Part shown: piece after piece, positions 1-64,000 of the stretch
Layout: the number at the start of each line of letters is the position of its first letter
How positions within the stretch are numbered: position 1 is the first letter of the stretch
From: an uncultured Gemmatimonadales bacterium
GTDB taxonomy: Bacteria; Gemmatimonadota; Gemmatimonadetes; Gemmatimonadales; Gemmatimonadaceae
Length of the DNA: 64,000 nucleotides
Direction: 5' to 3'
Assembly: GCA_963701965.1 (NCBI GenBank)
Contig: OY969695.1
Coordinates: forward strand, 896,001-960,000
Notes under the pieces: model-generated
What the model saw: the letters and a program-made list of their open reading frames with translations, nothing else
What the model was told of the DNA's origin: nothing
Databases searched by the model: none
Position numbers and translations under genes: made by a program

Positions 1-579
1 AAGCCGCTCTGGGAAGCGACCCTCAGCGCCGGGCAGCGCGAGGTCCTGGCTCCGCTCGCGCTGCTCACGGCCAAGCCCGTGCTCTATGCGGCGAACGTCA
101 CCGACGCCGAGTTGGCCGGGCGTGAGGGCAAATACGTCACGGCCCTACGGGAGGCCGTGCGGCAGTCGGGAGAGCATGCGCAGGTCGTGCCATTTTCGGC
201 GCGCATCGAGGCCGAGCTGGCCGAGTTGCCGCCCGAAGAGCGGGCCGAGTTCCTGGCGTCATTGGGCCTCGAGTCCGCCGGCCTCGACCGGTTGATCCGG
301 GCAGGATACGAGCTCCTGGGGCTCGAGACTTATTTCACGGCCGGTGAGCAGGAAGTGCGGGCCTGGACCATCGACGAGGGCGACACCGCGCCCAAGGCGG
401 CCGGTGTCATCCATACCGACTTCGAGCGCGGGTTCATTCGCGCCGAGACGGTGGGCTTTGACGATTTTGTGGCGAATCAGGGATGGAAAGGCGCCCGCGA
501 GCGCGGTGTGGTGCGCTCCGAAGGCAAGGAGTACGTTGTGAAGGACGGCGACGTGCTGCTCTTTCGCTTCAACGTGTAG
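1..579 (+). CDS. ychF: Redox-regulated ATPase YchF, 3' part (5' end outside window)
   Basis: Motifs LLTAKPVLYAANV, TYFTAGEQEVRAWTI, AGVIHTDFERGFIRAE, EGKEYVVKDGDV..FRFNV. Confidence 0.97.
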   Translation, partial: KPLWEATLSAGQREVLAPLALLTAKPVLYAANVTDAELAGREGKYVTALREAVRQSGEHAQVVPFSARIEAELAELPPEERAEFLASLGLESAGLDRLIRAGYELLGLETYFTAGEQEVRAWTIDEGDTAPKAAGVIHTDFERGFIRAETVGFDDFVANQGWKGARERGVVRSEGKEYVVKDGDVLLFRFNV

Positions 580-672
580 GCGCTTCGCGCCTCACGTTGA
601 ACGCAGTCGGTTGCGTACTTCGCACGGCCGACGAGGAGTGGCGGCGCAGCCGCCACGACGGGCAACCGACAA

Positions 673-708
673 GTTCAACACGGGACGCGGAGCGTCCCAT
701 TGTTGAAC
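673..708 (+). terminator. Stem-loop after ychF, overlapping the next promoter
   Basis: GTTCAACA-C-GGGACGC-GGA-GCGTCCC-AT-TGTTGAAC inverted repeat; no U-tract. Confidence 0.4.
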
Positions 709-731
709 ACGTGACGGTGATCGGTTAAGAT
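703..731 (+). promoter_or_regulatory. Sigma70-type promoter of the rpsF operon
   Basis: TTGAAC-N17-TAAGAT, about 80 nt upstream of rpsF. Confidence 0.6.
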
Positions 732-747
732 TCGGTGCACCGACAAC

Positions 748-810
748 TTACCCTCCTCTCGCGGTTACGAGCCCGCGAGGGGCGGCACTCAAGACCATAG
801 GGAGGCTCGC
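748..810 (+). promoter_or_regulatory. Probable S6:S18 ribosomal protein leader RNA
   Basis: Hairpin CCTCTCGCGG/CCGCGAGGGG; upstream CCTCC can pair with SD GGAGG (801-805); position matches the known rpsF leader. Confidence 0.5.
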
Positions 811-813
811 CGA

Positions 814-1176
814 ATGCCCCGTCAGTACGAGGCGGTCTACATCTTCGATTCGACGCTCGAAGACCCCGCGATCGCCGAGAAGCTCACCCGCCTGCACGGC
901 TTGTTGCACGCCGAAGGCGAGATCAAAGCGGATCATTGGGGACGCCGTCAGTTGGCGTACACGATCGGTCCCCGCGAAACCGGATACTACGTCGTCGCCC
1001 GCTTTGCCGCCGAGCCCGCCGCGCTGCCCGAATTCGAGCGCGCCCTTCGGCTGGATGAGGGCGTCGTACGTTACCTGATCACGTTGTTCGAGCACGAAGT
1101 CGGCGCGCCACCGATGTCCGAGGAGGACATGGTGACCGCCCGGCGCCGTGATGACGACGACGACGACGAGGAATAG
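814..1176 (+). CDS. rpsF: 30S ribosomal protein S6
   Basis: [28 protein letters not shown], acidic tail. Confidence 0.97.
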
Positions 1177-1178
1177 CG

Positions 1179-1400
1179 ATGCGCCGGCCACAGAAATCCT
1201 GTCCGTTCTGCGAGACCCGCGTCCGGTTCGTCGACTACAAGGATGACCGGACCCTCGGCCGCTTCATTACCGACCACGGCAAGATCCTGCCGAGTCGTTT
1301 GAGCGGCACGTGCGCCCGCCATCAGCGGCAGCTGTCGACCGCGATCAAACGCGCGCGGTTCCTCGCGCTCATCCCGTACATCAAGGGGCACACGGCTTAG
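1179..1400 (+). CDS. rpsR: 30S ribosomal protein S18
   Basis: [43 protein letters not shown]. Confidence 0.98.
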
Positions 1401-1404
1401 CCGC

Positions 1405-2457
1405 ATGAGCACCGGCGAGGCGGCCGCCGCCCCGCGCGAGCACGGGTGGGCGTTGTATCTGTCCGCGCTGGCCAGCTTTCTTCTGCTGCCAGCGACCCCG
1501 GTGCTGCAAATCCTGGCGCCGGTGACGCAGCCGCTGATCCTGGTGCTGCCAATGCTCGCCGTCTGCGCCCTCGTGGGCTGGGCGGCGGGCGGCCACTGGT
1601 GGGTGGCGCTAGCCTGGGTCGCCCTGGCGGCCTGGGCGGTCTTGTTGGCGCCCGGACCGCCGGGGGCGAGCACGGCCTACGTCTCCCTGGAACGCGGGTG
1701 GGCCGTGTTGCTCGCAGCGGGGTTTGGGCTCGTGTCGATGGCGGTGGCGAGCGAGGTGCGCCTCTTCTCGCGCGCCCTGGTCGCGATCGTGATCGCCGGC
1801 GTACTGGCCATTGGGGCATTCGCCGGGTCGCCGCTCCCGGCCAGCACTGTGATGCGCACGATCGACCGCGACATCGCGCGGCGCTCGGCCCTCGCGCAAT
1901 CCGCCTGGAGCCAGACCACCGCGATGCCGCAGTACAAGAGCATGTCCGGTACGATCAGTGATCCCGCCGAGCGGGTCGAGTTCGAGCGCGCCGGGCAGAG
2001 CATGATGGTCGATATGCCCACGCGCGAGGGACGGCGGTTCTTCCCCGCCCTGCTGGGCTTGGAATCGTTGTGCGCGCTGGCGCTGGGGTGGGCGCTCTAC
2101 CACCGTTTGAGCCGCACCCGGATCGGGCTGCCGTTGGCGCGACTGCGGGATTTCCGGTTCAACGATCAGTTGGTGTGGGGCGTGATCGTCGGTGCCGTCT
2201 TTCTGGTCACCCCGCACCTGGGCGCGTGGCGAACCGTGGGCGCGAATCTCACGCTCTTTTTCGGCACGTTGTACGCAGTGCGGGGGATGGGAGTGTTGGC
2301 GTGGTTTCTTCGGTCCGTGAAGCTGGGCGTCCTGACGCTGATCGCCGTGGCATTACTCGCGGGGATGCTGGCGCCGGCGCTCGCGCTCGGGCTCGGACTG
2401 ATCGGACTCGGCGATACGTGGGAAGATTGGCGCGCAAAGGCGCGTCCTACTACCTGA
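1405..2457 (+). CDS. DUF2232/YybS-like multi-pass membrane protein
   Basis: Many TM segments; between rpsR and rplI; C-terminal GLIGLGDTWEDWR. Confidence 0.75.
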   Translation: MSTGEAAAAPREHGWALYLSALASFLLLPATPVLQILAPVTQPLILVLPMLAVCALVGWAAGGHWWVALAWVALAAWAVLLAPGPPGASTAYVSLERGWAVLLAAGFGLVSMAVASEVRLFSRALVAIVIAGVLAIGAFAGSPLPASTVMRTIDRDIARRSALAQSAWSQTTAMPQYKSMSGTISDPAERVEFERAGQSMMVDMPTREGRRFFPALLGLESLCALALGWALYHRLSRTRIGLPLARLRDFRFNDQLVWGVIVGAVFLVTPHLGAWRTVGANLTLFFGTLYAVRGMGVLAWFLRSVKLGVLTLIAVALLAGMLAPALALGLGLIGLGDTWEDWRAKARPTT

Positions 2458-2474
2458 CAGGGAGAGCATCGTAC

Positions 2475-2918
2475 ATGGAAGTCATTCTGCGCCAAGCGGT
2501 AGAGAACGTAGGCCACCCAGGCGACATCGTGAAAGTGTCCGACGGCTTCGGCCGGAATTACTTGCTACCCCGCGGTCTCGCCTATCCGGCCACGACCGGG
2601 TACAAGAAGCGGATCGAGCAGGAGCGGCAGCGGCTCGAGGCCGCGGAATCCTCGCGGCGGGACTCCGCCCAGGTCATCGCCGACCGGTTGGCCCAAGTGT
2701 CACTGACGTTCTCGGCCCGCGTGGGCGAAGAGGGCAAGTTGTTCGGCTCGGTGACGACGAGCGACATCGTGCACCAGCTCGAGGGCCAGGGGTTCACGAT
2801 CGAGAAGCGGCAGGTCGACCTGCACGAGCCCATCCGGGCCCTCGGCGTCTACCGGGTGCCGATCCGACTCCACGCCGATGTCCGGCCGGAAATCAAAGTG
2901 TGGGTCATCAAGGCGTAG
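2475..2918 (+). CDS. rplI: 50S ribosomal protein L9
   Basis: MEVILRQAVENVGHPGDIVKVSDGFGRNYLLPRGLA, GKLFGSVT. Confidence 0.98.
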   Translation: MEVILRQAVENVGHPGDIVKVSDGFGRNYLLPRGLAYPATTGYKKRIEQERQRLEAAESSRRDSAQVIADRLAQVSLTFSARVGEEGKLFGSVTTSDIVHQLEGQGFTIEKRQVDLHEPIRALGVYRVPIRLHADVRPEIKVWVIKA

Positions 2919-2919
2919 C

Positions 2920-3282
2920 GTGTCGCAGGCCGAACCCTCCGCGCGGCGCGCTGCCGCCCTCTGTCTCGATCGGAAGGCCCAGGATGTCGTAATCCTCAAT
3001 CTTCAGCCCGTCTCGGACATGACGGACTTCTTCGTCATTGCCAGCGGCACGTCGGACGTGCACGTCCGCAGTGTCGCGGAGCACGTGATGGCGGAGCTCA
3101 AGAAGGAGGGTGTCACCGTCTACCACGTCGAAGGCATGCAACAGGGCCAATGGGTGCTGCTCGACTACGTGGATTTCGTCGTCCACGTCTTTCATCCCTC
3201 GGTCCGGTCGTTCTATCAACTGGAACGGCTGTGGGGTGACGCCGAAGCGGTACCCGCGGCGGCCGAGCAGGGAGCGCCCTGA
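2920..3282 (+). CDS. rsfS: Ribosome silencing factor
   Basis: DRKAQDVVIL, DFFVIASGTS, WVLLDYVDFVVHVF, FYQLERLWGDA; GTG start. Confidence 0.95.
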   Translation: MSQAEPSARRAAALCLDRKAQDVVILNLQPVSDMTDFFVIASGTSDVHVRSVAEHVMAELKKEGVTVYHVEGMQQGQWVLLDYVDFVVHVFHPSVRSFYQLERLWGDAEAVPAAAEQGAP

Positions 3283-3306
3283 CCGCGGGCGAGCTATACC
3301 TTGTAA

Positions 3307-4878
3307 GTGCTTGAGTCGAGGCGTACTTTGACCCCCGTGCGCACCTCGCTTGCGGCGGTGGCGCTCGTGATCGTCGCATGCGGTCGATCGGACCGGAGCG
3401 CCGCACGATCGGCGGCGACGCCCGGCGACCGCACACCCGCCCCGCCTGCCACACCGCCCGGCGTTGATAACGTCGTCCTGCGCGTCGCGCGCACGGGCGG
3501 TCCCGTCCGCGCCTACGCCTACGCGGCACTGGACACGGCCGTCTGGTCCTCGACCGACAAAGCGCCCGCGATCGGTCGCGTCCTGGCCTTCGACGATGAC
3601 ATTGGATCGATCGCCGTCGTCGACAGCCGCGGTGCGTTGCGCCGGCTGAACCTGCGCCAGGGGCAGGTCACTCCCCCGCCCACGGTCAAGCTCACTGGAC
3701 TGACGTCGGGCGACGGCTCCGCGGTCTATGGCGTGGACGCCCATGGCGCCGTCGCGCGCCTCACCGAGACCGATGCCACGCCGTGGACGTTTACGGCGCC
3801 CGCCGAGGTGCGCGACATCGCGCCGCGGCCGGATGGCTCGATCATCGTGGTCGGCATCCCGCGGCCCATGGGGACCGTGCTGTGGCACCTCCGGCCGCCC
3901 GAGGCCCGCGTGCTCGATTCGACGGTCCTCCCGCCGCCGGCCGCCGAACGCGTCGTGCGGACCCAACTCGGAGACCGCGTCTACTTCGTCGCCGACTCCT
4001 CGATCGAGGGTGTCCGCGGCCGCGATCTCACCCCCATCGCGCCGATCCGGTTTCCGCGCCGCGTCCGGGCCGTCGCCGCGACACCCAGCGGCGATCGCCT
4101 CTACGTCGCCCTCGACTCGACGACGACGCTCCAGATCATCGACCGCTATACCGACCGGCCCACCGGCAGCGTCGAGCTCCCGGGAGCGGCCAGCGACATG
4201 CGCATGGACCCGCTCGGCCGATACCTGCTGGTGCGACCCCTGGGCGGCGACTCGGCCTGGGTCATCGCGGTCGGCACCGACCATGTGGCCGCGACCATCC
4301 GGACGTGGTGGTCCGCCGATCTCCCGTTCGTCGGACCGGATGGCCAGATCGCGACGGTCGGCCGGACCAACGTGGTATTCGTCGATCCCAGCACCGGCGC
4401 GGCACGGCGCACCATCCCCGGCGGCGCTAGTGATTTCTGGATTCCCATCCGGTGGAACGGCTTTCGTCCCCGCCCGGCGAACCTGGACCGGCCGGTCACG
4501 TTCAGCGACGTGACCCCGGATACGACCGACACGATCGGGAAGATCATCCAGAACAGCCAAAAGGACACCGCCACCCACACCGGTGCCACACCGAACCCGG
4601 CGTCGCACGCGGTCGTCGATACGGCCCACGGGAACATCGCGCCGCGCGGCGCGATCGAGTACACCGTGCAATTCGCGGCGGGCCTCAACGGCGACGCGGC
4701 CCGCGCCACGGCGGCGGCGCTGGCCGCGCCGGGCCGTACGCCGCGCGTCACGGAAACCCAACGCGACGGCACGACGATCTATCACGTCGTCCTCGGGCCG
4801 TTCACCTCGAAGGCCCAGGCCGACGCCGCGGGCCACGCCGCGGGCCACGCGTACTACGTGTACGAGGGACGCCCGTGA
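3307..4878 (+). CDS. Lipoprotein with beta-propeller-like repeats and C-terminal SPOR domain
   Basis: Lipobox IVAC; YVTN/WD-like beta repeats; YTVQFAA...YHVVLGPFTSKAQA. Confidence 0.7.
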   Translation: MLESRRTLTPVRTSLAAVALVIVACGRSDRSAARSAATPGDRTPAPPATPPGVDNVVLRVARTGGPVRAYAYAALDTAVWSSTDKAPAIGRVLAFDDDIGSIAVVDSRGALRRLNLRQGQVTPPPTVKLTGLTSGDGSAVYGVDAHGAVARLTETDATPWTFTAPAEVRDIAPRPDGSIIVVGIPRPMGTVLWHLRPPEARVLDSTVLPPPAAERVVRTQLGDRVYFVADSSIEGVRGRDLTPIAPIRFPRRVRAVAATPSGDRLYVALDSTTTLQIIDRYTDRPTGSVELPGAASDMRMDPLGRYLLVRPLGGDSAWVIAVGTDHVAATIRTWWSADLPFVGPDGQIATVGRTNVVFVDPSTGAARRTIPGGASDFWIPIRWNGFRPRPANLDRPVTFSDVTPDTTDTIGKIIQNSQKDTATHTGATPNPASHAVVDTAHGNIAPRGAIEYTVQFAAGLNGDAARATAAALAAPGRTPRVTETQRDGTTIYHVVLGPFTSKAQADAAGHAAGHAYYVYEGRP

Positions 4879-6104
4879 CCTTGACGCTCCTCGAGAACGG
4901 AGCGGCGCCGCGCACCGGCTTCGCCAGCGTCGCCGACAGTCTGGTGGGCATCACGTCGGCCGTGGTTGTCGGCGAGAGCACCCCGGGAACGGCGTTGGCG
5001 GCGATCGCCACCGCGCGCGTCATCGCGCAGAGCCGGATCGTGACCATCGTCGATCTGATCGGCAACATTGCTCCATTGCGAGCGCTGGCCGAGGACGACG
5101 ACCCGCACGGGGTGTCCGATTGCTTCGTGTATGGCATCTCGCCCAAAGCGGTCACGCGCCGGACGCACGCCAGCGATCAGCTGTTCGTGATCCCGGCCGG
5201 TACGGAGCCGATCGAGCACGAGCCGGTGCTGTCCAGCGCCCGGTGGGGTCGCCTGATCGGCGAGTATCGGAACGCCGGAGCGCTCCTGCTGTTCGTCGCG
5301 GTCGCGCGGAGCGCCGGCCTGTCCGAGCTGATCGCCCAGACCGAGGGCGTCGTCGCCGTCGGCGCCGTCGAAGCGCTCCTCCCGTCCGGCACGCACGTCC
5401 TGGTGAATGCCACGCCGCCGCTGCGTCGCGTGGTGACGCGCCGGCTCGACGAGCAAACCATGCAGGGACAGCGCATCGGGCGCCGCATCGCCGCCGTGCT
5501 GGCGACGGCCGCCGCCATCGCGATCGCGGCATGGGTCGGCGTCGCCAAGCCCTTTCGGCCGGCGCCCGTCGCGTTGGCCGCGGTCCGCGCCGACACGGTG
5601 ACGACGAGCGCCAGCGCGCAGCTGGCCCCATCGCCCGGTGCGACCGCCGCGCCTGTCGCGGACGCGCGCGCCGAGTACGCGGTGCTCGTGGCGACGGGCC
5701 CGACGTACGCCGCCGCGCTCCGCACGCTGCGCGACACGGCGGCCGTCCTCGGCGCCCGCACCATCTCGCCCCTGGACTCGACCCATTTCGCGGTCCTGGC
5801 GGGAGCGTACGGCGATAGTTCGACCGCGGGCGCGGGCGCGGCGGCCGCCGGAGGCGGCGCCGTCGTCGCCCGCGTGCCGCTCGCGCTCCGACTCGCCGAT
5901 TCGCTCGCGGTGGATTCGGCGCAGGCGCTGGCCCGGCGCCTGCTCGCGCGGGGGATCCCCGCTTACGTCCTGCGCGGCACGTCCGGGAACGCGGCGGTAT
6001 ACGCCGGCGCGTTCGCGACTTCCGCCGATGCGGGCTCGCTCACCACGTCTTTGCGCCGCGCCGGCCTCTCCCCGGTATTGACGGCTCGCACTGGTCGACC
6101 ATAG
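4875..6104 (+). CDS. Membrane-anchored protein with degenerate MinD/CpsD-like N-domain and SPOR-like C-domain
   Basis: GTG overlapping previous stop; IVDLIG...HGVSDCFVYG...LFVIPAG; one TM; AVYAGAFATSADA. Confidence 0.55.
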   Translation: MTLTLLENGAAPRTGFASVADSLVGITSAVVVGESTPGTALAAIATARVIAQSRIVTIVDLIGNIAPLRALAEDDDPHGVSDCFVYGISPKAVTRRTHASDQLFVIPAGTEPIEHEPVLSSARWGRLIGEYRNAGALLLFVAVARSAGLSELIAQTEGVVAVGAVEALLPSGTHVLVNATPPLRRVVTRRLDEQTMQGQRIGRRIAAVLATAAAIAIAAWVGVAKPFRPAPVALAAVRADTVTTSASAQLAPSPGATAAPVADARAEYAVLVATGPTYAAALRTLRDTAAVLGARTISPLDSTHFAVLAGAYGDSSTAGAGAAAAGGGAVVARVPLALRLADSLAVDSAQALARRLLARGIPAYVLRGTSGNAAVYAGAFATSADAGSLTTSLRRAGLSPVLTARTGRP

Positions 6105-6119
6105 GGGAATACGCAGTAG

Positions 6120-9100
6120 ATGCGATTGACCAAGCTGGAGTTGCACGGGTTCAAGAGCTTCGCCGACCCGACGAACATGCTCTTCGAGCCCGGTGTCACT
6201 GCCATCGTCGGGCCCAACGGATGCGGGAAATCGAACGTCTCCGATGCCGTCCGCTGGGTGCTGGGCGAGCAGCGTATTCGTACGCTCCGCGGCGGCGCGA
6301 AGATGGACGAAGTCATCTTCCAGGGCTCGTCGGCGCGGCGCGCCGTCAACGTCGCCGAAGTGTCGTTGCACTTCGACAACACGGACGGGCAGCTCCCGAT
6401 CGCGTTTCGCGAGGTCGTGATCACGCGCCGGCTGAGCCGGTCGGGCGAGAGCGACTACTTCCTCAATCGGGCGCCCTGCCGCCTGCGCGACATCCAGGAC
6501 GTGCTGCGCGGCACGGGCCTGGCCGCCGATGCCGGCGTCGTCATCGAGAGCAAGATGATCGACGCCTTGTTGTCGGACCGGCCGGACGAGCGCCGCGAGC
6601 TGTTCGAGGAAGCGGCGGGCATCGGATTGTACCGCGACCGGCGGCGCAGCACCGAGCGGCGCCTGGAGGAGACGGCGGTCGATCTCAAGCGGCTCGACGA
6701 TCTGCTGAGCGAGGTGCAGACCCACGTGCGGTCGCTGGCCCGGCAACGACGCCGCGCAGAGCGGCACGCCGAGCTCATGGCGCGCCGACTCACGGTCGAG
6801 GTGACGCTGGCGCTGGGTGATCTCGAGGCCGCGGACGCCGGATTGGGCGCGATCGCGGCGACCTTGGAGCGCTTGGCCGACGCCGTGCCAGCGGCGCAAC
6901 AGGCGGTGACGGACGCCGAGCGCCGGCGCGAAGAGGCGCACGCGGCGCGCGCCGAGGCCGAGGGTCGCCGCACCGAGTTGGCGCGATTGGTCGGCGGTCT
7001 GCAGCAACGCGTGGCCGAGCGGCGCGGCGAAATCGCCGTCGCTGAAGAACGGCAGCGGAACACGGCGACGCGCCGCCAGCGCGCCGAAGATGAGCGGCGC
7101 GACGGCGACGTGTTGGGCCGCAAGGTTCGCGCGGATCGCGAGCAGGCCGACATCGACCGGTCGGCCGCCGAGGGCGACCTGTCCCGCGTGCGCGCCGAGC
7201 TGGCGTCGGCCGTGGCCGACGAAGAGCGTGCGCGGGCCGCCGTCGTCGCCGCGCGCGATGCGCTCGACCGCGGCGAAAAGGAATTGCGCGAGTTGCGCGA
7301 CCGCGTCGGACGGTTGGCGATCGAGCAGGCCGCGGCTCAGCGGGAGCATGGGGACGTTGGCGAGCGGGTGCGAGCCCTGGAGACGGAGCGCGAGTCGCTA
7401 CGCGACCGCGCGGCCGCGGTTTCGCGGGAGCTGGCCTCGGCGGCCGACGATTTGGCCGGGGTGACCGACACGGCCGCGCGCGCCGATACGGAGCTGGCGA
7501 CCGCGCGCGAAGCGCTGCACGTGGCGCAGTCCGCGGACGAGCGGTGCCGCGCGGCTGCCGCCCGCGGCGCCGACGCCGTGACGGCGCTCGGCGGCAAACT
7601 CTCGGCTCTGGAAGCGCTGGAGCGCGAGCGGGTCGGACTGGCCCCCGCGGCGGCGAAACTCCTGGGCGAGCGCGGGGGACGGTTTGGCGACGGCGCGGTG
7701 CTGGGTCCCCTCAGCGACTTCATCGTCGCCGATCAGGAAGCGGCGGTCGTGGTCGAGCGATTCCTGGGAGCGACGCTCCACGCGGTGGTCGTGCGCGATC
7801 GGAGCGTCGCCGACGCCGTGCGCGCGTGGCACGCCGAGACCAACCCGGGGCCGTTGCTCCTGTTGCCACTGGATGGCGCGGGCGCGGGCACCGACGCGTC
7901 GGGCCTCGCAGGTCGCGTGCGCGCCGAATCGGCCGTCGCCCAGTGGATCCGGGTCTTGTTGGGCGGTACGCGCGACTTGGGCGATGGGGCCGCGTTCGAG
8001 GATGGGCGGGGCGCGATCTGGCTGCCCGGCAGCGCCACGGGGCCGGGGCTCCTGCGGCGGCGCGGCGAGATCGCCGCGTCGCGCGAGGCATTGGCGGTCG
8101 CCGAGCGCGAGCGCGACGCCGCGGTGCAGGAGGCCGGCGCGGCGAGGGCCGTGTGGACCGATGCGCAGGCGCGGGCGGCCGCGGCCGCGGAGACGGCGTC
8201 GGCCGCACAGCAGGCGGCGCGGCGGGCCCACGAACATCGGGACGAGTGCGACCGTCGCCGGCAGCGCGCCGAGCGCGACCTGAGCGACGCCGCGACGCTC
8301 GCCGAGTGGCTGGACCAGCGCGCGCACGTGCTCGCCGAGCGGCTGGCGGCGCTGGCCGCGCAGACGGCGCAAGAACAAACCGCCCTCGTGGAGCGGGAAG
8401 GCGCGACCGGCGGCGCACGCTCGGCGGTCGATGCCGCTGTCGCCGAGCAGGAAGTGATCCGCGAGCGGCGGACGGCGGCGCAGGTCGCGGTCGCGCAGGC
8501 CGAGGCGCGGCTGCACGTCGCGGGCGACCGCGCGCGCCGGTTGACCGAGGAGCACACCGCCGCCGCCGGACGGCTGGAGGCGCTCGACGTGGAGTTGGCC
8601 GCCCTCTCGTCGGCCGACGCCGAGCTGGCGGCGCAGTTGGAAGCATGGCGCGTCGATCTCGCGGCGCGGGAGGGAACGCTGGCCGAGGCCCACGCGCAGC
8701 TCGCCGGCGCCGAGGGCGCGGTGGCGGCGGCCGACGAGGCGCTGTCCGGCGCCGAGCGCGCGTTGCACGATGGGCGCTTGACCGCCGATGCGTTGGCGAC
8801 CGATGCCCATCGCGCCGAGTTGGGGCGCGCCGAGTTGGTCGCGCGGCGCGCCGCTGTCCAGGATCGCATCGAGAGCGAGTGGCGGCGGCCCCTCGATGAG
8901 CTGAGGGCCCAGGTCGCGGCTGCCGAGGCGCCCGCGGAGATCGAGACGTTGCGCGCCGAGTCCGGGGAGCTGCGCGAGCAGTTGGCGGCGCTGGGACCGG
9001 TGAACATTCTGGCGATCGAGGAGCACGACGAGGAGCTCAAGCGTCTCGAGTTCCTGACCAAGCAGCGCACCGATCTCGCCGACGCGAAGAATTCGCTCCA

Positions 9101-9617
9101 ACAGGCGATCCGGGAGATCGACACCACGGCGCGCGGGCTCTTCCTCGACACCTTCACGCAGGTGCGGGAGAACTTCCGGCAGATCTTCATGACCCTGTTT
9201 GGCGGGGGCGAGTGCGATCTGCGTCTGGAGAATCCCGACGCCCCGCTCGACTGCGACATCGAGGTCCATGCGTCGCCCCGCGGCAAGCGCACCCAGCGCA
9301 TTCATCTCCTGTCGAGCGGCGAGCGGGCGCTGGTCGCCTTGTCGTTGCTGTTCGGTATATTTCTGACGAAACCAAGCCCGTTCTGCCTGCTGGACGAGGT
9401 CGACGCGCCTCTCGACGACCAGAACATTGGCCGCTTCGTGCGGATGCTGGTCGAGTTCAAGTCGAAGACGCAGTTCATCGTCATCACGCACAATCCGCGG
9501 ACGACGACCGAGGCGGCGGATGCCGTGTACGGCATCACGATGCAGGAACCGGGCGTGTCCTCGCTGGTCGGGGTACGCTTACGTCAGGAGGCCGCGCTCG
9601 ACAGCGCGGCGGACTAG
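6120..9617 (+). CDS. smc: Chromosome segregation protein SMC
   Basis: GFKSF, Walker A GPNGCGKSN, long coiled coils, LSSGE signature, LLDEVDAPLD. Confidence 0.97.
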   Translation: MRLTKLELHGFKSFADPTNMLFEPGVTAIVGPNGCGKSNVSDAVRWVLGEQRIRTLRGGAKMDEVIFQGSSARRAVNVAEVSLHFDNTDGQLPIAFREVVITRRLSRSGESDYFLNRAPCRLRDIQDVLRGTGLAADAGVVIESKMIDALLSDRPDERRELFEEAAGIGLYRDRRRSTERRLEETAVDLKRLDDLLSEVQTHVRSLARQRRRAERHAELMARRLTVEVTLALGDLEAADAGLGAIAATLERLADAVPAAQQAVTDAERRREEAHAARAEAEGRRTELARLVGGLQQRVAERRGEIAVAEERQRNTATRRQRAEDERRDGDVLGRKVRADREQADIDRSAAEGDLSRVRAELASAVADEERARAAVVAARDALDRGEKELRELRDRVGRLAIEQAAAQREHGDVGERVRALETERESLRDRAAAVSRELASAADDLAGVTDTAARADTELATAREALHVAQSADERCRAAAARGADAVTALGGKLSALEALERERVGLAPAAAKLLGERGGRFGDGAVLGPLSDFIVADQEAAVVVERFLGATLHAVVVRDRSVADAVRAWHAETNPGPLLLLPLDGAGAGTDASGLAGRVRAESAVAQWIRVLLGGTRDLGDGAAFEDGRGAIWLPGSATGPGLLRRRGEIAASREALAVAERERDAAVQEAGAARAVWTDAQARAAAAAETASAAQQAARRAHEHRDECDRRRQRAERDLSDAATLAEWLDQRAHVLAERLAALAAQTAQEQTALVEREGATGGARSAVDAAVAEQEVIRERRTAAQVAVAQAEARLHVAGDRARRLTEEHTAAAGRLEALDVELAALSSADAELAAQLEAWRVDLAAREGTLAEAHAQLAGAEGAVAAADEALSGAERALHDGRLTADALATDAHRAELGRAELVARRAAVQDRIESEWRRPLDELRAQVAAAEAPAEIETLRAESGELREQLAALGPVNILAIEEHDEELKRLEFLTKQRTDLADAKNSLQQAIREIDTTARGLFLDTFTQVRENFRQIFMTLFGGGECDLRLENPDAPLDCDIEVHASPRGKRTQRIHLLSSGERALVALSLLFGIFLTKPSPFCLLDEVDAPLDDQNIGRFVRMLVEFKSKTQFIVITHNPRTTTEAADAVYGITMQEPGVSSLVGVRLRQEAALDSAAD

Positions 9618-9623
9618 GGGACC

Positions 9624-10649
9624 ATGCTCGTCGTCATGAAGCACGGCGCGCCACAGGTCGACATCGACCGCGTGGTGCGCACGATCGAAGAGATGGGGTA
9701 CCAGGCGGCGCCGATGCCGGGCGCGCAGCGCACGGCCGTCGGGCTCGTCGGCAACGATGGGCGCGTCGACAGCTCGCGCATCGAGGCGTTGCCCGGGGTG
9801 GCACAGGTCATCCACGTCACCCAACCGTACAAACAGGTCTCGCGCGAGTGGCGGCCGGAGAACACCCTGGTGACCATCGCGCCCGGCGTTGTCGTGGGCG
9901 GGCCGGCGGTGGTGGTCATCGCGGGCCCGTGCTCCGTCGAGAACGAAGACCAGATCATCGCGGCCGCGCGCGCCGTCCGCGCCGGCGGCGCGACGGCGTT
10001 GCGGGGGGGCGCCTTCAAGCCGCGCAGCTCGCCCTATGCGTTTCAAGGACTCGGCAAGAAGGGACTCGAGCTGTTGGCGCTGGCCAAACAGGAGACCGGG
10101 TTGCCGATCGTCACGGAAGCGATGGACGACGAGGGCGCCCATTTGGTGGCCGAGTACGGCGATTGCATTCAGATCGGTGCCCGCAACATGCAGAACTACT
10201 CGTTGCTCAAGACAGTGGGGCGGCTCGGCAAGCCCGTGTTGCTCAAACGCGGCATGGCGGCCACGGTGGCCGATTTGCTGCTCAGCGCCGAGTACGTTCT
10301 GGCCGAGGGGAATGGCCAAGTGATCCTGTGCGAGCGGGGCGTGCGGACCTTCGATCCGGCGGCACGAAATATGTTTGACTTGACGGCAGTGCCCACGGTC
10401 CATTCGCAGTCCCACCTGCCGATCATCGCCGATCCGAGCCACGGAACGGGCGCGCGCGACAAGGTCATCCCAATGGCCCGCGCCGCGCTGGCGGCCGGCG
10501 CCGACGGGATCATGGTCGAAGTCCACCCGACGCCGGACCGGGCCCTGTCGGACGGGGCCCAGTCGCTCTATCCCGAGCAATTCGCATCGTTGGTCGCCGA
10601 GCTGCGCCAGATCGCGCCGGCGATCGGCCGGACGGTCGCATGTCTGTAA
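9624..10649 (+). CDS. aroF: DAHP synthase class I-beta with N-terminal regulatory domain
   Basis: IAGPCSVE, RGGAFKPRSSPYAFQG, QIGARNMQN, DPSHGTG. Confidence 0.96.
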   Translation: MLVVMKHGAPQVDIDRVVRTIEEMGYQAAPMPGAQRTAVGLVGNDGRVDSSRIEALPGVAQVIHVTQPYKQVSREWRPENTLVTIAPGVVVGGPAVVVIAGPCSVENEDQIIAAARAVRAGGATALRGGAFKPRSSPYAFQGLGKKGLELLALAKQETGLPIVTEAMDDEGAHLVAEYGDCIQIGARNMQNYSLLKTVGRLGKPVLLKRGMAATVADLLLSAEYVLAEGNGQVILCERGVRTFDPAARNMFDLTAVPTVHSQSHLPIIADPSHGTGARDKVIPMARAALAAGADGIMVEVHPTPDRALSDGAQSLYPEQFASLVAELRQIAPAIGRTVACL

Positions 10650-11320
10650 TCCGCACGGTCGTCGCGCTGGCCCTCGTCACGGGCGTCGCCCGCGGACAAT
10701 CCGTCGACGAAATTCTCAATCACGCCACGACGGCGTACCAGAAAGTCACGACGATCCGCGCCTCGTTCGACCAGACGCTCACCAGCGGACTGACCGGAGA
10801 TACGACGGCGGGCAAGGGTGAGATGACACAGCTCCGACCCAATTTTCTGTCGGTGCGCTTTACGGAACCGGCGGGCGATCGGATCGTCGCCGACGGCACC
10901 TGGCTCTGGGTCTACGCCCCGAGCGCCACGCCGGGGCAAGTCATCAAAATGCCGCTGGCCGCCAACAACGACGAGCCCAATGCGCCGGCGGTCGATTTCG
11001 TGCAGACCTTCATCTCGTCGCCGCGGGCCCACTTCGACGTCTCGCCCGGCAAGGCGGACAGCGTGGAGGGACACAAAGCACATACCGTCGTCCTCGTGCC
11101 CAGGAAACCCGGGCAGTATACCAAGGCGACGGTCTGGATCGACGACGACGACGGCGTGATCCGGCAGTTCGAGGTGGTGGATGGCACCGGAACGACCCGG
11201 CGTATCCGGTTCACGAAGCTGGCGTTCAATACGCCCGTCGACAAATCGGTGTTCGTCTACCGGCCGCCGAACGGCGTCAAAGTCGTCGATCGGCAGACCA
11301 TGCTCAACGGCTCGGGCTAA
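10640..11320 (+). CDS. lolA: Outer-membrane lipoprotein carrier LolA
   Basis: Signal peptide; TIRASFDQT, LRPN, IVADGTWLWVY. Confidence 0.85.
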   Translation: MSVIRTVVALALVTGVARGQSVDEILNHATTAYQKVTTIRASFDQTLTSGLTGDTTAGKGEMTQLRPNFLSVRFTEPAGDRIVADGTWLWVYAPSATPGQVIKMPLAANNDEPNAPAVDFVQTFISSPRAHFDVSPGKADSVEGHKAHTVVLVPRKPGQYTKATVWIDDDDGVIRQFEVVDGTGTTRRIRFTKLAFNTPVDKSVFVYRPPNGVKVVDRQTMLNGSG

Positions 11321-12138
11321 CGCGGATCTCGGCGAGCGCGCGTTCGACTTCGTCGAATTGCGCGACGCTCGCCGTGCCGGCGCCGCGCGCCACCTCCAGC
11401 GCCACCCGCGAAGCGGCGACGTAGAGGTCCTGCAGCAGCGGATCCGAGGCCAGCGCCGCCGCGTTGCGGCGCACCGTGCCCGCGTCACCGCGCGACACCG
11501 GACCCACCAGCGCGCGTTCGGCCCCGAGTGCCGCCACGTTGGCCACGGACGCGAGCAGGAGGTGCAGCGCGGCGCCGTCCGCCGCCTCGGGTTCGACGCC
11601 CAGCTGTCGCAACTTTTCCTCGGCGGCGGCGAGCAACACCGCGGGGAAGTTCGACGCGAAGACAGCCGCGGCGTGGTAGCCCGCCTTGGCGCCCGGCGGA
11701 ATACGCAGCACGCGCGCGCCCAGCACCCGGGCCAGGCACTCCGCGGCCGCCACGGCCGGCGCATCGCCGTCCACGCCAATCCAGCCGCCCTTGAGTGTGG
11801 CGGCCGCGCGCTCGGGCGCGGCCAAGGGCGCGATCGGATGAAACGTCCCCGCCGGATGTCCGGCGGCGCGAAGGGCCTGCATCGCCTCGACGGGGTCCGT
11901 CGCGCCGCTGGCATGCAGGACCACGGCTCCAGGCTTCATCCCCGCCGCGCATCACATCGCCCAGGGCACCGGGCAGATCTCCGTCGCGTACCGTGACGAG
12001 CACGATGTCCGCGCGCGCGAAGCGCGCCGGGGGATCGTCGGGAGAGGGGCGGCCGAACAGGTCCACGGGCATCGCCGCGGCCCGCAGGGCCGCGGCGAGC
12101 GCCCGGCCGGCCCGGCCGGCGCCGAGGATCGCGATTAC
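11304..12138 (-). CDS. Rossmann-like/DUF2520 oxidoreductase (apparent frameshift at about 11940; no canonical start)
   Basis: IAILGAGRAG Rossmann motif in one frame, VLHASGA...FHP...YHAAAVFASNF...GPVSRGD in another; extra G in a G4 run. Confidence 0.85.
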
Positions 12139-13754
12139 TTGAGCGACGGTTTCCGCGCCTCGGCGCGCCGGAGCAGGTCCGCGGGTGAGGAGGATTGGCC
12201 GGCGAGATCGGCGGCCACAACGAAGACGGAGTCCCGTTTCGTCGCCCGCTCGAAGAGCCCGTCGGCGCCGAACACGTACCGCGTCACCTCGGTCCCCAGT
12301 TGCTGGTCGACGTACGCCGAGGCGGCGTCGTACGTCGGCCGGTCGAGCGTCACGCCCCGCGCGCGCAACCGGCGGAACAACTCCTCGCGCATGGCGGGCG
12401 TGACATCGAAATCGGGCGACGACAGCGCGTGCGTCCCCTCGAGCGACAGCGCGTACGCGGTCAGCGCGTCGCGGAACGCCGGCACCTTCGATCCGAGCGC
12501 GCTCTCGAACGCGGCCTGGGTCGCCGAGACGGCGGTGTCGCCGACGATCACATCCGGGGTGATGCCACCGCCGCCATAGACCGTGCGGCCGCCGGAGGTC
12601 CGGTACATCACGCGCGCCTTGGTCGTGTCGCCCGCCGTCGAGTCGCTGCCGCCATCGCCATCGTCATCCGGCTTGACGCGCGGCCGGTTGATGCTGCGTC
12701 CGGACGGCGTGTACCAGAGGGCCGTCGTCAGCTTGAGCGCTCCCCCGCCGACTTTGAACAGGGATTGCGCGCTGCCCTTCCCATACGTCGGCGTGCCGAC
12801 CAGGACCGCGCGGTCGTGATCCTGGAGCGCCCCCGCGACGATCTCCGCGGCGCTGGCCGTGCCCCGGTCGACGAGCAGCACGACCGGCATGCCCGGCCAG
12901 TGTTCCGGCGCGTGGTCGACGTACTGCTGGGTGGCGCCATCGGCGCGCCCGCGCAGACTGACCGTCGTATCGCTGGGCGAGAGGAACAGGTCGGAGACCT
13001 CGACTCCTTGGGCGAGGAGACCACCGGGGTCGTTCCGCAGATCAACCACCAGGGACCGCGCCCCGCGCGCGCGCAGGGAGTCCACGGCCCGTGTCAGCTC
13101 GCGCGCCGTGGAGTCGCTGAAGACGGTGACGTGCACGTACGCGACGCCGGGCTTGAGGAACGCCGCCCGCGGCACCGCCCGCACGTGGATCGCGCGGCGG
13201 GTGACGGTGAACGGGATGTGCGCCTCGACTCCGGGCCGCTCTACCGTGAGACGCACGGTCGACCCCGGGGCGCCGCGCATCGCCTTCGACGCCTCGTCCT
13301 GCGTCCACCCCTGGGTGCCCTGCCCGTCGACCTCGATCAGCCGGTCGCCGGTGCGAATGCCGGCGCGGTCGGCCGGGGAGCCCGGCACGGGAGCCAGGAT
13401 CGTGATCCACCCATCGCGGATGTCGATCTGCACGCCCAGCCCGACATACGACCCGTTGGTCGTTTCGTTGAGGCGCTCCAGGCGGTCGGCCGAGAGATAG
13501 GACGTGTGCGGGTCGCCGAGCTCGTACAACATGCCGGTCACCGCGGCGTGGTACACCGAGTCGTCGCCGACCGAGTCGACGAAGTCGCGGCGTACGTGAT
13601 CCGCGACCTGATCGAACAAGACGGCGCCGACGCGGGCACCGGGGCCGCGGGACAACGGACCGGCGCCCTGGCGCAGACCGTTCTCCAGGAACCACCCGCC
13701 GCACACCACGCCCAAGCCCAGCGTGCCGATGACCACCACTGCCCGTGACCGCAC
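12135..13754 (-). CDS. ctpA: S41 carboxy-terminal processing protease with PDZ domain
   Basis: DPHTSY, DLRNDPGGLL, TASAAEIVAGALQD, YGKGSAQ, GGGITPD. Confidence 0.93.
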   Translation of the reverse strand: MRSRAVVVIGTLGLGVVCGGWFLENGLRQGAGPLSRGPGARVGAVLFDQVADHVRRDFVDSVGDDSVYHAAVTGMLYELGDPHTSYLSADRLERLNETTNGSYVGLGVQIDIRDGWITILAPVPGSPADRAGIRTGDRLIEVDGQGTQGWTQDEASKAMRGAPGSTVRLTVERPGVEAHIPFTVTRRAIHVRAVPRAAFLKPGVAYVHVTVFSDSTARELTRAVDSLRARGARSLVVDLRNDPGGLLAQGVEVSDLFLSPSDTTVSLRGRADGATQQYVDHAPEHWPGMPVVLLVDRGTASAAEIVAGALQDHDRAVLVGTPTYGKGSAQSLFKVGGGALKLTTALWYTPSGRSINRPRVKPDDDGDGGSDSTAGDTTKARVMYRTSGGRTVYGGGGITPDVIVGDTAVSATQAAFESALGSKVPAFRDALTAYALSLEGTHALSSPDFDVTPAMREELFRRLRARGVTLDRPTYDAASAYVDQQLGTEVTRYVFGADGLFERATKRDSVFVVAADLAGQSSSPADLLRRAEARKPSLK

Positions 13755-14396
13755 TTACGCTCCCTCCCCGTCGGCTACCGCGGCCCAGATGCGGCCGGTG
13801 ACGTCGTCCACTGTCCCGCGGGCATCGATGCCGACGATCCGCCCGCATTCGGGATGTTCGCGCTGCCAAGCCTTCGTCAGAAACATACTGAATGCCGCGC
13901 CCACGCGTTCGTGGAAATCAATCCCCGAGCGCTCGATTCGGTCCCCGGCAGGCGGCGCGTCCGCGCGGCCCTCGCGTCGCGACTGCGCATCGCCGCCCGG
14001 CAACGCGAGCACGAGCGTAAGGTCTGGCACGATCCCGCGCGTGGCAAACGCGTTGATCCGCCGCACGTCGTCCTCCGGCAGCCCCCGGCCCGCGACCTGA
14101 TAGGCGTACGTGGACAGGAAATACCGGTCGAGCACGACGGTCCGTCCCGCGGCACGGTGCGCTGCCAACTCGGGGGTGAGCTGCGCCCGCGCCGCGAGAA
14201 AGAGCAACAGCTCGGCGCGGTCGTTGACCGCGCCGTCCGCGAGATGCAGCAACTCGACGCGAATGCGCTCGCCCAGCGGCGTCCCGCCCGGCTCCCGCAG
14301 CGAGACCGCGGGAACACTGCACTGCTGCAGACGATCGACGAGTCGGTGGGCCTGCGTCGTCTTCCCGACGCCGTCGGCCCCCTCGAGGACGATCAG
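13755..14396 (-). CDS. tmk: Thymidylate kinase (predicted CTG start)
   Basis: (M)IVLEGADGVGKTTQ P-loop, REPGGT, DRYFLSTYAYQ, PDLTLVL; P-loop lies upstream of the ORF-track start. Confidence 0.93.
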   Translation of the reverse strand: MIVLEGADGVGKTTQAHRLVDRLQQCSVPAVSLREPGGTPLGERIRVELLHLADGAVNDRAELLLFLAARAQLTPELAAHRAAGRTVVLDRYFLSTYAYQVAGRGLPEDDVRRINAFATRGIVPDLTLVLALPGGDAQSRREGRADAPPAGDRIERSGIDFHERVGAAFSMFLTKAWQREHPECGRIVGIDARGTVDDVTGRIWAAVADGEGA

Positions 14397-14749
14397 CCGA
14401 GCGTGATGATGGAGCTGGTCGCGCCCTTGCGTATGCCGTCCAGGATCCAGTTGTTCACCCGCAACATGATCTTGTCGAAGTTCTCTTGCGCGGACACGGC
14501 ACGCTGATACACCGGCTTGCTCTGAATGGAGCCAAGCAATTCGTCCAACTGATGCTCCATCTCGGGCGTCGGGCTCTCGCCGCGCTCGATCAGTTGCTGG
14601 GCGTCCTGTCGGACGCGTTCCATCTGCTGCAACTGCGTCACCGCTTCGCGGTCGAGGTTCAGCGCTTCGTTGGCGCGCTTGACCGCTTGGTATTCCGAGC
14701 TCTGGCCGATCAGGCGGCCCAGCTCGACGGCTCTCTCTTCAAGATTCAT
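14393..14749 (-). CDS. YlbF/YmcA (Ric) family protein
   Basis: A.ELGRLIGQSSEYQAVKRA...ENFDKIMLRVNNWI helical pattern. Confidence 0.75.
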   Translation of the reverse strand: MNLEERAVELGRLIGQSSEYQAVKRANEALNLDREAVTQLQQMERVRQDAQQLIERGESPTPEMEHQLDELLGSIQSKPVYQRAVSAQENFDKIMLRVNNWILDGIRKGATSSIITLG

Positions 14750-15599
14750 GGTTCGATCCCGTATGTGTTCGTCGCGCCAGCACGAACCGCTCCCGTCCCG
14801 CCAGATCCAGCCGCACGCGAATGCGCTCGTAACGTCCGTCCGCCAGCACGGTCTCGGCAGCGAGCGATGCCCGTCGCGCGTCGACCTCCAGCGCCAACAG
14901 CCCGCCGGGCTCCAAGAGGATCGCCGCATCCCGGACGATCGTCCGAATCGCCGCCATCCCCCCGTCACCGCTCAACAACGCGACGGGAGGCTCCCAGTCG
15001 CGCACCGACCGCTCCAGCGTGCGGGCTTCCTCGTAGGAAATGTAGGGCGGATTGGAGACGATCGCTGTCGCCCGGATGTCCTGAACGGGGGTCAGGAACG
15101 CGCCGATCCGCCACTCGACCGCGGCCCCAATCGCCTGTCCGTTCGCCGCCGCCACGTCCACGGCGCCCGTCGAGATATCGGTGCCCACGATCCGCTCAAA
15201 CCTCCCCTCGGCCGCCAGCGCCAGCGCGATCGCACCGGACCCGGTCCCGACATCGATCGCCGTGCCGCCCGGTTTTTCGCCCAACACGAGGTCCACCAGG
15301 AGCTCGGTCTCGGGCCGCGGAATCAGCACCCGTTCGTCGACCGCTAGCGTCAGGTGCCGGAATGCGGCCCGTCCCACCGCATACGCAAGCGGAGCGCCCG
15401 CGCGACGTTTGCGCCCGGCGGCCCGGGCGCGGGCCACCAACTCGGCCGGGGCCGGGTCCGCGGCGTGCGTCACGGGCCAGTGGCGCGGTTGGTCGACCAG
15501 AGCGGCCACGATGTCGCGCGCCTCGGCCTTGCCCACGTCCCGGGCCAGCGCATCGACGAGCGCGCCGATGCCAAGCGACTCAGCAACGGCGTCACCCAT
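14739..15599 (-). CDS. prmC: Release factor glutamine methyltransferase
   Basis: [25 protein letters not shown]. Confidence 0.96.
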
Positions 15600-16672
15600 T
15601 CTCACCTGCGCCATTGAGCCGCTCCTCGACGCTGGCGATCGAGAGTGCATTGACGAACGGATCGATCTCTCCATTCAGCACGTTGGTGACGTCATGCAGG
15701 GTGAGATTGACGCGATGATCGGTGACACGATTCTGCTGAAAGTTGTACGTCCGGATCTTCGCCGACCGGTCACCGGTGCCCACCTGCGTCTTCCGCATGC
15801 GCGACCGCGCGGCTTCCTGCTCCGCGATCCTGGCGTCGAGCAACCGCGCCCGCAGGACTTCCATCGCTTTGAGCTTGTTCTGGAGCTGCGACTTCTGGTC
15901 CTGCTGGCTGACGACAATACCGGACGGTAAGTGCGTGATCCGCACGGCCGAGTCGGTCGTATTCACACTCTGCCCGCCAGGCCCCGACGAGCGGAAGACG
16001 TCGATCCGAAGATCCTTGTCTTCGATCTTGATGTCGATCTCTTCGGCCTCGGGCAGCACGGCCACGGTCGCGGCCGACGTGTGGATGCGCCCCTGGGCCT
16101 CCGTGGCGGGCACCCGCTGCACGCGGTGCACGCCAGACTCCCAGCGCAGGGCGCCGAAGGCGCCCGTGCCGTCGACTTTCATGACGGCCTCTTTGATCCC
16201 CCCGAGCGTGCCTTCCGACAGCGACAGATACTCGGCACGCCAGCCACGGCGCTCGAATGTACCGGGTGTACATACGTTGCAGATCCGCGGCAAACAACGC
16301 CGCTTCGTCGCCCCCGGTGCCGGCCCGGATCTCGACGATCGCGGGGCGATCATCGAGCGGATCCGGGGGGACCAGGAGCGGCTGGAGGTCGGTCTCGATC
16401 GCCGGAATCGCCTCCTCGAGGCGGGCGACCTCCGTCCGGGCGAACGCCGCCATTTCGGGGTCCTCATTGGAAACGAGCTCGCGCGCCTGCACGAGCTCGT
16501 CATCCAATTTTTCGAGCCGATCCGCCAAAGCAACCACGGCGCTCAGCCGTTGGTGCTCCCGGCCCAGCGAACGCCGGGCGTTGGCGTCTCGCATGGTCTG
16601 CGGATCGAGTAACTCGCGCTCGACTTGAACCGCCCGGTCGAGCGCCTCCGCTAGACGGTCGCGGAGGCTCAG
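15592..16672 (-). CDS. prfA: Peptide chain release factor 1 (predicted CTG start; apparent +1 indel at about 16256)
   Basis: [29 protein letters not shown] (PAT = RF1 motif), [15 protein letters not shown]; upstream of prmC. Confidence 0.95.
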
Positions 16673-16872
16673 CTCGTCTTCCCGTACTTCTGCCGGAAGC
16701 GCTCAATGCGCCCGGCGGTATCCACGAGCTTCTGCTTGCCAGTATAGAACGGGTGGCAGTTCCCGCAAATATCGGTATGGATCTCCGCCTGGGTCGAGCG
16801 CGTCTCGAACGTGTTGCCGCACGCGCACGTGACCGTGGCGGTCGCGTATTCAGGATGAATATCGGTTTTCAT
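16669..16872 (-). CDS. rpmE: 50S ribosomal protein L31 (Zn-binding type)
   Basis: [37 protein letters not shown]. Confidence 0.97.
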
Positions 16873-16938
16873 GGCAATGTCCTGTGGAAGCCGTCTGTAG
16901 CCGACGTAGCCGGTAATAATACCCAAAAGCCTGGCTAT

Positions 16939-16967
16939 TTGACAGTACTTCCGGCCGCTCGTATGTT
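16939..16967 (+). promoter_or_regulatory. Sigma70 promoter of the Crp/Fnr gene (near-leaderless transcript)
   Basis: TTGACA-N17-TATGTT ending 10 nt before ATG 16978. Confidence 0.65.
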
Positions 16968-16977
16968 CCCGCCCAGC

Positions 16978-17649
16978 ATGGAAATAGCCGACTTCCTTGC
17001 GACGGTCCCCCTGCTTGGTCAGATCCCGACCGAGGAGCTGGGGCGGTTCGCGGAAGTAACCCGGGAAAAGCAGTACCCCAGAGGCAGCGTCATCCTGTTC
17101 GAGGATGACCCGGGCGACTCGCTTTTCATCGTGCGGGACGGCCGGGTCAAGGTCGTGCTCGTCGGTGAAGACGGGCGCGAGGTCATCCTCGGCGTCTTGG
17201 GGGTTGGCGAGCACTTCGGCGAGCTGTCCTTGATTGATGACCAGCCGAGGTCGGCCCACGTCATCGCCATGGAAGACTCGAATCTGCTCGTGCTCCGACG
17301 CAATGATTTTCGCCGCCGCGTCGAGGCGACGCCGGCCGTCGCCTGGGCGCTGTTGTCGGAGCTGTCGCGGCGCCTGCGGCGGGCGGACGGGAAGATCGGC
17401 GGGCTCGTGCTGCTCGACGTGCCGGGACGCATCGCGCGCCTGCTGCTGGACTTCGCCGAGGAAGGCGGCGGGACGATCGAAAAGCCCTTGACCCACCAGA
17501 CCATCGCCCAGATGATCGGCGCCAGCCGCGAGACCGTGTCGCGGGCGATGCGGGAATTTCAGGACGCGGGTTGGATCGGCGTCGAGCGGCGAAAGATCTC
17601 GGTGACCGACCGCGCCGCCCTCCTGGCCCGGGCCCAGGCTCGCGAGTGA
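16978..17649 (+). CDS. Crp/Fnr family transcriptional regulator
   Basis: cNMP pocket [33 protein letters not shown]. Confidence 0.95.
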
Positions 17650-17697
17650 TGGGGATCACGCCGCGCGGCGCACCGTAGGGGCACATTTGCACGTATC

Positions 17698-18572
17698 ATG
17701 ACGCTCACTGTGCGCTTCTGGGGCACGCGGGGCTCGATCCCGAGCCCCGGGGCTCAAACGGTGCGATACGGCGGCAACACGCCGTGCGTCGAGTTGCGGA
17801 CGGCCGACGACCAGCTCGTGGTCCTCGACGCGGGCACGGGCATCCGCGAGTTGGGCCGGTCCTTGATCGACCGCGCGCACGGGATGCCGATTCGCGGCGA
17901 CATCTTTCTGACCCACGCCCACTGGGATCACATCCAGGGGCTGCCGTTCTTCGCGCCGGTCTTTCGCGAAGGCAATCACTTCACGATTTGGGGCTCCAAA
18001 GCGATGGAGACGAGCATCGGCCGCGTGCTGCGCGACCAATGTCACCCGTCGTCTTTCCCATCACGTTCGACCAGCTCGCGGCGTCGATCGAGGTGCGGGA
18101 GCTGTCGGATCGCCTCTCCCTCAAGCGCGCGCTCAATGTACGGGCGTTTCCGGTCCAACACCCCGGCGGGGCCCTGGGCTATCGCTTTACGCCCAACGGA
18201 AACGTCGCGGCAGAGTCCCTCGTCTACATATCGGACAACGAGTTGAGCCCGGCTGGTATCTATGAGTCACCCGCTACCTGGCAGCGCGACTTGATCGCGT
18301 TCTGCCGTGGGGCGGGCGTTTTGGTGCATGACTCAATGTTCACGACCGAGGAGTACCAGCAGCACGTGGGCTGGGGCCACTCGACGTACGAAGACGCAGT
18401 CGCGTTGGCGCTGGAGGCCGAGGTGGAACGGCTGGTCCTGTTCCACCACAAGCCGGAGCGTACGGATGACGAAGTCGATCGCCGGACCGACGAGTGCCGG
18501 GCACTCGTCGCGCAGCGCGGTGGCCGGCTGGAAATCCTGGCGGCCGCCGAGGGACTCACGTTGACGGTTTGA
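17698..18572 (+). CDS. MBL-fold metallo-hydrolase, phosphodiesterase-like (apparent frameshift at about 18039)
   Basis: FWGTRGSIPSPG, THAHWDHIQG, then HPG, SDNE, WGHS, LFHHKP in a second frame. Confidence 0.9.
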
Positions 18573-18594
18573 CTCCCCGATAGGAGGAGTGCGC

Positions 18595-19290
18595 ATGTAT
18601 CGCCAGACGCTCGCCGTTCTCTCCGCAGTCGCGGTCGCCCTTCCCGCCTTGGCTCAGACGACCGATACCCGCCCGACGGTCGCCGTGATGTACTTCGACA
18701 ACGGCGCCATGGGGAAGCAGCACGAGGACTTCGATCCGCTCACCAAAGGCATGGCCGACCTGCTCATCACCGAGTTCTCGGCCGACACCGCGATTCGCGT
18801 CGTGGAGCGCGATCAGCTGCAGAAGCTGATGGATGAGCAGAACATCGATCCGAAACGGGTCTCGCAAGAGACCATCGTGCATCTCGGGAAGTTGCTCGGC
18901 GCGCACCACATGATCTTCGGCGGGTTCGTCGCCGACCAGAGCGGCAAGATGATCCTGACCAGCCGCGCCGTCGACGTCGAGACATCCCAGGTCGAGTACA
19001 CGGCCCGCGTCAACGGCAACACGAACAACGCGCTGAGCATGGTCACGCAGCTCGCCGACACCATGATCCGCGGGATGCGGCTCCCGCAGTTGGACGTCAA
19101 AGCCCGCTCGGCGCGCGCCGACGAAGCCAAGAAAGTCCCGTTCGAGACCGTGATGCTGTATTCGCGCGGCCTGGCCGAGGAAGACAAAGGCAACAAGGGC
19201 AAAGCCGTCGAGTACTACAAGGCGTCGTTGAACAAGTTTCCCGAGTACGAACCCTCCAAGAAGCGCCTGGCCACGCTCAGCTCCGGCTGA
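18595..19290 (+). CDS. Exported CsgG/FlgO-like protein with C-terminal TPR
   Basis: SD GGAGG; signal peptide; TVAVMYFDN, VVERDQL, LGKLLGAHHMIFG. Confidence 0.75.
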   Translation: MYRQTLAVLSAVAVALPALAQTTDTRPTVAVMYFDNGAMGKQHEDFDPLTKGMADLLITEFSADTAIRVVERDQLQKLMDEQNIDPKRVSQETIVHLGKLLGAHHMIFGGFVADQSGKMILTSRAVDVETSQVEYTARVNGNTNNALSMVTQLADTMIRGMRLPQLDVKARSARADEAKKVPFETVMLYSRGLAEEDKGNKGKAVEYYKASLNKFPEYEPSKKRLATLSSG

Positions 19291-19299
19291 GCCGGTGCC

Positions 19300-21178
19300 G
19301 TGCACGCGCTCCTGATCGTCGCCGGCACCGGGATCGACCTTCCCCGGCTGCCGGAGGAAATCGAAGTGCGGCGGGTGCGGGCGTTTCCGTTGATGGAGAC
19401 GCTGGAACCCGAGCGCCCGACCGTGATACTGGTCGCCACCGAGACGAAGCCCGAACTGATCGCCGCCGCCGCTGACGCGGCGGCGATCGTCGTTCTGGGC
19501 GGTCCGACGCCCCCGCCCGACCTCCCCATCGCCGGGTATCTGCCTCCCGGAGCCGAGCCGGCGCTTGTCGTGACGCAGATCCGGGCGGGATTCCGCCACG
19601 CGGGCGCGCTGTGCGCCGCGTCGGCGGCGCGCGCGGCCGAAGCCCGCCGCTATCGGGAGCTGACCGAGCTGACACATATCGGCGTCGCCTTGTCGACGGA
19701 GCGCAACCTGCTGACGCTCCTCGACAAGATCCTGACGCAGGCCCGCCGCATCGCGGACAGCGACGCGGGCTCACTCTACCTGCTGGAGCGCGGCGAGGAC
19801 GGCGGGCCCTCGGCGCTCCGGTTCAAGTTGTCCCAGAACTTCACGCTGCCGAACCTGCCGCTGAGCGAGTTCACGGTGCCGCTCGACCACGCGAGCCTGG
19901 CCGGCTACGCAGCGTCCACGGGCGAACCGCTGGTCATCGACAATGTGTACCAGCTGCCCGCCGACGTGCCCTATCGGCAGAACCGCAGCTTCGACGACAA
20001 GTTCGGCTATCGCACGAAATCCACGCTCGTGCTGCCGATGAAGACGCACAAGGACGAAGTCGTCGGCGTGCTGCAGCTGATCAACCGCAAGCCCACCCAC
20101 GACAGCCCGCTGCGGGAAGCCATTGCGTACGACCAGCGATCGGTGGAGCTGGTGACGGCGCTGGCCTCGCAGGCCGCGGTGGCCATTGAGAACAGCCAGC
20201 TGTACGAGAATATCGAACGGTTGTTCGAGGGATTCGTCACGGCCGCCGTAACGGCGATCGAGTCCCGCGACCCGACGACGTACGGACACTCGGCCCGTGT
20301 GGCGGCCCTGAGCGTGGCGCTGGCCGAAGTCGTCGATCGCGGCGGCGGCGAAGGCGCCTACCGCGTCACGCGATTCTCCCGGGCGCAGTTGCGGGAATTA
20401 CGGTACGCGGGCCTGCTGCACGACTTCGGAAAAGTGGGCGTGCGCGAGCAGGTGCTGATCAAGCAGAAGAAGCTCTACCCGCTCAACGCCGATCTCATCC
20501 GCCTACGCTTCGCCGTCCTGGCGCAGGCCGCGGAAGCGCAATTCGAGCGGGCGCGCGCCGACTACCTCATGCAACCCCGCGAAGGGATCGACTACGACGC
20601 GTTCGTCGAGAGGATCCAGCGCGAGCTCGAATGACACCCGGAGCCAACTGGAGCGCCTCTACCAGGCCGTGCGGTCCGCGAATGAACCGGCGCTGGACGT
20701 GGAGAAGAGCGCCGAGCCGCTCTCCACCTTGGCCGGGCTCATGTTCAACGATCTCGATGGCGAGTGCCGCCCGGTCCTGACCGACGACGAGCAGCGGTGG
20801 CTGTCGATCCGGCGCGGAAACCTGGACGACGAAGAGCGGCGCGAGATCGAATCCCACGTCACGCACACGTTCCGGTTTCTGCGACAGATTCCCTGGACGC
20901 GGGAGCTGCGGCACGTGCCGGACATCGCCTTCGCCCATCACGAGAAGCTCAACGGGCGTGGCTATCCGCGGGCGTTGGACGCCCAGGCGATCCCGGTCCA
21001 GGCGCGCATCATGACGATCGCCGACATCTACGACGCCTTGACGGCGGCGGATCGTCCCTACAAGCGCGCGGTCAGCGCCGAGCGGGCGCTCGAGATCTTG
21101 AACGACGAGATGCGCGCGGGGGCCATCGACCCTGACCTGCTGCGCACGTTCATCGCCGCGCGCGTCTACGCGACGTGA
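19300..21178 (+). CDS. GAF plus HD-GYP phosphodiesterase (apparent frameshift at about 20630)
   Basis: GAF VGVLQLINR; GHSARVA, LLHDFGKVG, HHEKLNGRGYP, IADIYDALT.ADRPYK. Confidence 0.9.
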
Positions 21179-22694
21179 GGTAGCCGGCGACCAGCGCCAA
21201 CGTGGACACGGCGGCCACACCGCCGATCCAGTCGCCCCATCGCACGTACGGTGTGATCACCGACGTCGTCTGCGCGTCGTACGTGCGCGCGGCCGGCACA
21301 AAGAGATCCGTGGCGCCGTGCACGCGGCCGAGGGGATCGACATACTCGGAGATGCCGGTGTTCGCCGCCCGCACAATGCCGATGCGATTTTCAATGGCGC
21401 GGAGCCGCAGATGGGCCACGTGTTGATAGGGCGCCATGCTGCGGCCGAACCACGCATCGTTGGTGATGTTGGCCAGCACGTCGGCGCCCGAGCGGCGATA
21501 GTGGCGGGCGAGATCGGGAAAGATCGACTCATAGCAAATGAGCACTCCCAGTCGCCCGAACGGCAGCTGGAAGGGCTCCGGGTCGACGCCACGCCCGAAG
21601 CCGCCGAAGTACTTGAGCCCCTCGAACCATCGCGGGTTCACGAACGGCACGCGCTCGACGATCGGGACCAGGTATTCTTTGTGATACGCGGGCTGGGCGC
21701 CGAGCTGTCCCGTCGAATCGGCCAGTTCGGCCGCGTTGAAATAGTCGTAGGACACCGGCGATAGCCAAGTCACGTCGAGCACGCCGAAGAGCAGCGGCGT
21801 ATGCGTCTCCGCGGCCAACGCCCGCAGGGAGTCGCGCCACTCGCCGTGGTTCGACAGAAAGTCCGGCAGCGACGCCTCGGGCCACACGATGAGCGCCGGC
21901 TTGGGCCCTCGAACCAGACCGGCCCGCGTGGCGCTGGCCATGATTCCCATGAAGCGCGGCCGGTTCGCCTCTTGGATCTTCTCGTCCTCGGGCACGTTCG
22001 GTTGGATCACGGCGATCGGCGCCAACGCGCGGAGCGGCGTAGTCGCGAGGCGCCACGTCCCATAGGCGTAGACCCCCGCGCCGAGCGCGAGGATGCCCGC
22101 TACTCGAACGGCCACGCGCCGTCGCGTGAGTATGGCATCCGCGATAAGCCCGTTGGTTATCGCGATCCAGGCCGTGAGACCGTGCACGCCGCTCAGATCA
22201 GCGAGTTGCGCGAAGTGGGGGAACGTGGAGACGGCGAGGCCCAGCGTGAGCCAGGGAAACGCCAGGTCGCCCAGATGCAGGAGGACGAGCTCGGAGCACA
22301 CCCAGACCGTGGGCAGGAGCACGGCGAAGGGCCAGCCCGTGAAGCGGCGGGCAGCCCAGAGCGCGGCGGTGGTCAGCGCGAACCAGGGCGCCAGCCAGAC
22401 CAACGCGGCCACGTAGCCCAGGCTCGCCAGCCACGTAAAGATCGACAGCGCGACCGCGATCCAGTAGAGATTGGCGCCGTACCCGAGGAGACCAAACCAC
22501 AGCCCCACGCGCGCCGCGCTGCCCGCCGTCGGCGCCCGATCCACGGCGACCGCCAGCGGCACGAGGCACACGAACGCCGGCACGAACAGGCGGAGCGGCG
22601 GAAACGCGAGCGCGAACAGCAGTGATGCGCCCACGGCCGCCGTGAGCTCCGCGCGCGACGGCCGGAGGACGCGACGCCGGGAGAGGCCGGTCAC
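21150..22694 (-). CDS. lnt: Apolipoprotein N-acyltransferase
   Basis: TM domain; WPEAS, K.YLVPIVE, LICYESIFP, NITNDAWFG, RAANTGIS. Confidence 0.96.
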   Translation of the reverse strand: MTGLSRRRVLRPSRAELTAAVGASLLFALAFPPLRLFVPAFVCLVPLAVAVDRAPTAGSAARVGLWFGLLGYGANLYWIAVALSIFTWLASLGYVAALVWLAPWFALTTAALWAARRFTGWPFAVLLPTVWVCSELVLLHLGDLAFPWLTLGLAVSTFPHFAQLADLSGVHGLTAWIAITNGLIADAILTRRRVAVRVAGILALGAGVYAYGTWRLATTPLRALAPIAVIQPNVPEDEKIQEANRPRFMGIMASATRAGLVRGPKPALIVWPEASLPDFLSNHGEWRDSLRALAAETHTPLLFGVLDVTWLSPVSYDYFNAAELADSTGQLGAQPAYHKEYLVPIVERVPFVNPRWFEGLKYFGGFGRGVDPEPFQLPFGRLGVLICYESIFPDLARHYRRSGADVLANITNDAWFGRSMAPYQHVAHLRLRAIENRIGIVRAANTGISEYVDPLGRVHGATDLFVPAARTYDAQTTSVITPYVRWGDWIGGVAAVSTLALVAGYLTSRRRARR

Positions 22695-23707
22695 AATTTG
22701 ATCTCTTTCTCCTCGTCCGCCGACCGGTAGATCGCTTCGACGATCCGGTGTACCGTGAGCTGATCCGTCGGCGCCTCGTGCTTGATCTCGCCGCGCACGA
22801 CGGCCACGAGATGCGCCAGCTCGGCGCGATACGACTGGATGAACACACTCTCGCGGGCGGCGGCTCCGGTGGGGGAGACGTCCGTCGGCCGGCCATTGAG
22901 GGACTTGATGACGCGGAGCGGCGACAAACGCGCGCTGCCGCGCGTCGACAGCACCTCGAACCACCACCGCTCTTCTTCACCCACGTAATTCCACGACAGA
23001 TCGAACGAGAGCGACACGCCCTGCGTGCACTCCAGGTGCACGAGCATGGTGTCCTCTACGGTGTGGACGCCGCGGCCGCGCTCCATATGGGCCGTCACCC
23101 GCACCGGATCGGGAAAATCCGCCAACCACAGGGCCAGATCCAGCAGCGGCACGCCGTGCTCGAAGAACACGCCGCCCCCGGCCTCGGCCCGCCGCGAACG
23201 CCAGCCGTCGGTCGGCCGCGCCAGCTGGTAGGATCCGGAGCGAACGCCGAAGAGGCGGCCCAACTCGCCACCCGCCATGAAGCAATGCAGCGCTTGGACA
23301 TCGCTCCGGAATCAATGGTTGTTGGCGACGACGATCGCCCGGTCGGCGCGGTCCGACGCGGCCAGGATCCGCTCCACGCCACGGGCCGTGAGGGCCAGCG
23401 GGCGTTCGCAGAGCACGTGCACCTTGGCCGCCAACGCCCGGAGGACGTGCGGCTCGTGCAGGTGGTTCGGCGTCGCGATGATGACCGCGTCCAGCTCGTC
23501 GAACTCCAGCAAGTCGTCGATATCCGTGAAGACGTCGCGGACTTGAAAGCGGTCGGCGAGCGCGCGGGCCTTGGGTCCATCGCTGTCGCACAAGGCGACG
23601 ACTTCGACGCCGCGCATCTTGGCCAGGACCGGCAGGTGGGCCAGCTGGGCGATGGCGCCGACGCCGAGAAGGGCAATGCGGGTCGGTGCGGGGGTCGTCG
23701 GGCTCAC
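22691..23707 (-). CDS. Gfo/Idh/MocA oxidoreductase (in-frame TGA at 23312-23314)
   Basis: GVGAIAQLAHLP, ATPNHLH, VLCERPLA; NNH-TGA-FR where NHRFR is expected; frame continues. Confidence 0.88.
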
Positions 23708-24450
23708 CGTTGCCGCTCCGGTCCGAAGAGATAGCGTCCGCCGGCGCGCAGTGTGCCGAAGCGGTCCCCGCTCAGGAGATCATAGCGGGCCTGGCCGTCG
23801 GCAATGAGCCACGAGGCGAGCCGCACCTCGAGGCCGACGGCGCCGGCCACCCCTGGTGAAAAGCCATCCAACGTGTGCTCGACGATCGTGCCGCGGATCG
23901 CCGCACCGGATGCGTCCTGCACATGCGTGGCGACGCCGGCCGTGAGGTACGGCCGGAGGAAGCTCTGCGCGCGCAACGGCGAGAACCGGAGGTCGATGCT
24001 CAGGACCACGTCGGAAATCGAGATCTTCTGATAGCGCAGCGAGTCAGTCGGGCTCGGGTTGATCACACTGTTCCGGTAGATGGTGTTGATCAAGGTGTGC
24101 ACGGCCGCATCGGTGTACCGCGAGGACCATACGGCCGCTCCGACGAACAACCGCCAGTGCGGGATGATCTCACCGTAGTCGGCCTCCACGGAATATGTCG
24201 CGGCGGGCTCGATTTGCAGGGGCGAGACCACCCCTCCGGTCACCCCAATGCCATCCAGGCGGAGCTTGTCCAGGTTCAGGTACTGGATCAGCGACGGCTT
24301 TTTGTGCGCCGTGGTATCCCTGGCGGTCGTGTCGCGGGCCGTCGTGTCGCGCCGCGCTACGCTGTCGCGATGGCTGGTGGTGTCCTGCGCGCCGGCCACC
24401 CTCGTGAGCACGCAAACGGCGCCAAGCGACAGGCTAGTCCACAGTCGCAA
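23704..24450 (-). CDS. Exported outer-membrane beta-barrel-like protein
   Basis: Signal peptide, RDTTA repeats, alternating beta strands, RPYLTAG. Confidence 0.6.
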   Translation of the reverse strand: MRLWTSLSLGAVCVLTRVAGAQDTTSHRDSVARRDTTARDTTARDTTAHKKPSLIQYLNLDKLRLDGIGVTGGVVSPLQIEPAATYSVEADYGEIIPHWRLFVGAAVWSSRYTDAAVHTLINTIYRNSVINPSPTDSLRYQKISISDVVLSIDLRFSPLRAQSFLRPYLTAGVATHVQDASGAAIRGTIVEHTLDGFSPGVAGAVGLEVRLASWLIADGQARYDLLSGDRFGTLRAGGRYLFGPERQR

Positions 24451-25639
24451 GCGTCGTCCCCGGGTAGTACGTCGCGAGGATCGTCTCGTAGCCCTGACCG
24501 GCGCGCGCGCGTCCGATGGCCCCGGCCTGGCACATGCCGACCCCGTGGCCGTTGCCGAACCCACGCAGGGTGAGCGAAGCGACATGATTGTCGGCGCCCA
24601 AGTCGGTCTCCGCGACAAAGTAGGTGCTGTTCAGAATCTCGCCGCCCGGCGACCGCAGCACAAAGCGAATATCGTTGCCGCGGAACCGGTACCGGTCGTG
24701 GTCCGTGATGACGGTCAGCGCCGGGATGCGGCCGGAGACACCGGGCGATTCAGCGACCACGGTACGCACCGCACCGACGACGGACGGCCGTTGATGGAGG
24801 TACTGCGCGAGAAGGTTCGCGAGCTCCCTCCCGCTGAACTGACGGGTCCACCGGAACTTGGACGAGCCATCGCAATAGAACCGATCGGTGCCCGGCACCC
24901 GGTCACTGACCGGCCGCAAGTAGGGCTGGTCGCCCTCCTTCCAGACTTCCGACGCCGCGGCCGTGCTGCCGCCGCAGGCGGCGAAATACGGCGCGTTGAC
25001 AATGCGGCCGCCGTACGAGATCACCTCCCGCGCCGTCGCCCGCACGGCCTCGTCACCGAGGCGGGACTCGCCGCTGACCCCGCCGTAGACCTGGTCGGTG
25101 GTCGTCGCGACGAGGTCGAACGGCCGACGGACCAGATCCGGGTCGGCGAGCCGGACGTAGGTATAGCTGCGGGCGGCCACGGCCTGGGCTTCCATCGCCG
25201 CCAGCTCGCCGTCGGTGATCACCCCCAGCTCGAGCGGGATGACGCCGCGCAGGTAGTCCTCGACCGGGAGACGGTTGACGACGAGGAGGCCCTCGCTGGT
25301 CGCGCGGATCTCGAGCTCGCCGCGATAGCGGTGGCCGTCCCACGTGATGAACACGTCATCGGTGGCGGGCCGCGCGATGAGGGGGCCGCTCCGCGTGGCC
25401 GTCTCCCCGCTTTCGTTCGTGACGCGGAGTTTGCCGCCGCGCCGGGTCACGGTCCAGACGCCGCGGCCTGTTCCCCGCACCAGCGTCTTGGTGCCGCCAG
25501 ACTGCAGCAGGAGCCACGTCCCGGTGGCCGAGACGGTGCCCTCACGCGCTCCATTGGCCAGCGCAATGCGCACCAGGTGCTGGGCGGCGGGCGCCGGGGC
25601 CGTGCTGACCGCCCAGGCGAGTGCGGCTACGGCGCGCAC
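24434..25639 (-). CDS. SpoIID/LytB domain protein
   Basis: YRGELEI, VNRLPVEDYLRGVIPLE, AQAVAARSY, DQVYGG, GFGNGHGVGMCQAGA. Confidence 0.93.
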   Translation of the reverse strand: MRAVAALAWAVSTAPAPAAQHLVRIALANGAREGTVSATGTWLLLQSGGTKTLVRGTGRGVWTVTRRGGKLRVTNESGETATRSGPLIARPATDDVFITWDGHRYRGELEIRATSEGLLVVNRLPVEDYLRGVIPLELGVITDGELAAMEAQAVAARSYTYVRLADPDLVRRPFDLVATTTDQVYGGVSGESRLGDEAVRATAREVISYGGRIVNAPYFAACGGSTAAASEVWKEGDQPYLRPVSDRVPGTDRFYCDGSSKFRWTRQFSGRELANLLAQYLHQRPSVVGAVRTVVAESPGVSGRIPALTVITDHDRYRFRGNDIRFVLRSPGGEILNSTYFVAETDLGADNHVASLTLRGFGNGHGVGMCQAGAIGRARAGQGYETILATYYPGTTLATVD

Positions 25640-26913
25640 ATAGCAGCGTCGAAGCGATCCAGCGTTTCGCCGATCTCGTCGGGACCATGCGCCGCCGAAA
25701 CGAAACCGGCCTCGAAGGCCGAAGGCGCCAAATAGACGCCACGATCCAGCAACGCGTGGAACACGCGCGCGTAGCGTGCGGTGTCCGACTGCTTCGCGTC
25801 GGCGAACGAGCGCACGGGTCCCTGGTGAAAGAAGAATCCCCACATCGACCCGGCGGCACCCACCGTGAACGGTACGCCGTGCCGGGCGGCGACCTCGCCG
25901 AGGCCCCGGACCAAGTCCGCGGTGCGCCGCGCGATCCGCTCGTGGAGCGCGGGGGTCAACGCGCGGAGCGTCGCGAGGCCCGCGGCCATGGCCAGCGGAT
26001 TCCCCGAGAGCGTCCCCGCCTGGTACATGGGCCCCGATGGGGCGACGCGCTCCATGAGATCCCGTTTGCCGCCGAAGACAGCGACGGGAAGGCCGCCGCC
26101 AATGACTTTGCCCAGCGTGGTGAGATCGGCGGTGACGCCGAACCGTTCGCGGGCGCCGCCGGGCGCGATGCGAAACCCGGTCATGACTTCGTCGAAGATG
26201 AGCACGGCGTCCGTGCGGTCGGCGATCGCGCGCAGACCCGGGAGAAATTCCGGCAGCGGCTCGATGTAGCCGGCGTTCCCCACCACGGGCTCGACGATGA
26301 TCGCGGCCAGCGAGTCCGCGTAGCGCGCGGCCAACGCCTCCACGGCCGGCAGGTCATTGAACGGCGCGGTCAACGTCAGCTCGGCCAGCGCGGCGGGCAC
26401 GCCGGGGGAGTTGGGAAGACCGAGCGTGGCGACGCCCGATCCGGCCTTCACCAGAAAAGAGTCGGCATGGCCGTGGTAGCACCCGTCGAACTTGAGCACG
26501 CGATCCCGGCCCGTCGCGGCGCGGGCCAGCCGCAGGGCCGACATGGTCGCTTCGGTGCCGCTGGAGACGAAACGCAGCATCTCGAGGTGGGGCATCCGCT
26601 CCCGAATGAGGAGCGCCAGGTCGAGCTCGAGCCCCGTGGGGATGCCAAAGCTTGTCCCCCGCGCCATCACGTCCGCCAACGCATCCAACACTACCGGCGG
26701 CGCGTGGCCGAGTACGAGCGGTCCCCAGGACAGCACGAAGTCGATATAGGAGCGCCCGTCGACGTCCCAGATTCTCGGACCTTCGCCCCTGGCCACGACA
26801 AAGGGCTCGCCGCCTACCCCGCGAAACGCACGCACCGGGGAGTTCACGCCGCCGGGGAAAATCTCCCGCGCGCGGGCCATCAACTCGGCCGAGCGACGAC
26901 CCGCCTCGCTCAC
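25627..26913 (-). CDS. hemL: Glutamate-1-semialdehyde 2,1-aminomutase
   Basis: PGGVNSPVRAF, SSGTEATMSA, FDEVMTGFR, LGKVIGGGLP, QAGTLSGNP. Confidence 0.97.
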   Translation of the reverse strand: MSEAGRRSAELMARAREIFPGGVNSPVRAFRGVGGEPFVVARGEGPRIWDVDGRSYIDFVLSWGPLVLGHAPPVVLDALADVMARGTSFGIPTGLELDLALLIRERMPHLEMLRFVSSGTEATMSALRLARAATGRDRVLKFDGCYHGHADSFLVKAGSGVATLGLPNSPGVPAALAELTLTAPFNDLPAVEALAARYADSLAAIIVEPVVGNAGYIEPLPEFLPGLRAIADRTDAVLIFDEVMTGFRIAPGGARERFGVTADLTTLGKVIGGGLPVAVFGGKRDLMERVAPSGPMYQAGTLSGNPLAMAAGLATLRALTPALHERIARRTADLVRGLGEVAARHGVPFTVGAAGSMWGFFFHQGPVRSFADAKQSDTARYARVFHALLDRGVYLAPSAFEAGFVSAAHGPDEIGETLDRFDAAMCAP

Positions 26914-28286
26914 CGGCCCCAGCTCCCGAGCGTCGGCAGTGCCCGCCCCAGGCGGGGCGCGCTCGCCGCCTCCGGCGGCGCCGCGTCGAGTACGCGTGTC
27001 ATCGTGGCGGCGAAATCATAGTCGTCCACGACCTCGTCGACCCGCACCTCAATGATCGTCCCGGGCGCCATCGGTTCCGGGATCGAGACACTGGTCCCAC
27101 CGTCGATATCATCCGCCTGCCAGGGGAGACGCGCGGAGACGGCGGAGCCGTCGACGCGATCCACGATCGCGGCGACCGTCCGGCCCAGCCGCCGCTCGTA
27201 TCGCTCCCCGGTGAGCGCCCGTTGCAGCTCCGTGAGGCGCTCCAGCCGCTCGCGTTTGAGCGCATCGGGGACATCGTCCGGCAGCTCCGCGGCGCGCGTG
27301 CCTTCTTGGGCCGAATACGTGAACGCACCCACGCGTTCGAACTGCACGTCCTCCAGCAGGTCGAGCAGACGCTGGAAGTCGTCGTCCGTCTCTCCGGGAA
27401 ATCCCACGATGCACGTGGTCCGGATCGCGACGTCGGGCACCGCTTCGCGGGCCCGGCCGACGGTGCGCCGGATGCTCTCCGCGCGCTCGGGCCGCCGCAT
27501 GCGCGCCAGCACGGCGTCGGAGCCGTGCTGGATGGGCATGTCGAGATACGGCACGATGCGCCCGTGCCGCGCCACCCGTTCGAGCAGCGCGGGCGTGATG
27601 CCGGCCGAGTAGAGATACAGCATCCGGATCCACGGCACGCCGGTCTCGTCGACCAGGGCGTCGAGCAGTTCCGGCAGGCGCACGCCGTCCCGCCGGTCGC
27701 GTCCGTAGTGCGCCAGATCCTGGGCGACCAGGTTGATCTCGCGGGCGCCTTGCAGCTCCAGCAACTGCGCCTCGCGTATCACATCGGCCAGCGCGAAGGA
27801 TCGGTGCCGGCCGCGCATGAGCGGGATGGCGCAGAAGGCGCACCCGTGATCGCATCCCTCGCTGGCTTTGAGGTACCGGACGTGCGGCAGCTCCCCGGTG
27901 AATATCCGCTCGCCCGGATGGTCGGCGGCGTCCAGCAGACCGCGCGCCTTGAGCTCCGGCACCAGGCGCTCGGATTCGCCGGCGCCCAAGAACAGATCCA
28001 CTTCCGGCAGGGCTTCGATCAGCTCGGCCTTGTGGCGTTGGACCATGCAACCAACGGCGATGACGGCTTGGCAGGTCCCGGCGGATTTTTGGTGCGAGGC
28101 GGCGACGATGGCGTCGATCGACTCTTTCTTGGCGGCGTCAATGAACCCGCAGGTATTGACGATGATCACATCGGCGTCGGCCGGCGACGCGACGATCTCG
28201 GCGCCATGGGCCACGAGCTCGCCCAGATACCGCTCGCTGTCGACCGTGTTCTTGTCGCAGCCGAGCGTGACTAACCCGACTCGCAT
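26910..28286 (-). CDS. rimO: Ribosomal protein S12 methylthiotransferase
   Basis: LGCDKNTVDSE, NTCGFI, CDHGCAFC radical SAM motif, TRAM domain. Confidence 0.95.
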   Translation of the reverse strand: MRVGLVTLGCDKNTVDSERYLGELVAHGAEIVASPADADVIIVNTCGFIDAAKKESIDAIVAASHQKSAGTCQAVIAVGCMVQRHKAELIEALPEVDLFLGAGESERLVPELKARGLLDAADHPGERIFTGELPHVRYLKASEGCDHGCAFCAIPLMRGRHRSFALADVIREAQLLELQGAREINLVAQDLAHYGRDRRDGVRLPELLDALVDETGVPWIRMLYLYSAGITPALLERVARHGRIVPYLDMPIQHGSDAVLARMRRPERAESIRRTVGRAREAVPDVAIRTTCIVGFPGETDDDFQRLLDLLEDVQFERVGAFTYSAQEGTRAAELPDDVPDALKRERLERLTELQRALTGERYERRLGRTVAAIVDRVDGSAVSARLPWQADDIDGGTSVSIPEPMAPGTIIEVRVDEVVDDYDFAATMTRVLDAAPPEAASAPRLGRALPTLGSWGR

Positions 28287-28790
28287 TCAGCGGTAGTTTC
28301 CGAACTTGAGCTCGACGCCGAATTCCTTGCCGCGCAGGAGCGCGATCGCTTCCTGCAGCTCGTCCTTGGACGGCGACGAGATGCGCACCTGGTCCCCTTG
28401 AATCGACGCCTGGACTTTTTTCATCTTGGCGTCTTTGATGACGGCCACGACTTTCTTCGCCGTGTCGCTATCGAGGACCGTCTTGAGCTTGATCTCGCGA
28501 CGGACCGTATCGTTGCCCGCCGGTTTGACTTCGCCAATGTCGAGGTTCTTCACGGGCACGCCGCGCTTGATGAGCTTGGACTGGAGCACGTCGAAGAGCG
28601 CCGTCATCCGGAAGTCATCGTCGGCCACCAGGACCAACATGTTCTCGGCGCGCTTGAACGCGATCGAGACCTTGGTGCCCTTGAAGTCGTAGCGCTGCGC
28701 GATCTCTTTCTGCGTCTGGTTGACGGCGTTGTCGACCTCTTGCAGGTCGACGCCGGTCGTCACGTCGAACGAGCTCGCGGTCGACGCCAC
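28287..28790 (-). CDS. yajQ: YajQ family nucleotide-binding protein
   Basis: SFDV..VDLQEVDNA, RYDFKG, KVQASIQGDQVR, FGNYR. Confidence 0.95.
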   Translation of the reverse strand: MASTASSFDVTTGVDLQEVDNAVNQTQKEIAQRYDFKGTKVSIAFKRAENMLVLVADDDFRMTALFDVLQSKLIKRGVPVKNLDIGEVKPAGNDTVRREIKLKTVLDSDTAKKVVAVIKDAKMKKVQASIQGDQVRISSPSKDELQEAIALLRGKEFGVELKFGNYR

Positions 28791-28792
28791 GG

Positions 28793-29650
28793 TCAGCCCA
28801 GATACGATTCGAGCGCGCGGGCGCGGCTCACGTGCCGCAACCGCGAGAGCGCCTTCTCCTTGATCTGCCGCACCCGCTCGCGGGTGATCCCCATCAACGA
28901 GCCGATCTGCTCCAGCGTCATCGGCTCCTCCCCATCCAGACCGAAATACAGACGAAGAATCTTCGACTCGCGCTCCTTGAGGCCGGCCAGGGCCTCTTCA
29001 ATGGATTCGGTGAGGGCTTTCTCGAACGTCTGCTCGTCGGGCGTCGGATTGAGGGTGTCCGGCAGATAGTCGAGCAGCCGGTTGTCCTCGCCCGGAGTGA
29101 GCGGCGCATCCAGCGAGAGGTGCGTCTGCGAGATCGCCATCGTCTTCGCGACTTCCTCTTCCGTGATGTCCATGCCCTCGGCGATCTCTTCGTGCGTGGG
29201 CTCGCGTCCCAGCTCCTGCAGCAACGCGCTGGCCCGCTTGCCAATGCGGTGCAGCGTGCCGGCGCGATTGAGCGGCACGCGCACGATGCGGGACTGCTCG
29301 GCCAGGGCTTGCAGGATCGCCTGCCGGATCCACCACACGGCGTAGGAGATGAACTTGATGCCCTTCGTCTCGTCGAACTTGTGCGCGGCGCGGATCAAGC
29401 CGAGGTTGCCCTCGTTGATCAGGTCGGACAGGGCCACGCCCTGGTTCTGATATTTCTTGGCCACCGACACGACGAACCGCAGATTGGACCGCACGAGCTT
29501 GTCGAGCGCGTCCTGATCGTCCTTCCGGATGGCCTGCGCGAGTCGCACTTCGTCGTCACGCGAGATCAGCGGATAGACGCTGATGTCGCGGAGATACTGA
29601 TCGAGCGACCCCTCTTCGTACGACGTTTTCTTGTTCTTCGTCGCTGCCAT
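28793..29650 (-). CDS. Sigma70 RpoD/SigA-family factor lacking region 1.1
   Basis: SNLRFVVSVAKKY, DLINEGNLGL, KFISYAVWWIRQAI, TLEQIG...TRERVRQI. Confidence 0.95.
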   Translation of the reverse strand: MAATKNKKTSYEEGSLDQYLRDISVYPLISRDDEVRLAQAIRKDDQDALDKLVRSNLRFVVSVAKKYQNQGVALSDLINEGNLGLIRAAHKFDETKGIKFISYAVWWIRQAILQALAEQSRIVRVPLNRAGTLHRIGKRASALLQELGREPTHEEIAEGMDITEEEVAKTMAISQTHLSLDAPLTPGEDNRLLDYLPDTLNPTPDEQTFEKALTESIEEALAGLKERESKILRLYFGLDGEEPMTLEQIGSLMGITRERVRQIKEKALSRLRHVSRARALESYLG

Positions 29651-29681
29651 ACTGCCAACCGCTCCTTGATGCGTCGCGTCC

Positions 29682-30434
29682 TCAGTCGATCCGTTCACCG
29701 ATCCGCCGCCAGCGAATGCGCGTCAACCACGCGAACGCCCGTGCCGTGTCCGGCTGATAGCTGTAGTAGACAAAAATCGGCCGCCCGCGGATCAGTGAGT
29801 CAGGCACGAATCCCCAGAACCGGCTGTCCAGCGAGTTGTCGCGGTTGTCCCCGAGCACGAAGTAGCTCTTCTCGGGGACGACTATGGGACCCCAGTTGTT
29901 ACTCGACGGGTGGTCGATGGCGCCACCCTCGGCAGTCTTCACCAAGTAGCTTGCCTGCCACTTGAAATCTCGGTCATCGTTGTCCGCGCCCGGCTCTTCG
30001 TGCACGACGTACGATTCAGTGACAGCCTTACTGTCCCGATACAACACACCGTCCTTCATCGCCAGCGTGTCGCCCGGGATACCGACGAGGCGTTTCACGA
30101 AATTCTTCGACGGATCGACCGGATATTGGAAAACGATCACTTCGCCGCGCGCGGGCTTCTGTAACGCGGGGAGGCGCTTGCTGGTGAGCGGGACTTCGGC
30201 CCCGTAGACCAGCTTGTTGACGAGCAGGAAGTCACCCACGAGCAGGGTGTGCTCCATACTCCCCGTGGGGATCTTGAAGGCTTCGACGAAGAACTGGCGA
30301 ACGATCAGGAAGAGAAAAACCGCGATGATGAAGGAACGGGCCCAGTCCCACGCCAGGCGCCACGGCAATCCCTTCCTATTGAGGCGGCGCAGCGCTTCCT
30401 GGCGCATCTGGGGAGAGATCGCACGCTCGCTCAC
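29682..30434 (-). CDS. lepB: Signal peptidase I
   Basis: IPTGSMEHTLLVGD, FVKRLVG.PGD, LGDNRDNSLDSRFWG. Confidence 0.96.
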   Translation of the reverse strand: MSERAISPQMRQEALRRLNRKGLPWRLAWDWARSFIIAVFLFLIVRQFFVEAFKIPTGSMEHTLLVGDFLLVNKLVYGAEVPLTSKRLPALQKPARGEVIVFQYPVDPSKNFVKRLVGIPGDTLAMKDGVLYRDSKAVTESYVVHEEPGADNDDRDFKWQASYLVKTAEGGAIDHPSSNNWGPIVVPEKSYFVLGDNRDNSLDSRFWGFVPDSLIRGRPIFVYYSYQPDTARAFAWLTRIRWRRIGERID

Positions 30435-30488
30435 TGCACCTCCATCATGGCTCAATTAATCCGACGCCTCTGGCAAATTCAAGTGAAC

Positions 30489-31985
30489 TCAATCGGGCGT
30501 ACCCAGATACGTGTCGATCTGCGCGCGCTGCAGCGTGCCGGAAAAGTCGACGTAGCCGACTTTCGTCTCCGAATAAAAGTCGTACACCTCCCAGCCGCCT
30601 TCCCGATGGCCGTTCCCGGTCTGCTTGACCCCGCCGAATGGCAGGTGCGCCTCGGCGCCGATGGTCGGGGCATTGATGTACGTGATCCCGTTGTCCAACT
30701 CCGACAACGCCCGGAAGGCCAAGTTCACATCCCGTGTGTACAACGATGAGGACAGGCCGTAGGCCACGTCGTTATTGACCGCAAAGGCGTCATCCGCGGT
30801 CTCCACCCGAATCACCGAGAGCACGGGCCCGAAAATCTCCTCCTGCTCCAAGCGCGTCCCCGGTTTGACGCCCACGAATATCGTCGGACGATAGAACCAC
30901 CCGCAGTCGAGCCCTGCGCCGTCGGCCCGCTCCCCGCCCAGCGCCAGCTCAGCGCCCTGATCCCTGCCGATCTGAACGTACCGCTCGACCTTCTCGCGCG
31001 ACGCGGCGTGAATCAGCGGGCCGACGTCGGTGCCCTTCGTGCGACCGTCCCCCAGCACCAACTTCCCGGCCTGCTCGGCCAACCGGGCCACGAACCGGTC
31101 GTGAATGCCCCGCTGCAGAATGAGGCGCGACGTCGCCGTGCATCGCTGACCAGTGGTCCCGAACGCGCCCCACAGGACACCCTCGAGCGCCAGGTCCAGG
31201 TCGGCATCGTCGAGCACGATCTGGGCGTTCTTGCCCCCCATCTCCAGCGAGAGCCGCTTATGCATCCGCCCGCACGTCTCGCCGACGATCCGGCCGGTCT
31301 CGGTCGAGCCGGTGAACGACACCGCGGCCACCGCGGGGTGATTGACAATGGCGGCCCCGACATCCCCCTCCCCGTGCACGAGCTGGATGACATCGGGCGG
31401 CAGCCCGGCTTCCAGCAGGATCTCGACCAGCATGGTCGCCGTGTGCGGCACATCCTCGGCGGGCTTGAAGACGCAGGCATTTCCGCACAGGAACGCCGGA
31501 AACATCTTCCAGGTCGGGATCGCCATCGGGAAGTTGAACGGCGTGATGATGCCGACGACGCCGATGGGGCGCCGGTAGCTCATCGCCCACTTGGCTTTGA
31601 GCTCGCTGGGCACGGTGCGACCGAACAGCTGCCGCCCCATGGTCGCCGCGTAGTACGCGGTGTCGATGCCCTCTTGGACATCGCCCCGCGTCTCGGTCAG
31701 CGGCTTGCCCATCTCCCGGGTCATGAGATTGGCGATGTGCTCTTTCTTCCCGGTCATGAGATCGCCGACCCGCCGCAGCACGTCCCCACGCGCCGGCGCC
31801 GGCGTCTTGGACCACGCGGCGAAGCCACGCTGGGCCGATTGCACGGCGCGCTCGACGTCACCGGCCGTCGACTTGGGAAACCGCCCCACCACGTCGCGCG
31901 TGTCGGCGGGGTTCACATCGTCGAACGTCGCGCCGCCCGTGGCGTCGCGCCATTCGCCCGCGATGAAATTCTTGAATGCCTTCAT
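30489..31985 (-). CDS. Aldehyde dehydrogenase family protein
   Basis: ITPFNFP, FTGSTETG, LEMGGKN, GQRCTA, EEIFGPV, PFGGVKQTG. Confidence 0.96.
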   Translation of the reverse strand: MKAFKNFIAGEWRDATGGATFDDVNPADTRDVVGRFPKSTAGDVERAVQSAQRGFAAWSKTPAPARGDVLRRVGDLMTGKKEHIANLMTREMGKPLTETRGDVQEGIDTAYYAATMGRQLFGRTVPSELKAKWAMSYRRPIGVVGIITPFNFPMAIPTWKMFPAFLCGNACVFKPAEDVPHTATMLVEILLEAGLPPDVIQLVHGEGDVGAAIVNHPAVAAVSFTGSTETGRIVGETCGRMHKRLSLEMGGKNAQIVLDDADLDLALEGVLWGAFGTTGQRCTATSRLILQRGIHDRFVARLAEQAGKLVLGDGRTKGTDVGPLIHAASREKVERYVQIGRDQGAELALGGERADGAGLDCGWFYRPTIFVGVKPGTRLEQEEIFGPVLSVIRVETADDAFAVNNDVAYGLSSSLYTRDVNLAFRALSELDNGITYINAPTIGAEAHLPFGGVKQTGNGHREGGWEVYDFYSETKVGYVDFSGTLQRAQIDTYLGTPD

Positions 31986-32473
31986 GAACAGCTCCAAAGG
32001 GCAGGATGCGCCACGTCCGGTTTGGCGTAGCCGGTTCGGGGCAGCACTTCGACTCCCGCCAGGTACAGGCCTTCCACCACGAGCAAGAGCGCCAAGACGT
32101 GCGCGCGCGGAGTCCGATGGCGCCACGTCCAGATCGCGCTCCACACACCGGCGGAGAACAGGGTCGTGACGCCTACCAAGTATATCGCGAGGCCCGCGCC
32201 GCAGCGCGCGGCGTAGGGCCAGAACACCATCCCCACCCCCAACGCCAGGGCTAGAAGCAGCCGCGCCCATGCGGCCATGGGCCGATGCTTGTGCGGCGCG
32301 GCCGGCGCCGCGGGCGTGCCGGCCTTGAGCGCGCGCTGCTGAACCGTTGGTTGGAGGCTCGGGCTCTCGGCGGCCATCGCCGCCAGCTTCTCGGGGGACG
32401 TCGCGGCGAGCTGCCGGTCGATCTTGGCCATCTCCGCGTCCCAGTCGCGATCGCCGCTGCCGGATTTGGGCAT
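31982..32473 (-). CDS. Hypothetical membrane protein
   Basis: Coupled to both neighbours; RDWDAEMAKID N-terminus then three TM helices. Confidence 0.7.
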   Translation of the reverse strand: MPKSGSGDRDWDAEMAKIDRQLAATSPEKLAAMAAESPSLQPTVQQRALKAGTPAAPAAPHKHRPMAAWARLLLALALGVGMVFWPYAARCGAGLAIYLVGVTTLFSAGVWSAIWTWRHRTPRAHVLALLLVVEGLYLAGVEVLPRTGYAKPDVAHPALWSCS

Positions 32474-33840
32474 CAACCCTCCCTGGTCAATGCGTAGCGT
32501 TCGATTTTCTTGTACAGGTTCGATCGGGGCATATCGAGGGCCCGCGCCGTTTCCGACACGTTCCAGTCGAATGCCCGGAGCTTGGCCAGCAGAAAGGCCC
32601 GCTCGGCCTCCTGTTTGAATTCCTCGAAGGTCGTGCATGACGCCAATGACCCGATCCCGGTCCCGTCTTCGACGGTACGACGGCCGACCAAGCGGTCGAC
32701 GTCGCTGGCCGCGATGCGCGGGCCGGCCCCGAGAATGAGCAGGCGCTCAATGGTGTTGCGGAGCTCACGGACGTTGCCCGGCCATTCCAGGGCTTGCAAC
32801 GCCTCCACGGCGTCGGGAGCGATCGTCCGCGGGGTTACGCCGTCGCTCTCGGCGATCAACGCCATGAAATGCTGGATCAGCAGGGCGATGTCCTCGCGGC
32901 GGTCGCGCAGCGCCGGCACGGCGATCGGGACCACGTTGAGCCGGTAGTACAGGTCCTCCCGGAACCGGCCGGCAGCGATCTCGTCGGACAGCGTCTTGTT
33001 GGTGGCCGCAATGACGCGGACGTCGACCGCAATGGTCCGCGATCCCCCGATGCGGGTCACGACCCCATCCTGGAGCACGCGCAGGACCTTGGCCTGCGCG
33101 GCCAGGCTCATGTCCCCGATCTCGTCGAGAAACAGGGTCCCGCGGTGGGCCTGCTCGAATTTGCCGGCCCGGTCCGCGACGGCCCCGGTAAAGGACCCGC
33201 GGACGTGCCCGAACAGCTCGCTCTCGATCAACTCGGTCGGGATGGCGGCGCAGTTGACCTCGATGAAGGGCTTGTCGTGGCGCGGAGACTGCCGGTGAAT
33301 GGCGCGCGCGACCAACTCCTTGCCGGTGCCATTCTCGCCGGTGATCAAGACCCGGGCCGGGGTGCCGGCGACTTTCTCGATCTTTTCGATGAGCGATCGG
33401 ATCGCGTACGATTTCCCGACGATCTCGAAGCGCGATTCGATGGTCTGCTTGAGGCGGCTGTTCTCCTCGTTGAGCTCCAGATGCTGGAGCGAGTTGCGCA
33501 ACGTGACGAGGATCCGGTCGGTGTCGAGCGGCTTCTCCAGAATGTCGTAGGCGCCGAGCTGGGTGGCCTGCACCGCGGTCTGGATCGTGGCGTGGCCGCT
33601 GATCATGACGACAATGGCGTGCCGGTCCAACTCCCGGATGCGCTTGAGCGCCTCGAGGCCGTCCATCCCCGCCATCTTGACGTCGAGAAAGACGAGATGG
33701 GGACGCCACTTCTCGTACTCGCCGAGGCCCGCCGCCGCATTGGCGGTGGAGCGGACTTCGTAGCCTTCGTATTCGAGGAGCTGCCCGAGCGCCGCCCGGA
33801 TGCCTTCCTCGTCGTCGATTACCAGGACTCGCCGGCTCAC
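32473..33840 (-). CDS. Sigma54-dependent response regulator (NtrX/NtrC-like)
   Basis: REC domain; [31 protein letters not shown]; Fis-type HTH. Confidence 0.95.
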
Positions 33841-34481
33841 GGAACGTTCTTGTACAGGGTGATATGGCCGCGCGCGACCCGAATGTCGGCGACGGTCTGT
33901 GGAATATCGACGGTGGTGCGCCCGCCCATGGCGCCCAAGAGGCGCGGAATCAGCACCGGGGGCAAAGCGAACGACTGGATCTTGACCTCCGTCACGTGGA
34001 ATACCGCTTCGCCGGGGCGCGGCACGTCGACCGTGCCGACCAACTCGACGGGTCGGGGCGCGTCGAGGAAGCGAGCCAATGGACCGAGGGTCTCTGCGTC
34101 CGCGACCTGGCGCAAGTCGACGGGTCCCCGCACGTGGAGCCGGTCATCGATGACCGCGGCTTGGACGCTGTCGGCGCTCCCGGGAATGTGGCCGCCATCG
34201 CCGGCGATGAGATAGGACGCGAACTCGGCGCCGTCGACTGTCTCATACACCGGTCCCCTGGGCACGGACAATCTCTCGACGGCGTGGCGCGCGGCGGCGG
34301 CGCGGCGGTCGCTCACGGGCTGCCATGGGCTGTTGACGCCCGAGGCGCCGCTCACGTCGCCATGAACGACATGTCGTCCCGACGGCCGCAGGGCGTCGAT
34401 CCACATCGCGCGCGTCATCCATCCGGCCACCACGCCGATGACGAGGATGGTCAGGCACCCGATGGTTCTCAAGCATCCCAT
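33837..34481 (-). CDS. Hypothetical protein with N-terminal TM anchor
   Basis: MGCLRTIGCL plus TM; in operon. Confidence 0.65.
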   Translation of the reverse strand: MGCLRTIGCLTILVIGVVAGWMTRAMWIDALRPSGRHVVHGDVSGASGVNSPWQPVSDRRAAAARHAVERLSVPRGPVYETVDGAEFASYLIAGDGGHIPGSADSVQAAVIDDRLHVRGPVDLRQVADAETLGPLARFLDAPRPVELVGTVDVPRPGEAVFHVTEVKIQSFALPPVLIPRLLGAMGGRTTVDIPQTVADIRVARGHITLYKNVP

Positions 34482-34484
34482 GAC

Positions 34485-35033
34485 TTACCGCTCCCGGGCG
34501 TCGAGCGGCGACGCGTGCAGCAGGCGATAGGCGCCGCCCCGAGATTGCATGAGGTCGATCGACCGCACGGGGGACTCGTCGCGGAGCCGCATCCGGCGCG
34601 CGGCCTCCCGCAGTTGGGTCGCATTGCGTAGCTCGATGACGCGACCGAGTGTCACGTGCGGGCGGAAGGGGCGGCCATCGAGTCCGAAACCGAGTGCTTC
34701 ACAGGCGACCTCAATGTCATGGTGTAGCAATTCCAACTTGGGATCGGGGGCCACCCTCACCCATACGATGCGCGGCCGCCGAAAGTTCGGGAACGCGCCC
34801 AGGGACCCCAAAGCCAGGTCCATGACCCGGGTGGCCCCGGCGACGCGATCCAGCGCCGCGGCCACGGGCGAAACGACGGACTCCTCCTGCTCCCCGAGAA
34901 ACTTGAGGGTCAGATGCAGTTTCGGCTCGGTGACCCAGTGCACGTCGGGTCGCGCCGCCCGCAGTGGAGCCGTCGCCTCGTAGCAGCGGCGGCGCACGGC
35001 GGGATCGAGATTAAGCCCCAGGAAGAGCCGCAC
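34485..35033 (-). CDS. thpR: RNA 2',3'-cyclic phosphodiesterase
   Basis: RLFLGL, HLTLKFLG, FRPHVTLGR (two HxT motifs). Confidence 0.93.
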   Translation of the reverse strand: MRLFLGLNLDPAVRRRCYEATAPLRAARPDVHWVTEPKLHLTLKFLGEQEESVVSPVAAALDRVAGATRVMDLALGSLGAFPNFRRPRIVWVRVAPDPKLELLHHDIEVACEALGFGLDGRPFRPHVTLGRVIELRNATQLREAARRMRLRDESPVRSIDLMQSRGGAYRLLHASPLDARER

Positions 35034-35819
35034 CCGCCCCGCTCGACCGGTATTCGGCGAGATCGACGGTGAGATATCCGGCGCCTTGGACGGCGGCCGA
35101 CAGCGCGGCCTGGCGTGCCGGCGCTCTCCAGTCATCGAGTTGCCCGGCGTCGATCTCCACGCGCGCCAAGTCGCCGTGGTGCCGCACGCGCAGGTTGCCC
35201 GTGATGCCGAGGAGGCGCAAGGCGCGTTCGGCCTGCTCGACGGTCCGGAGACGCTGGGGCGTCACCGGAGTGCCGTGCGGAATACGGGACGCGAGACACG
35301 GCGACGATGGCTCCGACCAGGTGGGGATGCCGCGCGCGCGCGACCGCTCGCGGATCTCGGCCTTGGTCAAGCCGGCGTCGGCGAGCGGCGATGCGACGCC
35401 GTGCTCGCGCCCGGCGGCGCCGCCGGGGCGGTGATCCCGGAGGTCATCGGCATTGGTACCGTCGACGACGACGGCCAGTCCCCGCGCGCGGGCGATCGGC
35501 GCCAAACGGCCCCAGAGCTCGGTCTTGCAGTAGTAGCACCGGTTGGTGGGGTTGGCGGCGTACCGGGGATCGTCCATTCTCGTCGGTGTCGACTTCTTCG
35601 ACGGGAACGCCAAAACGGGTAGCGACGGCCCGGGCCATTCTCGGCTTGCGCGACCGGGAAGGACGCGCTCTTGCCGATCACGGCCAGCACGCGCGCGGGG
35701 CCGAGGGTTTCCGTGGCCACGCACGCGAGATACGCGGAATCGACGCCGCCGCTGTACCCCACGAGCACGGACCCGGCGCGGCGGAGCCAGTCGATGAGCG
35801 CCCGTTCTTTCTCGAGCAT
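35011..35819 (-). CDS. larE: ATP-dependent sacrificial sulfur transferase LarE-like (two apparent +1 indels)
   Basis: YSGGVDSAYL, NRCYYCK, DGTNADD...RPG, PCLASRIP.G. Confidence 0.88.
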
Positions 35820-35873
35820 CAGTCGAAATAACGGCGCCGGGCGGAGGGGACGCCAGCCCGCGTCAGAACCCTG

Positions 35874-36236
35874 CTAAATCCGTTCGTAGCTGGGGACGGC
35901 GCGGGGGTCGGCGACGCCGCCGGCATGCAGGATGCCCGCGGGCTCGACGAGCACGAGATGCACCTCGTGCTCGGCCACCGGACGATGCTCGACGCCTTTG
36001 GGAATCACGACGAGCTCCCCGGGGCCCAAGGTGACGACGCCGTCGCGGAGCTCGATCCGAAGGCGGCCCTTGAGGACGAGAAACAGCTCGTCCTCGTGGG
36101 CGTGGGAGTGCCACACGAACTCACCCTGGATCTTGGCGACCTTCACGTGATCGCCATTCAGCTCGGCCACGATCTTCGGGCTCCACTGGTCGGTGAACTG
36201 GGCGAGCTTCTTCTCGAGACTCACGACGTCGAGCAT
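35874..36236 (-). CDS. Cupin domain protein
   Basis: WSPKIVAELNG, GEFVWHSHAHEDELF, IPKGVEHRP. Confidence 0.9.
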   Translation of the reverse strand: MLDVVSLEKKLAQFTDQWSPKIVAELNGDHVKVAKIQGEFVWHSHAHEDELFLVLKGRLRIELRDGVVTLGPGELVVIPKGVEHRPVAEHEVHLVLVEPAGILHAGGVADPRAVPSYERI

Positions 36237-36253
36237 CCGCGGATCTCCTACCG

Positions 36254-37252
36254 CTAGGTAAAGTCGCCGACCAACGCGTCGAAGCCGTGGCGCAAGTGCG
36301 CGAGGATCGGTGATTGGCGCGGGTGGCCCCAGTACGGGGTCTTGTTCACATTGACCACCACGACGGCGCCGTCGGCGTCGGTGACGCAATCGGCTCCCAG
36401 AAAATCTATGTGGAGGGCGAGGGCCATGCGGCGGGTGGCGGTCAGCGCGTGCTCCGCCCGCGCCGTGGTCGGGCCCAGGGGGGTCTGGTCCCAGTAGTAG
36501 AAATTGTGGCGGCGGCGCATCCGGGTCGAAAGCTTCTTGATGTCGCCATCGACCCAGACGACGCTGACGACGGCGGCGGGACCGACGACGTACACCCGCA
36601 GAAAGATCCCCTCGGGATTCTCGATGAAACGCTCGACCACGAGCGCGGGGTCGGTCCACGTGGCCTCGGGGACGTGGTCGCGCCGCAGCACGGCGTACTC
36701 GGTGGGCTCCACCAACAAGCCCTCGATAAACGACGTGGCGCGGTCGCCCCAGCGCTCGCGCAGGATCCGCTCCGGAGCGCCGCCGTGGTTGAGCGTGGAC
36801 TTCACGATCAAGCGCTCGTGGTCCGGGCCGTTGCCGGCGGCGCGCGCCGAGGGCACGCCAAACGCCTGCGCGCAAGCGTGGAGCGTGGACTTCCGAATGT
36901 CCACGGCCTCGAGATTGAACACCCGCTGCCCCCGCTCGGCCAACGCCGCCGCGAACTCGGTTTCGGTGGCGATGAAGCCCCGGGTCAGGCTGGCGTTCAG
37001 GTTCACGAGGACGCCCCGGACGCTGTCAGGGATCGCGTCGACCAAACGCGTGGCGGCGTCGCCCGGGGCCACGCTGACGCGGATCGCGTTCGGGTACAGC
37101 ACCTCCAGCATGAAGCCGTGCCAGCCATTGTACTCGCAGATCGCCACGCGTTCGGCGGGCGATGCCTGCAGGACCGGCTCCGGGGCGCGACCGAGCCAAC
37201 GGCGCAGGACAGACCTGGGCGTGGTGGGCATCCACATGGAAGACCCCGCCAT
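36254..37252 (-). CDS. Hypothetical protein, ATP-grasp-like
   Basis: LIVKSTLNHGG, VVERFI, LRVYVVG, DFLGADCV...VVNVNKTP resemble RimK/ATP-grasp motifs. Confidence 0.55.
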   Translation of the reverse strand: MAGSSMWMPTTPRSVLRRWLGRAPEPVLQASPAERVAICEYNGWHGFMLEVLYPNAIRVSVAPGDAATRLVDAIPDSVRGVLVNLNASLTRGFIATETEFAAALAERGQRVFNLEAVDIRKSTLHACAQAFGVPSARAAGNGPDHERLIVKSTLNHGGAPERILRERWGDRATSFIEGLLVEPTEYAVLRRDHVPEATWTDPALVVERFIENPEGIFLRVYVVGPAAVVSVVWVDGDIKKLSTRMRRRHNFYYWDQTPLGPTTARAEHALTATRRMALALHIDFLGADCVTDADGAVVVVNVNKTPYWGHPRQSPILAHLRHGFDALVGDFT

Positions 37253-37257
37253 GCGCG

Positions 37258-38622
37258 CTACCGGCCGGTCTCCTGAGGAAAAACTGACGTAGTAGGGTCT
37301 TGGTCCGGCCCCAACCCTCGATACGCCAAGGCTTCAGCGACCGCTGCCCGCGTCATCGACGCCGTCTCGTTGAGATCCGCTACCGTGCGTGCGACCCGCA
37401 GGATGCGGTGATAGCCTCGTGCCGACAGGTGCAGGCGGGTCGCCGCGGTGTCCAGGAGGGTTCGCGCGTCGGCATCGATTGGCGTGTGGGCATCGATCGA
37501 CCGGCCGTTCGCTTGCGCATTGCACTCTGAGCCCTTGTAGCGCCGGCGCTGGACCGCGCGTGCCGCCTCTACACGGGCGCGAATGGTCGCGGAGTCCTCA
37601 ATGGCGCCGGAACCGGACAGGGTTTTGATTGGAACCGGGCCGGCAAAGATCTGCATGTCGATGCGATCGGCGAGGGGACCGGACAGTCGGGCGCGATAGC
37701 GGCTGACGTCACGCGCCGGGCAGTGACACGGAGTCGTCGGATCTCCGGCATGGCCGCACGGGCACGGATTGGCGGCACCCACCAGGGTGAAGCGCGCCGG
37801 ATAGGTCACGCTGCGCTGCGCGCGCGTGATGACAATGCGGCCGTCTTCCATGGGCTGTCGCAGCGCCTCCAGCGCCGCGCGCGAGAATTCCAAGAGCTCA
37901 TCCAGAAAGAGCACCCCCAAGTGCGCGAGGCTCGCCTCGCCGGGAGTCGGCGATTTCCCCCCTCCCACGAGACCGGCGTATGAGATGGTATGATGCGGGG
38001 CGCGGAACGGGCGCGGCGGAGGAATCGGACCATCGCCAGACAGGATGCCGGCAACCGACTGCACGGCGATGACTTCGAGCGCCTCCTCCTCGGAGAGGGA
38101 CGGCAAGATCGTGGGAATCCTCCGGGCAAGCATGGTCTTCCCCGTTCCCGGTGGACCCAGGAGGAGCGCGTTGTGTCCGCCGGCAGCGGCGACTTCGATC
38201 GCGCGCTTGGCGGATTCCTGACCGACGACATTGCTGAAGTCGACGCCCCCCTCGCGTCGCGTGGGTACGCGGCGAGAGGGTATGTCTGCGCCGCGGAGTG
38301 ATCCGGAGGAGAGGGCATGCACGAGCTCACGCAGGGTGCTTTGCGTGAGCAACCGGTCGTGCCGCGCCAATGGCGCCACGAGCGCCGCCTCGCTGACGTT
38401 GGCCGGCGGCACGAGAAGACGAGTGCGGGAGTCCAGGGAGGACACAGACCGGGCGATGGGCAGCGATCCACGCACGGCGCGGATCGCGCCATCGAGGCCG
38501 AGCTCGCCGACGAAGACGATCCCGGCGAGGCGCCGCGCGTCGATCTGGTTCGTCGCCGCGAGGACGCCGAGGGCAATCGGGAGATCGAACGCGGTGCCGC
38601 GTTTCACGACGTCGGCCGGGGC
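37258..38622 (-). pseudogene. comM: comM/yifB Mg-chelatase-like AAA+ ATPase, 5'-truncated by island insertion
   Basis: APADVVKRGTAFDLPIA, GPPGTGKTM, PFRAPHHT, LFLDE, NPCPCG intact; homology stops just before APAD, where ITVNL is expected. Confidence 0.9.
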
Positions 38623-39042
38623 AAACGGGACAACAGCAAAAACGGAACGCACTGGTCCACATCCGAATCCCACTTCCAAGACGACTCGCAGCCCCAGGAC
38701 AGAGCAAGTCTCGGTCGAGCTACTACCGGCGGCTAAGGAAGGAGAGGGCCCAGGCCGCTCAATCGATCTCAACAGACGCGAAATCAGAGCGCCGTGTTCA
38801 ACGGGACTCGACCGTGCGCGCCATGAGGGCTCGCGCGCTATCAGGGCGTCGCGAACTATCCTGATCCAGACAGGGGTAGGGGAGGTACCACAAATCCGGC
38901 TCTGTTGCCTTGCCGCGAGATAGTGCGCCTCGGCCGCCTGGGCCTTGTGTGACTGTTGCCGGGCATTGCCGGCTATATCCGGGCACGTGAGCTTTCACAC
39001 CTAGAACCGAAGTCCGCAGTTTGACGCGCACCGGCCTACGTA

Positions 39043-40365
39043 CTAGCGGGCTGTTGCCTCCATGTCCCCAACCGGGATGACTGTATAGAGCGTCTCGATC
39101 GGCCAGCTGGCAGCCGGGCTGTCCAGTACGAGCGATCCGCTCCAGCCTTCAAACACCAAGTCGACCCGGTCATTCTCGGCGAGCACCGCTGGCCGGTGGC
39201 CCGCGAGATCAGGAAACAGGCGCACGGCGCTGGGATCGCCATCCGCCGGGAACCGCACGTCGGTCAGTCTCAATCCTTCGTTGAGTAGCTGACCCGCGAT
39301 GACATGGATGGTGTTGCACCGGTCGACGACAGCTGGCGAGTCGAACAGAAGACCTTGCAACGCCCAAGTCCGGCCGTCAGTCCAGTGTGAACCGTCCCCC
39401 GACATCGCCTGGAAAAGCTTGCCGATCGAGGGGACGGCGACACTCCCATCCCAAATCAAGCGCAACATGCCCGTGGAATCGACAAGGAGACGAGGGCGGT
39501 TTGCCAAGCCCTGGTCCTCCACGCGTGACACCTCAATCGGACCACTCCATGTCCTCCCCGCGTCAACCGAGCGAAGCACGAACACCGTGTTGGAGGGTCG
39601 ACCGTAGTTCCTTCCGGGGTTCGCGGCGATGAACGAAATGACTGCGAGTCCAGTATCCCGGATGGCGAGATCGGCGTCGCCTGGCACCAGCGCGATCGGC
39701 AGTTCATGCACCAGCCATTTGTCACCGCGTTGGCGAATAAAGGCTATGCTCGCGGTGTCACGCAACGATTGGCTCGCGATGGCCAGCGCCAGATCTCCGG
39801 ATGGGTCGTGGACGAGGCCAGAGGCGTCAGAGGGCCCCCAGTCAATCTTCCGCGCGCGGTAGATTATCATGGGTTCACCCCATCGACCATCGCGATACGA
39901 GACATCCCACAGTGTGGTGAATCGCGTGAATTCGAGGTGATTGGGGTCGACACCCTTGTGATCGGACGAATCCGGATCCGCCCAAACGACGTGAAGCGTG
40001 CCGTACCGGTCGGTTGCCGCCAGCGGATAGGCGAACAGGAAATTCCCCCGCAGGCGGGCCGGCTCAAACTGATTCCGATCGAGCCGATACACGCGCAAGG
40101 CAAGCGACGACCGCGCGATCGTCGTCGTATCGCGCGGTCGATTTAAATACCCTTCGACTCCTACGACGAGTACGCCCGTAGGCCCGCTTACCAGCCGCGG
40201 AAATTGGAGCCGCGACGGCAGGGGGCCCAACCTGCGCGGCGTTGTCGCCCTGCCTCCGGCGCACCTGGTGCTTTGCGCCTCTGCCGCACCAACAACCGCC
40301 GTCGCATGCGCCATCAGGCAGCACGCTAGCAGTGCACGTCGAACGATGGTCACGAAGCGACCCAT
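39043..40365 (-). CDS. Exported protein with BNR/Asp-box-like motifs
   Basis: Signal peptide; RSVDAGRTWS and MSGDGSHWT; LHVVW. Confidence 0.6.
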   Translation of the reverse strand: MGRFVTIVRRALLACCLMAHATAVVGAAEAQSTRCAGGRATTPRRLGPLPSRLQFPRLVSGPTGVLVVGVEGYLNRPRDTTTIARSSLALRVYRLDRNQFEPARLRGNFLFAYPLAATDRYGTLHVVWADPDSSDHKGVDPNHLEFTRFTTLWDVSYRDGRWGEPMIIYRARKIDWGPSDASGLVHDPSGDLALAIASQSLRDTASIAFIRQRGDKWLVHELPIALVPGDADLAIRDTGLAVISFIAANPGRNYGRPSNTVFVLRSVDAGRTWSGPIEVSRVEDQGLANRPRLLVDSTGMLRLIWDGSVAVPSIGKLFQAMSGDGSHWTDGRTWALQGLLFDSPAVVDRCNTIHVIAGQLLNEGLRLTDVRFPADGDPSAVRLFPDLAGHRPAVLAENDRVDLVFEGWSGSLVLDSPAASWPIETLYTVIPVGDMEATAR

Positions 40366-40408
40366 CGCCTAGCTGTTTGTCGTCGCGCGAGCCGGTCCGC
40401 TACCACGA

Positions 40409-41158
40409 TTAGAGACTACCGGTCGTTTGTGTCTGGCCGAGGAAGACAAGTGGGCCACTGAAAGGTTGGACATAGTGCTTATTGATCACCTTTTCCGTTT
40501 GAGCCCCCACCGCAATGACGGAGTCCCGGCCATTCGCAGCTGGCGGCAAAGCTGTATAGTTGAACTCGACCTTGAGCTGCGAACCGAAGTAGCCATCCCC
40601 TGTTCCACTGAGCGTCCAGACGTTGGTTGTGTTACAGTTGCTGAAACACAGAGTCTGGCCGACGAACGCGATGTAACGGAAGTTCGGCGACGACCCCGAG
40701 AGGTTCCAAATCTGACTGACCCCCGCGAGTTCGACTGAGGCTCCGTTGATATTCGTAAAGAAGAAGCTGGTCGACGAGTCTGCGGCCTCGGCATGCAGGC
40801 GTGTGCCGCCAAACAGCGAAGGCGATCGCATCGTCTGTGGTTGTGTTGTCTGTGACTGCGCTCCCTGCAGAACAGCGATTAGATCTTCGATGGTTGCGTG
40901 TGAATTGGCCCCGATGCCGATGGCCACGCGACTACGTAACGTCGGGTTCGCAGCTACGGCGCGCAGCATGGCGATTTCGTCGACCAGCGCGGTAGAACGC
41001 CTCTCCACAGTCGCCGCTCTGTCGCTCAGGGCCGCAACTGACATCCTGTTCTCGTCGGCGGGTGCCGTTGCCGACTGCTCGGCGCAACCCAATAACATCG
41101 CAACGCCAATCGAAGTGAGGTAGGCGAGTGTGTGACGGCTTCGCAGGTCCCATGTCAT
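40409..41158 (-). CDS. Hypothetical lipoprotein
   Basis: SD GGAGG; lipobox LLGC followed by AEQSATAP. Confidence 0.65.
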   Translation of the reverse strand: MTWDLRSRHTLAYLTSIGVAMLLGCAEQSATAPADENRMSVAALSDRAATVERRSTALVDEIAMLRAVAANPTLRSRVAIGIGANSHATIEDLIAVLQGAQSQTTQPQTMRSPSLFGGTRLHAEAADSSTSFFFTNINGASVELAGVSQIWNLSGSSPNFRYIAFVGQTLCFSNCNTTNVWTLSGTGDGYFGSQLKVEFNYTALPPAANGRDSVIAVGAQTEKVINKHYVQPFSGPLVFLGQTQTTGSL

Positions 41159-41377
41159 GTTCCTTCCTCCGCTGTAGGATGGGAATCAGCCACGCTGCTG
41201 GCGTCGTGCTCAAACCAGCGCACGCGACGCAGGGTCGTCTGGTGCCCGCGACCGGTGGCGGTCGGCGCGCCCATCCTACAATGACCGGCGAACCCTCCCG
41301 ATACCCCATGCGATAGCAAAACAACGGAGGTCATACGGAACCGTATTTCAATCGAGACGACGTCGACACCGGGGAAT

Positions 41378-41425
41378 CGGCAAGAGATTGCAATTCTGCA
41401 AGGTCACCTAGGTCGGATGACCTAC
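41378..41425. repeat. Duplicated composite operator-like cassette, copy 1
   Basis: CGGCAAGAGATTGCAATTCTGCAAGGTC followed by TAGGTC-GGAT-GACCTA. Confidence 0.7.
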
Positions 41426-41843
41426 TGGCTGCGACGGTCGAAAGTGCCTTCGGTTGAGTGCCTATAGTCGCGGTGGTGGGCCAGTCGGCCGATAACGTCA
41501 CCCTCGAGTACTTAGCGAGGGTCGACGGCACGATCAGCGAAGTACGCCTGCGAACCTCCGGGTGGTAGGCCATTCGGCCTACACGCCCAGGACGCGGTAG
41601 GGGCACACTGTCAATCCTCGTCAGTCTCTGACCAACATGGGGCGACAGAAGCCTCAGAGCTGTCGCGATGGGAGGTGGTCTTGAGCGCGCTATTCGGACA
41701 CCGAAGGCGCCCCACGGCGAGAGAGCGAGGGAGGGTCGCTTACCCCGGATCGGGGGCGACAGATCGGGAACGTTAATGTGCCGCGCGATGGAGGGACAGG
41801 TTCGTGCTCCGAAAGCGTCCGGCACGAGGATCGAGTGTCCATC

Positions 41844-41896
41844 CGGCAAGAGATTGCGATTCGGCAATGTCGCCCAGACTAGGTCAGATGACCTAC
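41844..41896. repeat. Duplicated composite operator-like cassette, copy 2
   Basis: CGGCAAGAGATTGCGATTCGGCAATGTC followed by TAGGTC-AGAT-GACCTA. Confidence 0.7.
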
Positions 41897-42437
41897 GCGG
41901 AGTCCGAAGTACGAGAGACTCGCGGGTTCCGGAGCAGCTAGGGGCGCGGGTGCGCTGAGTGCGGTGTGGTTCTATCGGCGCCGCATCTCCATACCCGCCA
42001 GGCTCGCGGCGCCGGGCGAGAGTACGTCGCGATCGAGCCATTTCTGGCGTCTCCGCCGGGAGAGGGAGGCCGCCCTTCGAACCCCGGACGAGCGCGCGTG
42101 CATCCGCGGCCACCCGTAAGCAATGCAACAGACCGTGGCCGGAAGCGCGGTCCTAAGCGACCCTCCCCTGCCCTGCCTCGCCTCGCTTCTCGTCGTCGGC
42201 TTGCGACCAGAATGCCAGGGCGCGGACTGTGCCGGCCACACCGTTATTGTTCGGAATATGGGCCTGATCGTCGCGCCGCCGAGGCCAAGGTGGACGTCCT
42301 ATCCTGACGCTGGGCTGCATTCCATTATCGCGGCGCTTGGTGCCGAGGGATGCCATATAGAGCGAACGTGTGTCAACACCGGCCGAAGTTGCACATTTTC
42401 GCCGGTTGAAATTGCACACTCGTCGTGGGGACGAGCC

Positions 42438-42935
42438 CTAGGGCGTCGCGGCCTCCCGAGCGCGGCCGCGTGGTTTGGCCGCGGCGCGCGCCTCGCGGGT
42501 GGAGGCGCGGAGCGTCGCTGAGAGGTCAGCGTGCTGGCGCATGCGGTAACTGTTGCCGCGGATGTTGACAATGTGGCAATGGTGCACCAGTCGATCGATC
42601 AGGGCACTGGCCATGACGTCGTCGCCGAACACCTCGCCCCACTCGTCGAAGCCTTTGTTGCTTGTGAGGACGGTCGCGGCGTGCTCGTAGCGGCGACTCA
42701 TGAGCTGGAAGAAGAGCATCGCCCCGGTCCGCGTGATCGGCAGATACCCGATCTCGTCGACGACCAACACGCTGGGGAAGACGAGCGTCTTCATCCGCTG
42801 CGCGAGGCGACCGGCCTGTTGCGCCTCCTCCAGCGAGGCGATCAAGTCGGCCAGGGTGCCGTAGTAGACGCGCCGCCCGCCCTGGGCCGCGGCGATGGCG
42901 AGACTGATCGCCAGGTGGCTCTTGCCGACACCGGG
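42438..42935 (-). pseudogene. istB: IstB ATPase, 3' fragment
   Basis: PGVGKSHLAISL, LVVDEIGYLP, LTSNK, DRLVHH...GNSYR. Confidence 0.92.
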
Positions 42936-43271
42936 CGGTACAACGACATGGTGCCCATCGCGGCGTAGTCCGCGTGCAGTATCCCTGGCACCCGCTCCAC
43001 GGGCAGGACCTGGTCGTGTGGAAGGCGCACACGTCCGGCGGCGGGCGCAGTTACGTGGTCGCGCTGGCGGAATGGAACGATGACCCTGCTGCCGCAGTGG
43101 ATGACGGAGCCTGCCGCGGCGACCGGTGCGGTGGTGGTCGCACGGCCGCACGTGTCGGTCGCAGCGCTCGAGCAACTGCGACGCCTGGTTGACGCGGTGC
43201 GACAGCCGGTGGACTGTCTTCCCCATCCGCCATCGTCACCGTCACCACCGCCCGGGAGCCTCAATGTCTGA
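42936..43271 (+). CDS. DUF5372/Y4bD-like small protein; start codon located at the other element end; +1 indel at about 43071
   Basis: VRVQYPWHPLHGQ...DGTMTLLPQWMTEP...VSVAALEQLRRLV; family recognised from memory. Confidence 0.65.
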
Positions 43272-43455
43272 TCGTCGCACCGCGCTCGTTCCGTCCGCTG
43301 TCCAGCGTTCCCTCGCATTGGGGGAAGGCACCGTACACTGGGAGACGCTGCCGTCCACCGTCCGGTCCGCGGTCCTCGAGATGTGGGTCGCCCTGCTCGC
43401 GGCCCACGTTGCCCAGGCGTCAACCGCAGCCGTGATGACGGAGCCGACCCCGTGA
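43264..43455 (+). CDS. Small accessory protein of the recombinase element
   Basis: 63 aa, overlaps both neighbours; WETLPSTVRSAVLEMWVALL. Confidence 0.6.
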   Translation: MSDRRTALVPSAVQRSLALGEGTVHWETLPSTVRSAVLEMWVALLAAHVAQASTAAVMTEPTP

Positions 43456-45564
43456 CCGGCGCGAAGATCACCCCACCCATGTCGGCCGAACCGCGTACGT
43501 GTACGTGCGCCAGTCGACAATGACGCAGGTGCACGATAACCGGGAGAGTCAGCGGCGGCAGTACGAGCTCGCCGACCACGCCCGGACGCTCGGCTGGACG
43601 CAGGTGGAGGTCATCGACGACGATCTCGGTCGGTCGGGCAGCGGCCGGGTCGCGCGGCCTGGCTTCGAACGACTGGTCTCCGCCGTCTGCCTGGAAGAAG
43701 TCGGTGCCGTGCTCGCGCTGGAAGTCTCTCGTCTCGCGCGCAACAGTCGCGACTGGGCGCATCTCGTTGACCTGTGCGGGCTCACCAGCACACTGATCAT
43801 CGACGGCGAGGGGATCTACGATCCGCGGGACTTCAACGATCGCCTCCTCCTGGGCCTCAAGGGGACGATGAGCGAGTGGGAACTGGGCGTCCTCCGCCAA
43901 CGCTCGCTCGCCGCCCTCAAGCAGAAGGCGGAGCGGGGCGAACTGTACACCAGCGTCGCGATCGGCTTCCTGCGCACGCGCGACGCCGCCGGCACCAGTC
44001 GGGTCGAACTCGATCCCGATCTCCGGATCCAGGAGGCGATCCGCGGCGTGTTCCGCAGCTTCGCGCGGACCGGGAGCGTGCGCCAGACGCTGCTCTGGTT
44101 CCGGAGCGAACGGATCGCGCTGCCCGCCGTGCGCTATGGCCCATTCGGCCGTGCCGTCGAGTGGAAGGTTCCGGTCTACGGCACGGTGCACAAGATGCTG
44201 ACCAACCCGATCTACGCCGGCGCGTACGCGTACGGTCGGACGACCACGCGGACGACCGTGGCGAACGGACGTGCCGAGAAGCGCCGCGGCGCCCACACCG
44301 CGCGGGCCGACTGGGCGGTCTTGCTGCGGGACCACCATCCGGGCTATATCGACTGGAGCGAGTACGAGGCGCATCAGGCGACGATCGCGGAGAACGCGCA
44401 GATGAAGGGACTCCTGGGTGGTCGCGGTGCGCCGCGGCGCGGCATCGCTCTCCTGGCCGGACTGCTCCGCTGTCGTCGGTGCGGACGTCGGCTGCATGTG
44501 ACGTATAGCGGGACCAACGGGACCGTGCGCCGCTACGCGTGCCAGGGCGCGGCGATCAACCACGGGACCGACAAGTGTCTCTCGTTCGGCGGGCGCGTCG
44601 TCGAGGCGGCGGTTGAGGCGGCCGTGCTGACGGTCATCGCGCCGGGCGCGATCGAGGCGGCGATCGGGCATCCGCACAGGCCGATACGGCCCACGAGGAA
44701 CGCGGGGCGCAGGCGCGACTGCGCGTCGAGCAGGCCCGGTACGAGGCCGAGCGTGCGCGGCGCCAGTACGATGCGGTCGATCCCGCGTACCGCCTCGTCG
44801 CGGCCGAGCTGGAGCGACGGTGGAACGCGGCACTCGCCGCGCTGGCCGAGGCGGAGCGCGTGCTGGCCGGCCTCGAGGCCACGACGGCCACCACGCGGCC
44901 CGTCGACCACCGGTCGCTGCTCGCGCTGGCCGATGATCTGCCCGCCGTGTGGCACGACGCGCGCACGGACGTCCGACTGAAGAAGCGGATCGTGCGCGTG
45001 CTGATCGAGGAGATCCTTGTCGATGTCGATATGGGCGCCGCGCAGGTCCAGGGCGTCATCCGGTGGGCCGGCGGACAGCATAGCATGATCACCGTGCGGA
45101 AGAACCGGACCGGCGAGCATCGCCGCACGACCGATCGCGACGTCGTCGCCTTGGTGCGCCAGCTCGTCGCGGTCCTGCCCAATGGCCCGATCGCGGCCGT
45201 CCTCAACCGGCTGGGATACCAGACCGGCAAGGGTAACACGTGGACGGCGAGCCGCGTCGTCGGACTGCGCCACTACTACGAGATCCCCGTCCACGACGTC
45301 GAACGCAAGGCGCGCGAGGGTCTCCTGACGCTGGAAGAGGCGGCGGCCCGCACGGGCGTGAGTCCCTCGAGCGTCCGGCGCTGCATCGCCGACGGACTGC
45401 TGCCGGCCACGCAGGTCGTCGCGTATGCCCCGTGGGTGATCCGGTCCGCGGATCTCGACGTGCCGGCTGTCGCTACCGCGCTCGAACGCGTCCGCACCAG
45501 TCCCCGCGCCCCGCGGCGCATGGACCGCACGCAGCTAAGTCTCGACCCACCATCCACATCGTGA
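43452..45564 (+). CDS. Large serine recombinase (homopolymer indels at about 43472 and 44667)
   Basis: AYVYVRQS catalytic motif, SRLARN, recombinase domain, LLAGLLRCRRCG zinc ribbon, coiled coil, C-terminal HTH. Confidence 0.93.
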
Positions 45565-45589
45565 GGTGACGTAGTATGTCGCTGGATCG

Positions 45590-45925
45590 GGTGGTCCGAG
45601 GAGCACGACGTTCTCCTTCCGCTCGACGAAGCCCAGGGTGTGGAGACTCTCGATCTGCTCCCGCTTGAGCGAAGGCTGGAAGGTGAAGTCGAAGTCCGCG
45701 AGCGTCTTCACGGCCGGGAGGCGAGAGGAGCGCATCGCCGCTTCCAGCCGACGGTTGTTGCGCAACCCGATCTGTGCGCCGAGCAGGGCTTCGAGTGCGG
45801 CCGCGGCGGGGAGGCTGCCCGCGTCCACGCGCTGGAGGACGGTATCGAGCGCTTCCAAGGCCCTTGGCATCTTGAGGTCGGCGAGTTGCGCGCGCAGGCG
45901 CTCGCGGACGGTCAGCCCCGGTCAT
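45590..45925 (-). pseudogene. istB: IstB ATPase, 5' fragment
   Basis: LADLKMP, KTLADFDFTFQPSL, ENVVLLGPP; ATGA overlap with istA; indel in a G4 run near the start. Confidence 0.9.
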
Positions 45926-46947
45926 GAGACGGCCTCCGCGAGCGCGGCGTACGCGGCGAGCGGGCGGCGTTCGACGACGACTATGCGGGTCGGGATGGGG
46001 GCCGCCTGGGGATCGCCGGGCCCGGCAGGCGGGACGCCCCGCGGATACGGGCGGGGCGCGAGCGGCTGGAGCGCGGGCCGCTCGTCACGCTCGAAGCGGA
46101 CGCGCGGCGCTTCCCGCGTCGTCCCGTGCACCCGCACGTTCGCGGTCGCCTCGAGCCAGGTGCGCGCCTGCGCGGCGAGATCGGCGTCGCCCAGGAAGTC
46201 GCGCCCGTAGAGGAAGTTCCGCCGCACATAGCTCACCGGCCGCTCGACCTTCCCCTTCGTCTGGGCCCGATACGGGCGACAGGCGCGGATCCGGAACCCC
46301 CAGTGGGCGGCGACCCGCAGGAACTCGGCGTTCTCGAGGAGTCGCCCGCCCTCAGGCCGCCGATCCTCGACGACCACGGCCCGCATCTGATCGAACAGCA
46401 CCTCGCGCGGGACGCCACCGAAGTAACCGAACGCCGTCTCCAACCCGTCGATCACGGCGGCCATCGTCTGCCGCGGGTAGAAGCCGAGCCAGAGGAGCCG
46501 CGAGTAGCCGAGGACGACGAGTAAGGCGTAGCGGCGGCCCCACGGGAAGCGGACCGTGGCGAAGTCGAGCTGCGCCTGCACGCCCGGTGGTGTCTCGAAC
46601 CGGACGATCGGTTCGGGCTCGGGGCGTGGGCGCACCCGGGCGACGTAGTCGCGCAGCTGCGTGATGCCACCGTCGTACCCGGCGGCGCGGACCTCCTCGA
46701 ACAAGCGCACGGCGCTGAGCTCGGGGTACGTCGCGAGCCGGGCGTCGATGATCGGCTGATAGCGCGCCAACTTCCCGGGCGCCGCCCGGCGGATCCGGGG
46801 TGCCGTCACCTCCCGATCGAGCTGGCCCGTCTGGAGCCAGTGATAAATCACGCGGCGACTGACACCGAGCTGCGCGGCGATCGCCGTCTTCGAGAGTCCC
46901 TCGTCCAGCATCTGTCTGAGTAGCACGAGTCGATCCGCTCCGTACAC
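45922..46947 (-). CDS. istA: IS21 transposase IstA
   Basis: HTH; RFETPPGVQAQLDF, LGYSR, FGGVPREVLFDQM, CRPYRAQTKGKVER. Confidence 0.96.
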   Translation of the reverse strand: MYGADRLVLLRQMLDEGLSKTAIAAQLGVSRRVIYHWLQTGQLDREVTAPRIRRAAPGKLARYQPIIDARLATYPELSAVRLFEEVRAAGYDGGITQLRDYVARVRPRPEPEPIVRFETPPGVQAQLDFATVRFPWGRRYALLVVLGYSRLLWLGFYPRQTMAAVIDGLETAFGYFGGVPREVLFDQMRAVVVEDRRPEGGRLLENAEFLRVAAHWGFRIRACRPYRAQTKGKVERPVSYVRRNFLYGRDFLGDADLAAQARTWLEATANVRVHGTTREAPRVRFERDERPALQPLAPRPYPRGVPPAGPGDPQAAPIPTRIVVVERRPLAAYAALAEAVS

Positions 46948-47331
46948 TGCGTCTCCCCAGCAGAGGAGACGGGAACGTGGCACCGATCGGCGCGATGCCG
47001 AGGCCGGCGCTCGACCCGAGCTGGCCTGACACCCCGCCCTAGGACTGGAGTGGACTGTGCAACTTCAACCGGTGAAAGTGCGCAATCTCACATTGGTGAT
47101 GACAACGTGTCGCCCAGCGCGCCGTAGAGCACTCCTCGGGTCCGTAGTGGTGCAGCCCGACCCTCCTCAACGGGCCGCGTGTCGCAGAGTCGGCACGCCA
47201 ATGCTGCGCGCGGACCAACCGCAACCGGTCGCAACCGGTGTCCGCGGTCGCGGCAGTCCACCACTCCGAGGTGTTTTGGTGGCCGTAGGGCTCGGGCCCG
47301 CTTCCCGCGTCGCCGACCTCGGAAAGGACAC

Positions 47332-47529
47332 TCAGCGCGCTCCCTCCGTCGTTCCCACCTCATGGAACGCGATGCGAACCTGGAGCTGCGCGTAGGCCAC
47401 ATCCGGGTCAGGACGCTCTCCCTGTGGCCAGGGCCACCGGGCCAGCAAGTCGTTCAGGTCCGCCCAGCGTTGCTCTCGCTCCAATCGCGTCAGCCGGCGC
47501 GCTAGCAAATCATCATTCGCGTCCCACAT
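47332..47529 (-). CDS. Small hypothetical protein
   Basis: Overlaps the upstream ORF in an operon-like run. Confidence 0.35.
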   Translation of the reverse strand: MWDANDDLLARRLTRLEREQRWADLNDLLARWPWPQGERPDPDVAYAQLQVRIAFHEVGTTEGAR

Positions 47530-47804
47530 GTGTCACATCCTGGGCTGGGCCCCCGCGAACGCCTATCGCAGGATGTCGCCTGCGTCCAGCCCGAGGCGTA
47601 CCCCAAGGCTTCGCCGTCCGCTGTGATCTTGAAAGCAATCGGATTGCCGGCAGCGTCGCGAACCACTTCGGCCAGTCCCAACGCGCCCAGCTCTTCGCCG
47701 GCCAGGTTGATCCGCTCGATCTCCTCGTCCCGGCGCTTGCGGCGTGCGCCAACCTGGTCGTGGCTCGTGCCCTTCGCCCTTTGCTTCTTACGGGGGTTGC
47801 TCAC
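47502..47804 (-). CDS. Hypothetical protein
   Basis: GTGA overlap with the upstream HTH gene. Confidence 0.5.
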   Translation of the reverse strand: MSNPRKKQRAKGTSHDQVGARRKRRDEEIERINLAGEELGALGLAEVVRDAAGNPIAFKITADGEALGYASGWTQATSCDRRSRGPSPGCDTCGTRMMIC

Positions 47805-48406
47805 GATGAGACTCCCGGATGGGTTGCATGGCCTGGGTTGCTCACGGAGTGACCCTGCATCCGGTTAGGACTGGTTCCTGACATTGGCGACACTGGCGCG
47901 GTTGAGCGTACGGACGGGAATAGGTCTTCGACAGGCCTGTCCAAGAACGCGGCGATACGGGCCCTGAGAGCATCACTCCCTTGTCGCTGACGCGTCAGCA
48001 CGCACACCAGGTGGTTGTAACTCGACTGAAGTTTTCTAGCCGCCACTGGGCCCGACATCTTCAGCCCGGCCAGCCGCTCATTGAATGCCTTCATGTTTGG
48101 GTGTGACGCTGCCGGCTGCGACTGGCGGTCGAGCGCTAACGCCGCACGTCGTCTGGCACGCCGTTGTTCCAGCCCCGGAAAGATCTGATCCTCGGGCACA
48201 CCAAGGAATCTGGCGAGTCGATCTCTAAGCCCTGGCGACGCGAACCGCTTGCCACTGAGGACTAGCTGCAGGTGCGCGTAGGAAACGCCGAGCCACACAG
48301 CCGCTTTGGCTCCCGTCAGTCCGCTGTACGAGATGATCGCCTGAAAGAGTGCAATCCGCTCTCTGTCCGTGAAGCCGGCGGCGCCGACATTGGGAAGAAT
48401 TCGCAT
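47801..48406 (-). CDS. Tandem two-domain Cro/XRE-like HTH protein
   Basis: TGAKAAVWLGVSYAHLQLVLSGKR and SGPVAARKLQSSYNHLVCVLTRQR internal duplication. Confidence 0.75.
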   Translation of the reverse strand: MRILPNVGAAGFTDRERIALFQAIISYSGLTGAKAAVWLGVSYAHLQLVLSGKRFASPGLRDRLARFLGVPEDQIFPGLEQRRARRRAALALDRQSQPAASHPNMKAFNERLAGLKMSGPVAARKLQSSYNHLVCVLTRQRQGSDALRARIAAFLDRPVEDLFPSVRSTAPVSPMSGTSPNRMQGHSVSNPGHATHPGVSS

Positions 48407-48481
48407 TGAGGCTGGTGTGCAACAGGATGGATGGTGGTGTCCGCGATCGGCGGGGTCTCGATCACGAGTGACGGCGTCGTT

Positions 48482-48772
48482 CTATGACGCCTTGGCTCGG
48501 GGCGTTGGTCGGCCGCCACCGCGCTTCCTCGGCAGCGGATCAGCCTGGTGCAATGCCTTGCCAAGTTCTTCCCAATTGATGCCGAGGCCGACGCACAAGG
48601 CGCGCAGCTTCCGAAATCCGATGTTCCGTTCCCCCCGTTCGACCGCACCCACGAAACCGCGATCGATGTGGGCCTCATAGGCGAAGCGTTCTTGCGAGTA
48701 ACCCGCCGCGCGACGAAAGGCACGTATGACCTCCGCCAGCGCCGCGAGTTCGTCATATCGCTCTACAGCCAT
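48482..48772 (-). CDS. XRE-family regulator (C-protein-like)
   Basis: IRAFRRAAGYSQERFAYEAHIDRGFVGAVERGERNI. Confidence 0.9.
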   Translation of the reverse strand: MAVERYDELAALAEVIRAFRRAAGYSQERFAYEAHIDRGFVGAVERGERNIGFRKLRALCVGLGINWEELGKALHQADPLPRKRGGGRPTPRAKAS

Positions 48773-48889
48773 GTTGCTTCTTGGTGCTCCAGATCAGAAG
48801 TGAGAGGGGGCGGTGGCGCATGTCAACGAACCATGCCCTCATGACGGTTCACGGTAACACGGATCGCGACGTATCGCGAATGTTCATAT

Positions 48890-48949
48890 GTCTACCAATC
48901 GGCGGACGACTGACTGGCGGTCTACCGATTGGCGGTCGACCAAAAGGCC
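48890..48949. repeat. Four imperfect 15-bp tandem repeats; probable operator array
   Basis: GTCTACCAATCGGCG / GACGACTGACTGGCG / GTCTACCGATTGGCG / GTCGACCAAAAGGCC between divergent XRE genes. Confidence 0.75.
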
Positions 48950-48971
48950 CCCACGCGCTAATCTCGCGGCC

Positions 48972-49241
48972 GTGTCGAACCGCTCAGAGCTGCTTGCCAT
49001 TGGCCAAAGCCTGCGCAGCCTCCGTGAGGCCGCCGGAATGACGCAGGAAGACCTTGCAGAGGCGGCCGATCTCCACCGCACCGAGATCGGTCGGTTTGAA
49101 CGGGCCGAGCGGAATATCGGCATCTTGACCGTCCGCAGAGTCCTCGCCGCCCTGGGCAAGTCGTGGATTGACCTGGGGCGGGAGCTAGAGGCCCGTGACC
49201 CGTTGAACCGGGCTACTCGCCGGAGCGGTCGCCGCGCTTAG
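48972..49241 (+). CDS. XRE-family regulator (C-protein-like)
   Basis: IGQSLRSLREAAGMTQEDLAEAADLHRTEIGRFERAERNI; GTG start chosen downstream of the repeats. Confidence 0.9.
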   Translation: MSNRSELLAIGQSLRSLREAAGMTQEDLAEAADLHRTEIGRFERAERNIGILTVRRVLAALGKSWIDLGRELEARDPLNRATRRSGRRA

Positions 49242-49245
49242 GCAG

Positions 49246-49263
49246 CATTGCAGTTCTGCAATG
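49246..49263. promoter_or_regulatory. Palindromic operator candidate upstream of the TPR gene
   Basis: Perfect CATTGCAG-TT-CTGCAATG. Confidence 0.65.
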
Positions 49264-49366
49264 TTCCGCGCATGGGTCATTTGAGCCTATTGCGATCGTA
49301 GTTGGCGCCATAAGTTCATGCGCCGCGCGGATTGGACTTTCATCACGCGACGGCGCAATCGATCCC

Positions 49367-50653
49367 TTGGCCTGGACAGACCTGTGGCGGACGAACGGTC
49401 CCTCTTTCTATTCCGATGAACCCCTCCTCCGTCATAGCGCATTCTTCGCGACGGCGGCGACGACCCCAGACGATTCCCCCGAGTTCGAGCTACTCACCGT
49501 TGGCCTGCTGGTGCTGCGTCTGCTCGACCGATGGCGGGCACGCGACACAACGGACCGGGACGTCAAGTTCAGCGAATTCATCGCCGTCAAACGCCGCGTG
49601 GAGGCCATGTCGGAGGGGCCGGCGAGGCGGATATTGGCGGAGCTAGTCAACACGATCAGCGCCTTTGCCTACGGCCGCTCCGACTCTCGGATGGCCACGC
49701 TGCTCGCCTTTGCCGAAATCCTCGAACACGCCAGCCAATGGGAACCGGCCGCGGACACTTACCGCACCGCCATTGACTTGGCCGGCGATCGGATCGCGGA
49801 CCGCGAGCTGCTGCCACGGGCGTACGATCGCGCCGCCTACTGCATCCGACTGGTCGGTCGTCTCGATGAAGCGCTCGAATTGGTGAACGAGGGGAGCGCC
49901 ATCGCGGCTGAGATCCGCGACCCCTATTGGGCGCTGCGTTTGCGTATCAACGCCGCCCTGATCGAAGTGCGGAAGGGAAATCTGCCGGAGGCCGAATTCC
50001 AGTTGGACGCGATCGTCGAGGATGCCGAGACCACAGGTCAGCTCGAGATGGTGGCGTGGGGCAAGCATGAACGGGGACACGTGGCCTACGAGAGGAACGA
50101 GAACGAACTGGCCGCCACGCTATTCCACGCCGCGAGCCTCGGACATACCGATCCTGCGCGCGTCCAGCGCGCGGTCCTTGACCTGGCGCTGGCCCTGGCG
50201 GATCTGGGCCACATTGGGCACGCGCAGCGGGCCTACCAGGTCGTGCGTAACGCCAGGGAAGACCACGACGGCATACGGGCGTTGGCCGGAATCAACTTGA
50301 TGCGACTCGCCCACATGACCGACGACCGGGCGCCCTTTGAGCAGCTCCGTCGCGAGCTGGGGAGTGAGCGCATGACGGGCCGGTTGCGAGCGCACTATCA
50401 CCTGATTGCCGGGCAAGGACTACGGCGGTTCGGCGATCCGGATGGGGCTCGTGCCGCATTTCAGCGCGCCATTGAAGTGGCCGAACAGTTCAAGGTGTTC
50501 AAGCTCGTCGTCGAAGCTGAGGCGCTACTCAACGCGACTGGGGACGAGCGCCCGCGGCCGAGAAAGACGAAAGCGGGCGCCAGGGCACTGGCTCCGATTC
50601 TGGCCGACATTGACCAGAGGCGCGGACCGTTCGCAGGGGCGGCACAAGACTGA
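49367..50653 (+). CDS. Cytoplasmic TPR-like all-helical protein
   Basis: Repeats WEPAADTYRTA, GRLDEALEL, GNLPEAEFQL, GDPDGARAAFQRAIEVA; no signal peptide; start uncertain. Confidence 0.8.
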   Translation: MAWTDLWRTNGPSFYSDEPLLRHSAFFATAATTPDDSPEFELLTVGLLVLRLLDRWRARDTTDRDVKFSEFIAVKRRVEAMSEGPARRILAELVNTISAFAYGRSDSRMATLLAFAEILEHASQWEPAADTYRTAIDLAGDRIADRELLPRAYDRAAYCIRLVGRLDEALELVNEGSAIAAEIRDPYWALRLRINAALIEVRKGNLPEAEFQLDAIVEDAETTGQLEMVAWGKHERGHVAYERNENELAATLFHAASLGHTDPARVQRAVLDLALALADLGHIGHAQRAYQVVRNAREDHDGIRALAGINLMRLAHMTDDRAPFEQLRRELGSERMTGRLRAHYHLIAGQGLRRFGDPDGARAAFQRAIEVAEQFKVFKLVVEAEALLNATGDERPRPRKTKAGARALAPILADIDQRRGPFAGAAQD

Positions 50654-50678
50654 CCGCCCCCGCGAAGCGCTCGCTAGG

Positions 50679-50807
50679 TTAGCACTGGCCCGTCCCTGCG
50701 ACCACGCCGCCACCGCAGGCCCGTTGAGGGGCCGTGACTGATCCACAGGCGGCCAGCGCAAGGGTAGCGATGGCCAGGACGATGCGGCGGGCGATGATGT
50801 TTGACAT
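50679..50807 (-). CDS. 42-aa secreted lipopeptide precursor (not in ORF track)
   Basis: SD GGAGAG; MSNIIARRIVLAIATLALAA-CGSVTAPQRACGGGVVAGTGQC; basic n-region, h-region, lipobox LAAC. Confidence 0.8.
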   Translation of the reverse strand: MSNIIARRIVLAIATLALAACGSVTAPQRACGGGVVAGTGQC

Positions 50808-50926
50808 GGGATGTCTCTCCGTAGAGGGTGACCAACCGCTCGGGATTGAGCGTGGTTCTCAACGGTAGATCGCCATGGCTGATGCGAGAATACCCACAGC
50901 GTTCGTGCATTATTGCGCCTGACCGA

Positions 50927-50940
50927 TTGCAGTCCTGCAA
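50927..50940. promoter_or_regulatory. Palindromic operator candidate upstream of the peptide gene
   Basis: TTGCAG-TC-CTGCAA, same as the 49248-61 motif. Confidence 0.65.
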
Positions 50941-50949
50941 GGTATGAGT

Positions 50950-51297
50950 CTACGACTCGGCGTTGCGTGGTGGACCAGGCGTATAGTGCCTGGCGCCATC
51001 AAATCGGCCGCGGGCTGGCCACGCCGCCTTCCGGAGCTGGGCCGCTAGCACGTCGACGGTGAGACCCCGAGGCTCGTCCCGGTCGAACTTGTAGCTCCGC
51101 TGCTCGCCGCCCTCGCCAACGAAGTACCGCGAACTCGCCCGATGGTCGCCGAGCGGCACGATTCGGCGCTTGAACGGCGCGGCGTGCGGCGGTCCGTAGG
51201 CGACGTCGTGCACCCGCCAGCGGTCGTTCCGATGGTCGACGAAGTACAGCCTGCCGTCTGGGGTAGTCTCGACGGCTGGCTTTCGTGGCATTGCCAT
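50950..51297 (-). CDS. Small hypothetical protein
   Basis: LYFVDHRNDRWRVHD...RYFV...LAAQLRKA; same strand and upstream of the peptide gene. Confidence 0.6.
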   Translation of the reverse strand: MAMPRKPAVETTPDGRLYFVDHRNDRWRVHDVAYGPPHAAPFKRRIVPLGDHRASSRYFVGEGGEQRSYKFDRDEPRGLTVDVLAAQLRKAAWPARGRFDGARHYTPGPPRNAES

Positions 51298-51411
51298 ATG
51301 GCAAGGACACCGACGGCGGACCGCGGTGCGGCCTCCCGAAAGAGTGCCGGCTCTTGCCTAGGCATCAGCAGAGTCGCATTGTAGCGACCCCAACCACAAG
51401 GACCGCCAGAA

Positions 51412-51972
51412 GTGCCTTCGCTAGCATACGCGCTGTTAGTTACGATGGCGTCATCGCAGGCCATTGCGCAGTCCAATTTCGGCACTGCCGCGACCGCGCC
51501 CGTGGATACCACCACGCCCGAACCGAAGGCAGCTAAGGCGCCTCGGCAGCGATCGATCAGTGTGGTTCTGCCATTTGTGAAGGACAAGGCTAGCGATTTC
51601 GTCGCCGGCGCGCTGCTCGACGCCGGGTACCAGATCGCTTCCACATCACCCGCCCTCATTGAAACGGCGGAATTGCCTCGATACGGGAACACGGCTGGCC
51701 TGGTGATCCGCGTGAACACCATTGGTTTTGCGTCCGGGGATTCGACCCGTGTCGTAGTTACCGGAACATTTTTCAACGACATGGCGTTGCGCCTCACCCG
51801 CGTCCTTGCGGGCAACCAGGCATTGCACGACATGCACGCCGGAGAGAGCCAACCGGTCGAGTCCTATTCCGGCGGCCTTCAGGCGAAATTGTGGAAACGG
51901 CTATCGGACGTCGCCGACGCGGTCACCAAAGCTGGCGGCGGTCACTCACTCGCCGCTCCACCGACACGGTGA
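51412..51972 (+). CDS. Exported hypothetical protein
   Basis: Signal peptide ending AIA-Q. Confidence 0.55.
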   Translation: MPSLAYALLVTMASSQAIAQSNFGTAATAPVDTTTPEPKAAKAPRQRSISVVLPFVKDKASDFVAGALLDAGYQIASTSPALIETAELPRYGNTAGLVIRVNTIGFASGDSTRVVVTGTFFNDMALRLTRVLAGNQALHDMHAGESQPVESYSGGLQAKLWKRLSDVADAVTKAGGGHSLAAPPTR

Positions 51973-51976
51973 TATC

Positions 51977-52453
51977 GTGAGAGCGTGTCTGGTCGGGGCG
52001 TGGCTGCTCCTTGTGACCGTGCCTACTGCGTCCGCACAGCCCGATACCATGCGAGCACTCTGGATGCCCGCGTTCGATGATGGTCAGCAGGTCGACGACT
52101 CGACCCTGGTGTACGATGTTGGGAGCCTCGCTCAGACCCCCGACCGTGACGTGTTCGTCTTTCTCGCACGAGCGCCCGCGCCGAGACCCCGGTTCCCATG
52201 CATTCTGTACGGTGACTGCTCGCCGACGCTCGAAAAGAAGTACTGGGAGGAGATGGCTAGGCCCGAGTCCAATGCTCGCTTCGTGATCGAGTATGACTAC
52301 GTCAACTGTCACTCACTTTTCATGAAAGGGGGAAAGCAGTGGTTTGTGGACTCGGCTGGTCACATCCTAGCCACGAAGACCCGCGTTAAGCAGTGGATCC
52401 ATTTGCCATCGCTCGCGAAGCCAATCTGCCGCAAGATCCTTGATCCGCCGTAG
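51977..52453 (+). CDS. Exported hypothetical protein
   Basis: GTG start; signal peptide ending ASA-Q; Cys pair VNC...PIC. Confidence 0.5.
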   Translation: MRACLVGAWLLLVTVPTASAQPDTMRALWMPAFDDGQQVDDSTLVYDVGSLAQTPDRDVFVFLARAPAPRPRFPCILYGDCSPTLEKKYWEEMARPESNARFVIEYDYVNCHSLFMKGGKQWFVDSAGHILATKTRVKQWIHLPSLAKPICRKILDPP

Positions 52454-52811
52454 CGCGCCGATCAAGCCGCGGCCGCGGGTCGCCGACCTTCGCAAGACGC
52501 TAAGTATCCGTGTAGAGTGTTCGTGGAGAGCAGGCACCGCCGCGGGCGAGGTCCCGCGGGCGGCGACCTCACGCATGATCCCAAAAGTGCCTTCCCAGAA
52601 CGCCTATGAGGACGAGCAGCGTCCCAAGGACGCAAGCGATTCGTCGCGCATCGTCCGCACGGTGCCCGCGCCGTCGCTTTTTGTATCTGTCACGCTGATT
52701 CTCGCCGCACTGAACACGACGGGCATGTTCGCGTTACCTTCCTTCACACGAAGGATCGTGCACATGGTCTGTCCCGGCCTTCCGGCTGCGGTAACAGGGA
52801 GAAAGTAGCAC

Positions 52812-53534
52812 ATGGGCAAACCGCTAGATGTTGGGGGCGCGCAGGGTAACGACAGGCCAGTATCGCAGCGCGTTCTTGATGAATGGGTGGCGCTTCGCGA
52901 GCGAGGGGCGCTCATGCCGCTCCTGCCCTCGTGCCGCGATATCCGCCACCAGCGCAGTTATGGGCCAGTGAGCAGTGTCGGCTATGTCACTAAGGACTAC
53001 CACGTTCGGCGGTCTGTGGTTCTACCAAACGCGTGGCACGACGGAACCGTTGTTAGTATCGACCTGGTGGAGACCTACTGGTCGATCCGCACAGCCGGTG
53101 GCGTCCAGGATGTTGCATGGCCTCCTAGCCTCAACGTGCACGCCCTGTTGGTAACTGACAACGCGATCGATGCCGCGCTGATCGACCAGCTCTACCGGTC
53201 GGTCTTGGCCCTCCAGGCGGCCGTCGGTGCAGGCGGGATTGGAGAACTCACAACATCGGGCGTGGACGTGTCGTTCTATGTCCGCGGTGTGGTAATTGGA
53301 TCCGCCATCGCAGATATCGGGCATGTGATAGGCGCGCTGGCCCGGCACACTGATGTTCCGATTGCACTCGCTACTGCGACGTATTCGCCCGAGGATGGCA
53401 TCGTTATCCACGATACGGATGACGCGGAGCGCTACTTTCGCGTCGACCACCAATCCGCCATGGTCTACGGGCGGGATCTTGTCGGCAACGACGAGTTGGT
53501 CCGAACCCGTGGATTCTGGACCGTCGTGGAGTAG
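52812..53534 (+). CDS. Hypothetical protein
   Basis: 240-aa ORF with balanced composition; GGGAG upstream. Confidence 0.55.
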   Translation: MGKPLDVGGAQGNDRPVSQRVLDEWVALRERGALMPLLPSCRDIRHQRSYGPVSSVGYVTKDYHVRRSVVLPNAWHDGTVVSIDLVETYWSIRTAGGVQDVAWPPSLNVHALLVTDNAIDAALIDQLYRSVLALQAAVGAGGIGELTTSGVDVSFYVRGVVIGSAIADIGHVIGALARHTDVPIALATATYSPEDGIVIHDTDDAERYFRVDHQSAMVYGRDLVGNDELVRTRGFWTVVE

Positions 53535-53618
53535 AAATCGATCGTGGTACGCCGTACAGCACGCGGGCGGACTGGTCAACCCTCGCGTGCGACGTTGAAG
53601 CCAACAACCTGTGAATCA

Positions 53619-54233
53619 TTAGCGTGCAAGAGACCGAACAGCTGTGGCGGGAGCCGAATCGATATGGCAACTGTAACGGCCGGACTCCGGACGCCAGTCG
53701 TAGAATAGGCCCGCCTGTCCCGTGCTGACTGTAAGAGCGTCGCTTTCACGGATTCTCAGTGTCGACGTGTGCAGCTTAATTGGTTCCCGTCGACGGAAGA
53801 GTGTAGCAAATACATCGACGGTATAATCACCTTCCCGAAAGACAAATTCTGTTCCGTCAGGCGGAAGGAGGAAATGATGGTTGCAGGTTATTCCGCTCTC
53901 CGAAACGTGAAGCCCGCTGCCGCGCGCTAGCTCCCGCTCACCTAAGACCCAGACATTAAATGCTTGGACCGTGTCGCCGCACCTGAGACGAATGAACATG
54001 CTTTCGATGACGTTCCCTCGCTTTCCGCTGCTAAACAGCAGAGTGCGGAGATAAACCTTAGGCTGGAGCTTTGCCGCATCGCTTCTCGCGCTGCGATCAT
54101 AGCCGAAATGCACTAATGTCGGCTGCGTCATGTACACGTTGCCCCGTCGCCACATGGTGGCCCATGCGGTCACGAGTGATACAGCGAGTGCAATTGCTGA
54201 GAGTCCGACCGTAGCGATGTCTTTGACGTCCAC
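53619..54233 (-). CDS. Hypothetical protein with N-terminal TM
   Basis: 204-aa ORF, TM followed by a beta-rich domain. Confidence 0.65.
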   Translation of the reverse strand: MDVKDIATVGLSAIALAVSLVTAWATMWRRGNVYMTQPTLVHFGYDRSARSDAAKLQPKVYLRTLLFSSGKRGNVIESMFIRLRCGDTVQAFNVWVLGERELARGSGLHVSESGITCNHHFLLPPDGTEFVFREGDYTVDVFATLFRRREPIKLHTSTLRIRESDALTVSTGQAGLFYDWRPESGRYSCHIDSAPATAVRSLAR

Positions 54234-54503
54234 TCACCGCTCCTCAGCGACAATCGGTGCGTCCGGTTCTTCTGCGAAACGGTACGCCCTATTTCGGTAC
54301 TCGATGACGCCTCCATTCCGCTCTTCGATCGCGCCAACGACCCTCGCTCTTGCCTCGTCCTTCTTGTGTTGCGATGAGGATCGATAGCCGTTGTCGGCCA
54401 GCAGCGACCGGATGCTCAGGTTTCGCCAGATCTTGCCGTCGAAGATCGACGCGGTGAAGTAGCCAGCGGTTGGTGAGAGGCTTGGGGCCTGCGTGCTGTT
54501 CAT
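54234..54503 (-). CDS. Small hypothetical protein
   Basis: 89-aa ORF abutting the downstream gene. Confidence 0.4.
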   Translation of the reverse strand: MNSTQAPSLSPTAGYFTASIFDGKIWRNLSIRSLLADNGYRSSSQHKKDEARARVVGAIEERNGGVIEYRNRAYRFAEEPDAPIVAEER

Positions 54504-54596
54504 AGCCGTCGAACTATTGGGACCCGACCCTGTACATCGGACCCGATGGCGACTTCCACGAACGAATTCGTTATTTGCACCGACCTACCGCGCCCC

Positions 54597-54857
54597 CTAG
54601 TTCTTGCGCTGCTTGCGTGGTGCGTGGGGTTGCGACACCGTCGGATCGTCCGGCACGTACTCAATGACGTCGCCCGGTGTGACTTCGAGGATTTCGCACA
54701 CGCGATTGAGTAGGCTTGCACTAACGCGCCGAAAGCGGCCGTCCTTCGGAAATGCGGTGACTACCGAGTGCGGGTGCCTGTACCCCAGGAGCTTTCCGAA
54801 CCGGTAGAGAGTCATCCCTTTCGCTGCCAGGACATCCCGCACCCGCCACCGCACCAT
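54597..54857 (-). CDS. Cro/C1-type HTH (HTH_26-like) regulator
   Basis: RVRDVLAAKGMTLYRFGKLLG...LNRVCEILEVTPGDVIEYVPD. Confidence 0.85.
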   Translation of the reverse strand: MVRWRVRDVLAAKGMTLYRFGKLLGYRHPHSVVTAFPKDGRFRRVSASLLNRVCEILEVTPGDVIEYVPDDPTVSQPHAPRKQRKN

Positions 54858-54915
54858 GCGCCGTTCTCCGGATGAGATTGTCTTCCCCGGAGGCGGAATC
54901 TCAGCGGATCGCGAG

Positions 54916-54960
54916 CGTTGACAATAAGTACTCTGTCAACGTATATACTCTGTCAGAGTA
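54916..54960. promoter_or_regulatory. Divergent promoter/operator region
   Basis: CGTTGACA-N10-TGTCAACG; two copies of TACTCTGTCA; TACTCTG-T-CAGAGTA; TTGACA followed by TATATACT. Confidence 0.7.
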
Positions 54961-55098
54961 CTGCTCAACGAGATTCTGACCGTGTCTATGCCATATCTAG
55001 AGCGGAAAACCGAGGGCGCCCCTGGGGCGGCGCGCGGACGTCCAATGCGATCGACTGTCGTTTCGCGGCATCGGAGCCGAGCCTAGTGAGCGCCGCTG

Positions 55099-55383
55099 AT
55101 GCCGCTTAAGAGCCGAGAGTATTGGCGCCTAATGACCATGGTTGAAGAACTGGCCGAGCAAGGGGACCCCTGGGAAGAAGGCAACCGGGCGCTCGTGGGC
55201 TGGCTCTGGAAGCTGCATATGAGCGGACGGCGGCTCGCCGAACGTACAGCCGCGTTGATCGCGCGCGAAGATCGACGACAGAAGCTGTTCCTCGGGCGCG
55301 TGGATCGCTGGCGCGGATCAGGGTCGGCGGTCGCTGGCGGCTCTAACGGTCAGAAGAAAAAAGTCTTGGTGATCCCTAGCTAG
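55099..55383 (+). CDS. Hypothetical protein
   Basis: 94-aa ORF downstream of the promoter region. Confidence 0.45.
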   Translation: MPLKSREYWRLMTMVEELAEQGDPWEEGNRALVGWLWKLHMSGRRLAERTAALIAREDRRQKLFLGRVDRWRGSGSAVAGGSNGQKKKVLVIPS

Positions 55384-55425
55384 GGATTCGCGTTGTGGTC
55401 ACAACGTATCGCCGGAGATCGAAGG

Positions 55426-55635
55426 ATGACGCCCCTAGAGCGCAAAGCAGCGTTCAAGGCCACAGTAACAATGCTAGAGACGACGGGTGCGAAAGCGGTC
55501 AAGCAACTCGGCGTCTCCTACAATCACCTCAGTTTGGTGCTGCAGGGCAAGCGCGTCGGGTCGAAGCGGCTGCGAATGGCATTTGCGAAATTCATTGATC
55601 GTCCTGAGCGCGACGTTTTCGGTTCGACCCGCTGA
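55426..55635 (+). CDS. Cro-like HTH protein, paralog of 47801-48406
   Basis: TGAKAVKQLGVSYNHLSLVLQGKRVGS..LR..FAKFIDRPERDVF. Confidence 0.8.
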   Translation: MTPLERKAAFKATVTMLETTGAKAVKQLGVSYNHLSLVLQGKRVGSKRLRMAFAKFIDRPERDVFGSTR

Positions 55636-55649
55636 GTGAATCCCGACCA

Positions 55650-56141
55650 ATGTTGCCCGAGGAGCCCCCGTTTTGGGATGCCTTCTTCGCAAGGGCCGAC
55701 CACGCGCTACTAGGTCTGGTTACTGCCGCAGCCACCACCATGTTCCTGCTGAGCATGTGGGTGGCCACAAGCTGGCTTGTCGACGCGGGCCACGACGGTG
55801 CTGCACTTCTGCTGTTTGGATTTTACGTCATGGTTTCCTGGCCGATCTTCCTGATCCAATTCGCTCTCCTGGGCGATCCTCTTTTCGTCCTGTTGACTGG
55901 CCGTGCCGTAGTCGTCCCCGCACTTGAGGCAATCGCCCAGGGGCCGACGGAGAGCGGTCCTGTACGGGCGTTGGTCGCTTTTCTAAGCGCGGTTTCGCCT
56001 TTGGCTCCGCTATCGCTGTGGGCTTGGAGTGTCGCAGCGCCCACGTGGCGCGCCGGTCGCCTAGCACGGACGAAGTACCGCGTTGAAGCGGTCATCACAG
56101 TCGCCGTGATTAGAAAACTGCTTCGGCTCAACCCTTCCTGA
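55650..56141 (+). CDS. Hypothetical membrane protein
   Basis: Three to four TM segments. Confidence 0.5.
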   Translation: MLPEEPPFWDAFFARADHALLGLVTAAATTMFLLSMWVATSWLVDAGHDGAALLLFGFYVMVSWPIFLIQFALLGDPLFVLLTGRAVVVPALEAIAQGPTESGPVRALVAFLSAVSPLAPLSLWAWSVAAPTWRAGRLARTKYRVEAVITVAVIRKLLRLNPS

Positions 56142-56176
56142 GTCCACCGCAAACCGAACACTGCGTGGAGGGTCGG

Positions 56177-56425
56177 ATGGAACCCGATATCGAGTTTTTG
56201 TCCTTGCTGATTGCTGCCGCTGCGACGAGCCTCGCCAGCGGTCGAGCCTTCCATGTGCTGGTGTGCGGTCCGCCCGTCGGTCTGATCCCGTGGGTCGTGG
56301 TGGTCCACTTCGTCCTCGGACAGCTCGCCGCCATGCTCGTCGGCCTCTATGCGCTCTGGCTAGAGTGGGACCACATTTGGGCGACCCTTGGGACTCTCTG
56401 GAGCCTGTTGCGCGGGCGGGATTGA
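56177..56425 (+). CDS. Small membrane protein
   Basis: SD GGAGG; two hydrophobic segments. Confidence 0.45.
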   Translation: MEPDIEFLSLLIAAAATSLASGRAFHVLVCGPPVGLIPWVVVVHFVLGQLAAMLVGLYALWLEWDHIWATLGTLWSLLRGRD

Positions 56426-56428
56426 CGC

Positions 56429-56752
56429 GTGCCGGCCCCACCGAATGACGAACCAGCGGTCATGAGATCCCTCAGTACGCGGGTCGCTGGTCCGACCATC
56501 GCGTCGTTGGCGCTGCGTGAGCTGCGTGGTCGCGAAGGATATTCCCAGGAACGACTGGCGGCGAAAGCACACGTGGCACGGGCATACGTCTCGCGCCTGG
56601 AGCGCGGCCTATTCAGTCCGACGTTCCGCATGCTAGCTAAGCTGCTCGCGGCAATGGGCCTTTCGTGGACGGCGTTCGGGGAGGTGGTTGACCGAACGAT
56701 CGAGCGGTTCCCGGCGAGCGAGCTGAAAGACTCGAAGCGACGTCGTGCGTGA
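56429..56752 (+). CDS. XRE-family regulator
   Basis: LRELRGREGYSQERLAAKAHVARAYVSRLERGLFSPT. Confidence 0.9.
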   Translation: MPAPPNDEPAVMRSLSTRVAGPTIASLALRELRGREGYSQERLAAKAHVARAYVSRLERGLFSPTFRMLAKLLAAMGLSWTAFGEVVDRTIERFPASELKDSKRRRA

Positions 56753-56969
56753 CGCGATCAGCGTCACCGCCGGCGCGGAACTGGAAGGCCACGGCCGCGC
56801 AGCCGCGCGGGCGCGAACGTCTCAATACCGGCCGTCGCCACCCGGGCGCGCCGCGCACCGCGGGGTTGCCCGCCCGAACGGACCCCCAGCCGCATGGCAA
56901 GGACGAATGGGTATGTATGGCATGTCGGACGCCGTTCCGGGACAGCTCGTGGGTTCGCAACTCCAGCGG

Positions 56970-57416
56970 CTACGGCGATTCCGAGTCGTAGTATCCCTCA
57001 ATCCCCCAACGGACAACATCCTCGATCAGTGCCCGCTCCTCGGACCATTCCAACGAATCGGCTTTGTCTATTGGCAACAACTCCTTCACGATCACCACCA
57101 TGCCTTCGGGCGGCGTGCCACGCACGCGTTCAGCGTGCGCGAGCTGCGCAACAAGCCCACGCAACTCGCTGCGCTCGCTGCTGGTGTCATGGAGGAATGC
57201 TTCTGACCAGGTCACTTGCCTGGCGCTGTCGCGCACCAACACCGGCGCACCGTGCGACCTCGCCGCGCAAATGGCGGCAACCAGGCGCGTCAAGACTAGG
57301 CGGGCTGCACTCACGAGCTGAGTGTCCGAATTGCGGCGGCCCCAAACCGTTTCGGTGGTCTCGCACCTGCGTCGATTGGGACGGTTGTATCCCGGCACCT
57401 CAACAAACTGCGCCAT
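56970..57416 (-). CDS. Hypothetical helical protein
   Basis: C-terminal LAHAERVRGTPPEGMVVIVKELL...VVRWGIEGYY; start uncertain. Confidence 0.55.
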   Translation of the reverse strand: MAQFVEVPGYNRPNRRRCETTETVWGRRNSDTQLVSAARLVLTRLVAAICAARSHGAPVLVRDSARQVTWSEAFLHDTSSERSELRGLVAQLAHAERVRGTPPEGMVVIVKELLPIDKADSLEWSEERALIEDVVRWGIEGYYDSESP

Positions 57417-57882
57417 GGTAGCCCCGCGAGAGATTTTTACACTTAAGTGGGTGGCCACGCGGATGTCAACATCCACAGCTCGGCCTCTGGCTATTGAGAG
57501 CGAAGGGGCAAGCTCCTGCCTTATTCCGCCGCGCGTTCCAGTCTTTCGGGACCTTGTACCAGCAGTCACTGTCCTGGCGCGGATGTGACGACTGAGAGGT
57601 GGACCCGGCCGGGTGGATCTTCTTCGATCCGGCTGGAATGGTGATTTCTTGGAACGAAGGCGCGCGGTAGACGGTGGCTCATTCGACCGCGGATGTGGCG
57701 ATCCCCGCTGTGAGACAGCGGACATTACCGCTTACCGGTCCGTATCGAACGGGGAGGCCGGTTTTCCGCGACGGATCCCTTGGCTTGCGTCGGCCGGAGC
57801 TTGCACATTGGGTCCTGCGGATCGGGTCGAGGCGTGGGGTTACTTAGGTAGGAGAGCCACGGGATCACGGCTTTCCCCCTGT

Positions 57883-57980
57883 GCGAGCTAGTAGAGAGAT
57901 GCCTCCTCCGCAAACCGCCGCGGAGTTGCCTCTCTCTACGCTCGCCCCCATTCGCGCCTTGCGGCGCTCAAGGGGGACTA
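57883..57980. other. Candidate oriT region
   Basis: Nested inverted repeats GCGAGC-TA-GTAGAGAGA...TCTCTCTAC-GCTCGC with inner CTCCGC/GCGGAG, directly upstream of mobC. Confidence 0.5.
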
Positions 57981-57996
57981 CAACCCGCAATGGACC

Positions 57997-58326
57997 ATGC
58001 GCCGGACGTACCGCGTCGTCATCCGCTACCACGCCACCGAGCTGGAGTCCGTGCAAGAGCGCGCCAGAGTGTGCGGCTGTCCGCTGGCGCGGTATGTCCG
58101 CGAAGCCTCCCTCGGTGCCGTCCTGCGGGAGCGCCGTCACCGCGCGACGGATGAGGTGATCCGCCATCTCGCGCGCATCGGGAACAACCTTAATCAGCTT
58201 GCGCGCGAAGCGAACGCACGAGATCGGTACCCGATGGAGGCCCGGATAGACGCAACCATTGACGAGCTCCGCGGGGCGATCCACGGCATCACGACGACGG
58301 ATGCCAGCCAGGGAACCCCAGAGTGA
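57997..58326 (+). CDS. mobC: Mobilization relaxosome protein MobC
   Basis: RHH N-terminus; LARIGNNLNQLAR. Confidence 0.93.
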   Translation: MRRTYRVVIRYHATELESVQERARVCGCPLARYVREASLGAVLRERRHRATDEVIRHLARIGNNLNQLAREANARDRYPMEARIDATIDELRGAIHGITTTDASQGTPE

Positions 58327-59891
58327 TTGCCGTGGCAAGGAGCGGGCGCCGCTTTGCGGGCCTCACCCGGTATCTAGAGCGGGGACGGGATGGCACGAAT
58401 CCCGATCGAGTGGCCTGGACCACGACCCGTAACCTGATCGTCGACGAGCCGCTTGTCGCCGCGCGCGTCATGCAAGCAACGGCCGCCGAGAATGCCCGCG
58501 TCACGCATCCTGTCTACCACGTCGCCGTCTCATTTCATCCTGACGACGTGGTCGATCGTCAGACCATGGAGCGGGTCGCCGACTATCTGCTGCGTGAGCT
58601 GGGCCTCGCAGGGCACCAGACGCTTATCGTTGCGCACCGCGATCGGTCACACGCCCACATGCACATTGTCGTGAACCGCATCCATCCCGAGACCGGCAAG
58701 GCATGGGATAGGTGGCAAGACCGGGTGACGACACAGCGTGTCTTGCGTGAGGAAGAACGCGCCCTCGGCCTGCGAGAGGTTCGCGGCCGACTCCATCAGT
58801 TGCCTGGTCAGGACGTGCCGGAGCGTACCGCCGCAAGCCGCGGAGAGCACCGGACGACGGAACGCACAGGGGAGGCGCCATTGGTCGCGCGTCTCCGCGA
58901 GCGCCTGCCGTACTACCGCGCCGCAGGCACCTGGGGCGAACTGGAGACCCGGCTGGCCGCTAACGGCTTGCGGCTCGAACGAAAGGGACAGGGGCTGGTC
59001 ATCACCGATGGCGAACACGAAGTGAAGGCTTCGCGAATCGGACGAGACTTTTCGTTCGCGCGCCTCCAGGAACGTCTCGGCCCGTACGAGCGTCGCACGC
59101 CGGAGCGCCCCGTCGTCGCGCCCGCCGGCCCGCATACCGGCATGGGGACAGAGCACGCGATGTCCCTCCCTGACCCGGTCGCCGAAGCGCTATCCCGGAC
59201 GCGGGGGGCCGAACGGGCCGCAGAACTCGACCGTGCCATCGCGCGAGCCAAGCATGACGCGGAGGCGGCTGAGAAGTACCTCGCCGGCGTCACCTGGGCA
59301 GAGGCGCGGGCCACGGCCGCCGCGGCCGAGTTTGATCGCGCTCTCGGAAAACTCTACGTTCGCCCCGACGATGCCCGCGAGCTGTTCGACTCGGCGGTGA
59401 AAGCATCGGGCCGAGACGCCGCCGCCCGCGATTTGGCCGAGAACCCGCGCGCGTACGGGCCGCTGCGCCGGCAAGAACGCACTATCATCGGTGTGCTCCG
59501 AGTCGCTGACGATCGCCGGGGCGAGGCCCGAGCAGCGCAAGCGGCCCGTGCGGGGCGTGACGCGGCCCTCGCCGCGGACCGGCTGCGCGCACGTATCTGG
59601 AATGCGCCACCTGCCATGCCGCGCCCGAACGAGACCTGTACAAACGCGCACGTGCACGCCTTGACGCATGGTGCTAGTCGGCTGCGTTGGGCGGAGCGTC
59701 GAAGAACGAGTCTCAAGTCGAAGCGCATGGAATTCGCGTCTGCAGCGACGCTCGGACACCAGCTAGCTCACGTAGCTCGAGTGTTGACACCGAGCGATCT
59801 ACGGCGCGCTACGCTTTGGCTGACTGCTCCACAGATGGCATTGGTCAATTCCGCCAACAGCATCATCCGTCAAATTGCAATCGGCAGATAA
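58323..59891 (+). CDS. MOB_P-type relaxase
   Basis: LTRYLE (catalytic Tyr), VYHVAVSFHPDD, HRDRSHAHMHIVVNRIHP (HUH). Confidence 0.93.
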   Translation: MIAVARSGRRFAGLTRYLERGRDGTNPDRVAWTTTRNLIVDEPLVAARVMQATAAENARVTHPVYHVAVSFHPDDVVDRQTMERVADYLLRELGLAGHQTLIVAHRDRSHAHMHIVVNRIHPETGKAWDRWQDRVTTQRVLREEERALGLREVRGRLHQLPGQDVPERTAASRGEHRTTERTGEAPLVARLRERLPYYRAAGTWGELETRLAANGLRLERKGQGLVITDGEHEVKASRIGRDFSFARLQERLGPYERRTPERPVVAPAGPHTGMGTEHAMSLPDPVAEALSRTRGAERAAELDRAIARAKHDAEAAEKYLAGVTWAEARATAAAAEFDRALGKLYVRPDDARELFDSAVKASGRDAAARDLAENPRAYGPLRRQERTIIGVLRVADDRRGEARAAQAARAGRDAALAADRLRARIWNAPPAMPRPNETCTNAHVHALTHGASRLRWAERRRTSLKSKRMEFASAATLGHQLAHVARVLTPSDLRRATLWLTAPQMALVNSANSIIRQIAIGR

Positions 59892-59984
59892 AGACCTTAA
59901 GACTGTCGTCCCGGTCTTACTCGCATCGACGCGGTCGCGGTCGGGCAGAACAATATTTAGTTGAGTGGCATGCAGGCGAGATGG

Positions 59985-60764
59985 TCAGACCTGCCGTCGT
60001 GACCACACGGCTTTCGCAGTCGCTCGCACTTGGTCTAGCGAGCAAGGACCGAGGCTCCGAATCCATTCAATCATTGAACGGGTATGCTCACTGAGTCGAC
60101 TCTGAGAAATCTGCACATAGTACGCCCCTTGAGGACCGTATCGCCCTGTGTCCGTACGGATGCGATTCCACACCCGCATCCTGCGTCGTCGCTCTGCGCG
60201 CTCGGTTGCGTCCAACCCGTCATCATCGACATCCTCTTCGACGCAGTCGTCGATCTCCCCTCGATCAACCTCATCCTCCTGTCGCCAGATGGCAGCGCAC
60301 AAGGACCATTGATGAGGGTGGAAGCTCAGGTCGCGGGTCCCTTTATGCGCGAGACGTTCCAATATTGACCGGCCGCGTTCACTGAACAGTGACGGCTCAA
60401 CGCGTGCGATCAGCAACAGCGTGTCGTGCGGGTAGTTGTAAAGATCGGCCGCACGCACGTGGATCATTACGTCTACGGCTTCGGCGGCGAGAATCGCCGC
60501 ATCGCGCCATTCGTCATGTTCAGGTTCGTGGTAATCGCGCCCATCGACTTCAAAGCCAATACGACGGTCATCCACACGCACGACGTAGTCAATCACGAAC
60601 GGTCCACACAAAGTGTCAACCGGCTCGTGGTCCACATAGCTGACGCCGGATTGCAGTACCTTCGTGATATGATGTAGGAACCGTTCCTCTGCCGGACTAT
60701 CAAATGGGCCAGTCGGCATTGGACTGAGCGGCGTTGGACCGAACAAATCGAAAAGACCGCTCAC
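59985..60764 (-). CDS. DUF559/Vsr-like PD-(D/E)XK endonuclease domain protein
   Basis: DSPAEERF, IDYVV...IGFEVDGRDYH, DEWRDA. Confidence 0.7.
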   Translation of the reverse strand: MSGLFDLFGPTPLSPMPTGPFDSPAEERFLHHITKVLQSGVSYVDHEPVDTLCGPFVIDYVVRVDDRRIGFEVDGRDYHEPEHDEWRDAAILAAEAVDVMIHVRAADLYNYPHDTLLLIARVEPSLFSERGRSILERLAHKGTRDLSFHPHQWSLCAAIWRQEDEVDRGEIDDCVEEDVDDDGLDATERAERRRRMRVWNRIRTDTGRYGPQGAYYVQISQSRLSEHTRSMIEWIRSLGPCSLDQVRATAKAVWSRRQV

Positions 60765-60810
60765 GACTGACGGCTCGTGTAAGTGTCCAGATGGTTCATG
60801 ACAGTCGGCG

Positions 60811-61275
60811 TTATGCGGCCATCGGCAGTTCGTCGTGGTGCTGCCAGTAGAACATTCGCGTTTCGCCGATCACATTGCCGAGCGTCGGCCAGTCTCCATC
60901 AGTGGAGCTTTCAATCGTCCCCGAATCGTCCGGCACGTTCCACTGGTACGTGTGGCGGTGATGCTGCGGCCGATGCTGGTGAGGACTGTCGTACCGAAAG
61001 ACATTGCCGAACGTCGCGATCGAGACGTTGTAGCTGTACGTGAACGTCTGAACCATGAATCGACTCCCTTGGCGCCAAACGTCCAAGCTCTTACCGACAT
61101 CGATCTGCAACCCACCAAGGCAGCGGATTGTGCCGCTGATGTACAGGTAACCGGCGTACGGCGAGGAGGTCAGATCATCAGCCAGAACGAATCCAACATC
61201 AACAAACTGGCCCATGACGGTGGTGTGTGTCTCGACGTAGTTGGTCCACGAATTAGGGCTGTGTTTGTCTCCCAT
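60811..61275 (-). CDS. DUF6516/TumE-like toxin
   Basis: YSYN...FRYDSPHQH...HHRH...PTLGNVIGE. Confidence 0.7.
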   Translation of the reverse strand: MGDKHSPNSWTNYVETHTTVMGQFVDVGFVLADDLTSSPYAGYLYISGTIRCLGGLQIDVGKSLDVWRQGSRFMVQTFTYSYNVSIATFGNVFRYDSPHQHRPQHHRHTYQWNVPDDSGTIESSTDGDWPTLGNVIGETRMFYWQHHDELPMAA

Positions 61276-61564
61276 GTTCCCGTACCGAGATAAGGAAAAG
61301 CCAGCGCGATATATCCACGGTTTCCGATACTTGGCCCGTCTCCAACCTTTGTGTCAGTTCCTCGCAGGTCATTTTGTAGAGGAACTCGTATCTGCGGATG
61401 GCCTCGGCCACTGCGCGGTCGGGCACCTCACCGGCCGCCATTGCTTCCGCCGCTGACTGCTCCAACGCGGCGAGACGATCGTCCTTCGCCGCGCGTATGT
61501 CAGCGGTCCGTAAACTCCGAGCTTCCTTCTCCGCCGAGTCCGAATCGCGCATGATGTCGATCAT
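61253..61564 (-). CDS. TumA-like antitoxin
   Basis: IRRYEFLYKMTCEELTQRL..G...DISRW; overlaps toxin start; start uncertain. Confidence 0.6.
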   Translation of the reverse strand: MIDIMRDSDSAEKEARSLRTADIRAAKDDRLAALEQSAAEAMAAGEVPDRAVAEAIRRYEFLYKMTCEELTQRLETGQVSETVDISRWLFLISVREHGRQTQP

Positions 61565-61758
61565 GAAACAATACATCAGTTTGGTTCCCATAACAACTGA
61601 TAGAGGAGTAAAAGGAGCATACACTGTCCAAGGGACACCACGCTCGGACGCCCTGGCAGATCCAGCGCCTGCAAATCGCGTCGATCACCTGCATGTGCCC
61701 GGGACCCTGCCGGCGACTCAAACAGACAAGAAGACGATGGCGTCTATGTTGTGCGCGT

Positions 61759-61938
61759 ATGCCCGAGACGCCTAAGGCACCTGAACTCCGCGACCAGCGG
61801 CTGGTTATACGGCTGAGTCGGGCTGAGAAGAAGCGCATCGAGGACGCGGCCTGGGAAGACCGCTCCGACATGAGCAAATGGGCTCGCGACCTGCTCCTGG
61901 CCGAGGTTCATAAGCGAGAGCAGCGGAAGAAGAAGTAA
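61759..61938 (+). CDS. Ribbon-helix-helix DNA-binding protein
   Basis: RDQRLVIRLSRAEKKRIEDAA...MSKWARDLLL. Confidence 0.75.
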   Translation: MPETPKAPELRDQRLVIRLSRAEKKRIEDAAWEDRSDMSKWARDLLLAEVHKREQRKKK

Positions 61939-61961
61939 CTCCCGCTCCGGAGAACCAGACC

Positions 61962-63191
61962 ATGGCTGCGGCCGACGGGACGCGTCATTGCATCTATTGT
62001 GACCGCGACAAACCCGAGGATGAGTTCTCACTCGAACACATCCTCCCGCATAGCATCGCGCGCGGACCTTTGAGTGACCGGCTTAAGACTGACCAAGTCT
62101 GTAAGTCTTGTAATCAGACGATAGGTCGATACGTCGACGCAAGCTTCCTGAAGAACTGGTTCCTAAAAGCAGAAGGCGCAGAGGCCGCGCGCCGATACGT
62201 CGACCTGTCGACTGGCTCATCATCCACTTTGCCCTTTCACTATGTTGGCGCAGTCAACTCATTGCCAATCGACGCCGACCAAGTGTGTGAGGTTTGGCTT
62301 GGACCATGTGGTGCTCGGGTTTATCACGTTCATCAGCGGAATGATCCGCAGTTTGATTCCTTCGCCGGCGGCAATGCTAAGAGTCGAAGAAAGGACCCCG
62401 GGCGCGCCTTTCTTATAATTACTGCGGATGACAGCGTGTGGATCCCGATAGTTCTGAGATCATTTCGAACCGAGTTTCGGGATGCGAAACGATATGCCGT
62501 TAACTTCGGCGTGGTTTCAGCAGATATCGCAGCTGGTCTCATTCAAGTACCAGACGGTGCAGCGACGATTTTAATCGAAGCGCTGAGGGCGGACCTCAAT
62601 TCAATGACGTCGTCCAGGCGATCCAGCAGGTGGGATTCGAGCATCGCTTCCTGGCCAAGCTTGCCCTGGGGCTTGGCTACAGGTTTCTCGGCAATGCGTT
62701 TCTAAGGACACCGTATGCGCAGGAGCTGCGAAAGGGTCTCTGGGAGCGGGACCCTGATAAGCGTCGCAAAATACCGATTCGCGGAACAGGCTTTTTAACG
62801 GACCTGCCTGAGCATGCGGCGGCGCAGGCGGAAATGCTCAGGTGGGATGGTGGTTACTTGCTCGTACTGCTCGCGGTGGGTTCGACGCTGGTGCTCACTA
62901 TGGTCCTACCAACTGGACGGATAATGAGCATCGTTGTCGCAAACGATCCAACACTCTGGCAGGGTGCCGAACACGCCGAGCTTCGTGAAGGAATTGTATT
63001 CGTGTCGGTGCCGCAGGTCGCGGTGGTCATCGGACCTCTGGCATTAGCAGAATACTTAGCTCACAAGGTAGGCGAGTACCGCTCGTCAGAACTTGAAAAG
63101 TTGGAAGAGCGACAAGTCGACCCAGCAAGCCTACCAAGAATGCCGCCGCGCCGACGAGATGACACTCCCGGTCGATTCCAGCGACGTGTAG
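61962..63191 (+). CDS. HNH endonuclease domain protein (apparent indels at about 62600 and 63139)
   Basis: CIYC...EHILPHSI...VCKSCN; correcting the indels gives a stop at 63189-91, before the convergent gene. Confidence 0.75.
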
Positions 63192-63215
63192 AGAGCCCCC
63201 GGGCCCAACTGAGGA

Positions 63216-64000
63216 TCAGATCCCTCCCTGTTCCTCGCGTCGCACGCGCTCACCCTCACGCTCATACGACGCGACAATTTCGCGCATTGTCACCGCAAGG
63301 CGAGGGTACCCGGCTGTGTCTACGTCTTGAGCCTGTAGACGATACTTGTCCGCCAGCGCGGCCTCGGCCTTGCCGGTGGGATCGACCCAGTGGGCTCCGC
63401 GTGAGTTTAGGATCTCGTTTCGAAATCCGTCTCGAAGATCGGACGCGTCCTTCGCGTTGAGGGCGCGCGCCACGGCTTGGTGAATCCACAACCCGCCAGG
63501 GTCTGCCGGGGCATGGGCCAGTACGCGACCGACCATTATCATGGCCACCTCCAAATGGCCCGTGGACTCGGTTTGCTGCTTTGCAGTCTCCAACCATTGA
63601 GCCAAACGATCGCCATCGTATCCTCCGTGAGCGACCGAGCCAGGTGGCGTGTGCCATTCATTCAAGAGGCGATACCCGTTCATGACGATCGCCCAATGCG
63701 ACGAGTCTTCGCTCTCATCGTTGGTTGGCGCAGTGTGCTTTGAACGAAATGCCAGACGAATTACCTCGGAGAAGAACGCTGGATCTGTCGCCAGTCTATC
63801 CTCTAAGGCCTGCGGCGTGGCGCCGTGATATCCGTGTAGGAGGGGCAAGAACGCCCATTCGACTCGAAACAAGTCTTCAGGCGCTGTGCGGGAATCCTCC
63901 TGCAATGCCTTTATGACCTCGATCGTTTCGTACTCCGGCGGAGTGCGCGATCCATCGTGCGTATTCAGGGCTTCTAGCAATGCACGTACAGCGAGTGAAG
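63216..64000 (-). CDS. C-terminal part of a large helical protein (5' end outside window)
   Basis: Open to the window edge; EWAFLPLL, DPAFFSEVIRLAF, NSRGAHW...GKAEAALADKY. Confidence 0.7.
   Translation of the reverse strand, partial: SLAVRALLEALNTHDGSRTPPEYETIEVIKALQEDSRTAPEDLFRVEWAFLPLLHGYHGATPQALEDRLATDPAFFSEVIRLAFRSKHTAPTNDESEDSSHWAIVMNGYRLLNEWHTPPGSVAHGGYDGDRLAQWLETAKQQTESTGHLEVAMIMVGRVLAHAPADPGGLWIHQAVARALNAKDASDLRDGFRNEILNSRGAHWVDPTGKAEAALADKYRLQAQDVDTAGYPRLAVTMREIVASYEREGERVRREEQGGI

Follow-up and report, generated by a model that had tools for sequence, protein, structure and literature searches.

Large serine integrases are widely used as genome-engineering tools, and the genes of their directionality factors (RDFs) are whole in the prophage. 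In the Tn4451/Tn4453 elements, a circle-junction promoter for TnpX has reportedly been described by Lyras and Rood in 2000. Several other systems also place a switch at the attachment site. Circle-junction promoters are present in ICEKp1 and ICEclc (PMC13023037), mycobacteriophage BPs carries attP inside its repressor gene 33 and displays integration-dependent immunity (PMC4557955), and the SSV-type tyrosine integrases of fuselloviruses are encoded by a gene that is interrupted on integration by its internal att site (PMC5861418). At the protein level, the portions available of two studies of the SPbeta RDF indicate that RDFs of this type promote excision and that RDF binding occurs at DBD2 and the coiled-coil hinge of the recombinase (PMC11722253, PMC12286644). 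Finally, multi-targeting large serine recombinases (LSRs), which form a DUF4368/TndX-like clade, insert into many target genes, and no attP-spanning gene is mentioned in the accessible part of the account of these enzymes (10.1101/2021.11.05.467528).

In this study, we analysed a 64,000-nucleotide stretch of DNA from an uncultured Gemmatimonadales bacterium (hereafter, the window), which carries a small serine-recombinase element with three genes. Its first gene, ORF1, encodes a protein of the DUF5372 family. As in BPs, attP lies within an open reading frame and integration alters the protein, yielding a switch. However, integration of BPs shortens the C-terminus of the repressor and turns the repressor on, whereas the element described here is non-viral, uses a serine recombinase, and integration strips the Shine-Dalgarno sequence (SD) and the start from a predicted cofactor, which would be turned off. 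With the SSV-type integrases it shares a recombination gene that is broken by an att site within; but SSV splits the tyrosine integrase itself, whereas the present element leaves its serine recombinase intact and it is the accessory DUF5372 gene that loses its start. In Tn4451, which also encodes a large serine recombinase, and in the ICEs, joining of the ends in the circle likewise switches an element gene on; those junctions are transcriptional, whereas the present one assembles a translation start and a reading frame, with no gain of a -35 element seen. Like the SPbeta RDF, ORF1 is a small element-encoded protein, and its binding to the DBD2/coiled-coil base is predicted here, but unlike RDFs it is whole only after joining, most homologues having neither a start nor an SD at attL. 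In contrast to the DUF4368 clade, the recombinase has a C-terminal HTH_17 domain and two small partner genes; neither of its two pieces matched DUF4368 at E 0.1, a domain found in most, not all, clade members.

Genes split by attP and promoters formed at junctions are known; what sets this element apart is a translation start split off the accessory gene of a serine recombinase. A preliminary description of the window had noted that no such layout was known to its author, and none was found described in the literature that we searched, which leaves most subscription journals uncovered; no mention of DUF5372 was found there either. Supplementary att tables of LSR surveys such as 10.1101/2021.11.05.467528 may list such sites. 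We propose, with slightly better than an even chance of being right, that in this three-gene element attP cuts the first gene, leaving it incomplete unless the ends are joined, and that the product of this gene licenses the reinsertion of the circle.

The element of the window and its host gene

The window contains a 2,656-bp large-serine-recombinase element located between two copies of CGGG (42932-42935 and 45588-45591). The interrupted host gene is istB of an IS21 element, which is encoded on the minus strand and split at its Walker A motif. The 3' part of istB (42438-42935, minus strand) matches PF01695 with an E value of 3e-54 over profile positions 101-235, and the 5' part (45590-45925, minus strand) matches it with an E value of 1.2e-19 over profile positions up to 101; the istA-type transposase of the same IS21 (rve and HTH domains) lies at 45922-46983 on the minus strand. 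When the element was deleted in silico, the Walker A sequence GPPGVGKS was whole again on the minus strand. The core dinucleotide GG corresponds to 42934-42935 at attL, where it lies inside the CGGG identity and was delimited by comparison of the ends and by the core test across the family, and to 45590-45591 at attR. Joining of the ends at this core, as in the preliminary description, yields an attP with two 14-nt arms, the right arm at 45576-45589 and the left arm at 42936-42949, which form an 11/14 dyad by direct reading; coordinates and sequences were verified.

All three genes are encoded on the plus strand. The headless body of ORF1 (42936-43271) matches PF17342 with an E value of 0.004, which is below the Pfam cut-off owing to a frameshift. 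ORF2 (43264-43455) encodes a 63-aa protein and has its own SD; a counterpart of 52-70 aa is present in most homologues. In the Atlas, ORF2 matched unnamed clusters alone, all under 0.9, and ORF1 matched DUF5372 clusters alone. The recombinase gene (43452-45564), whose GTG start overlaps the ORF2 stop, encodes Resolvase, Recombinase and zinc-ribbon domains (PF00239, PF07508 and PF13408) followed by the C-terminal HTH_17. Its TGA stop codon (45562-45564) overlaps a Shine-Dalgarno sequence, GAGGTG (45563-45568), upstream of the ATG at 45576 that opens the right arm. Once the ends are joined, translation from this ATG would continue in frame through the DUF5372 ORF of the left end, the left arm providing ORF1 codons 6-10, the last of which is a conserved His codon. 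When the element is integrated, a TGA in the host flank (42905-42907) shuts this frame upstream, and the GTG at 42974 is the sole start upstream of the YPWHP motif. This GTG has no clear SD, with an anti-SD pairing of -1.7 kcal/mol vs -10.0 kcal/mol at the ATG at 45576. The preliminary description had made each of these observations on the SD, the joined frame and the closed integrated frame, and we obtained the same reading. Genes for transfer or replication are absent from the element, and no sigma-70 promoter or terminator match was found in 42800-45700. A sequence search showed that it is single-copy within its genome; a search of the genome with PF17342 returned no second copy, a result made uninformative by zero matches in the control genomes too.

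The copy of the window contains three frameshifts, one in the joined ORF (~43071) and two in the recombinase gene. The preliminary description had overlooked that the joined ORF, as assembled, leaves its frame at ~43071 and stops at 90 aa. The extra base at 43071 is absent from the contigs of relatives in both sequencing runs; in these contigs an additional base follows 43470 in both runs and 44665 in one of them. In the same genome, the essential gene rpoB is likewise split across two frames; rpoC is whole. As the contigs of relatives differ at the bases concerned and rpoB is split in the same genome, the three frameshifts are likely assembly errors. Provided that the surplus base near 43071 is spurious, ORF1 with the start of the right end would encode ~116 aa, and provided that the two bases missing near 43470 and 44665 are errors, the recombinase would have ~704 aa, its homologues having about 690-700 aa. 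The preliminary description had also pointed to a possible indel between 42936 and 42974: none lies there among 12 of the 23 indels found in the contigs of relatives, and the contig of one relative spans this stretch plus the istB flank. No right-end-to-left-end joint was present in the contigs of relatives from the two DNA runs, which are uninformative on circles.

The element family, its attachment site and its targets

We collected 167 loci, 129 with a scored left arm and 90 with flanks, and retained 87 distinct two-ended elements, including that of the window; L064 was excluded because its right end had been mis-called. The 87 elements fall into 16 lineages that share less than 70% recombinase identity. 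Position-weight matrices that took no account of the reading frame served to locate the arms. Element sizes range from 2,468 to 2,799 bp across the family, and the joined ends form a 14+2+14 site in the 87 elements. In the 90 loci, identity between the left and the right end showed a single peak, at a spacing of 30 nt, with matches in 91% of loci at position 15 and in 86% at position 16. With this spacing, the empty site recovers the target motif in 48 of the 88 distinct loci, as compared with at most 12 for other spacings. The core is identical at both ends in 70/87 elements. Multi-copy genomes occur: G606 has four copies, and two identical copies at unrelated sites of this genome diverge exactly at GG on both sides; a right end listed for L175, having been matched with the left end of a different locus, was disregarded in this comparison. 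These data indicate that, at the sequence level, insertion is conservative and uses a 2-nt core flanked in attP by dyad arms, the target being restored on removal.

By motif pattern, the empty sites of the 87 elements comprised 39 Walker A, 13 XerD-type LGH and 7 IS66-type motifs, the 28 others being unassigned or mislabelled. Inspection by eye added what we take to be IS110-, IS4-, IS1380- and IS91-like transposases and group II intron reverse transcriptases, as well as a few host genes. Targets differ between elements, and their sequences show insertion into conserved motifs of the genes of other mobile elements. The attB half-sites lack the outer motif of the att arms: their mean scores were -12 or lower at shifts from -10 to +10, vs +13 for the attP arms. 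In canonical large-serine-recombinase systems, the DBD2 motif lies 4-5 bp nearer the core in attB than in attP; here, no shift from -10 to +10 gave a positive mean score for the outer motif, putatively assigned to DBD2, in 83 attB sites.

A coding signal across the joined ends

The preliminary description had proposed to ask whether the frame across attP is random in homologous elements; it is not. The CAT of the left arm is in the DUF5372 frame in 128/129 loci, with linkers of 30, 33, 36, 39 or 42 nt and a single exception. The first triplet of the right arm is ATG in 83/87 elements, a count that is partly circular because motifs containing ATG had been used to seed the right-arm matrix. Two arms start with AAG (L046 and L048) and have an in-frame ATG 9 nt upstream, as do, by eye, six further AAG loci outside the 87; the AAG loci are probably one lineage. 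Over the 57-nt junction, no in-frame stop was found in the 87 elements, whereas stops interrupted 59 and 62 of them in the two other frames, and 2,000 column shuffles gave a mean of 31.7 interrupted junctions with a minimum of 19. The right arm by itself had 0/87 stops vs a shuffle mean of 11.9. When the 16 lineages were considered, there were still no junction stops vs a shuffle mean of 6.6 and a minimum of 2 (1,000 shuffles), sub-segments alone not being significant. Of the variable core, one base closes codon 5 and the other opens codon 6; these codons are mostly CGN and NCG, neither of which can be a stop.

The ATG belongs to the dyad motif of both arms, 72/87 left arms giving an ATG on the opposite strand, and the dyad hence provides a built-in control: reading from the mirror ATG on the minus strand, a stop was met in 47/87 elements. 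An SD was found at 79% of the real ATGs, vs 10% of the mirror ATGs and 13% of the host flanks at that place. Taken together, these results indicate that attP lies within the coding sequence of the DUF5372 gene and that this arrangement is conserved across the family. It might be argued that the ATG is merely part of the dyad bound by the recombinase, that the integrated element already produces ORF1 by way of an internal or non-canonical start, and that the frame across attP is incidental or a historical remnant. The motif is indeed symmetric on both arms, and 20/87 elements have an internal in-frame start from which most of the domain would be retained, including the copy of the window, in which GTG 42974 sits at the first strand of the ORF1 domain. 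However, 67/87 elements have no ATG, GTG or TTG before the YPxHP motif, an SD accompanies only 1 of the 24 internal starts, the avoidance of stops extends to the right arm itself, the SD is on the coding side only, and natural full-length proteins exist (see below). An incidental frame is thus very improbable in our opinion, and we retain a gene that is completed by joining of the ends.

Integration removes only the first five codons and the SD from ORF1. Read-through from the host gene was considered as a source of the ORF1 start and rejected: the istB and IS66 targets are antisense, and the XerD-type integrase interrupted by L030 is, by eye, in another frame. The reconstructed ORF1 product has 150-179 aa in 78/87 elements. 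The mean -35 match was 2.0 in attP vs 2.07 in attL, as scored against the sigma-70 consensus alone and in GC-rich hosts, which provides no sign of a junction promoter. The recombinase stop is located 14-26 nt upstream of the ORF1 ATG in 81/87 elements, and ORF1 would therefore become the downstream coupled gene on the circle.

The organisation of the 3' end of ORF1 bears on a different proposal, in which the circle-only ORF1 is a target-selection or allosteric subunit with no directional effect, or in which its translation couples recombinase synthesis to the circle. The ORF1 stop overlaps the recombinase start (ATGA or GTGA) in 66/87 elements, as coupling would have it, and a targeting subunit would be in line with the different targets of the elements. 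Nevertheless, a strong SD belongs to the recombinase start itself in 93% of 86 elements, ORF1 ends at ORF2 instead in the lineage of the window, and the ORF1 tail is the alternative frame of ORF2, which may be open passively. A targeting or coupling role therefore appears improbable, and the licensing of reinsertion remains our preferred reading.

Joined forms among database sequences

The His could be located in 191 distinct database proteins, 11 of which begin with a Met exactly nine residues before it. Seven of these 11 score positive against the right-arm profile; the other four, with a negative score, were discounted. P0327 is identical to the reconstructed product of L081 (160/160 residues), and six other natural proteins share the same type of start. 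In the genome compared, there are four matches to P0327, none of which includes residue 1, and at least three left ends have no Met. P0139 and P0314 are encoded on contigs of 2,719 and 2,729 nt, that is, inside the size range of the family. These data indicate that joined ends occur in assemblies. Since P0327 and P0368 are encoded on contigs of 95 kb and 39 kb, respectively, the contigs of full-length proteins may be tandem copies or chimeras. A search with an attP DNA pattern, which is strict and addresses circles that are rarely assembled, retrieved 0/167 loci, no viral contig, and 0/401 and 0/5 genomes.

Predicted fold of ORF1 and contact with the recombinase

AlphaFold modelled ORF1 as a confident 90-residue domain comprising four strands and a long helix, followed by a low-confidence tail, and the DUF5372 domain is thus predicted to be an SH3-like barrel plus a helix. 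Foldseek returned no match for ORF1 at E 0.001. The nearest fold match is the KOW domain of Spt5 (VIA Z 5.5, rmsd 1.6, 44 residues aligned), which is below the level that marks a relative, and the likeness to SH3, KOW and Tudor barrels is generic only. KOW/SH3-like barrels often touch nucleic acid, a further point for a targeting subunit, to be read with fold matches of Z 5.5 at most.

We then modelled a complex between the ORF1 domain and recombinase residues 270-689, using L011 and not the frameshifted copy of the window. The complex scored 0.74, the best of 3 controls 0.00; the mark set for this score is passed by 116/157 solved pairs and by 2/215 mismatched pairs. At least 78% of the contacts recur between runs, with a partner pLDDT of at least 78. 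In the predicted interface, which involves recombinase residues 332-339, 387-400 and 475-537, the conserved His-Pro and the C-terminal helix of ORF1 meet the zinc ribbon as well as the coiled coil at its two ends. ORF1 is thus predicted to bind the recombinase at the zinc ribbon (DBD2) and the coiled-coil base. As this is the region where the accessible portions of PMC11722253 and PMC12286644 place RDF binding, the correspondence supports the predicted binding. The directionality or targeting role suggested in the preliminary description fits such a contact, whereas the replication role that it also suggested found no support.

The position of this interface is also what would be expected if the circle-only ORF1 were a conventional excision RDF, which would block instant reinsertion and excise sister copies, amounting to positive feedback or immunity, until a naive cell is reached or the protein decays. 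The predicted contact coincides with the SPbeta RDF site at DBD2 and the coiled-coil hinge, as available from the two articles cited above, and sister copies are at hand in multi-copy genomes such as G606. However, the first excision has to take place without ORF1, and ORF2 and the fused HTH_17 are available as excision helpers when the element is integrated. In addition, with no transfer or replication gene, a circle that does not reinsert would presumably be lost. On these grounds, we regard an excision RDF as rather unlikely, albeit the most serious of the alternatives, and favour a role of ORF1 in integration.

Possible licensing of reinsertion by ORF1

Because ORF1 would be available only after excision, it could not set off the first excision. 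In the mechanism that we propose, the integrated element would make only ORF2 and the recombinase, each from its own SD, and these would excise the element. On the circle, ribosomes ending the recombinase would re-initiate at the ORF1 ATG, 14-26 nt further on, and cross attP. ORF1 would then reset the coiled-coil geometry, allowing attP to pair with a target without the outer att motif, and the ensuing integration would break the ORF1 gene again. In this view, ORF1 would sense the state of the element and assist a single integration event, acting as an excision factor in reverse. We favour integration licensing, and rank it above an excision factor, a targeting or coupling role and an incidental frame, because ORF1 would have no role in the first excision, because a non-replicating circle must reinsert, and because the targets are devoid of the outer motif. 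The direction of the ORF1 effect is deduced from the logic of the genes. Counting against licensing, known proteins that bind this site of the recombinase promote excision.

It is conceivable, at somewhat less than an even chance, that these loci constitute undescribed, widespread minimal elements that live on the motifs of mobile genes and encode an inverse directionality factor, the gene of which is found on the circle only and is destroyed by the insertion that the factor makes possible. If true, a circle-only cofactor would represent a new logic of direction control, and the orphan family DUF5372 would gain a function. It could also explain why some predicted recombinases fail alone, annotation of the integrated copy missing or truncating the partner gene, and would provide a small integrase that can be switched and for which nature offers numerous target specificities.

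Relatives of the recombinase were found in 9/201 genomes of the phylum and in 463 plasmid records, and they are common on rhizobial plasmids. The literature accessible to us on y4bA, y4pH, y4bD and NGRRS-1, available in part, yielded nothing concerning this element; the y4bA-y4bD repeats of Sinorhizobium fredii NGR234 are, we presume, members of the same family.

Target choice of the element family

The genome of the window (G000) contains four intact istB genes without the element, at positions 767761, 1195421, 1254898 and 3134071 of contig C1, and all four have similar Walker A DNA. In the multi-copy genome G606, one element occupies two sites (L172:3160-5740 and L173), namely istB and the Walker A sequence of an unrelated P-loop protein. 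As the same element is found in istB and in an unrelated gene, the target is read as DNA rather than as a gene. A case similar to this pair was observed at L049. Throughout the family (loci L003-L165), insertions nearly always lie in conserved motifs within genes of other mobile elements; several of the target-gene family names at these loci are presumptive. The targeting pattern of the family is hyperparasitic.

ORF2 and annotation of an integrated copy

In most lineages, ORF2 (for example L011:2323-2511) encodes 52-70 amino acids with a QxxLF motif and one helix and has its own SD; it overlaps the tail of ORF1 in the +1 frame, and its end lies shortly beyond the recombinase start. ORF2 is a candidate excision helper. 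A plasmid gene table, which leaves out pseudogenes, lists ORF2 and the recombinase at L176:2290-4528 but not the DUF5372 gene, as expected for an ORF without a start codon.

Neighbourhood and frameshifts

An ORF at window 37258-38772 (minus strand) resembles a Mg-chelatase-like comM/YifB gene without the usual N-terminus. It is adjoined by a region of mostly lower G+C (39000-64000), and the IS21 may lie inside a genomic island that inserted into this gene. Two small divergent ORFs (48482-49241), presumably XRE-type helix-turn-helix regulators, are adjoined by a TPR-like ORF (49367-50653).

Two frames are needed to read rpoB (G000:C1:1454098-1458625), so any other frameshift reported for the genome is open to doubt. 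The 5' end of istB (window 45918-45925) appears out of frame with its own ATG; a contig of a relative carries extra bases there, and the frame break is likely another assembly indel.
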